This document shows, in pieces, positions 1-38,174 of a stretch of 38,174 bases of DNA (its first letter is position 1; each line of letters opens with the position of its first letter). The translations under genes were made by a program, and so were the position numbers. The notes below the pieces were generated by a model that saw only the letters and a list, made by a program, of their open reading frames with translations, ran no database searches and was not told where the DNA came from. The DNA is from a virus. Taxonomy: Duplodnaviria; Heunggongvirae; Uroviricota; Caudoviricetes. The DNA lies in the IMG/VR virus record IMGVR_UViG_2531839455_000003. The stretch is one strand, 5' to 3'.

Positions 1-1293
<1,293 letters not shown>

Positions 1294-1314
1294 TACCCAA
1301 TTTTTCTGAATCTA

Positions 1315-1336
1315 AAAAGCGCCTGCGGGCGCTTTA
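1315..1336 (+). terminator. hairpin immediately 3' of serS (AAAGCGCC-TGCG-GGCGCTTT), probable serS terminator
   Basis: Perfect 8-bp GC-rich stem with 4-nt loop, 22 nt after the serS stop; only a short T tract follows. Confidence 0.4.
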
Positions 1337-1411
1337 AGAAGAAGTTTAACTATTTGAAAATAAATGGATTTTATTTTTAAGTGTCCATATAACGTCCATC
1401 TTTGAATGCAA

Positions 1412-1448
1412 AAAGCCCACAAATTCTATGCTGTGGGCTTTGTTTTTG
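1412..1448. terminator. intrinsic terminator-like hairpin (AAAGCCCACA / TGTGGGCTTT) with flanking A and T tracts
   Basis: 10-bp perfect stem, 10-nt loop, followed by GTTTTTGG and preceded by an A tract, so it could act in either direction. Confidence 0.5.
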
Positions 1449-1479
1449 GTGTCCTCATGAGTGAGGGAACCAAAAAGAA

Positions 1480-1512
1480 AACCCGCAGTTTTTACGCTGC
1501 GGGTTTGTTGTT
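1480..1512. terminator. second terminator-like hairpin (AACCCGCAG / CTGCGGGTT)
   Basis: 9-bp perfect stem, A-rich upstream, T-rich downstream (TGTTGTT). Confidence 0.45.
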
Positions 1513-1924
1513 CATGTCTGTGAGATAGGGTGCCTTATCGACCTTACCCTGGCAACCGATTGACGGGGGATTGCTCCCCCGTCGCGGTTTCCTTACTGCT
1601 TACACTGTAAGAACGCCGCAAACTCCGCTCCCCAGAAGCTCATCCGTATTTCACACAGCGAACCGTGCAGCATCCAGATTATGAGGATTACCGTCACGCA
1701 GAACGTGATGGCCGTAAGCGATTTTTGCGACATAGCGCTTGCTCCTTTGTTGGAGAGGCGCTAACCTATCACTTGCTTAAGGTAGATATGTTAGGGCCTC
1801 GGTTAAACAGAGATGTTTTCCGGGGCCTTTCCACATCCGGCCTTCGGGTATTCCCTCCGACCATCAGCCGAAAGGCACCCGCGCGTAATCTATCGCTTTT
1901 TTGTTACTCCGGCAATTCTGCCTG

Positions 1925-2185
1925 TTAATTCTGAGATAAAGGCAAACTCATCTGATTGTTTCCCCTGTGTGAAGCTGGCAACTCATGCCACGGGATACCT
2001 TCTGAAGAGTGAACGCCGGGGGCGTGTTTCGATGTGAATTTATGGAAAGCTTCCAGTGTTGAGAAACTTATGCCGCATTCCAGGTTGTTACACTGGTAAT
2101 ATTTTTTCCGTACGGTGTTTGAATCATTTTCCGAACGACTGGTGCGGATACGGGCAGATGCGCCACAAAGCGGACAACGGAACAT
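1925..2185 (-). CDS. ogr: Ogr/Delta-family zinc-finger late-gene transcriptional activator
   Basis: 86-aa ORF MFRCPLCGAS...YYQCNNLECG with CxxC-X22-CxxxxC cysteine spacing; SD AGGGAGG 5 nt upstream; sits next to D as in P2. Confidence 0.88.
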   Translation of the reverse strand: MFRCPLCGASARIRTSRSENDSNTVRKKYYQCNNLECGISFSTLEAFHKFTSKHAPGVHSSEGIPWHELPASHRGNNQMSLPLSQN

Positions 2186-2227
2186 AGCGACCTCCCTTAA
2201 CGTGGTGCTGCCGCTATTCTAAGTTGC

Positions 2228-3337
2228 TCACTCTGTTTCTGCTATCCATTCCGGGATTTTTGCTTCAAGCTCAAGCTGCGTGGTAAAGCCGCTGTTATCA
2301 ATGGTGTGCTCGGCTTTTACAATGATCCAGTCCTGATTATCAATCTCGCTTTTAAATCCTGTTACCGTACCATGCATTTCGGGGTAGAGTTCTGCACGTC
2401 CACGCGCCAGCGTGATGGAGAATGATGCGGCTCCGCGTTGTAGTTGCTGCCACTTTGCCGCCGCTGCGCGTCTTGCTGCCTGTTCGTTCTGATAGGTCTT
2501 GCGTAACACAAACACATTGCCTTCCGCGCCTTCCATATAATCTCCTTCACGGCTGCTGCTTTTCTCCTTTTGGGGTTTTGGTGGTTTGCGGCGTTTCACG
2601 CTGACTTTTTTCTTTTTCCCGTAATTAAGATCAAGCCAGTAGGCGCGTACCCCCGTATACGCCTCGCGGTCAGCAATACGGAACTGATGGCGATCGCCGC
2701 TGCTGCGTGTAATGGCGAACGAGGGCAACGGCTGGCCCTGTGCGTTCACGCCACCACCTGGCATGATGAATAACAGATTACCGCTTTTTACCGTGGTGAT
2801 TGCGCCCAGCATTTCCGCCATGCGCGTAAGGAAGGACATGTCGCTTTCTTCGGTCTGGTCGGCGTGGTCGATTTCGATATCCATCAGCATTTCGCTGATT
2901 TGCGGTTTCAGACCATACCGATGAGCGATGGCGGATACCACACGCTCAACGGTCACATCATGCCAGGACACCTCACGTTTAACGTTAAATTCATCCCGAA
3001 AATCTGCGCTTCTGGCTGAAACAGTCAGCCTGTCCGGCGGTCCTTCGTGAGCGATTTCATCAACAATGTAAGTGCCTTTTTCTGTCAGCGGTTCTCCCTT
3101 CCAGCCAATGAGAACCGTCAGGCGCGCGCCCCGTGGCGGTAGCTGCAACTGACCATCCGCATCATCCAGCGTGATGGTGAGCTGGTCCGCCTCAAATCCC
3201 CGGTTGTCGGTCAGTGACAGGCTCATCAGGCGCTCTGCCACGCCTGACAGCGTTTTACCCTCCGCGAGAATATCAAAATCCGGCATTTTCACGGGGTCTG
3301 TGCTCTGACTGAGCAATTGCATGGTGGTGTCGGTCAT
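2228..3337 (-). CDS. D: tail protein gpD (late control gene D family)
   Basis: Start trimmed to ATG at 3337 (MTDTTMQLLSQ..., SD GGGAGGGAA); the longer ORF to 3469 has no SD. Matches the P2 D protein family by memory. Confidence 0.88.
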   Translation of the reverse strand: MTDTTMQLLSQSTDPVKMPDFDILAEGKTLSGVAERLMSLSLTDNRGFEADQLTITLDDADGQLQLPPRGARLTVLIGWKGEPLTEKGTYIVDEIAHEGPPDRLTVSARSADFRDEFNVKREVSWHDVTVERVVSAIAHRYGLKPQISEMLMDIEIDHADQTEESDMSFLTRMAEMLGAITTVKSGNLLFIMPGGGVNAQGQPLPSFAITRSSGDRHQFRIADREAYTGVRAYWLDLNYGKKKKVSVKRRKPPKPQKEKSSSREGDYMEGAEGNVFVLRKTYQNEQAARRAAAAKWQQLQRGAASFSITLARGRAELYPEMHGTVTGFKSEIDNQDWIIVKAEHTIDNSGFTTQLELEAKIPEWIAETE

Positions 3338-3494
3338 CTGTTCCCTCCCTGTGCGGCATGGTCGCATGTGCGTGCGGAGGGGGTTACTGCTTTTTGTTGT
3401 CGCTGGGTCGGGAGAACGGCGCAGGGGTGAGATTACGCGCGTGGTGGGTGATGATTGTTGCCGAATCATTTAACGGATACAAGGGGCTGAAGCT

Positions 3495-4679
3495 ATGAGT
3501 GAAACTCGTTTTCATGGTGCCCGTGTTACGGAAAATACCGACCTGGTAACAGCGATTAACGATGTTGATTCCAGCGTTATCGGTATCGTGGCAACGGCGG
3601 ATGATGCGGACGCGAAGCTGTTCCCGCTGAATAAGCCCACACTGCTGACCCGCGTCAATGACGTGCTGGGAAAATGCGGGACAACGGGGACGCTTTATCG
3701 TGCGCTTAAGGCCATCGCAGACCAGGTGAGCACAAAGGTGATCGTCGTTCGCGTGGCTGAACACAAAGAAGAAGACGGAAAGACGCAGGATCAACTGGTT
3801 ATCGGTGGTTCTGAGGATGACGGCAGCTATACGGGGATGTATGCGCTGCTTGTTGCAGAGCAGGATGAAAGCATCGGATACCGTCCGCGTATTCTGGCCG
3901 CGCCGGAGCTGGACACGGAGGCTGCAACAAAATCCCTGTGCGTGATTGCAGGTAAACTGCGCGCGTTTGTGTATGCCTCATGTCACGGCTGTAACACGAT
4001 GGCTGAGGCGATTACCTACCGCCAGAAATTCAACGAACGTGAGGTGATGCTCTTATGGCCGGACTTCATCGCCTACAACCCGAAAAGTGGCAAAAACGAA
4101 ACGTTCCCCGCGCCTGCCTATGCGTGCGGCCTTCGTGCGTACATTGACCATGAGCAGGGCTGGCACAAATCGCTGTCCAACGTTCCGGTTAAAAATGTGC
4201 TGGGAATGTCCAGGCATGTGTTCTGGTCGTTGCAGGCCGAAGACAGCGATGCCAACAGCCTCAACAACAAAGAAATCACGACCATTATTCGTCGCAACGG
4301 GTTCCGCTTCTGGGGCAACCGCACACCGGAAACGAACGCCTACATCTTTGAGGTGTATACCCGAACCGCACAGGTGCTGGCTGATTCAATTGCGGAAGCG
4401 CAGTTTGAAACCATCGACAGTCCACTGACACCTGCGAACGTGAAGGATGTTATCAGCGCCATCAGGGCAAAACTGGATTCGCTGGTTACTGCCGGGAAAC
4501 TGATTGGTGCGGAGTGCTGGTATGACGTGGTGGATAACGGCACCACGAATTTACGTCAGGGACGTGTGCGTATTCGCTACAAATATACGCCTGTTCCCCC
4601 GCTGGAAGACATGGAGCTTTACCAGACGTTTACTGATGAATTCTTTGGTCCCGCATTTGCGGTGCTGGGAGGTGCCTGA
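3495..4679 (+). CDS. FI: contractile tail sheath protein gpFI
   Basis: 394 aa, the size of P2 FI; directly followed by the tube gene with overlapping stop/start (TGATG). Confidence 0.92.
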   Translation: MSETRFHGARVTENTDLVTAINDVDSSVIGIVATADDADAKLFPLNKPTLLTRVNDVLGKCGTTGTLYRALKAIADQVSTKVIVVRVAEHKEEDGKTQDQLVIGGSEDDGSYTGMYALLVAEQDESIGYRPRILAAPELDTEAATKSLCVIAGKLRAFVYASCHGCNTMAEAITYRQKFNEREVMLLWPDFIAYNPKSGKNETFPAPAYACGLRAYIDHEQGWHKSLSNVPVKNVLGMSRHVFWSLQAEDSDANSLNNKEITTIIRRNGFRFWGNRTPETNAYIFEVYTRTAQVLADSIAEAQFETIDSPLTPANVKDVISAIRAKLDSLVTAGKLIGAECWYDVVDNGTTNLRQGRVRIRYKYTPVPPLEDMELYQTFTDEFFGPAFAVLGGA

Positions 4680-5191
4680 TGGCTGTACCAAAACATCTTC
4701 GCTTTTTTACGTTGTTTGTGGATGGTGAAAACGAAGTGGGTAAAGTGACATCCGTCACGCCGCCCAAACTGACGCGCAAAACCGACAGCTATCGTGGTGG
4801 TGGCATGATGGGGGCGGTAAGTATTGATCTCGGTCTGGACGACTCCGCGCTTGATGCGAGTTTTGTCATGGGGGGAGCTGTTCGTGCGCTGTTCCTTAAA
4901 TATGGCGGCACGATTGACGGCACGCTGCTGCGTTTTGCGGGTGAATACTACACCGATGCAGAAAGCGATCTGTATGAAATCGAGATGCGCGGGCGTGTGA
5001 CGGAAATTGATATGGGGGAAGCCAAACAGGGTGAAGCCACATCACACACTTACGCTGTCAAAAACACCTACTACAAGCTGAGCGTTAACGATCGCCCGCT
5101 GTGGGAAATCGACCTGTTGAACCACATCTACCGGAAGGACGGCAAGGACATTGTGCCTGACCGTATCCGTTCCGCGCTTGGGCTTGGCTGA
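4679..5191 (+). CDS. FII: tail tube protein gpFII
   Basis: 170 aa; position and size match P2 FII. Confidence 0.92.
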   Translation: MAVPKHLRFFTLFVDGENEVGKVTSVTPPKLTRKTDSYRGGGMMGAVSIDLGLDDSALDASFVMGGAVRALFLKYGGTIDGTLLRFAGEYYTDAESDLYEIEMRGRVTEIDMGEAKQGEATSHTYAVKNTYYKLSVNDRPLWEIDLLNHIYRKDGKDIVPDRIRSALGLG

Positions 5192-5246
5192 TAAGTAATA
5201 TGCAGGCGGCGCAGTGCGTCGCCTCTGACTGAAAAGGAGACAACTG

Positions 5247-5621
5247 ATGAAAGACATCGATACTGAAACCCGGAATAACACCGTGGCGGATGATGTGACG
5301 GCAGGTGAGGATATGGCTGTCGAACGTGGCGTAAAACTGACCCGACCAATTGAGCGTGGTGGCGAAAAAATCACGTATGTGGAGATCACCGGGGCTATTG
5401 AGCAGGCTGGATCCCTGCGTGGTCTGTCGCTGTCTGATGTGCTGAATCTGAAAGCGGATACCATGTTTACGCTGTTGCCTCGCGTGACCTCGCCACGACT
5501 GGATGAAGTGATGATTAAAAAAATGTCGTCACGCGATTTTATTCAGTTGTGCGCTGTGGCTGTAAATTTTATGAGCGAGCCAGACTCTGGCGCGAAGAGC
5601 GTGCAGGAGACGGCAGCGTAA
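5247..5621 (+). CDS. E: tail assembly chaperone gpE (zero-frame product)
   Basis: 124-aa ORF with strong SD AAGGAGA 6 nt upstream; lies between the tube and tape-measure genes. Confidence 0.85.
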   Translation: MKDIDTETRNNTVADDVTAGEDMAVERGVKLTRPIERGGEKITYVEITGAIEQAGSLRGLSLSDVLNLKADTMFTLLPRVTSPRLDEVMIKKMSSRDFIQLCAVAVNFMSEPDSGAKSVQETAA

Positions 5622-5785
5622 TCACCCTGGTGTGCTTTGAGCACATCGAAGATCTGGTGGCGGATATTGCCGCCATTTTTAACTGGTCGCCCGCCGAAAT
5701 CTTCATGATGACGCCCGGCGAAGTGGTTAGCTGGCGCGAGCGGGCGGCACTTCGCAGCGGGAATGCAGATAATGAAGACTCTTGA
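5247..5785 (+). CDS. E': gpE+E' fusion made by a programmed -1 ribosomal frameshift (shift at about 5517-5523)
   Basis: The -1 frame opens right after a TAA at 5516-5518 and runs to 5785, overlapping the T start. A7 run at 5517-5523 is the candidate slippery site. Same arrangement as P2 E/E' and lambda G/GT. Confidence 0.6.
5517..5523 (+). other. candidate slippery heptamer AAAAAAA for the E/E' -1 frameshift
   Basis: Zero-frame codons AAA AAA (Lys-Lys) at 5517-5522; re-pairing of tRNA-Lys one base back gives the E' frame. Confidence 0.5.
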
Positions 5786-8579
5786 TATCCGGGTCGCTTT
5801 CAGCGCCGTTGACAGGCTGACCCGGCCTGCCGAAAACGCCCGCCGCCTGATGGGGCAGTTTGGTGACTCCATCCAGCGAACGCAGGGGGCGATCAAAAAT
5901 CTCGAGCGTCAGGCGCGTTCATTTGAGCGCGCCCGTGACGCTGTCAGTAAAGCGGATGCTGGCATCGTGAAAGCACGACGCCAGCTTAACGCCCTTAATC
6001 AGTTACAACGCACGGGTACAGTGCTCAGCGAAAAACAACAAAAGCTGATGCAGCAGTTAAGCACCCGGCTTGAACGCCTGAATGAATCGCGCACACGGGA
6101 AATTCAGAAAATGCGGGAGCTTGGCGGAGAGCTGAAACGCCACGGCATTTCCCTGACAGGCAGCGATAACACCATCCAGCAGGCCATCAGACGCACCGAA
6201 CAGTACAACAACCAGCTTGAACGCGAACGGCAGGCGCTTGCGCGTGTAACGCGGGCGCGTGAGCGGTATTCGCGCGCGCAGGAAACAGCGGGAAAACTGA
6301 AAACAGGTGGTGCGCTGGCAATTGGTGCGGCAGCGGCGGGCGGCTATGCTGCCGGGCGTTTTTTGCAGCCTGCGATCGGGTTCGGCAAAGAGATGTCCCG
6401 CGTTCAGGCACTGACGCGAATCGACCAGAACAGCCCGCAGTTTAAGGCGCTGCGTGAGCAGGCGTTAAAACTTGGCTCTGAAACGCAGTTCACCGCAGGC
6501 GATGCCGCCAGTGGACAGGCATTTCTTGCAATGGCTGGCTTCACTCCGCAGGCCATTCAGGCTGCGCTTCCCGGCGTGCTGAGCATGGCAACGGCTGGCG
6601 GTATGGATCTCGGCGAGACGGCAGATATTGGCTCAAATATCCTGACGCAGTTCGGCCTTTCTGCTGACCAGATGGACCGGGTCGGTGACACACTCACCGC
6701 AGCGTTTACCCGTACCAACACTGACCTTCGCGCACTGGGCGAAACCATGAAATATGCAGGTCCGGTGGCGGGTAAGCTGGGAATATCGCTGGAGCAGGCC
6801 GCAGCGATGGCTGGCGTGCTGGCGAATATGGGCATCAGAGGGAGTGATGCCGGGACGGCAATGCGTGCCAGCCTGGCTCGTCTGGCATCACCGCCAAAGG
6901 CGGCGGCAGAAGCTCTGAAAGAGCTGGGCGTGTCCGTCTCGGATGCCGGGGGCAAAATGCGCCCGATGGAGGATGTGCTGGCCGACCTTTATAAAGCCAC
7001 CCGCAAATACGGGGAAGTTGACCGGGTATCGTTCTTTAAGGACATTGCCGGAGAAGAGGCTTTCACATCGTTTATGGCGCTCGTTGATGCAGCGGGTGAC
7101 GGTTCCTTACCCAAACTGAGAAAAGAACTTGAAGGCGCGCGCGGTGAGGCTGAACGCACAGCAAAGGTTATGGCCAACAACCTTGACGGCGATCTGAAAT
7201 CACTCGGCAGTGCATGGGAAGGGGTGCGCATCCGCATTGCAGATCTGATTGACGGTCCGCTGCGTTCTGTCACGCAGTGGCTCACGCGGGTGGTCTCAAA
7301 AGTGACGGCACTGGCGCAGGCCCATCCGGCACTGACGCGCCAGTTACTGATAGCGGGAGGTGCACTGCTGGCGACAACAGCAACGGTTGGTTCGTTGTCT
7401 CTGGTTATTGGGGTGCTTCACGGGAAGCTGGCTACGTTACGTCTCGGTTTTTCTCTCCTGACCGGATCAATGAATGCTGTCAGGATCCTGCCAGCACTAT
7501 GGGGAATGGTGACGGGTTCCGTTTCTTTACTGGGAGGCGCTATCGGGGCGCTGATCAGTCCGGTTGGTCTTATCGTGGCTGCGCTTGCCGGAGCTGCCGT
7601 TCTTATCTGGAAATACTGGGATCCCATCAGGGCATTTTTTGCCGGGGTGTTCAGCGGGATTATGGAAAGGCTGACCCCGTTGCGCGAAACCTTTGAACGG
7701 TTTGGTCCTGTTTTTGACGCAATCGGAAGCGGGATCAGCCAGGTGTTTAACTGGTTTAAATCGCTGCTGTCACCGATGGAGTCCAGCAAGGAAACGCTGG
7801 ATAAATGTACCAGTGCTGGCGAGATATTCGGTAACGTTCTTGGCGGTGCGTTACAGCTTGTTCTGACACCTGCAAAAATGCTACTGGATACGCTGGCGTG
7901 GATACTTGAAAAACTTGGCGTCCTTCCGGATGAAGCGGAAAAGGCGCGCAAGAAAATCGAAGACGCACAGCGTGCGGCCATTCTTCAGGACAAGGTTGCC
8001 TTGCTTCAGGGGGACCTTGCGAAAATCAATCCGCCGAAGCCTGTGGAAAATGGCAATGGCACCGGAGGTGATAAACCCAAAGACAACAAACCGCTCACAG
8101 ACAGCAATACCGGGACGCTACGCAGACTCAGCAAAATTGCTGATAACACAGGTAAGCTGGTTGATGAGACGAAAAAACGCATTGGCCCTGGCGATATTGT
8201 CTTTAAGAACCTGCCCCGCGCACTTGCTGTTCGTGGGGAGTGGCAGGAGCGGAAGATTGCGCAGGTCAGTAAGCCTGCCCCCGCAATTAATATCACACCC
8301 GTAGTCCCGGCTCCGCTGCCTCCGGCGCTGGTCCCTGTTGTTGCGGCCAGCTCCCGCCCGGTGGCGGAGGCCATACGATCGCCAGTGGCATCAGTTCCTG
8401 CAGCTTCCCGTAATCGGGAGCCTGCTGTCTCCAGATTTGGCGGTGAAATTCATGTTCATCTGCATAACGTTGTTACGCAGAATCCCCGCGAACTGGCGAA
8501 ACTGGTCGGTGAAATGGTCAGGGCAGAGATGGAACGGCGCGCCCGTGCCGGACGTGGCAGTTTTTACGATAAAGATTGA
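5763..8579 (+). CDS. T: tail tape-measure protein gpT
   Basis: 938 aa, coiled-coil-rich N-terminus, hydrophobic Gly/Ala-rich middle; follows E/E'. Confidence 0.92.
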   Translation: MQIMKTLDIRVAFSAVDRLTRPAENARRLMGQFGDSIQRTQGAIKNLERQARSFERARDAVSKADAGIVKARRQLNALNQLQRTGTVLSEKQQKLMQQLSTRLERLNESRTREIQKMRELGGELKRHGISLTGSDNTIQQAIRRTEQYNNQLERERQALARVTRARERYSRAQETAGKLKTGGALAIGAAAAGGYAAGRFLQPAIGFGKEMSRVQALTRIDQNSPQFKALREQALKLGSETQFTAGDAASGQAFLAMAGFTPQAIQAALPGVLSMATAGGMDLGETADIGSNILTQFGLSADQMDRVGDTLTAAFTRTNTDLRALGETMKYAGPVAGKLGISLEQAAAMAGVLANMGIRGSDAGTAMRASLARLASPPKAAAEALKELGVSVSDAGGKMRPMEDVLADLYKATRKYGEVDRVSFFKDIAGEEAFTSFMALVDAAGDGSLPKLRKELEGARGEAERTAKVMANNLDGDLKSLGSAWEGVRIRIADLIDGPLRSVTQWLTRVVSKVTALAQAHPALTRQLLIAGGALLATTATVGSLSLVIGVLHGKLATLRLGFSLLTGSMNAVRILPALWGMVTGSVSLLGGAIGALISPVGLIVAALAGAAVLIWKYWDPIRAFFAGVFSGIMERLTPLRETFERFGPVFDAIGSGISQVFNWFKSLLSPMESSKETLDKCTSAGEIFGNVLGGALQLVLTPAKMLLDTLAWILEKLGVLPDEAEKARKKIEDAQRAAILQDKVALLQGDLAKINPPKPVENGNGTGGDKPKDNKPLTDSNTGTLRRLSKIADNTGKLVDETKKRIGPGDIVFKNLPRALAVRGEWQERKIAQVSKPAPAINITPVVPAPLPPALVPVVAASSRPVAEAIRSPVASVPAASRNREPAVSRFGGEIHVHLHNVVTQNPRELAKLVGEMVRAEMERRARAGRGSFYDKD

Positions 8580-8591
8580 GGAGTCATGGTC

Positions 8592-9080
8592 ATGATGATG
8601 ATCTACGGCATGTTTGTTTTTGAGCTGCGCACACTGCCGCATCAGCAGTTACAGCAAAACAAAAGCTGGCGGCATGTGAAAAATGAACGCGTTAACCGTT
8701 CAGCAAGCTGGCAGTATATAGGTGCAGGTGATGATCGCATTGTGCTTTCCGGCATGCTTTATCCTGAAATTACAGGTGGTGAAGTGTCGCTTTCGTTGCT
8801 GACCACGCAGGCATATACAGGACGCCCCTGGCCTCTGATTGATGGTGTCGGGCAGATTTACGGCATGTATGTGCTGACTGAAACGAATACGACCCGTTCC
8901 GAGTTTGATCGCTACGGTAAGGCGAAAAAGATAGAATTTTCACTGACCCTTGAACGCTGTGATGAGGATTTGCGGGAGCGCCTGCAATCCTCATCATTCA
9001 GCGATATGCTGTCCGGCTTCAAAGATAAGGTGACATCATCTCTTAACAGCGCGGCCAGTTCAGTTAAAGGGCTGTTCTGA
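8592..9080 (+). CDS. U: tail protein gpU
   Basis: MMMIYGMFVFELRTLP... resembles the P2 U N-terminus (MMVLGLFVF); SD GAGGAG 8 nt upstream of ATG 8592; the ORF could also start at 8586. Confidence 0.86.
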   Translation: MMMIYGMFVFELRTLPHQQLQQNKSWRHVKNERVNRSASWQYIGAGDDRIVLSGMLYPEITGGEVSLSLLTTQAYTGRPWPLIDGVGQIYGMYVLTETNTTRSEFDRYGKAKKIEFSLTLERCDEDLRERLQSSSFSDMLSGFKDKVTSSLNSAASSVKGLF

Positions 9081-9091
9081 TTTAACACAAA

Positions 9092-9117
9092 AACCGCTAA
9101 TGGCCAGATTAGCGGTT
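9092..9117. terminator. bidirectional terminator hairpin between convergent U and invertase genes
   Basis: AACCGCTAAT-GGCCAG-ATTAGCGGTT, perfect 10-bp stem, T-rich downstream (ATTTTGTTTTCTG), A-rich upstream; overlaps the invertase stop codon. Confidence 0.6.
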
Positions 9118-9702
9118 ATTTTGTTTTCTGACTCTTCTCTATTGTTCCACTTGATTCTCCTGCGGGGTGGTAACGATAAATCGTCGATGTACCAATGCCG
9201 TAAATTATTGCCAGTTGTTTTCTGTCGTGACCGTTTTTAATCAGCCTTGCTATTTGCTCATGCTGTTCTTTTGTCAGCTTCGGTCGACGTCCGCCTGTGC
9301 GCCCCCGTGCGCGCGCTGCCGCCAGTCCGGCCAGTGTACGTTCAACAATTAATTCACGTTCCATTTCAGCCAGGGCACCCATCACGTGGAAGAAAAAACG
9401 CCCCATTGGAGAAGATGTATCTATGCTGTCGGTCAGACTGCGAAAATTAATCCCTCGCTCCCGTAGTTCCCCGACGAGAGAAATCAGATGTTTCATGCTT
9501 CGCCCGAGGCGATCCAGTTTCCAGACAACCAGCGTGTCACCTTTTGAAGACGCTTTAAAGCGCGTTTTAATCCCGGTCGGTCTGTCTTTGTCCCGCTTAA
9601 TTTATCTTCAAATATTTGTTCACATCCTGCACAAACAAGAGCGTTTCGTTGCAGGTCTGTATTCTGGTCATTTGTTGATACCCTGACATAGCCAATCAGC
9701 AT
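9116..9702 (-). pseudogene. pin: Pin/Gin/Hin-family serine DNA invertase, disrupted by a 1-nt frameshift
   Basis: N-terminal ORF MLIGYVRVSTNDQNTDLQRNALVCAGCEQIFEDKLSGT...LKRLQK (catalytic Ser motif) and C-terminal ORF MKHLISLVGELRERGINFRSLTDSIDTSSPMGRFFFHVMGALAEMEREL are in different frames. Reading AAG-GTG-ACA-CGC as AAG-G-GT-GAC-ACG restores ...KGDTLVVWKLDRLGRSMKHL, so one G is missing from a G run at about plus 9540. Confidence 0.85.
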
Positions 9703-9756
9703 TCTGAATCTCCCGTCCAAAAGCGCAAATCATGCCATGCAGGCCGGAAACGGCCA

Positions 9757-9782
9757 TTATCTAAAACCTCGGTTTACAGGAA
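9757..9782. other. gix/pix-like 26-bp inversion crossover site (right)
   Basis: TTATCTAAAACCTCGGTTTACAGGAA; one mismatch from the Mu gixL sequence as I recall it; lies beside the invertase 5' end. Confidence 0.8.
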
Positions 9783-10727
9783 ACGGTAAATCAGGCTTCT
9801 GGCGCATTACAGAAAAACCAGAACGGCGCAGATATTCCGGGAAAAGATACCTTCACCAAAAATATTGGGGCCTGCCGCGCATATAGCGCATGGCTGGATA
9901 TTGGTGGCGATAGTCAGGTCTGGACAACCGCGCAATTTATTTCGTGGCTGGAGAGTCAGGGAGCATTTAACCATCCTTACTGGATGTGCAAAGGCTCATG
10001 GGCTTATGCAAATAATAAGGTCATTACAGATACAGGTTGCGGAAATATTTGTCTTGCAGGTGCTGTGGTGGAAGTTATTGGCACTCGCGGCGCAATGACC
10101 ATACGCGTTACTACGCCGAGCACGTCCAGCGGTGGCGGAATTACTAACGCTCAATTCACTTATATTAATCATGGTGATGCTTATGCTCCTGGCTGGCGAC
10201 GAGACTACAACACGAAAAACCAGCAGCCTGCATTTGCTTTAGGGCAAACAGGAAGCAGGGTTGCAAATGATAAAGCTGTTGGCTGGAACTGGAATAGCGG
10301 TGTTTATGATGCAGATATCAGCGGTGCATCGACATTAATCCTCCACTTCAATATGAATGCGGGGAGTTGCCCTGCCGTACAGTTCCGTGTGAATTATAAG
10401 AACGGCGGTATTTTTTATCGTTCAGCACGTGATGGTTATGGATTTGAGGCTAACTGGTCAGAGTTTTACACCACAACCCGCAAACCCTCTGCGGGAGATG
10501 TTGGTGCATATACGCAGGCAGAATGTAACTCAAGGTTTATTACAGGTATTCGCCTTGGCGGTCTGTCATCTGTTCAGACATGGAATGGCCCCGGCTGGTC
10601 TGACAGGTCAGGTTATGTCGTTACGGGTTCAGTTAACGGAAACCGTGATGAATTAATTGATACAACTCAGGCAAGGCCAATTCAGTATTGCATTAATGGG
10701 ACGTGGTATAACGCGGGGAGTATTTAA
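9765..10727 (+). CDS. alternative tail-fibre C-terminal variable segment, promoterless and start-less; fused to the constant H N-terminus only after inversion
   Basis: Frame is open from inside the gix site ([15 protein letters not shown]...) to stop at 10725-10727. Shares the site-encoded LGLQETVN and the C-terminal INGTWYN motif with H. Confidence 0.75.
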   Translation, partial: NLGLQETVNQASGALQKNQNGADIPGKDTFTKNIGACRAYSAWLDIGGDSQVWTTAQFISWLESQGAFNHPYWMCKGSWAYANNKVITDTGCGNICLAGAVVEVIGTRGAMTIRVTTPSTSSGGGITNAQFTYINHGDAYAPGWRRDYNTKNQQPAFALGQTGSRVANDKAVGWNWNSGVYDADISGASTLILHFNMNAGSCPAVQFRVNYKNGGIFYRSARDGYGFEANWSEFYTTTRKPSAGDVGAYTQAECNSRFITGIRLGGLSSVQTWNGPGWSDRSGYVVTGSVNGNRDELIDTTQARPIQYCINGTWYNAGSI

Positions 10728-10729
10728 CG

Positions 10730-11263
10730 ATGATGCACTTAAAAAACATTACTGCTGGCAACCCTAAAACAAAAGAGCAATACCAGCTAACAAAGCAATT
10801 TAACATCAAATGGCTTTATTCAGATGATGGAAAAAACTGGTATGAGGAACAAAAGAATTTCCAGCCAGACACTTTGAAAATGGTCTATGGCCATAACGGC
10901 GTTATTATTTGTATTGAAAAGGATGTTTCAGCAATTAATCCGGAAGGCGCAAGCGTCGTTGAATTACCTGATATTACAGCAAATCGCCGTGCTGACATTT
11001 CGGGTAAATGGATGTTCAAAGATGGCGTAGTGGTAAAGCGAACTTATACCGAGGAAGAGCAGAGGCAGCAGGCGGAAAATGAAAAGCAAAGCCTGCTACA
11101 GCTCGTCAGGGATAAAACCCAGCTATGGGACTCACAGCTACGGCTGGGCATCATTTCCGACGAGAATAAACAAAAATTAACAGAGTGGATGTTCTTTGCG
11201 CAGAAAGTCGAATCTACAGACACTTCCAGCCTGCCAGTAACGTTTCCCGAACAACCTGAATGA
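10730..11263 (+). CDS. tail-fibre assembly protein (alternative copy, Tfa/gpG-like)
   Basis: 177 aa; N-terminus MMHLKNITAGNPKTKEQYQLTK... parallels the other tfa copy; follows the alternative fibre segment. Confidence 0.85.
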   Translation: MMHLKNITAGNPKTKEQYQLTKQFNIKWLYSDDGKNWYEEQKNFQPDTLKMVYGHNGVIICIEKDVSAINPEGASVVELPDITANRRADISGKWMFKDGVVVKRTYTEEEQRQQAENEKQSLLQLVRDKTQLWDSQLRLGIISDENKQKLTEWMFFAQKVESTDTSSLPVTFPEQPE

Positions 11264-11266
11264 GAC

Positions 11267-11290
11267 AAGGCCCGATAGCGGGCCTTAATT
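11267..11290. terminator. bidirectional hairpin between the convergent tfa genes
   Basis: AAGGCCCG-ATAG-CGGGCCTT followed by AATTTTTATT. Confidence 0.5.
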
Positions 11291-11291
11291 T

Positions 11292-11819
11292 TTATTCAGG
11301 CTTTTGTGGCCATTCAGGATTTGCCGTATCCACACGGTTGACCAGAACACTGTAGCGTTCCCATGACTCCAGTCGTGCGCGTTCCTCATCCGTCGCCATA
11401 TTCAGCCTGACAGCGCGTTCCAGCGGCTGGATGACTGATTCAGCTTCGGAAAGCAATGCGGCCTTTTGTGATTCGGCCTGTTGTTGCTGTTCGTCAGCCG
11501 TATAAATCCGTTTAACCACAGCTCCGTCCTTAAACATCCACTTTCCTGAATCATCAGCGCGGCGGTTGGCTGTTATATCGGGAACCTCAACGACGCTAAA
11601 ACCTTCAGGGTTAAGCGTGGAGGCATCTTTAGTGATGGCGACAATAATATTATTTGCATCGTAAACAATCTTTATTGTGTCTGGCTGAAAGTTTTTCACT
11701 TCCTCATACCAGTTTTTTCCGTCCTCAGAGTAAAGCCAGATAACTCCGTGTTTCTTTGTTAACTCATACTGTTCCAGTGTTTTAGCGTTACCCGCTTTTA
11801 TGTTCTTTAAGTGCATCAT
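11292..11819 (-). CDS. G: tail-fibre assembly protein (currently expressed copy, gpG-like)
   Basis: 175 aa, [22 protein letters not shown]...; immediately downstream of H on the same strand. Confidence 0.88.
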
Positions 11820-11820
11820 A

Positions 11821-13983
11821 TTAAACGCTCGCTACATTATACCAGGTGCCATTTATATACTTTTGAACGGGTCTGTAATAAACGCCCGCTATATTATCGG
11901 CAGAGTTGGAGCCTGTATCCTGAACATTAATACCAGACAATACATGACCTGACGGGCACTGGAAATTCCATGTTTGCCAGTTGTTCACTCCATAATATTG
12001 CTGTGAACCAAGTCGAACATCTTTCACATATCTGGAATCAAAATTGCCATAATTGCCGGGAATAACTTGCGCACCGCAAAGCCAGTTCCCGTTATTATCC
12101 ATGTACGCCTGACCATCGGTACCATTGGCTGTCCTTGAGTTATTAATCATGTAGATGCCAAATTGCTTATTTCCCAGACCGCCAATCATAAATTTTCGGT
12201 CGGCATGGTCCTGACGGAGCAAGGCCTGGGCGCTATCAGTGTTAACTATATTTTTCCCAAAGATAGCGTTGTTATCGCGCATCTGAATCCACATACCATT
12301 ACCGCTGTTAATAGCAAAACGGTCTGAAAGTGTTTCTCCTGAAACATTAAGGCCACGCCCCATCGAAACAGCGCCAGTAGCGTTATTAATCCATAATGGC
12401 CTTAATCCGTTATAAGTCCCCATGTTGTCACCGGAGTTTGTCAACATGAAGTATGTATTTGAACCATCATTACGAATAAAGAATCCGTAATTACCATAAG
12501 CAATACGTAGGCCGTTTGCTGATTTTGATATGACTTCGCCATTTACAATGGCATTGACAAGAACATACAAAGCATCCCATTTAAGATTCATCAGGTCTTT
12601 TGTTGTGGTGCTTTGTTTGCTTCTCCATTTGAAATATTCATTGCCGTTGTCGCCTGTTTCAAACCACATGTATGAATCAGTGTCACCATCGGCATCATTT
12701 TTAAATCCAATCTTTGCCCAGTCAGTATTTCGAATCCAGGCAAGGATTGAGTCATTTTCAAAAGTAAGCCCACCGGACAAGGTATCGCCATTTTTTTGCA
12801 CGGCGTTACCAGCCCTGTTTACCGTTTCCTGTAAACCGAGGTATTCGATAACAGCGGCAACGGTCGATTTCGCAAGAATATCCCGCCCGACTTCTGTCAG
12901 GGTTGCCAGACTGGCAACATCATTCCCCGTAAAATACGGAAACCTGTCTGCTGCAGTAGCAAGCCCGGCCAGCGCCGTCAGGGTGGCATCTTTCGGTTGC
13001 TTACCCGCAAGCGCGTTAGTCATGGTGGTCGCAAAATTCGGGTCGTTGCCCAGCGCCGCCGCCAGCTCGTTCAGCGTGTTCAGTGCGTCAGGTGAAGAGT
13101 CTACAAGTGCGGCAATCGCGGCCATAACGAAAGCCGTGCTTGCGATTTGGGTATTATTCGTTCCCTGTTGTGCAGTTGGTGTTGTTGGCGTTCCGGTCAG
13201 TGCCGGGCTGTTTAATGGGGCTTTCTTGTTCGTTTCATCCATTACCGCCTTAACCGCTTTTGGTGTCGCTGCCAGCGTTTCAGACGTGCTGTTGGTTGCA
13301 CTGCTGAGCTGGACTATCCCTTTTCGTGCCGTCGTGGCGTCCTGAGCGGTATATTTTCCGTTAGCCAGGTCATACGCGGCCTTAACCGCTTTCGGCGTTG
13401 CAGCCAGCGTTTCAGAATCGCTGTTAGTGGCGCTACTGAGTTGAACAAAGCCTTTTGCGGTCAGCGAGGCATCCGGGTGACGTCGTGACTGTTCATGCTC
13501 TTTCAGTTTGTCATCCACGTAATCCACTGTGGCCATCACCATGGTGTTATCCACGGTAAGCGCCACGGTGGCAGTGCTGGATACGGTCAGAATGGTGCGA
13601 AATGTTTGTGCACGTCCTGACCCTTCGGCAACGGTTGGCTTGTAACTTTCGGCAGTATTGCCTACTGCGATTAAATCGCCGTGCTCATCAAACACACCAA
13701 TTTCCCGGATCCAGAATCCGCCCGTTTCTGGAGGAATAACCAGCTCCGCAATAATGCGGTTCTGATGTGTTGCGTCCAGGATGACGCGATTAACAGTGTG
13801 TCGCCACACCTCATGCACCAGACGGGTCTGCTTACTGTCTGGTGTGGGCAACGTGCCGCCACCGTCGCCCACGGCCATATGAGTCAGGCGGACAGGCTTA
13901 CCATCTGGCGCGGCTGCCTGAGCTAATTTTTTTGCACCCGTATCGGTGATAACGGTTTTAAATTTTCGTGTTGTGGTACTCAT
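11821..13983 (-). CDS. H: tail fibre protein gpH (constant N-terminus plus current variable C-terminus)
   Basis: 720 aa; N-terminus [31 protein letters not shown] is P2 H-like; contains the left gix-like site at 12826-12851 in frame. Confidence 0.92.
12826..12851. other. gix/pix-like 26-bp inversion crossover site (left), inside H
   Basis: TTCCTGTAAACCGAGGTATTCGATAA, inverted relative to the site at 9757-9782. Confidence 0.8.
13247..13446 (-). repeat. intragenic tandem direct repeat in H (two ~68-bp copies, 132-bp period)
   Basis: Copies at 13247-13314 and 13379-13446 encode the repeated peptide [22 protein letters not shown]. Confidence 0.7.
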
Positions 13984-13985
13984 GC

Positions 13986-14516
13986 TTAATCGTCCGGATA
14001 AATGGTAATGACTTCACCGTCGTAAGTTGCTGCCGCCGCGAAAATATCTCCCGGGATCTCCTGAATGATATTCAGCCCTGTCATGTGGCGGCTGACCGGG
14101 CGGGCATCAGCAATCAACCGCTCCATTTCCAGATACATTTCCTCCGTCACGCCACTGTCCAGCGTGCCGACTTCAACGGTAAATGTTCCCGGTTCTCCGT
14201 CGAACTCCCACCACTCAGACACGCGAATGAGGTATCCCAGCGGCTCAATGGCCCGGCGCAGTGCGCTGATGGTCCCTTTGTGTCGGTGTATCAGCCATGC
14301 ATCACGAATCACCTGTCGCTTTGTCTCTTCCGGCCAGTTGCGATCCCAGCGGTCAACGGAAAATGCCCAGGCGAGATAAGGCAGCAAATGCACCGGGCAG
14401 GTGTCCGGTGACCACAGCGTGTTGAGGTCTACCGGGATGTCTGTAATGCGCGCTCCGACAGCTTCGGCGCAACGCATGAAACGGCTGGCTGATGGCGGTA
14501 ACAGTGAATTACTCAT
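13986..14516 (-). CDS. I: baseplate/tail protein gpI
   Basis: Start trimmed to ATG 14516 (MSNSLLPPSAS..., SD AAGGTGGG); small overlap with the J stop. Confidence 0.85.
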   Translation of the reverse strand: MSNSLLPPSASRFMRCAEAVGARITDIPVDLNTLWSPDTCPVHLLPYLAWAFSVDRWDRNWPEETKRQVIRDAWLIHRHKGTISALRRAIEPLGYLIRVSEWWEFDGEPGTFTVEVGTLDSGVTEEMYLEMERLIADARPVSRHMTGLNIIQEIPGDIFAAAATYDGEVITIYPDD

Positions 14517-15405
14517 TGCGCCCACCTTCGCTGATGGTGAATGACTCACAGCGCGCCGCCTGTATGTCGCTGATGGCCAGATTCTGTGTGGGTTCGATTA
14601 TCTCCACGCGTTGCACACCGTGCACATGCAGTGCGGCAGCAATGGCGGACAACGCCACGTCCTGACCGATAAGCCCCTGCTCAGCCAGCCACTTCCTGAA
14701 CGACGATTCAGCCGCCGCCAGAATAGGTTCGGATTCCGGACCGGGGTAAAAGTACAGTTTTGCATTCAGCCGCCATGTCACGATTCTGGCGCTCTGTACG
14801 GTCAGGCGGTCGGCCACCGGGCGGGTATCCTCTGCATTCAGAACGGCGCGAACGGTATTAAGCAACGCCTCCGTTGCTGTGCCGTCGCCTTCAGTGGACA
14901 GGATGGAAACCGTCACATTTGCCGGAGACGGACTGATAGCCCGCGCATCACGCACCAGACCGCTGGCGCTGCGGGCAAAATACTCGTATGCACCTGACGG
15001 GCCAGCAACACTCAGGCCGTCGTACGCCCGCTGCGCCCGCAGTCTCAGCGAGGTGTCGCTCTCCATCACCGCGTCGGTGGTATCCGTTGCCGGAGTGATA
15101 ACCAGGCGCTTTGTGTTCATATTGCCCGCGAGGTTGTCCAGGTCTGTCCCGGCGCTGTGGCTTAACATGCAGGCGCGTGCCCCCTCGTTAACCCGCTGGC
15201 GTAACAGCATTTCACGAAACGACATGGTTTGAGCGATAACGTTAAGGGGTTCCGATTCCAGCTCCAGCGCGGCGGAAACGGCTTCACGCTGTTCGGCGGG
15301 ATAAGCCGCAATCATCATGGCCTTTGTGTCAGCCAGAATTGCCTCAAAGTCAGGCTCCGCGATGATGGCGGGGTCCGGTAACTGTGAAAGGTCAACGGCG
15401 GGCAT
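14509..15405 (-). CDS. J: baseplate assembly protein gpJ
   Basis: 298 aa; position and size match P2 J. Confidence 0.9.
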   Translation of the reverse strand: MPAVDLSQLPDPAIIAEPDFEAILADTKAMMIAAYPAEQREAVSAALELESEPLNVIAQTMSFREMLLRQRVNEGARACMLSHSAGTDLDNLAGNMNTKRLVITPATDTTDAVMESDTSLRLRAQRAYDGLSVAGPSGAYEYFARSASGLVRDARAISPSPANVTVSILSTEGDGTATEALLNTVRAVLNAEDTRPVADRLTVQSARIVTWRLNAKLYFYPGPESEPILAAAESSFRKWLAEQGLIGQDVALSAIAAALHVHGVQRVEIIEPTQNLAISDIQAARCESFTISEGGRNE

Positions 15406-15408
15406 GAT

Positions 15409-15759
15409 TTACTCCCTTAGCGTGATGGTTAATTCAACATTCTGCATGGTCTGCATGACAGTGCCCGACAGCGTCACCCCGGCGCGGCCTCCCGCTTTCC
15501 AGACAACGTCGATGGCATCCAGGGCAATGCGGGGTTCCCATCGTGTCAGCGCAATCACGGCAGCACTCATGCATTGCAGACGCGTGGTGTTATTCATGGG
15601 TTCGTCAATCAAATCAGGCACAAGGCTGCCATATTCCCGTCGCATAACCCGGCTTGCCAGCGGGGTGGTCAGGATATCCCTGACTGACTGTTTCAGGTGC
15701 TCCATATCGTTCAGGTTTCCCGTTCCGTCCGGGTTCATTCCTGTGTAGCGGGTTGTCAC
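15409..15759 (-). CDS. W: baseplate protein gpW
   Basis: 116 aa; matches P2 W in size and order. Confidence 0.88.
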   Translation of the reverse strand: MTTRYTGMNPDGTGNLNDMEHLKQSVRDILTTPLASRVMRREYGSLVPDLIDEPMNNTTRLQCMSAAVIALTRWEPRIALDAIDVVWKAGGRAGVTLSGTVMQTMQNVELTITLRE

Positions 15760-16337
15760 TGCGGGCCTCCTGTCGAATCGCTGCCACCTTTAACACCACC
15801 GTGTTTATGCGTATGCACTGTGATGCCGTTTGAGGTGAAATCGCCGCCGCTGTGCGTGATATTGCCGCTCATCTTTCCTCCTTTTGTGACGTCAAGCGTC
15901 GCTGTTCTCAGAAGGTTTGTGCATTCCACGACGGGCGTGTCCAGTGTCACGCTGACGGATGCCTGTAAAGTGGCCGTTTTCATGCCGCTGGCGCTCAGTG
16001 CGCCAGCGTCCGCGTCGTAGCGGAACACCGCGCCGTCCGGCGCGCTGATCACGATTTCTTTCAGGCTTTTGCCGGGGGCCGGATTTGCATCACTCCACAG
16101 GCTGCCAATTATCATGGCGGTTTCCGGGTTGCCGCCAATGCAGGCAATTACCACCTGTTCGCCGGGTGATGGCGGCAGCCATACATTGAAGGCTCCCGCG
16201 CGCGTGGTGTTCCAGCGCAGCCAGCCTGTTTCCAGTTCGCCGCTGCGAACGCGCACGCGCCAGGACTTCTCATCAACTTCAGAGATGATCCCGGTGCGGA
16301 TGATGTTGCTCAGCAGTCGCATGAGTTCTGCGCTCAC
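15756..16337 (-). CDS. V: baseplate spike/assembly protein gpV
   Basis: 193 aa; overlapping stop/start with W. Confidence 0.85.
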   Translation of the reverse strand: MSAELMRLLSNIIRTGIISEVDEKSWRVRVRSGELETGWLRWNTTRAGAFNVWLPPSPGEQVVIACIGGNPETAMIIGSLWSDANPAPGKSLKEIVISAPDGAVFRYDADAGALSASGMKTATLQASVSVTLDTPVVECTNLLRTATLDVTKGGKMSGNITHSGGDFTSNGITVHTHKHGGVKGGSDSTGGPQ

Positions 16338-16978
16338 CGTACAGCCTCCGCAATCCGGCCCAGCACCGTGTTATAAATCAGGCGTTCATCTGCCTGACTG
16401 ATACCCAGCAGCTCACGTACCGGGTAATCGGTGAAAATGCCCGGCGCAACCTGATCGCGCTCACCGAACTGATGAACGCGTGCAATACGTGCGGCCACGC
16501 CGCTGTAACCCACCGTCACACCGGAAGCATCTGCACGGGCTTTCAGGTAGCGGGCGGTGCGCAGTTTTACGAACATGGGGACGCGCTTTGTGCTGTCCTG
16601 GTTGATGCGCCGGGTGCGTATTTCCAGAAAGCGGTCGATGTCATCCCGGTAAAACGTGCGGATGGTGTTTTTATCCTCATCCCACCCGGTGATGGTTCGC
16701 CCGTATTTCCCCGTGTCGTGATGCCAGTTTTTCAGCGTGCGTGCTTCGTTATTCCAGATAAAGCGAATGCGCTCCTGTATCCGGGTTACGCGGCGTCTGC
16801 GTGGTGTCCATGCGGTCCCGTCCGGCGCTTTCTGTGACCGGATGCGCGCCTGCTGGGCGCGGCGTAAATCCTGTGCCAGCTTTCTGGCGATGTTATTGAT
16901 GGCCTGCTGATTCAGGCTGTCGCGGATGGCCTCAAAGGTTTCATCCACGCGGGTGAATGCCTTATCCATCGCTTTCAC
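16334..16978 (-). CDS. S: tail completion / virion morphogenesis protein (gpS-like)
   Basis: Assigned by position between R and V. 214 aa is longer than P2 S, so the true start may be internal. Confidence 0.65.
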   Translation of the reverse strand: MKAMDKAFTRVDETFEAIRDSLNQQAINNIARKLAQDLRRAQQARIRSQKAPDGTAWTPRRRRVTRIQERIRFIWNNEARTLKNWHHDTGKYGRTITGWDEDKNTIRTFYRDDIDRFLEIRTRRINQDSTKRVPMFVKLRTARYLKARADASGVTVGYSGVAARIARVHQFGERDQVAPGIFTDYPVRELLGISQADERLIYNTVLGRIAEAVR

Positions 16979-17429
16979 CCCACGTCACATCCTGGAATAC
17001 ATGCGACCAGTCGCCTTCGGAAGAGGGCAGGCGGGGTTTTGGCTCCGGCAGGTGTTCTGCCTGCGGTGTACCCTGACTGCTGCGCGTGATGCGAACGCGT
17101 TCCCGCAGAGGGAGCGTAAACAGGAGATCGGCGCTGTCATCGTCATTGATAACGGCAGAAAATTTGATGTCCTGATTACGCTCCGGATTGAGCAACAACT
17201 GTGGCTGATTTTCGGATAACCACGCCAGCAGCGGCAGCGTGAGGTCGTCCAGCTCTCCGGCGTAATCCATGACAAACATCACCATCTGATAGCGGTAAAC
17301 AAACGAGGGAGTTTCTCCGGTCGTTTCAATGTTGCCGCTCTCCACGAAAATGGTGAATTTTTCCGGGTTGGCCTGACACCATCGGCATGAACGGGTCATG
17401 GCTTCACGCAGGGAATCAGTTTTCAGCAT
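16962..17429 (-). CDS. R: tail completion protein gpR
   Basis: 155 aa, the size of P2 R; sits between the lysis cassette and S. Confidence 0.8.
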   Translation of the reverse strand: MLKTDSLREAMTRSCRWCQANPEKFTIFVESGNIETTGETPSFVYRYQMVMFVMDYAGELDDLTLPLLAWLSENQPQLLLNPERNQDIKFSAVINDDDSADLLFTLPLRERVRITRSSQGTPQAEHLPEPKPRLPSSEGDWSHVFQDVTWGESDG

Positions 17430-17736
17430 GGTTGTTATCCTCGTTGTTCAGTCGTTGCAGCCTGCGCTGTTCCAGTAATTCAATGGCCCGTTTATCCGCG
17501 TTACAGGTTTCCAGTGCATCCAGAAGGCGGTCGCCCCATATACCGAGATTTCCCCATGTGGGAGTATCAGGGAAGGGGGGAGGCGTTACCGGTATGGTCA
17601 GCGTCTGCGGTATAAGCCGGACTGACGGCGCTGGCCGTGGCGCGTTCTGCGTGCCTGCGCAACCTGTCAGTAAAACGAGCGTCAGGCAAAGCGTGGGCGC
17701 ATTCATCTTTTGCAATATCGTTGCGTAGCTGTTCAC
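17416..17736 (-). CDS. lysC: o-spanin (Rz1/LysC-like outer-membrane lipoprotein)
   Basis: Signal peptide with lipobox LLTGC, proline-rich mature part; starts inside the i-spanin gene in another frame. Start is GTG 17736 or ATG 17706. Confidence 0.7.
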   Translation of the reverse strand: MNSYATILQKMNAPTLCLTLVLLTGCAGTQNAPRPAPSVRLIPQTLTIPVTPPPFPDTPTWGNLGIWGDRLLDALETCNADKRAIELLEQRRLQRLNNEDNNHAEN

Positions 17737-17974
17737 GTCTGGCCTCTCCGTCCTGATTTCGCTGTTGATTTTCCACGCGGAGTTGCGCCAGCACCTGCTG
17801 CATATCCTGTACCCCGGTGCTGATGATATTCAGGGTGTCGACGGTACTTTTCAGGGCGCTGGCCTGCGCTTCGTTTCTGGCGTTCTCCCGGCCCAGCGAC
17901 CACGACAGACGCATGGATGTTCCCCATGCGGCAATCAGAATGAAAGCGACGCCTAGCGTGGGCCAGAGCTTCAT
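17567..17974 (-). CDS. lysB: i-spanin (Rz/LysB-like)
   Basis: Start trimmed to ATG 17974 (MKLWPTLGVAFILIAAWG..., N-terminal TM helix) with SD GGAG; periplasmic part looks coiled-coil. Confidence 0.7.
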   Translation of the reverse strand: MKLWPTLGVAFILIAAWGTSMRLSWSLGRENARNEAQASALKSTVDTLNIISTGVQDMQQVLAQLRVENQQRNQDGEARREQLRNDIAKDECAHALPDARFTDRLRRHAERATASAVSPAYTADADHTGNASPLP

Positions 17975-18363
17975 GTCGGATAGGCTCCGTGTGGTAACTG
18001 AAAATGCGGTCCGTCTTTCAGGGTCTTCCAGTCGCCGCCCCATTCCACCGGAATATTCAGTTCCCGGCTGGCCTGTCTGAATGCTGCTGCGATTTTTTCG
18101 TACAGCGGCCATTCCCATGACACCTGGCTGCCGATATAAGCCACAACATCCACGGCATGCCCCGTAAGGTGGCGGCTGTTCATGGTCTGGCTCTTACCCG
18201 TGGCCACCAGTTGCTTCTGGCGGTAACGGCTGCGCACCCCTTCGGTGATACCAAAATCCACTTCCGAGATTTCCAGTGCCCGTCGGGTCACTTTCACCAG
18301 ATCAGGATTTACGCCCTGCAAATTCTTTTCGCTCCGGCTGCTGAATTTAAATGTGTTGCTCAT
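17971..18363 (-). CDS. endolysin, peptidase M15 (L-Ala-D-Glu / VanY-like) family
   Basis: 130 aa with HLTGHAVDV and WGGDW...DGPHFQL motifs typical of zinc peptidase M15 endolysins; ATGA overlap with the holin stop. Confidence 0.82.
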   Translation of the reverse strand: MSNTFKFSSRSEKNLQGVNPDLVKVTRRALEISEVDFGITEGVRSRYRQKQLVATGKSQTMNSRHLTGHAVDVVAYIGSQVSWEWPLYEKIAAAFRQASRELNIPVEWGGDWKTLKDGPHFQLPHGAYPT

Positions 18364-18683
18364 TCGTCCTTCTCCTTCACCCTGCGATTAAAGGCCGCAA
18401 TAACCTTGTCGCGTGCTTTCTCTGCCCCCATAAAACCGATTGATGCGCCGATAAACGTCACGGCATCTTCAGGAAAACCGAAGAAGCGCAACGACCCGGC
18501 CACGGCCATGGCGAGAACGCCGCACGCCAGCGATCCCGTTACGGTCTGAACCAGTGTTCGTCCGTCATAAAGACTCATCAGCGCGGAAATGCTGACCGCC
18601 GCGCCTACTGCATACACCGTTGGCAGGTGGTCAAAGAGCCATGCAATAACCTGCTCTGTGATCCCTGTTTGAATGGTGTTCAC
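18360..18683 (-). CDS. putative holin
   Basis: GTG start at 18683 preceded by GGGGGGAG (5-nt spacer); about 107 aa with 2-3 hydrophobic helices and a charged C-terminus (RRVKEKDE); sits in the P2 Y position. Confidence 0.6.
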   Translation of the reverse strand: MNTIQTGITEQVIAWLFDHLPTVYAVGAAVSISALMSLYDGRTLVQTVTGSLACGVLAMAVAGSLRFFGFPEDAVTFIGASIGFMGAEKARDKVIAAFNRRVKEKDE

Positions 18684-18685
18684 TG

Positions 18686-18886
18686 CTACTCCCCCCACAA
18701 CTGAATCATTTCTCGTTTCTTCTTCTCCGGCTCCGGCATCTCCACTTCCTGCCCGGCGTCCAGAAATACCTGCTGACAGAGTCCGGGGTTGGCATCCAGC
18801 ACCTTTTCGGTGACGCCCTGCGTCGTGCCGTAGTACCGGAAACAGAGCGAATCCACGGTGTTGCCTTCCAGTGCCTTCACTTTCAT
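18686..18886 (-). CDS. X: tail protein gpX
   Basis: MKVKALEGNTVDSLCFRYYGTTQGVTEKVLDANPGL resembles P2 X; start trimmed to ATG 18886. Confidence 0.8.
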   Translation of the reverse strand: MKVKALEGNTVDSLCFRYYGTTQGVTEKVLDANPGLCQQVFLDAGQEVEMPEPEKKKREMIQLWGE

Positions 18887-19389
18887 CAGCACAACTCCGC
18901 AAAGATTCGCGGGCGGCACAGAATGTCAGAGATGGCCCAGCTCACATCGCGCCACAAATCTGATGTCTGTATATCCAGTGCGTCCGCCCGGCGGTCGCCC
19001 TTGTCCGTTGTGTCCGCATCGCGGTAACGCTCCAGAATCAGGGCGCGTGTGGCGGTATAAACAGCATTGCGCCAGTGCCAGAGATTGACGCTTTCTCCGT
19101 TAATTACGGGTGCCGGAACATCGGCCAGCGTCTGATGGCCAGCCGCCTGCTGTTCCTGCTGCCATGCTTCCAGCTCGCGGGTAACGTGAGCCACCGCCCC
19201 GGTGGCGGTATGCAGCAGGCGGGAGGTGGTCACACGGCCCGGTAGTCGTATCGCCAGACGCAGCTCACGCAGCACAATATCCGGCCAGAATGCGCCCGCT
19301 GAAATACGGGTATCACCATCATCGGTATCGGTGATGTCGTCCTCTGCGGGTCCGGGGTTGGTTCTGGCAACCATACTCATGGGGTTCAC
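18886..19389 (-). CDS. L: head completion/stabilisation protein gpL
   Basis: 167 aa; position and size match P2 L. Confidence 0.85.
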   Translation of the reverse strand: MNPMSMVARTNPGPAEDDITDTDDGDTRISAGAFWPDIVLRELRLAIRLPGRVTTSRLLHTATGAVAHVTRELEAWQQEQQAAGHQTLADVPAPVINGESVNLWHWRNAVYTATRALILERYRDADTTDKGDRRADALDIQTSDLWRDVSWAISDILCRPRIFAELC

Positions 19390-19482
19390 TCCTGAAAAAA
19401 ATCGGGCGGTGGGTGCGCGGTGTAAACGGTCACGGAGTCAAACCGGAACACCGCGTACGCCGCCCGCTGACGGGGTCAGTCG

Positions 19483-20283
19483 TTAACCGCGCTTCGCCTT
19501 CTGCGTCGCGGTGGTTTTTCGTGTTGCAGGCTTCCGCGTTGTCTTTTTACTTTTGCTGCTTTCGTCCTGCGCCTGCGGTGTGCTGGCATCTTCTGGTGCG
19601 GCTGCGGAATCGGCTTTTTTCAGGGCGCGGGAAAGGGTTGCAATCTCGCGTTTCACACCTGCGTTCGGGTTCAGGTGCATTGCTTCGCGCAGCAGCTTCA
19701 GTGACAGGGCCATGCTGTCCGCATCGCTCAGGCCACGGCGGGCAAAGGCGCACGCCTTGCATAATTTGGCGCGCACTTCGTCCGGCATGTCCTGGTCGGT
19801 GACAATCTCCCGGAGGGTATCCAGTGGTTCGATAAAGGCGGACAAATCCGCGTCGGCATCCGTCCCGGCCTGCGTCAGTACCGGGTTGCAGATTTCTTCG
19901 GTCAGCACTGTGGCAGCAGTACGGCCAAAGTTATCCGGCATGATGAGGTTGTGACGGACCACATACGCGCCAATACGCAGCGCAAGCGGAAGATCGCCGC
20001 AGTCAATCGCCCACACCATCAGCGTGGCAATCACTTCGTCCTGCTGCCCGCCGTCAGCCTCCAGCGTTCCCTCAATCCAGCCGGAAAAGTCCGGCAACAA
20101 CTCTTTTTTGATGGCGGCTTTTGCGCTTCTGGCCTGTACGCCCTTAAGCCGGGCCTGTGCCAGACGCAGACGATACAGCACCTCTTCATGCGCGGTACGC
20201 GCGGCGTGGTCCACGCCTTCATTCGCCCGGCCTGCGCGCTGTGCCATCACGTTCTGCCAGTGTTGCTGTGCAGGAGTAATCAT
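19483..20283 (-). CDS. M: terminase endonuclease (small) subunit gpM
   Basis: 266 aa with basic Lys/Thr/Arg-rich C-terminal tail; sits between capsid gene N and L. Confidence 0.86.
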   Translation of the reverse strand: MITPAQQHWQNVMAQRAGRANEGVDHAARTAHEEVLYRLRLAQARLKGVQARSAKAAIKKELLPDFSGWIEGTLEADGGQQDEVIATLMVWAIDCGDLPLALRIGAYVVRHNLIMPDNFGRTAATVLTEEICNPVLTQAGTDADADLSAFIEPLDTLREIVTDQDMPDEVRAKLCKACAFARRGLSDADSMALSLKLLREAMHLNPNAGVKREIATLSRALKKADSAAAPEDASTPQAQDESSKSKKTTRKPATRKTTATQKAKRG

Positions 20284-20328
20284 TTTTTCTCTCCGTTACA
20301 GGCGGGCATGATGCCCGCCGTGAGTTGA

Positions 20329-21381
20329 TTAGCTGTCGGCGAACTTCAGGCCAGTGACCATCGCGCACTTGCCATAGTCTTCAACGACATAAGCGTCATT
20401 GATGGACTGGTAGGTGGCGATACGGTTGTATTCCGGTTCGTCTTTCATCAGACGACGCATTGAACCTTTCTGCCAGTAAATCGACAGGTTGTTGAACGAG
20501 GTGATCAGCATCGTTGCATCCGGGAAGAACGGCGCAAGGAACACGCCCAGCCCGCCAATGGTGCGCGATGACAGGATGAGCTGCCCGGCAAGTAATTCCG
20601 CATTGGGATTCTGGCCGCTGATGCTGTTCAGCACGGGCAGACGCAGCGAGTTAAACAGGTTGCGCCCCATAATCACCACGAGGTCGTCAGCTTCCTTGTG
20701 CCATTCATCCAGCAGGGATGAACGCGCGTCCTGTACCAGTGCATCAGCGTTCGCATACTTACCCACGTGCGCCACGGTGTTGTCCATGTTGCGGGAGGTC
20801 AGCGTCACGTCATTCATAACGCGTTCGCTGGCGTCGGTTCTGATGTGCTCCAGCCAGCCCACGTTAACGTCCTGAAGCAGCTTGTTGGTGCTGAAGTTGG
20901 ACTCATCCGCGTGAGACGTGCCGTTGAAACCGATCATGATGCGGTCAAGCGCCACCTGTCGGGCAATCTGTGCGCTGATGCGGGACTGAAAATCAGGGTG
21001 TGCCGACCAGGCATCAAGCTGCGGATACGAAATAAACGTGTCGTAGTTCACCTGTTCGCACTGGTATTTGCGGTTTTTCAGATCAACCACGTTATTCGGG
21101 TTACGGCGTTTTGTGCCGTCATAACTGGTATTCGTGCGCGCAATCGGTCCTGTGGTGTCCAGGAGGATTTTTTCGCCTTTCTGGTCGGTCACGCCGATCA
21201 CGTTAATTCTTTTCGTTAATTCTGTGCTGTCCTTTGAGGCGTTTTCAAAACGCTGCTGCACCGCGGGTTCCACGGTAAATCGCGATACCAGCGCAGAAAC
21301 CGGGATATTATTAAGCGACGCCTGCTGCGCCATATAGCAACCCAGCTTGTTGCGGGTAATATCTGACATCACCAGATTCAT
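20329..21381 (-). CDS. N: major capsid protein gpN
   Basis: 350 aa; FTVEPAVQQ...TKRINVIGV resembles the P2 N N-terminal region. Confidence 0.92.
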   Translation of the reverse strand: MNLVMSDITRNKLGCYMAQQASLNNIPVSALVSRFTVEPAVQQRFENASKDSTELTKRINVIGVTDQKGEKILLDTTGPIARTNTSYDGTKRRNPNNVVDLKNRKYQCEQVNYDTFISYPQLDAWSAHPDFQSRISAQIARQVALDRIMIGFNGTSHADESNFSTNKLLQDVNVGWLEHIRTDASERVMNDVTLTSRNMDNTVAHVGKYANADALVQDARSSLLDEWHKEADDLVVIMGRNLFNSLRLPVLNSISGQNPNAELLAGQLILSSRTIGGLGVFLAPFFPDATMLITSFNNLSIYWQKGSMRRLMKDEPEYNRIATYQSINDAYVVEDYGKCAMVTGLKFADS

Positions 21382-21404
21382 AAAAAATTTGCTCCTTTGT
21401 CTTA

Positions 21405-22241
21405 TCAGAAGTCAGCCAGCTGGTCGGAGGCTGCGCCCGTTGCGGTGAACCGGTTCTGCGGATCGCCGTCCTGCGTGCGCAGTTTTTCCTTCAGTGCTGC
21501 CAGCTCTGTGGTCAGTGACGTAATTTTCTGGCGGTCCTGCTGATGGCGGGTTTCCAGCGCATTAAAACGGTCGATAATGTCGGCCTGTGACGTTGCGACA
21601 CCCTCCACCGCTTCCTGAATACGGGAGAAACTGGCGTCATCCGCTTTACGGCCACGGCCAATAATCCCCATAACGCGGTTAAACCACTGGGTGCCTTCTT
21701 CCTGGCGTTGTTCTGCCATTTCGATGATTTCAGACTCGATGGCTCCGGAGATAAGCGGTGCTTCACCCTGGATACTGTTGAACGTCATCACCGCCTGACG
21801 TTGCTGTGCCGTGAATTTCAGGCGCTCAGTGCCCAGGCTTGCCGGGGTGTCGGTCATCGCCAGCCCGACCAGATAGGCGCGCCCGTTAACGGAGAACTGC
21901 GGGTGCAGTTCGATACTGGAATAGATTTTCTTGCCGTCAGCGACAAGCTGCTTCATGCGCTCGGTCGGTTCGATTTCTGCATACAGCGCAGTACGTCCGG
22001 CCAGCGGACCTTCCGTAATGTCTTCCGTACTCAGTGCGGTGACATCGCCCATTGCGGAAAATTCGCTTGACGGGCATGGCGAAAGATAGTGCTCAACGTT
22101 CACGCGGGCAGCGTAAACATCCGGGTTGAAGTTCTCGGCGGCTTCACGCAGATGCACCGGACTGATTTCACGGCCATCAACAGTTGATCCGGAGACAGCC
22201 ACGCGAAACTTTTTGCGGGATGTCTTTTTTTCATTAGCCAT
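21405..22241 (-). CDS. O: capsid scaffolding protein gpO
   Basis: Start trimmed to ATG 22241 (MANEKKTSRKKFRVAVSG, SD GAGGGG); transcribed divergently from P. Confidence 0.9.
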   Translation of the reverse strand: MANEKKTSRKKFRVAVSGSTVDGREISPVHLREAAENFNPDVYAARVNVEHYLSPCPSSEFSAMGDVTALSTEDITEGPLAGRTALYAEIEPTERMKQLVADGKKIYSSIELHPQFSVNGRAYLVGLAMTDTPASLGTERLKFTAQQRQAVMTFNSIQGEAPLISGAIESEIIEMAEQRQEEGTQWFNRVMGIIGRGRKADDASFSRIQEAVEGVATSQADIIDRFNALETRHQQDRQKITSLTTELAALKEKLRTQDGDPQNRFTATGAASDQLADF

Positions 22242-22395
22242 AGTTTTTGCCCCTCTGACTGGTTCTTCAGTCATGATGGCAAAGCGTAACAGGCTGATAC
22301 AAAGGGCTTTTGTTGTAAGAAAACGGCCAGAACAGGGGGTTAAGGAGAACAGTTTCGCGCGCGGGTAATCTTCCTGTAATTACTCAGGGGGAGCA

Positions 22396-24147
22396 ATGAT
22401 TCAGGACGCTTTTGTGCGCCAGCGTGCGCGGCAACTTTACTGGCAGGGTTATCCGCCCGCAGAAATATCACGTCTGATGGGAATAAACCCGAACACGATT
22501 TATGCGTGGAAAAAACGCGACCAGTGGGATGAAACGCCACCCGTGCAGCGTGTCACGCAGTCCATCGATGCGCGCCTCATCCAGCTCACTGAAAAACAGA
22601 ATAAAACAGGTGGTGACTTCAAGGAAATAGACCTGCTGACCCGGCAGCTTAAAAAACTGCATGATGGCCAGCCGGATGCGACGGCCACAGGAAAGAAAGG
22701 CCGGGCGAAAAAACTCAAAAATCATTTCACGCCGGAACAGATTGCCGCACTGCGGGAAAAAATCATCAGCAGGCTGGAGTGGCATCAGCGGGGCTGGTTT
22801 GACTCCCTGACCCTTTGCAGGGAAGCCGGGATACGTAACAGGATGATCCTGAAATCCCGACAGATTGGGGCGACCTGGTATTTTGCACAGGAAGCTCTGC
22901 TGATGGCGCTGCGTGACGATGTGGCGCAACCTTACCAGCGTAACCAGATTTTTTTGTCTGCGTCGCGTCGTCAGGCGTTCCAGTTTAAAAGCATTATTCA
23001 GAAGGCCGCGGCTGAAGTTGATGTGGAGCTGAAAGGGGGCGATAAAATCATCCTCTCCAACGGCGCAGAGCTGCATTTTCTCGGCACTTCTGCTGCGTCG
23101 GCACAGTCCTATACGGGCAATTTTTATTTTGATGAATTTTTCTGGGTCAGTCGCTTTGCTGAACTGCGCAAGGTGGCTGGCGCTATGGCAACCCTCAGCG
23201 GACTGCGGCGCACATACTTCTCCACGCCATCCACCGAAACGCACGAGGCATACGCCTACTGGAACGGCGACCGCTGGAACGAGAAAAAGGCCTCGCATAA
23301 ACGCCAGCGTTTTTCTGTGGACTGGAAAACGCTGCATAACGGGCTTATCTGCCCTGACCGGACGTGGCGGCAAATTGTCACGCTGGAAGATGTGGTTAAT
23401 CACGGCTGGAAACACACCGATATTGATGAAATTCGTGATGAAAACACCGAAGACGAGTTCCTCAATCTCTATATGTGTGAGTTTGTTCGCGAAGGGGAAT
23501 CGGCATTTAACCTGAATATCCTGATTGGCTGCGGTGTTGACGGATACGACGACTGGAAAGACTGGAAACCTTTTGCTCCCCGCCCGATGGGGAATCGTCC
23601 GGTATGGATTGGGTATGACGCAAACGGCAGCAGTGGCAACGGCGACAGCGGCGCGGTGTCCGTGGTGGTTCCTCCGGCTGTTCCTGGTGGCCGTTTTCGA
23701 ACGGTGGAGACGCGACGCGTTCAGGGGCTGGAGTTTGAAGAACAGGCCAGAGTCATTGAAGAGTTCACGTGTCGCTACAACGTGGAACACATCGGCATTG
23801 ATGTGACGGGCGGAAACGGGGAGGCTGTTTATCAGATAGTGAAGCGGTTTTTCCCTGCTGCTATTCCGTACACCTTCACGCTGTCATCCAAACGGTCGCT
23901 GGTACTGAAAATGCTGCAAATAATGCGTGCCGGACGGTGGGAATACGATCGCGCCGAACGCGAGCTGGTCGCGGCCTTTAACGCCGTGCGTAAGGTGAAA
24001 ACACCGGGCGGCTTTATCACTTACGAAACGGACCGCGCGAGGGGGATCAGCCACGGCGACCTTGCGTGGGCAACCATGCTTGCTGTCATTAACGAACCAA
24101 TTGGCGGCGAAGGAGAAAACGAGCGTTTCACGGTTATGGAGTTCTGA
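22396..24147 (+). CDS. P: terminase large (ATPase) subunit gpP
   Basis: 583 aa; N-terminal HTH-like region followed by the ATPase/nuclease body. Confidence 0.93.
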   Translation: MIQDAFVRQRARQLYWQGYPPAEISRLMGINPNTIYAWKKRDQWDETPPVQRVTQSIDARLIQLTEKQNKTGGDFKEIDLLTRQLKKLHDGQPDATATGKKGRAKKLKNHFTPEQIAALREKIISRLEWHQRGWFDSLTLCREAGIRNRMILKSRQIGATWYFAQEALLMALRDDVAQPYQRNQIFLSASRRQAFQFKSIIQKAAAEVDVELKGGDKIILSNGAELHFLGTSAASAQSYTGNFYFDEFFWVSRFAELRKVAGAMATLSGLRRTYFSTPSTETHEAYAYWNGDRWNEKKASHKRQRFSVDWKTLHNGLICPDRTWRQIVTLEDVVNHGWKHTDIDEIRDENTEDEFLNLYMCEFVREGESAFNLNILIGCGVDGYDDWKDWKPFAPRPMGNRPVWIGYDANGSSGNGDSGAVSVVVPPAVPGGRFRTVETRRVQGLEFEEQARVIEEFTCRYNVEHIGIDVTGGNGEAVYQIVKRFFPAAIPYTFTLSSKRSLVLKMLQIMRAGRWEYDRAERELVAAFNAVRKVKTPGGFITYETDRARGISHGDLAWATMLAVINEPIGGEGENERFTVMEF

Positions 24148-25193
24148 TGAGCAGAAAAAATAAAAAAGTGCGCATGAGTTCACGCATTGATCTCGCTGAT
24201 GCGCTCAGGAAAGAATCATCGCTCAGTGCATTCACATTTGATGGTCCTTATCGCCTGACCGGGCATGACCTGCTGGACAATATGTACTGTGCTGATAACG
24301 GGCGGTGGTATGAAACCCCGGTGGACTGGTACGGTCTGGCAAGAGCAGCCCGGCAAACGTCCTGGCATCAGTCTGCGCTTTACTTTAAGCGCAATGTATT
24401 ACTCGGTTGCTACATCCCGCACCCGCTGCTTTCCCGGCAGGATTTCTCGGCGCTGGCGCTGGACTGGTTTGTGTTCGGTAACGCATTCCTTGAGCTTCGA
24501 AGCAATATGCTCGGCGAACCGCTTAAATTACGGCACGCACTGGCGAAATACATGCGACGCGGAAGCGATCTTGAATCATGGTGGTATGTGCAGGATGGCA
24601 AGGACGCGTTCCAGTTTCGCCCTGGCAAAGTGTGCCACCTGATGAATCCGGACATTAACCAGGAAATTTACGGCATGCCGGAATATCTTGGCGCATTACT
24701 CTCGGCCAGCCTGTCTCATTCGGCGGACATGTTCAGAAAACTGTATTACGACAATGGATCCCACGCCGGGTGCATCATCTACATCGGTGCAGCGCAGGTG
24801 AACCGCGAAAGCATGGACTCCCTGAAAGAAACGTTACAGGGTGCGCGTGGTGGTGGTGCGTTTAAAAACGTGCTCATCCATGCGCCCAACGGGGGCAAAG
24901 AGGGGGTGCAAATTTTGCCGTTCCAGCAGATCACAGCAAAAGATGAGTTCATGAATGTTAAGGCGGCATCCCGTGATGATGTGCTGGCTGCGCACCGCGT
25001 TCCGCCGCAACTGATGGGGGCGATGCCGGGCGAAAAAAGTGCGTTTGGTGATGTGGAGAAGGCCGCGCGGGTTTACGCAATTAACGAGCTGATGCCCGTC
25101 ATGGAGGCCATGAAGCACATCAATGACTGGCTTGGCGAAGAGGTGATCCGCTTTAACCCTTACGCACTGTTAGACACCCAGCCCACATCCTGA
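24147..25193 (+). CDS. Q: portal (capsid portal vertex) protein gpQ
   Basis: 348 aa; overlapping stop/start with P (ATGA). Confidence 0.93.
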   Translation: MSRKNKKVRMSSRIDLADALRKESSLSAFTFDGPYRLTGHDLLDNMYCADNGRWYETPVDWYGLARAARQTSWHQSALYFKRNVLLGCYIPHPLLSRQDFSALALDWFVFGNAFLELRSNMLGEPLKLRHALAKYMRRGSDLESWWYVQDGKDAFQFRPGKVCHLMNPDINQEIYGMPEYLGALLSASLSHSADMFRKLYYDNGSHAGCIIYIGAAQVNRESMDSLKETLQGARGGGAFKNVLIHAPNGGKEGVQILPFQQITAKDEFMNVKAASRDDVLAAHRVPPQLMGAMPGEKSAFGDVEKAARVYAINELMPVMEAMKHINDWLGEEVIRFNPYALLDTQPTS

Positions 25194-25220
25194 CGCGCTT
25201 CGCTTGTCTGCTGCTTCGCC

Positions 25221-25243
25221 GGGGCATAAAAAATTTATGCCCC
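25221..25243. other. perfect inverted repeat GGGGCATAAA-AAA-TTTATGCCCC just after Q
   Basis: 10-bp arms; no T tract follows, so it is more likely a protein-binding or packaging-region element than an intrinsic terminator. Confidence 0.4.
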
Positions 25244-25617
25244 GACTCTCCAGCTCCTGTATCAGTCAGATAATTTCACGACGCTTTCCTGCTGATTGCC
25301 ATCATCGACAGTCAGACTCTTACGCAATCCCACCGCGTTGACTGCATGTTCTCGCCGTCTCAGTGCGATTTTGACGGCCTTACCTTTCACCCCATCAAAT
25401 CAAAAGCCCTCACGTCTTTTTCACGCTCAGCGTGAGAAATACAGCCATTCTGTTGTGTCGCTGCGACATCGTTCAGGGGATGCTATTTACCCCCTGAAAC
25501 GCGGGCTGTTCCCCCGTCACCTGCGCGCAGAAAAAATGCGTTTTTTTGTGCACGCACGGATCCTTGACGGATCCAGCCACCATGCGGGCCGGAAGGGCAA
25601 AAAGTCGTTCAAAAAAA

Positions 25618-25654
25618 TTGTGCAAATTTGTGCACTATTGTGCATTTGTATAGT
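25618..25654 (+). promoter_or_regulatory. three helically phased TTGTGCA direct repeats with a candidate -10 (TATAGT) upstream of the cargo operon
   Basis: TTGTGCA at 25618, 25628 and 25638 (exact 10-bp spacing); TATAGT at 25649-25654; about 70 nt upstream of ATG 25724. Confidence 0.4.
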
Positions 25655-25723
25655 GAAAAAAATATAGCAGAAAGTATACTTAGCGCCTTGTGGGCTACGT
25701 TAACTTTGCAGGAACATTTGGAA

Positions 25724-27103
25724 ATGAAAAAAATCAATAAAGAAGATTCTAAAAGAACCTTTTTACGTGGATGGTTGCGATTTCTTCGTAGCGTTGAGAG
25801 AGCTAAGAAAAAAAAGCCTGCGCAAGAGAAAAATGGTAGTCTTCGTTTTTCCGATGAAACAACTCCTGTCCAAAACCAAGTCGCTACGTTCATTGAAAAT
25901 ATATCGATTATAAAAGAGTATGACTCATCAATTCTTCGTCGTGACGCAGAGAAGATATTAATACCTAAATATTTTGACTTATATGACAATCCAGAGAAAT
26001 CTCTGCTATTTATTAGTGCAGCCACAAAATTAATTGCAAGAGGTAAATGGAAATCATATATTTTTGATTACAAGAAAAACAAAAAACACTGTCTTGGTCT
26101 TGAGTGTCTATTAGGTGTTGCTCTTACAGCAGCAAGGCAAAGTAATATAAATTTCAAAGATACGATGATTCAGATTAATGGTATCTACCCTAAAGATGAA
26201 CAGTATCTTGAAATTATCAGGGATGTCGGGCTTGTAAAAGAGATTAGTAATGCTGCACCAGGTAAAGTTCTGGACTCTACTGAAGCATCGAAAAAAGCGA
26301 ATCCGAAGAAACGAATCTTCTCTGCTGATAGTATCGGAAAGGAGAATGCTTCTGCCTTTGCCCATGACAGAAAAAATGTCACTGCTGAAAAATTTACCGC
26401 ATACATAAACGAATGCTTAAATGATCATAATTTAAAACTTGTACATGAGGCAGAAAAGCATTTAACTTCCTGCATGGGGGAACTCCTTGATAATGCGGAG
26501 CGGCATTGTGGGTTAGAGCAACGCCCACGCTGGTATTTGAGAGGTTTTGTTAATAATAACGTACGAAACCCCATATGTGAGTTGGCTGTTTTCAATTTTG
26601 GGAAAACTATCAGCGAAACTTTTGATAATTTACCTGAGGATCATTTTTCATTAAGTCAACAAGTTAATCCATACATAAATAAGCATATTAAGAAAAAGGG
26701 TATGTTTAAGGAAGGATTAACAACAGTAGCGGCCTTGCAAGGGCGGGTGAGTTGTAAAAACGAGAAAGAAACTGACAGTTCTGGCACCGGAACAATTGAA
26801 TTATTGAAGTTATTTCAAGATATGCATGATAATCTTAAAAAAATGGGAAGAGATATTAAAGGTGGGATAAAAATGACTTTAATATCTGGTAGTACTCATA
26901 TTAACTTTGATGGATCATATAAATTAAAGCAAAGGTTGGTTAATGACGAGGAAAGTGACATTTTTACTTACCCTTTTAATGATGTAGGGCTTGAATCTGA
27001 ACCGGATCGCAACTATCTTAAGCGTATGAAGGATGCTCGATTTCCTGGAGTTATGATCAATATTCGTTTTCCTCTACCAGAAAACGCCACCCAGCGAACT
27101 TGA
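25724..27103 (+). CDS. cargo gene 1: predicted GHKL/Bergerat-fold ATPase-like protein (possible Ser/His-kinase-type), function unknown
   Basis: 459 aa from the first ATG; AT-rich. N-box-like motif GELLDNAERH (E-x3-N-A-x2-H), then a degenerate G1-like FNFGKT and a G2-like SSGTGTIELL glycine loop in the C-terminal half. Confidence 0.7.
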   Translation: MKKINKEDSKRTFLRGWLRFLRSVERAKKKKPAQEKNGSLRFSDETTPVQNQVATFIENISIIKEYDSSILRRDAEKILIPKYFDLYDNPEKSLLFISAATKLIARGKWKSYIFDYKKNKKHCLGLECLLGVALTAARQSNINFKDTMIQINGIYPKDEQYLEIIRDVGLVKEISNAAPGKVLDSTEASKKANPKKRIFSADSIGKENASAFAHDRKNVTAEKFTAYINECLNDHNLKLVHEAEKHLTSCMGELLDNAERHCGLEQRPRWYLRGFVNNNVRNPICELAVFNFGKTISETFDNLPEDHFSLSQQVNPYINKHIKKKGMFKEGLTTVAALQGRVSCKNEKETDSSGTGTIELLKLFQDMHDNLKKMGRDIKGGIKMTLISGSTHINFDGSYKLKQRLVNDEESDIFTYPFNDVGLESEPDRNYLKRMKDARFPGVMINIRFPLPENATQRT

Positions 27104-27113
27104 GGACAGGTAC

Positions 27114-27458
27114 ATGAAAATGGCTGACATCACCATAGATTTCAATAAGTTAGTAAAAGATAGTAACAAGAAACTTTTTGCTGGACGTTCTAATGGGCGC
27201 CAGGCCTATGATTACTTTAATATAGGGAAATTTTGCACAACCAGTAATGATAGATTATATCTATTGATCCCCAAGGGAATTGTTGTATCAAGCTCATACT
27301 TTCTAGGTATGCTTGAAACGGTTTTGCCGAAATTTTCTTCGCCTAGCGAATTTTATAGTCGCACTGTACTTGATGGTCGTGAATATAAAGAAGGTATGCT
27401 TTCTGAATTAGATAGAGCTGTAAGGAGAGGCTTACATAAAAATGTTCCCTTCTTTTAA
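27114..27458 (+). CDS. cargo gene 2: small cytoplasmic protein, possible STAS-like (anti-sigma-antagonist fold) partner
   Basis: 114 aa, 10 nt after the gene 1 stop (SD GGACAGG). Motif LYLLIPKGIVVSSSYFLGMLETV resembles the beta-strand plus DSSG serine loop of SpoIIAA/RsbV-type STAS domains; assigned by motif only. Confidence 0.6.
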   Translation: MKMADITIDFNKLVKDSNKKLFAGRSNGRQAYDYFNIGKFCTTSNDRLYLLIPKGIVVSSSYFLGMLETVLPKFSSPSEFYSRTVLDGREYKEGMLSELDRAVRRGLHKNVPFF

Positions 27459-28251
27459 AAATATTTTTCAAATCAAAATGACAGCGCTGTCTGTCATTTT
27501 TTTTATATTCCCCGCAGCTTGCTCTGTGACAGATTTTTCCAATAAAGAAAACATTGAATGTAATGAGTCACTTTATCCAAACACGCCTTTTTATATTTCC
27601 GATTCAGGACTTAGTGGTATATCATCACCGTTTTTGTTATCCGGAAACCCGAATGATGGCTTGATGTTTTGTGAAAAGGCAAACGACACCTTTCATAAGT
27701 TATCTCTGGCAAGGGATAACAAAAAAGATTTATTTGCTAATTATTTCAAAGATGTTCCAAATTCCTATGATATATATAATATTGTAAAGGTTCCGGAAAA
27801 TGGTCCAGAGTGGATTTCTATTGGCATCTCTTTATTTGCTTTAGTTTCATCCTTTGTTATTCCTTGTGTTCAACATAGAAAAGAACGTAAAGAAGCTATT
27901 AATGAAGGGTATTGGGTAAGAGAAGTAATTATGCCTAAAATTAATGGGTTGGCATTCGATGTTGTGCAAAGTTTTAAAAACTCCATGGCATTATCAGAAG
28001 AGGAGTTTCTTAGTGTATTCAGTAATACTCTTTTACCAAAACTAGGAGAGTTACGGGATTCATTATATTTGTTTAATAGTTTTCCAGAATTAAATGCAGA
28101 TATTGAAAATCTAGAAAGTATTTGTGACTCCTTGGAGGAAGAAGTTTCCAATCATATAGACTCGCCTAATGAAATAAGAATTTCTGATATATCAATGTTT
28201 CATTCCAAATTAATACAGAAATTAATTTTACTTCATAAGAAGATAGGTTGA
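27442..28251 (+). CDS. cargo gene 3: membrane protein (N-terminal signal/anchor plus internal TM helix), candidate effector
   Basis: 269 aa. Start overlaps the gene 2 end by 17 nt; SD AAGGAGAGG upstream. N-terminal hydrophobic segment MTALSVIFFIFPAAC, internal TM EWISIGISLFALVSSFVIPCV, acidic C-terminal domain. Confidence 0.65.
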   Translation: MFPSFKNIFQIKMTALSVIFFIFPAACSVTDFSNKENIECNESLYPNTPFYISDSGLSGISSPFLLSGNPNDGLMFCEKANDTFHKLSLARDNKKDLFANYFKDVPNSYDIYNIVKVPENGPEWISIGISLFALVSSFVIPCVQHRKERKEAINEGYWVREVIMPKINGLAFDVVQSFKNSMALSEEEFLSVFSNTLLPKLGELRDSLYLFNSFPELNADIENLESICDSLEEEVSNHIDSPNEIRISDISMFHSKLIQKLILLHKKIG

Positions 28252-28296
28252 TTTTCAAGGCCTCCTTATTCCTAGGGCGGCCTTAGCTCTATATTT

Positions 28297-31044
28297 CTAT
28301 CGTGTTCGATGCAATAAACTGATTTTTTTGCGAGCATGTTTAGTGGTTTCACTGATTCTCTGTGCGTGCTCTGCGTCGCGGATGGCGCGCAGCATGTCAG
28401 AAAGTACGGTAACGGGTGTTTTCATGGTGTTCTGGTCTTGCTGAAGTGTGGATGCCAGGCGTGCGGCGGCTTCAGGGTCTGATGCCTCTAGTTGTTCCAG
28501 ATAGCTGGCGACCGGGTTATGGCGGATCTCCGTGCTGCTTACGCCGTGATTACGACTCAGGCGTTGCCAGAGCTGCGTGATTCGGCTGTCCGGGCGGGTA
28601 TCCTGTTTGCGTACAATTTCAAATCCCTGCGGTGCAATGATGCTGCCGCCAACGTACAGACTGCCGCCCCGTAACAGGTGCTGCATCTGCTGTTCACCGA
28701 TATGCAGGCCGAGAGATTCAGCAGACTCCCGCCATTCTTTAGCGAGTAACTCGTGGTTATCAGGCAAAGGCTGTGGCTGTTTGCGGCTCTGTGTCCAGTT
28801 CTGCATTTCATCACTGCTGTTTTTTGCCTGTTTGTCACGCAGCGAACGCATCAGTGCCCGGCGTTCGTGCCGTTTCAGTGAGCGCATCCATTCATTCACG
28901 TCAACGCCTTCAGGAAGCCGCGGCCACGGTGCTGGCCGTTCTTCCGGCTGTTCTGTCCCGTTGTTGTCCGTTTCCTGTACACGGGGACAGTTATTGCCAC
29001 GAGTCCAAGGGGCGGCAGGGCCGCCCTGAAGGTCAAAACCATTTTCGCGGGCGCTGTCTTCCGTTTCCGGTTTACGTCTTACCAGTTTCCAGTTATCCGG
29101 ATGCGTGCACACACGGGAGGATTCCCCGATGAGTGGTGACCAGATCCCGTAAATCTGTACGCTCTGTTCGCCGTAATCATTCAGCTCATCTGCGAGGTCG
29201 TAGGCGGTGCGAATCAGGTAGTCTTTGCGTGGAACAAGTACGCCGCCCTGTTTTTCAATGTAGGTGGCAAAACACCCGGCATCGGCGGCAGCGAGTACCG
29301 CATCCATTGCGTCATCTTTCAGTCGTTGCGGGCCTTCCGGGTTGCGTGCCATCTGGCTGGCAAGGCGGCGCAGTTCACGCCACACCTGACGGGAGGGGAT
29401 GCCAAAGAACTGGAACTGGCGGACCCGATGAAGGCGCGCCCAGCCGATGGCGCGCTCCACACTCTCGGCCATTGATTTTCCGGTTTCGTGGTCAACGCGT
29501 GGCTTGCCCGTTTTCGGGTCGATGCCATCCACGGCGCGGCTGTCCAGGTTCTTTCCGATGTAGGTCGCGATATAGCTGGTTGGTGTGCCTTTTGAGCCGT
29601 CGACATACTCCGCCTTAAAGCGCGGAGTAATATCATTGCCCAGCTCGTGGCGGTCTTCCTGAATGGCAATATCGCGGGTGATGGCCACGATGCTGTCGAT
29701 TTCTTCCGGATGAGCAAAGACCATCATATGCCAGTGCACGGTGCCGTCATGGTGAGGCTCCACCGTGCGGATGCCATACCAGCGAAGACCGTCGCGGTTC
29801 AGTTTTTTGCGGACCGCCGCAAAAAACGTGTTAACCAGGTAATCGCTGGAGTCGCGCATGGTGGCCCCGTTCCATTTGGGATTCGGATGACCGTTCTCTG
29901 TTGTGGCGTGGTATTTTGACGGGCAGGTGACAGTCAGAAACACCGCTTTGTCGCCACGGGCTTCGGCCAGAAGTTCCAGCCCCTTCATGGTGGCCATCAT
30001 TTCTGCCTTACGGTGAACCGGGTTACTTACTCCCGCGTAATACACCGTCTCGAGATCAATCGTGAACCCGTCTTCGTTTTCCAGCATGAAACTTTTCAGG
30101 AAATCGCGTGTTTTCTCGCGCTGTGCGCGAAACTCGCTTAACGCGTCCTGGCTCAAATAGGGCGATGTTTTTCTGGAAACCAGACAGGCGGCGCGGAGTT
30201 GTTCTTCTCTCCACTCGCAACGTAACAGCCACAGTTTGCGTTTCCACCATTCCGCACAGGTCAGGCGAAGGATTGCGCCCGGCAGCAGCTCCGTGTCCGG
30301 TTCGTTCCTCCGGTCTTTATCTGTTGTCAGTGCGTCATAATGTGGAGGCATGATGTGCAGGTGTAACGCCATGCGGGCCAGCATCTGATACGCCTTCAGC
30401 GTTACATCCATGGTCAGTTCGCCATCGGTCGCGCCAAAGCCATCGCAGAGTTTTTCGAAGGTGCTGCTGAACATCGCCGCCGTCATGGTGGCCAGCGTCT
30501 GTATCTGGTGTTTGTTGAGCTGCGGCAGGTAAAGCAAATCGTCCAGGCGTTCGCGTCCGGCAAGGGAGCGATAACCCGGTGTCAGCCAGTGTCCGTCAGT
30601 GCGATCCAGACGTTCGAATATTTTGCGCAGGGTTCCGCGTGCATAGCGTTCCGCCTGCCAGCTCTTTTTGCCTTTCCGGCGATCGGCTTCCTGTTTTTTG
30701 CGCAGGAAGGAGAGGTGGCGAATAAGCGGATCGCGCAGATAGGACGGCAGCAGGCGCAGCGAGGCCATGGCTTCATCCACCGCGCCGCGTGCCTGTTTTC
30801 TGGCGTCTCCTGCCAGTGCGATGGTTTTGTCCTGTTTTTCCTGTGCGTCCAGGCTTTTATTAATCAGGTTGCCCAGCGGCGTGGCGGAGAACGCCGCATC
30901 AGCCATTTTCTGGCGGCGCTCGTTCTCTGCCCGGTAGGCATCCAGCCAGGAGGAAAGCACGGATTCAGGAGCGGGGATCCCCGTTCCTTCACGCCCTACT
31001 GCGTGGCGCGGTTGTTGCCAGTCCCTGATGTACTCTGTCGTCAT
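28297..31044 (-). CDS. A: replication initiation endonuclease gpA (rolling-circle, HUH-type)
   Basis: 915 aa with HHDGTVHWHMMVF (HUH-like) and a downstream Tyr-containing region; longer than P2 A, so an extension or different start is possible. Confidence 0.88.
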   Translation of the reverse strand: MTTEYIRDWQQPRHAVGREGTGIPAPESVLSSWLDAYRAENERRQKMADAAFSATPLGNLINKSLDAQEKQDKTIALAGDARKQARGAVDEAMASLRLLPSYLRDPLIRHLSFLRKKQEADRRKGKKSWQAERYARGTLRKIFERLDRTDGHWLTPGYRSLAGRERLDDLLYLPQLNKHQIQTLATMTAAMFSSTFEKLCDGFGATDGELTMDVTLKAYQMLARMALHLHIMPPHYDALTTDKDRRNEPDTELLPGAILRLTCAEWWKRKLWLLRCEWREEQLRAACLVSRKTSPYLSQDALSEFRAQREKTRDFLKSFMLENEDGFTIDLETVYYAGVSNPVHRKAEMMATMKGLELLAEARGDKAVFLTVTCPSKYHATTENGHPNPKWNGATMRDSSDYLVNTFFAAVRKKLNRDGLRWYGIRTVEPHHDGTVHWHMMVFAHPEEIDSIVAITRDIAIQEDRHELGNDITPRFKAEYVDGSKGTPTSYIATYIGKNLDSRAVDGIDPKTGKPRVDHETGKSMAESVERAIGWARLHRVRQFQFFGIPSRQVWRELRRLASQMARNPEGPQRLKDDAMDAVLAAADAGCFATYIEKQGGVLVPRKDYLIRTAYDLADELNDYGEQSVQIYGIWSPLIGESSRVCTHPDNWKLVRRKPETEDSARENGFDLQGGPAAPWTRGNNCPRVQETDNNGTEQPEERPAPWPRLPEGVDVNEWMRSLKRHERRALMRSLRDKQAKNSSDEMQNWTQSRKQPQPLPDNHELLAKEWRESAESLGLHIGEQQMQHLLRGGSLYVGGSIIAPQGFEIVRKQDTRPDSRITQLWQRLSRNHGVSSTEIRHNPVASYLEQLEASDPEAAARLASTLQQDQNTMKTPVTVLSDMLRAIRDAEHAQRISETTKHARKKISLLHRTR

Positions 31045-31050
31045 ACTGAT

Positions 31051-31416
31051 TTACTTCGTCATACCGTTGAGGGTGTCACGGCAAACGGCAGCCAGCCGCT
31101 GAATTTCCAGCACGGTGTCTTCTGTGTCGGCATGGCGATGTGTGATGCGGATGCTGTCGGCAATCACATCGACGATTGCAGAGGATGGGCGCTGGTAAAT
31201 GCCAATAACGGACGGGGTGCCACCTTCAATGCGGTAAAGCCTGTAATTTCCCTCGTGGCTGTCAATCATGTAGCGACCATCAATAACAATCTTTCCGTCA
31301 GCGAGCTGCGGTACAGGCAGGGATTTCAGGTACATGTCATAACGATCACGCACGCGAGCGGCAAGATCACGTTCTGTGTTGAGCAGATATTCAAGAAAGT
31401 CGTTGGCGAGAATCAT
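31051..31416 (-). CDS. hypothetical early protein
   Basis: 121-aa ORF immediately upstream of A on the same strand. Confidence 0.6.
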   Translation of the reverse strand: MILANDFLEYLLNTERDLAARVRDRYDMYLKSLPVPQLADGKIVIDGRYMIDSHEGNYRLYRIEGGTPSVIGIYQRPSSAIVDVIADSIRITHRHADTEDTVLEIQRLAAVCRDTLNGMTK

Positions 31417-31488
31417 TGCGGCAATCCTCTTGTTACAGATGTGCGAAGGCCTCCCGCCGCAAGGTGCAGGAAAGGCCCGGAACAGGAA

Positions 31489-31719
31489 TTAATGGAGTTT
31501 GTTTTGCTGCTGGATGAGCTTTTGAAGCTCGCGCAGATCATCTGCCAGATAGCTGAAAACAGAGGCGGAATAGCTGTTCGATAGTGCGTGACTGCGTTCA
31601 TGCAGCATATTGATGTGCATGATATGCGCGACGCGGAATGCGCGGAAAAGTCTGCGGTTGATTTCAGTCTGGATGTGACGACGCTCCGCGATAGTGCGGT
31701 GCTGTTTGCGGTTTGCCAT
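31489..31719 (-). CDS. hypothetical small basic protein
   Basis: 76 aa; competing overlapping ORFs look spurious. Confidence 0.45.
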   Translation of the reverse strand: MANRKQHRTIAERRHIQTEINRRLFRAFRVAHIMHINMLHERSHALSNSYSASVFSYLADDLRELQKLIQQQNKLH

Positions 31720-32059
31720 GGTGTGGCCTCTTTGTTGGTAAGTTTTGAATACTCACCATCCAGAGCTGCGAAACTGTGGGTGGCGAGACGTACGAGGTTC
31801 GCAGTACCGGTCAACAAAGAAAACCCGGCCCGACCGAAGTCGGCCCCGTACGCCCCACCATAATTCTGATGCGAAAAAATGTGCGGCAATGCGGTACGCA
31901 CAAAAAAACCGCTGGCGCGGTTGTGCGCTTTGTTGATCAGCAGGCTGCGAAACCCGGCACCCGTTTTATGAGATGCAACGGAAATGTAACCTGACTGATT
32001 GCGGCATGGCAAGCGGTTTTTTTGTGAGAACGGCATACTAAAAAAATCCTGATACTGCT

Positions 32060-32084
32060 CCGGCCAGCGATTTTCACTGGCCGG
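32060..32084. terminator. hairpin CCGGCCAG-(9 nt)-CTGGCCGG downstream of the SPFH gene
   Basis: Perfect 8-bp GC stem 7 nt past the SPFH stop; T-rich sequence on both sides at some distance. Confidence 0.4.
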
Positions 32085-32090
32085 GTTTAA

Positions 32091-32921
32091 TTACTTCACC
32101 GGAACAAACGGAACAGCGGTGTTGCTGGTCATGTATTGCGGCAGCGTGCCGTTCCATTTGTTGATTGCTTCCAGCTCCATAACGCCGGGATTCTGGCGCA
32201 GAGCTTCACCGCGTAAACGAATGGCGTCGGCTTCAGCCTGGGCTTTTGTGCGAATGGCATCAGCCTGTCCGGCAGCTTCTGCGCGCAACATGTTGGCTTC
32301 TGCTTCGCGTTGCTTGACTTCCTGTTCGCGTTGCAGGGTTTTCTGGTTTGCCGTGACTTTGGCATTAATGCTGTCGATAACGGTTGACGGGTACTCCGGC
32401 TTACCCACATATGAGAGGCTCATTACCTGAATACCGATAGGTGTCATTTCCTCCTGAATGTCTTTAAGAGCTGCATCCAGTAGTTCAGATTTCCCGCCGT
32501 CGATAAATTTGTCGGTGGTCATTTTGCTGGCCAGTCGGTTGAGTGCATCGGCGATCTTCTGGCGCAGGTCAGTGTCGGTAATGTCATCCACGCCTTTGCG
32601 GTAGGTCTGAAACACTGTAGTAACTTTGGATGGATCAACCTTGTAGGCCACACCGATGTGATAGCCGATGGTTGTGCCGTCACTCATCTGGAAGCTGAAC
32701 GGCTCATCGTAGGTCTTCATTTGTTTGAAGGTCGGGAAGATGTAAACCTCGGTATTCCAGCCAGTCCAGTAGCGGCCAACGCCAACCACTTCGCCGACGC
32801 CTTTGTCGTCGCCCAGTTTGTTGACTTTGATGCCCACATTACCTGGCTCAACGCGATCGCAACCAACCAGCAGGATGGCGGCAAAAAGCGGGATAATCTG
32901 AAAGAGTTTGAATTTCTTCAT
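32091..32921 (-). CDS. SPFH/band-7 (stomatin/prohibitin-like) lipoprotein
   Basis: 276 aa; lipoprotein signal MKKFKLFQIIPLFAAILLVGC; band-7-like core; C-terminal Ala/Glu/Gln-rich coiled-coil (REAEANMLRAEAAGQADAIRTKAQAEADAIRLRGEA). Confidence 0.82.
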   Translation of the reverse strand: MKKFKLFQIIPLFAAILLVGCDRVEPGNVGIKVNKLGDDKGVGEVVGVGRYWTGWNTEVYIFPTFKQMKTYDEPFSFQMSDGTTIGYHIGVAYKVDPSKVTTVFQTYRKGVDDITDTDLRQKIADALNRLASKMTTDKFIDGGKSELLDAALKDIQEEMTPIGIQVMSLSYVGKPEYPSTVIDSINAKVTANQKTLQREQEVKQREAEANMLRAEAAGQADAIRTKAQAEADAIRLRGEALRQNPGVMELEAINKWNGTLPQYMTSNTAVPFVPVK

Positions 32922-33121
32922 TGTTTGATTTCCTTGATGTACTTACTGAAAAGGCGAACAACGCCTGCCGGGTACAGCATGGCAATGAAAATGCCCAGCA
33001 ATACCAGGAAGGAGCTGTCTGATGAAATCATTCGGGGGAGTAGTCCTGCATACAGAATGAGAGAAACGAGGACGCATACCAGCGCCCACATGTATGCGCG
33101 AAACCAGGTCTTTTTGTTCAT
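32918..33121 (-). CDS. small two-TM membrane protein translationally coupled to the SPFH gene (NfeD/YqiJ-like partner?)
   Basis: 67 aa with two hydrophobic helices; 4-nt overlap with the SPFH start. Confidence 0.65.
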   Translation of the reverse strand: MNKKTWFRAYMWALVCVLVSLILYAGLLPRMISSDSSFLVLLGIFIAMLYPAGVVRLFSKYIKEIKQ

Positions 33122-33132
33122 ATCACGGTCCT

Positions 33133-33432
33133 TTACTGGTTAAGGAAGAAATCAAAAACCTTGTCGATGCGTTGCAGTAGCTCTCGTTGCATTGCTTCCG
33201 GTGTTTCCGGTTCGCCAGGTGAACCCAGCGTTGCGCAGAAATCAGCGATTTCATGATGGAGCGTCAGGCGAATGGCTGGAGCCATGGTTCTGGCGTGCTC
33301 CAGCTCATCCAGCAGTGCCAGCACAGCAGACGGCGAGAGCATTGCGCGAAACGCCAGTAATTTTTGATGCGTTGCCATTCGTTGCAGGTCAGTCGCCAGT
33401 TCGCGTAGCTTCTGGTGGTTGATGGTGCTCAT
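33133..33432 (-). CDS. hypothetical early protein
   Basis: 99 aa; overlaps the stop of the upstream gene. Confidence 0.55.
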   Translation of the reverse strand: MSTINHQKLRELATDLQRMATHQKLLAFRAMLSPSAVLALLDELEHARTMAPAIRLTLHHEIADFCATLGSPGEPETPEAMQRELLQRIDKVFDFFLNQ

Positions 33433-33674
33433 GCTCTGGCTTCCTTCAGTAGCTGGTTAAACATGCGGGTGAGTGGGTTGCTGCACCCGAACGGCATCGG
33501 GTTTACCTGGTAAGAGAACCGACCGCCTGTTTTGCGTTCTTCTCTGATGACTAAGCCGTCGCGCCAGAGTCGGCGTAACTCCGCATTAATGGTTGTGGTT
33601 GGGGTATTCAGTGCTGCGGCGATTTCTCCACCGCTACAACCCGGATTGGCGGCGATGTAGTCCAGAATGGTCAT
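33429..33674 (-). CDS. small winged-helix DNA-binding protein
   Basis: 81 aa; MTILDYIAANPGCSGGEIAAALNTPTTTINAELRRLWRDGLVIRE looks like a wHTH (MarR/ArsR-like) fold. Confidence 0.6.
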   Translation of the reverse strand: MTILDYIAANPGCSGGEIAAALNTPTTTINAELRRLWRDGLVIREERKTGGRFSYQVNPMPFGCSNPLTRMFNQLLKEARA

Positions 33675-33892
33675 CTGCGTGACTCCTGTACCTGTCGGAT
33701 AAGGTTCACCCGCGCCACATTCGTGGCGCAGAAGTAAGTGCCGTCAGTGAGATAGATGTGATGTGCATCTTTTTCTGAACGGTGTTTGTCGATAGTGGTA
33801 ATCAGGCGTTCGTCGACCTCGTATTCGCGCCCTCTGGAGGTAAAGCGAACGACGGGAAAATGCTTAATTGCCATTACGCTCTCTTTGTCCAA
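33671..33892 (-). CDS. hypothetical early protein
   Basis: 73 aa; in the operon, 4-nt overlap with the next gene. Confidence 0.55.
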   Translation of the reverse strand: MDKESVMAIKHFPVVRFTSRGREYEVDERLITTIDKHRSEKDAHHIYLTDGTYFCATNVARVNLIRQVQESRR

Positions 33893-33897
33893 TAGCC

Positions 33898-34308
33898 CTA
33901 TGCGTTAAATACGGCACGTTGCGTGCCATCAATGAATGCGGCCTGAGTGCGTTCTATCAGGCGGAGATTTGTCAGAACTTCTGACTCTCTTACGGGGTAA
34001 GGGGTAATCAGGTATTTGTCCTGCAATTCGGCGATAATGATGTATTGCTGTAGCTCCGAGCCAATAATATGAATAAGGTGTCCAATGTCAGATAAATTCA
34101 GTCTGGTGGTTGGTTGTGTTTTGAGAACCGTTAGTTCAGCATCCTGTTTTTCGATGATTTCGGCTGCTTCGGCGGTTACTCTTGTTATCATCATGGCCGT
34201 GGTGGCAGGCCCAATCATTCCTGCATTTGTTGCATCCTGAATGGCTCTGTTTGCGGTCTCCGATATATTTTTTAGCGCAGTTACAATGCCTTTTTCTTTT
34301 GCGTTCAT
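33898..34308 (-). CDS. hypothetical early protein
   Basis: 136-aa ORF in the co-directional early gene string. Confidence 0.55.
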   Translation of the reverse strand: MNAKEKGIVTALKNISETANRAIQDATNAGMIGPATTAMMITRVTAEAAEIIEKQDAELTVLKTQPTTRLNLSDIGHLIHIIGSELQQYIIIAELQDKYLITPYPVRESEVLTNLRLIERTQAAFIDGTQRAVFNA

Positions 34309-34401
34309 TTTTGTATCTCCATTATTTACGTGTGTGAATGCCTCCGTTAATTCGGATGGTTTTCACGTTTTCTTATTTAATCTGGTGTTTTATTTGTGCT
34401 G

Positions 34402-34515
34402 TTATTCGTCAGAGAAAAAACGCTCAATCTTTTTCACTGAATGAATAATTCGCATAATGCCAATAGCGCAGATCACCGAAATAATCAGAACAAGCCACGA
34501 GATAAATATACTCAT
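34402..34515 (-). CDS. small hydrophobic peptide (37 aa, single TM), not in the ORF track
   Basis: ATG overlaps the stop of the upstream gene (ATGA); translates to MSIFISWLVLIISVICAIGIMRIIHSVKKIERFFSDE. Confidence 0.4.
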   Translation of the reverse strand: MSIFISWLVLIISVICAIGIMRIIHSVKKIERFFSDE

Positions 34516-34754
34516 GCGATATTCCCCAGCTTATACGGTTCAATATGTTCCCCGCATTCTGCGGCACAGATCAGCTCGGAAAGTTCGTTAAGTGCATCCA
34601 GATCATCAGCGTAAAAAGCCACGTCATACAGACTCCGGATTGCCCTGGTCAATGAGTCACGGGCTGCACGTTCAGCATGAGCGCCTGATGCACTTAAGCG
34701 AAAATAAAAACGCTCAAGTGCTTTGTTAATGAGAGTTTTATATTCTTTGCCCAT
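34512..34754 (-). CDS. hypothetical early protein
   Basis: 80-aa ORF. Confidence 0.55.
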   Translation of the reverse strand: MGKEYKTLINKALERFYFRLSASGAHAERAARDSLTRAIRSLYDVAFYADDLDALNELSELICAAECGEHIEPYKLGNIA

Positions 34755-34774
34755 TGTATTTTCCCGGAAAACAA

Positions 34775-35029
34775 TTAAACAAAATCTCTTAATGGTTTAC
34801 CTGATTCAATGCGCTCAATTGCATCGTTAATGGCCATGTATGCGGCGTGATCACCTGCATAGCGTGCGCATTCCTGTAGTGACTTTAATCCGCTGATAGT
34901 ATCGCTTTTTGCTTCCGATAAAGGTTTCACCGTATTTAATGCATCACGGGCATTATTATCTATGAGTCGGTGTATGATAAGAGTGTAGGCCGAGGCTATC
35001 TCTACCATGTTTTTTGTCGTTGTTGCCAT
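34775..35029 (-). CDS. hypothetical early protein
   Basis: 84-aa ORF. Confidence 0.55.
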   Translation of the reverse strand: MATTTKNMVEIASAYTLIIHRLIDNNARDALNTVKPLSEAKSDTISGLKSLQECARYAGDHAAYMAINDAIERIESGKPLRDFV

Positions 35030-35032
35030 TGG

Positions 35033-35383
35033 TTAATTCCCCCGTGGATGCTGAAAACTACGTCCTGCAATTAAGCGGTCAACCGTGCGTAGCGCTTCGT
35101 ACAATGTAAAATCCTGTCCGAACTGATTGTCGCCGCAGCTCAATGCAAAAATGCGGTTTCCGGTAAACGGATTGCGTGGGCATTTGTGGACCACAATTCC
35201 AGCTTTCTCAATCAGCCAGGTATGCTCGCCGATTTGTTTTACTGGGTAGCCATCCGGCGTTGCGTGTGTTTCGCTCAGGCTGTAGCGAGAGTTGCTACGT
35301 GATGCACTGGTAGCGAAACGGTTAGCATGGCGTTCCGCACCGTTGCGGAAGCGCTGCTGTGAATAATTGCGCTGTAGTTTCAT
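35033..35383 (-). CDS. hypothetical early protein
   Basis: 116-aa ORF; first gene of the co-directional string running down to A. Confidence 0.55.
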   Translation of the reverse strand: MKLQRNYSQQRFRNGAERHANRFATSASRSNSRYSLSETHATPDGYPVKQIGEHTWLIEKAGIVVHKCPRNPFTGNRIFALSCGDNQFGQDFTLYEALRTVDRLIAGRSFQHPRGN

Positions 35384-35519
35384 ATTAAAACTCTGTACCT
35401 TCGGTAAGGTGTACTCGTGTCACCTTGTATTGATTTGTGGTATTTTTTTGTGTGTCTAGGACTTGGACTGGCCGGTTCAGGTCCTGGCTTATGTTTAATT
35501 AAATTGTTAAGGGGTTTTC

Positions 35520-35711
35520 ATGTCAGAAGATAAAAAAGTTGTTAATTTGTTGAGTGAACTTAGTGCTGCTCTGGATAACATTAACCCTCCCAGGGTAAAA
35601 ACGACGGGTGATAAAGACGCATTAAACGCAGAGATTCATATATTACTGGCGTTAGTAACTGACAAAATTCAGCGTAAATACCCACCTGTCACACAACTGG
35701 TTGATTTTTAA
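35520..35711 (+). CDS. small AT-rich ORF (63 aa), unknown function
   Basis: Strong SD AAGGGG 5 nt upstream of the ATG; convergent with the 140-aa gene. Confidence 0.5.
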   Translation: MSEDKKVVNLLSELSAALDNINPPRVKTTGDKDALNAEIHILLALVTDKIQRKYPPVTQLVDF

Positions 35712-35717
35712 TTTGAT

Positions 35718-36140
35718 TTATGCCGGGCTGCTCCCGGCATCTTCTAGCTGCCATAATGTCTCGTCACCTGATAGAGCAAAACGAAATGAGTGAAGTATAT
35801 CCTCCCGAGAGAAGCTCACGGCTACAGCTGCGGGAAAGTCAAATATAATCCCACCTTCATTTTTAAAACGATTACGCAATTGATAGGCTATCGGTTTGAT
35901 TTGTGCAGGAAGAGTATCTATATCTCTTCCATTGACAACAGAATCTTTGTTTTCAAGTACTGATTTAGCGATTAGATATAGATGCCAGTAACTGGTTACA
36001 ATTGTTACTCCTGTGATGTGTCGTAAATTAATTGCAATTCGTCCGTTATTATGTTTTTCCGCAAGGTATTTCAGGTTATCAATTAATGGTTGGTCATTTT
36101 TTGAAATAGTTATTGTGAAATCTGGCGTGTTTGTTTTCAT
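35718..36140 (-). CDS. AT-rich hypothetical protein (140 aa from ATG 36140)
   Basis: Start trimmed from the long track ORF (35718..36383) to ATG 36140 to remove the overlap with the upstream gene; AT-rich composition differs from the neighbours. Confidence 0.5.
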   Translation of the reverse strand: MKTNTPDFTITISKNDQPLIDNLKYLAEKHNNGRIAINLRHITGVTIVTSYWHLYLIAKSVLENKDSVVNGRDIDTLPAQIKPIAYQLRNRFKNEGGIIFDFPAAVAVSFSREDILHSFRFALSGDETLWQLEDAGSSPA

Positions 36141-36144
36141 ACGA

Positions 36145-36666
36145 TTAGTTGCCTCTGTTGTTTCTGAGTTGGTCCAGTTTTGAGCTTCTGCCTGTATAAA
36201 CTCGCTTACCGTTAATGGTCTGGCAGTCTTCTTTATTAGCTGGAGAGAACTTCCTTTTCTGGCGGTCATACGTCCAGTAACTTTTCCAGTTGTGCCATTC
36301 TGGGGGCTCGTGCTCTGGTAGCTCATCAGCCAACTTGTCCCACTCTTTGGCGTTAAACCACCATACTCCGTCTGAGTTTTCATCTTCCGGGTTTGTGCGC
36401 GTCTTGTGTCCCGGCATTTGACCGCGATGAATGGCTACGCGCAGTGCAGATTTTGTTAGCCCAATATATGCCGCGCCTTTTTCCAGAGAGCAAAGCCCGG
36501 CGATCGGACCATCCAGCCGTAAAGTCGCTCCTTTTTTGTAGGAACGCTTTTTCTTGTTTTCTTCGTGTTCGTCGTCGTTGGCGGCATCAATGGATCCGCT
36601 GAGTGCGTCACTTTCCTGAAGTGGTTGGTGGTCAGATAACTCTTTATCGGCAATGAAGTCCCGCAT
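36145..36666 (-). CDS. first early-operon protein, possible HTH DNA-binding (Cox/excisionase-like role unproven)
   Basis: 173 aa; ATG 36666 with SD AGAGGA; divergent from the repressor gene; contains LTKSALRVAIHRGQMPGHK. Confidence 0.55.
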   Translation of the reverse strand: MRDFIADKELSDHQPLQESDALSGSIDAANDDEHEENKKKRSYKKGATLRLDGPIAGLCSLEKGAAYIGLTKSALRVAIHRGQMPGHKTRTNPEDENSDGVWWFNAKEWDKLADELPEHEPPEWHNWKSYWTYDRQKRKFSPANKEDCQTINGKRVYTGRSSKLDQLRNNRGN

Positions 36667-36725
36667 TTGTTATCCTCTTGCGTTGGTGCGCTTGTCGCGC
36701 CTTGTGATGGTTTGTTTTGGCTTGT

Positions 36726-36781
36726 AAAGATAACCAAAAGGTTATCTTTGTGCGAGAGGTTAATACTCAAATGGTTATCTT
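36726..36781. promoter_or_regulatory. operator region of the lysogeny switch: palindrome AAAGATAACC-AAAA-GGTTATCTTT plus a third GGTTATCTT half-site over the repressor start codon
   Basis: Perfect 10-bp arms at 36726-36735 and 36740-36749; extra half-site at 36773-36781; lies between divergent starts at 36666 and 36771. Confidence 0.5.
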
Positions 36782-37112
36782 GTCAATAGACTATGCAAAA
36801 AAGTTACGTCAGATACGTAAGGCGGAAGGGTTAACACAAAAGCAGTTTGCGGATATTACTGGGTTGTCTTTGGCAACCATAAGGAATTACGAATCGGGGC
36901 AAAAGAACGCTAGAGCAAAAATCGTTGAGGCGGTTCTGCAAGTCGATCGCTTTGAAAAATACATGCTGTGGCTAATAAAAGATAAGACGCTACCTGTCGC
37001 CGGGCAGATTGCTCCGGCTCTCTCTCTTGATGGATCTATTCAGTCGGAGGGCGATCAGGTTTCAATCGGTATTACCCAAAAATCACCCCGATCAGGCCGC
37101 AATGTTGGCTGA
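36771..37112 (+). CDS. immunity repressor (HTH XRE/Cro-C1 type), P2 C-like in position
   Basis: HTH LRQIRKAEGLTQKQFADITGLSLATIRNYESGQ; upstream of int on the same strand; SD GAGAGG; ATG 36771 preferred over the longer track ORF. Confidence 0.78.
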   Translation: MVILSIDYAKKLRQIRKAEGLTQKQFADITGLSLATIRNYESGQKNARAKIVEAVLQVDRFEKYMLWLIKDKTLPVAGQIAPALSLDGSIQSEGDQVSIGITQKSPRSGRNVG

Positions 37113-37181
37113 CTCTACACATTGAGCGAATTACATATCGCAAGGAGTGTTTAGTTAATTTATCCGTTGGAGGGGCTAATC

Positions 37182-38174
37182 ATGTCGATTAAGCAACTCA
37201 AAGACGGACGTTATCAGGTCGATGTCAGACCGCAGGGGGCGGAAGGAAAGCGGATTCGAAAAATCTTTGCCCTGAAATCAAAGGCTCAGGAGTTTGAGAA
37301 GTATGTGTTACAGAACTTTCATGACAAGCCATGGCAGGCTAAGCCAGCTGATCAGCGGCGATTATCAGAGCTGCTTGATGCGTGGTGGATGCTTGATGGG
37401 CGTAATCAGGCTTACGGGGATAGCTACAGGGTTAGGCTAGGGAAGGTTGTTCGTGAAATGGGAGATCCTCGCGCCAGTCAGATGACGCGAAAATTTATGC
37501 TTGAATATCGGTCAGAGAAATTACAGGCCGGATTAATGCCGTCCAGTATTAATCGTGACTTATGCGTACTGTCTACCATGTTCACGGTGCTGATTGAAGC
37601 TGAGGTCTTTCACAACGCGAACCCTGTACGCGGTATACGAAAACTGAAAGTTCAGAACACAGAGATGGCCTTTCTTTCTGATGATGAGATTGAACGGCTT
37701 CTTGAACGACTGGAGGGTGATGCGCGTCGTGTTGCCATTCTGTGTCTTTCTACTGGTGCCCGATGGAGTGAAGCATCGGAACTACGTGGAGAGCATATCG
37801 TTGGCAACCGGGTGACGTTCTTTAACACCAAAAACGGAAAATCCCGTTCGGTTCCTGTGGCGGATTCGGTCGTGCCTCTGATTAAAACCCGTCGAACGGG
37901 GTTATTGTATCAGGTTGATTATCTGAAGTTCCGGGAGATTCTTCAGGAGGTGAAACCGGATTTGCCGAAGGGGCAGGCTACGCATGTCATGCGTCATACA
38001 TTTGCCACACACTTTATGATGAATGGCGGAAATATTGTTACGTTGCAACGAATCCTGGGGCACGCAACGATTCAGCAAACAATGACGTACGCTCATTTTT
38101 CGCCGGACTTTTTACAGGACGCGATCAACTTTAATCCGCTGGCTGAAAGTGTCCATAAACTGTCCATCGATTAG
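37182..38174 (+). CDS. int: tyrosine recombinase / phage integrase
   Basis: C-terminal catalytic region HVMRHTFATHFMMNGGNIVTLQRILGHATIQQTMTYAHF; ATG 37182 with SD GGAGGGG (6-nt spacer); stop TAG at the last three bases of the window. Confidence 0.93.
   Translation: MSIKQLKDGRYQVDVRPQGAEGKRIRKIFALKSKAQEFEKYVLQNFHDKPWQAKPADQRRLSELLDAWWMLDGRNQAYGDSYRVRLGKVVREMGDPRASQMTRKFMLEYRSEKLQAGLMPSSINRDLCVLSTMFTVLIEAEVFHNANPVRGIRKLKVQNTEMAFLSDDEIERLLERLEGDARRVAILCLSTGARWSEASELRGEHIVGNRVTFFNTKNGKSRSVPVADSVVPLIKTRRTGLLYQVDYLKFREILQEVKPDLPKGQATHVMRHTFATHFMMNGGNIVTLQRILGHATIQQTMTYAHFSPDFLQDAINFNPLAESVHKLSID

What the first reader, a model, noticed from the sequence alone, without database searches (positions are those of the whole stretch)
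35384..36140. Second AT-rich mini-island: convergent 63-aa and 140-aa genes interrupting the early gene string
Between the repressor-proximal early gene (36145..36666) and the string of minus-strand early genes sits an AT-rich stretch. It carries a plus-strand 63-aa ORF with a strong SD (35520..35711) converging on a minus-strand 140-aa ORF (35718..36140). The composition and the strand switch suggest inserted cargo, possibly a toxin-antitoxin or small immunity or defence pair, rather than core early genes.
Basis: inference. Interest (0 to 1): 0.45.

Follow-up and report, generated by a model that had tools for sequence, protein, structure and literature searches.

The report
Mobile convergent gene pair behind cox
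A 744-bp AT-rich cassette of two genes of unknown function sits directly behind the lysis/lysogeny switch gene cox of a P2-family E. coli prophage; close relatives lack it, and the pair travels and diverges as a unit in E. coli and Salmonella, but what it does is not known.

Summary
A 63-aa plus-strand gene (35520..35711) converges on a 140-aa minus-strand gene (35718..36140) in a stretch of 38.6% GC, against 51.5% for the window. The window is a P88-like (Xuanwuvirus, P2 family) E. coli prophage.

Comparison with relatives puts the variable cassette at about 35401..36144, between the cox stop codon and the leader of the first conserved early gene (DUF4761). Phage P88 has nothing there. Prophages with a 96%-identical cox carry a 68-aa membrane-protein gene instead.

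The pair is in 271 of 5426 complete E. coli genomes, including ST131. A diverged version occurs in Salmonella prophages (32% and 42% identity), and a probable third version in E. coli. In every case the large gene reads with the early operon and the small gene reads head-on against it.

Neither protein matches Pfam, NCBIfam, PHROGs, PADLOC, PDB sequences or Foldseek libraries. "Inserted cargo" is therefore supported; "toxin-antitoxin or defence" is untested and has no homology support.

My best guess is inference: the two proteins work against each other and their expression follows the prophage state. The small protein would be made in the lysogen from its own promoter, and the large one only when the early promoter fires. 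Interest is moderate.

The parts
35401..36144 (.). Variable two-gene cassette (744 bp, 38.6% GC) between the cox stop codon and the leader of the DUF4761 gene
   Evidence: blastn against L003 and L004: the shared flanks end at 35390-35400 and 36145. Composition.
35718..36140 (-). 140-aa gene of unknown function. It is the second cistron of the early operon, with its ATG 4 nt after the cox stop. It has no homologue outside E. coli and Salmonella prophages.
   Evidence: dN/dS 0.19-0.58 in relatives. No family or fold match.
35520..35711 (+). 63-aa gene of unknown function, read head-on against the early operon. From the sequence pattern I read it as a helical hairpin (no structure was predicted for it). 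Conserved residues include the P23-P24 turn (NINPPR in the window and Salmonella) and K53-Y54-P55.
35438..35446 (+). Predicted extended -10 promoter element TGGTATTTT for the 63-aa gene. A -35-like GTGTCA lies at 35417-35422 with an 18-nt spacer. The predicted transcription start is near 35453.
   Evidence: Exactly one TGnTAnnnT element lies upstream of the small gene in every lineage examined. Chance gives one in 11-38% of shuffles per sequence. This is a prediction only.
35456..35487 (+). 14-bp RNA hairpin at the predicted 5' end of the 63-aa mRNA. It is stable only on the plus strand because three of its pairs are G-U.
   Evidence: -21.9 kcal/mol on the plus strand (z -2.6) against -7.8 on the minus strand (z -0.5).
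35509..35514 (+). Ribosome-binding (Shine-Dalgarno) sequence AAGGGG of the 63-aa gene
   Evidence: Most other alleles read AAGAGG.
35720..35740 (.). 8-bp GC-rich hairpin ATGCCGGG-CTGCT-CCCGGCAT inside the last codons of the 140-aa gene, 9 nt after the 63-aa stop. No U-tract follows on the early-operon strand and only a weak one on the plus strand.
   Evidence: The equivalent hairpin in L012 is followed by UUUUCUUUU in the sense of the small gene.
36145..36666 (-). Cox-family switch and excision gene (173 aa). [quoted passage not shown]
   Evidence: Pfam Phage_Cox E 1.9e-7, phrog_23196 E 1e-116, annotation.
35033..35383 (-). DUF4761 gene, the first conserved early gene after the slot and its left-hand anchor. 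It shares only 7-17 nt of leader with relatives, so it has no conserved promoter of its own.
   Evidence: Pfam E 1.3e-65. Present in 1314 E. coli genomes. Flank limits.
36727..36781 (.). Three copies of AAGATAACC in the region between cox and the C repressor gene. I read them as C repressor operators at the early/lysogenic promoter switch (context only). None occurs in the cassette.

Best explanation
**What it is (shown).** A horizontally mobile two-gene accessory cassette occupies a variable slot immediately after cox in P2-family (P88-like) prophages. It is not part of the core early programme.

**Layout (shown).**
- The 140-aa gene is read as the second cistron of the early operon, 4 nt after the cox stop.
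- The 63-aa gene lies on the opposite strand, and its stop is 6 nt from the stop of the large gene.
- The conserved early genes downstream (DUF4761 through to the replication gene gpA) share no upstream promoter region with relatives. Early transcription therefore has to cross the small gene in antisense.

**Expression logic (inferred).**
- The small gene has its own extended -10 promoter, followed by a 5' stem-loop that forms only on its own strand.
- It would be expressed while the C repressor keeps the early promoter shut, that is, in the lysogen.
- The large protein would appear only on infection or induction. Head-on transcription and 3'-overlapping RNAs would then turn the small gene down.

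**Function (most speculative step).** Because the two proteins are inherited and diverge together, they probably act on each other. The large protein would be an effector and the small one its cognate neutraliser or regulator. The system would serve phage-phage or phage-host conflict, or host takeover. It is dispensable, since near-identical phages lack it.
For: **The slot is variable.**
- Cassette limits come from blastn against relatives.
- The slot is empty in P88, in strain 2-1 and in an O157 prophage.
- A 68-aa membrane-protein gene fills it next to two different cox types. A 64-aa gene fills it in another relative.
- The AT-rich composition is shown.

**The pair occurs in several backgrounds.**
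- 271 of 5426 E. coli genomes carry it. About 290 genomes carry a cox at least 95% identical, so the same switch exists with and without the pair.
- The same convergent layout is found in Salmonella prophages with three different integrase and repressor sets.
- A probable third E. coli lineage also has it.
- Homology: small protein E 1e-16; large protein 32-33% identical; third lineage hhalign E 2e-4 and 1e-3.

**Signals on the DNA.**
- The large gene starts 3-4 nt after the cox stop.
- A TGnTAnnnT element lies upstream of the small gene in every lineage.
- The 5' hairpin is stable on one strand only.
- The 3' ends lie 6 nt apart in the window and overlap by 4-31 nt in Salmonella.
- The only homology left of the cassette starts 7-17 nt before the DUF4761 ATG.
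Against: - There are no expression data. The promoter is a weak consensus match with an appreciable chance expectation, and the generic promoter scan did not list it.
- In three E. coli genomes (the L006 type) the large-gene homologue occurs without the small gene, which is replaced by unrelated 172-aa and 107-aa genes. The pairing is therefore not obligatory.
- Neither protein resembles any known effector, toxin, inhibitor or regulator.
- Only two of the three lineages are solidly homologous.
Confidence: 0.4

Rival explanations
1. The cassette is a regulatory add-on to the lysis/lysogeny switch. It sits where phage 186 has cII and its promoter pE. The plus-strand promoter would fire against the early operon and towards cox, C and int. 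That would dampen leaky early transcription into the replication genes, or feed the lysogenic operon. The two proteins would tune this promoter.
For: The cassette always lies directly after the cox-like gene, whatever the immunity type. The small gene points towards C and int. Early transcripts must cross it. In 186, cII and the leftward promoter pE lie at the equivalent position.
Against: There is no similarity to 186 CII (hhalign probability 0.06%). Neither protein has a DNA-binding domain, and both have near-neutral pI. No C operator lies in the cassette. Prophages with a 96%-identical switch lack the cassette. In L012 a strong terminator ends the small transcript before it reaches cox.
Confidence: 0.2
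2. The large protein is an early anti-defence (counter-immunity) protein made first on infection, and the small gene is its regulator or a second inhibitor.
For: The slot is the first to be expressed in the early operon. The cargo is small, soluble, fast-turnover, without homologues and narrow in host range, which is typical of anti-defence loci (my own knowledge).
Against: No homology to any known anti-defence protein was seen in Pfam or PHROGs, though no dedicated anti-defence library was available. A regulator without a DNA-binding fold, on the opposite strand, is unlike the known regulator genes that accompany anti-CRISPR genes.
Confidence: 0.15
3. The pair is a classical toxin-antitoxin or abortive-infection module: a 140-aa toxin and a 63-aa antitoxin that stabilise the prophage or kill infected cells.
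For: The sizes are typical of such pairs. The cassette is AT-rich mobile cargo and the two genes are inherited together.
Against: The genes are convergent rather than one co-directional operon. No toxin or antitoxin family matches. No PADLOC hit. The small protein has no DNA-binding domain. The supposed toxin would be driven by the lytic promoter.
Confidence: 0.1
4. These are two unrelated accessory genes that happen to lie side by side, with no functional link.
For: The slot holds many different small cargo genes. The L006-type loci keep the large gene without the small one. Between L012 and L022, synonymous divergence (dS) is about ten times higher in the large gene than in the small one, which shows recombination inside the cassette.
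Against: Both genes are retained together, in the same layout, through divergence to 32%/42% identity and probably 18%/30%. This holds between different flanking genes in at least five prophage backgrounds.
Confidence: 0.1
5. Both are conserved core early genes of this phage group.
For: The 140-aa gene is co-oriented with the early operon and abuts cox.
Against: Both are absent from P88 and from most of the 1314 E. coli genomes with the DUF4761 early module. Only 3 of 50,697 phage records carry them.
Confidence: 0.02

Closest known systems
Phage morons: accessory genes inserted between core genes, as described for HK97 and lambda (my own knowledge)
   Same: The cassette is present in some relatives and absent from others at sharply defined boundaries. 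Its base composition is atypical. The small gene has a predicted promoter of its own and is flanked by hairpins.
   Different: Half of the cassette, the 140-aa gene, has no room for a promoter and is read as part of the early operon. The two genes converge and are kept together, which is not the usual single-gene, self-contained form.
P2 tin/old hotspot between gpA and gpQ (Rousset et al. 2022, PMC9122126)
   Same: It is a small locus with high turnover between two conserved genes of a P2-family phage.
   Different: It is at a different position. This window has its own gpQ-gpA hotspot at about 25.2-28.3 kb. No slot behind cox is mentioned in that paper, and no known defence protein was found in it in the loci sampled here.
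Phage 186 apl-cII-pE establishment module
   Same: The position is the same: directly after the Cox/Apl gene, with a promoter firing back against the early operon.
   Different: There is no sequence similarity to CII and no helix-turn-helix. The backward transcript here encodes a conserved protein. The module is dispensable.
Type II toxin-antitoxin pairs
   Same: Two small, soluble proteins (63 and 140 aa) inherited together on a mobile element.
   Different: They are convergent rather than one operon. There is no known toxin or antitoxin domain, and the larger gene is under a lytic promoter.
Excludons: convergent or overlapping transcription units with opposing functions, described in Listeria (my own knowledge)
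   Same: The transcription units face each other head-on and their 3' ends abut or overlap, so transcribing one should suppress the other.
   Different: No transcript data exist here, and opposing functions are assumed rather than shown.

Membership tests
Phage moron / accessory cassette | Present in some close relatives and absent from others, with sharp boundaries between conserved genes | tested here: met
Phage moron / accessory cassette | Base composition unlike the surrounding phage genes | tested here: met
   GC 38.6% against 51.5%. Third-position GC 29-31% against 51-53%.
Phage moron / accessory cassette | Own promoter and terminator, allowing expression from the repressed prophage | tested here: inconclusive
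   The small gene has a predicted extended -10 element in all lineages and flanking hairpins. The large gene has no room for a promoter, being 4 nt after cox. No transcript data.
Type II toxin-antitoxin system | Both genes in one co-directional operon | tested here: not met
   The genes converge, with stops 6 nt apart. The layout is the same in all relatives.
Type II toxin-antitoxin system | Toxin and antitoxin belong to known superfamilies, and the antitoxin has a DNA-binding domain | tested here: not met
   No Pfam, NCBIfam or PDB sequence match for either protein.
Type II toxin-antitoxin system | One protein is toxic and the other neutralises it | not testable with these tools
   Needs expression experiments.
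Known anti-phage defence systems (PADLOC-DB v2) | At least one protein matches a model of a known or candidate defence system | tested here: not met
   No hit for either protein at E <= 1.
P2-family defence hotspot (Rousset 2022) | Located next to cos, between gpA and gpQ | tested here: not met
   The cassette lies between cox and DUF4761. The window's gpQ (24147..25193) to gpA (28297..31044) interval is a separate AT-rich island.
186-type CII/pE establishment module | Protein homologous to CII, with a helix-turn-helix | tested here: not met
   hhalign probability 0.06%. No helix-turn-helix family above threshold.
186-type CII/pE establishment module | Located directly after apl/cox, with a promoter directed back towards the repressor and integrase genes | tested here: inconclusive
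   Position and orientation fit. Promoter activity and read-through into cox, C and int are unknown, and L012 has a strong terminator after the small gene.
Excludon-like convergent pair | Convergent transcription units whose transcripts overlap | tested here: inconclusive
   The gene layout fits: 6-nt gap here, 4- and 31-nt ORF overlaps in Salmonella. The transcripts themselves cannot be tested here.

The most novel reading that the evidence does not exclude
The pair is a new kind of module that reads the state of the prophage. A small protein made in the lysogen, with exclusion, defence or anti-satellite activity, would be switched off and neutralised by its cognate early protein as soon as the prophage's own early promoter fires. 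Head-on transcription would enforce the either/or choice. The slot behind cox, where other convergent large-plus-small pairs were also seen (L006, L008), would then be a so-far undescribed hotspot for such modules in P2-family phages.
Probability: 0.15. Interest if true: 0.65.

Novelty: new variant of a known kind. Interest (0 to 1): 0.4.

Why it matters
- **Frequency.** About 5% of complete E. coli genomes carry this pair, including the pandemic ST131 lineage. The genes are annotated only as hypothetical proteins.
- **Position.** The pair sits at the first expressed position of the prophage's lytic programme, right next to the lysis/lysogeny switch. It could therefore affect prophage stability, induction or competition with other phages and satellites.
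- **A possible new variable slot.** If the slot behind cox proves to be a general variable site for cargo, it would add a third one in P2-family phages. The tin/old site (Rousset et al. 2022) and, from my own recollection, the Z/fun site are already known. It would also be a compact place to look for new conflict genes.
- **Testable design.** The conserved convergent layout gives a clear hypothesis about how a prophage could couple an accessory function to its own state.

Tried and rejected
**Family and sequence searches**
- Pfam, PHROGs, PADLOC and NCBIfam gave nothing for either protein. The only hits were sub-threshold matches to DUF1408 and phrog_5450 by the two near-identical E. coli copies of the large protein, which the diverged homologues did not reproduce.
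- PDB sequence searches with single sequences and with profiles gave nothing below E 0.4.
- The exhaustive phmmer search over 1.84 billion representatives found one true relative, P0007. The other hits were repetitive giant proteins, which I rejected as compositional artefacts.
- Profile searches of 5.8 billion proteins found only E. coli and Salmonella members.
- Comparisons with 186 CII, Fil and Dhr, with P2 B and Orf78, and with the P88-type derepression protein all showed no relationship.

**Structure**
- AlphaFold2 on the single sequence gave pLDDT 36. With a 6-sequence alignment it gave pLDDT 55 and pTM 0.51.
- Foldseek against PDB and BFVD gave no match with E < 0.1. With a model this poor, that says little.

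**Other collections**
- IMG/VR holds only near-identical copies.
- The scan of GTDB species representatives found nothing.
- Only 3 of 50,697 phage records carry the genes.
- Rfam gave no hit in 34900..36900.

**Other checks**
- No C-operator motif occurs in the cassette.
- Variation within E. coli is too low to estimate dN/dS.
- Literature searches for the protein accessions, for DUF4761 and for a hotspot behind cox found nothing relevant.
- The records vB_EcoM-569R5 and 705R2 are named only in a preprint whose title concerns phages located in clinical-isolate genomes. I did not read it, and I do not count these records as proof of a viable phage.

Full report
**1. What the window is.** The right end of the window carries, in order:
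- an integrase (37181.., +);
- a helix-turn-helix C-type repressor (36786..37112, +; Pfam HTH_3 E 2.5e-11);
- a divergently read 173-aa Cox-family protein (36145..36666, -; Pfam Phage_Cox E 1.9e-7, phrog_23196 E 1e-116).

DNA searches identify the window as a P88-like prophage (genus Xuanwuvirus, family Peduoviridae, the P2 family). In E. coli it is integrated next to dmsA. Three copies of AAGATAACC between cox and C (36727-36781) are probably the repressor operators.

**2.
RefSeq annotates both as hypothetical proteins in identical prophages.
- The small ORF has AAGGGG 5 nt before its ATG.
- The stop codons are 6 nt apart.
- The large ORF starts 4 nt after the cox stop codon. It therefore reads with the early operon, and only the small gene changes strand.
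- The segment is 38.6% GC against 51.5% for the window, in the lowest 6.5% of windows of that size. Third-position GC is 29-31% against 51-53% in the flanking cox and DUF4761 genes.

**3. It is an insertion in a variable slot.**
- blastn against relatives shows that shared sequence stops at 35390-35400 on the left, 7-17 nt before the DUF4761 ATG. On the right it resumes exactly at 36145, the cox stop.
- In phage P88 itself, cox and DUF4761 are 37 nt apart.
- In strain EC361, which has a 96%-identical cox, the slot holds a 68-aa gene for a protein with two hydrophobic segments. The same 68-aa gene sits behind a different, 95-aa cox in two other strains.
- Another relative has a 64-aa gene.
- An O157:H7 prophage with a different immunity region, and strain 2-1, have nothing there.
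- The DUF4761 early module is in 1314 of 5426 complete E. coli genomes. A cox at least 95% identical to this one is in about 290. The cassette is in 271, all chromosomal and one copy each, including many ST131 strains.

So the cassette is accessory cargo. It is linked to one immunity type but not bound to it.

**4. The two genes form a conserved unit.** Neither protein has relatives outside E. coli and Salmonella.

- **Salmonella lineage.** One real, diverged homologue of the large protein is P0007 (138 aa, 32-33% identical). In Salmonella P2-family prophages it is followed by a convergent 62-aa gene whose product is 41% identical to the 63-aa protein (BLASTP E 1e-16).
- **Different backgrounds.** That Salmonella pair occurs with three different integrase, repressor and cox sets and with different downstream genes.
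- **Probable third lineage in E. coli.** It has a 131-133-aa gene 3 nt after a 175-aa cox, followed by a convergent 64-aa gene and then DUF4761. It resembles the other two only weakly when each protein is taken alone (hhalign E 1e-3 for the first 45 residues of the large protein, E 2e-4 for the small one). However, it has the same layout in the same slot. Eight complete genomes carry it.
- **One exception.** Three genomes keep the large gene but have unrelated 172-aa and 107-aa genes in place of the small one.
- **Selection.** dN/dS of the large gene is 0.19 and 0.58 in the two comparisons with enough differences. The small gene has too few differences to judge.

**5. What the DNA says about expression.**

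*Shown:*
- The large gene has no room for a promoter in either E. coli lineage (3-4 nt after cox).
- DUF4761 shares only its ribosome-binding leader with relatives that lack the cassette. It and the genes behind it must therefore be read from the early promoter through the cassette, which means antisense through the small gene.

*Predicted:*
- Every lineage has exactly one TGnTAnnnT (extended -10) element upstream of the small gene. Here it is TGGTATTTT at 35438-35446, and it lies 34-74 nt before the ATG across lineages. Chance would give one in 11-38% of shuffles per sequence, so this is supportive only when taken jointly.
- Three nucleotides after the predicted start lies a 14-bp hairpin (35456-35487). 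It folds at -21.9 kcal/mol on the plus strand but only -7.8 on the minus strand, because three of its pairs are G-U. It would be a structure of the small mRNA and no obstacle to the early transcript.
- A second hairpin (35720-35740) lies in the last codons of the large gene. No U-tract follows in the early direction, and only a weak one in the plus direction. Its counterpart in the third lineage is a canonical terminator for the small gene.
- In Salmonella the two ORFs overlap by 4 or 31 nt with no hairpin between them.
- No repressor operator motif lies in the cassette, and Rfam finds nothing.

**6. What it is not.**
- There are no hits in Pfam, NCBIfam, PHROGs, PADLOC or PDB sequences.
- The best AlphaFold2 model is poor (pLDDT 55). 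It suggests a mixed alpha/beta protein, and Foldseek finds nothing in PDB or BFVD.
- The proteins are unrelated to 186 CII, Fil and Dhr, to P2 B and Orf78, and to the P88-type derepression protein.
- Both are soluble and near-neutral (pI 5.6 and 6.4).
- The known P2 defence hotspot lies between gpA and gpQ. In this window that is a separate AT-rich island at about 25.2-28.3 kb.

**7. Most likely mechanism, and how sure I am.**
- I am confident (about 0.9) that this is a mobile accessory cassette in a variable slot behind cox, and that its two genes are real and functionally linked.
- I hold with about 0.4 confidence that their expression is tied to the prophage state. The small gene would be read from its own promoter while the early promoter is repressed. 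The large gene would be read only when the early promoter fires. Head-on transcription and overlapping 3' ends would make the two mutually exclusive, and the proteins would act as an effector and its cognate partner.
- The biochemical activity is unknown.
- Rivals are, in order:
  - a regulatory add-on to the switch, like 186 cII/pE in position but not in sequence;
  - an early anti-defence gene with a regulator;
  - a classical toxin-antitoxin or abortive-infection pair;
  - two unrelated neighbours.
- "Core early genes" is refuted.

**8. Novelty.**
- The kind is known: accessory cargo in a prophage hotspot.
- The two protein families are uncharacterised, with no match in any library searched.
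- I found no description of the slot behind cox in the literature searched.
- The conserved head-on layout at the head of the early operon is distinctive.
- A second, unrelated family of convergent small genes is also present. It has 103-aa and 107-aa members (27% identity, E 9e-9), each overlapping the 3' end of a larger early-sense gene in the same region. This hints at a recurring design.
- I rate the finding a new variant of a known kind, of moderate interest.

Noticed in passing
window 25200..28300: This is the most AT-rich island of the window (minimum GC 0.32). It lies between the portal gene gpQ (24147..25193, +) and the replication gene gpA (28297..31044, -), which is the position of the known P2 tin/old defence hotspot. 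It holds three ORFs (25628..27103, 491 aa; 27114..27458, 114 aa; 27442..28251, 269 aa) with no Pfam or PADLOC match.
   Followed up: partly
L006 1234..2053 and L008 6766..7804: A second convergent large-plus-small arrangement lies in the same early region. The small proteins of 107 aa (E. coli) and 103 aa (Salmonella) are 27% identical (E 9e-9). Each overlaps the 3' end of a larger early-sense gene (172 aa and 259 aa), and those two are not clearly related.
   Followed up: partly
L010 229..633 and L034 1440..1844: In some Salmonella prophages a 134-aa protein is encoded directly upstream of the large-gene homologue, overlapping its start. It has weak similarity to the N-terminus of the GpO capsid scaffold protein (Pfam Phage_GPO E 0.018, below threshold).
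   Followed up: no
L008 5985..6005 and 6750..6770: An identical 21-nt junction, TTAACGAGGTACAAAATGAAA, precedes and starts both the large-gene homologue and the next 259-aa gene. Several cassette proteins share the N-terminus MKLTIED. This looks like a linker sequence that promotes cassette shuffling by recombination.
   Followed up: no
L012 5001..5610 against L022 2136..2739: Synonymous divergence between two E. coli copies of the third-lineage pair is 0.36 in the large gene but 0.03 in the small gene. This indicates a recombination breakpoint inside the cassette, near the hairpin between the genes.
   Followed up: no
window 36727..36781: There are three exact copies of AAGATAACC, two inverted and one further copy, between cox and the repressor gene. 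No other exact copy occurs in the 38-kb window. They are probably the C repressor operators.
   Followed up: partly
window 32091..33121: An SPFH-domain gene (276 aa) and an overlapping 67-aa gene, annotated as a membrane protein in P88, sit inside the early operon. P88 has them too. They are another possible accessory pair and were not examined.
   Followed up: no
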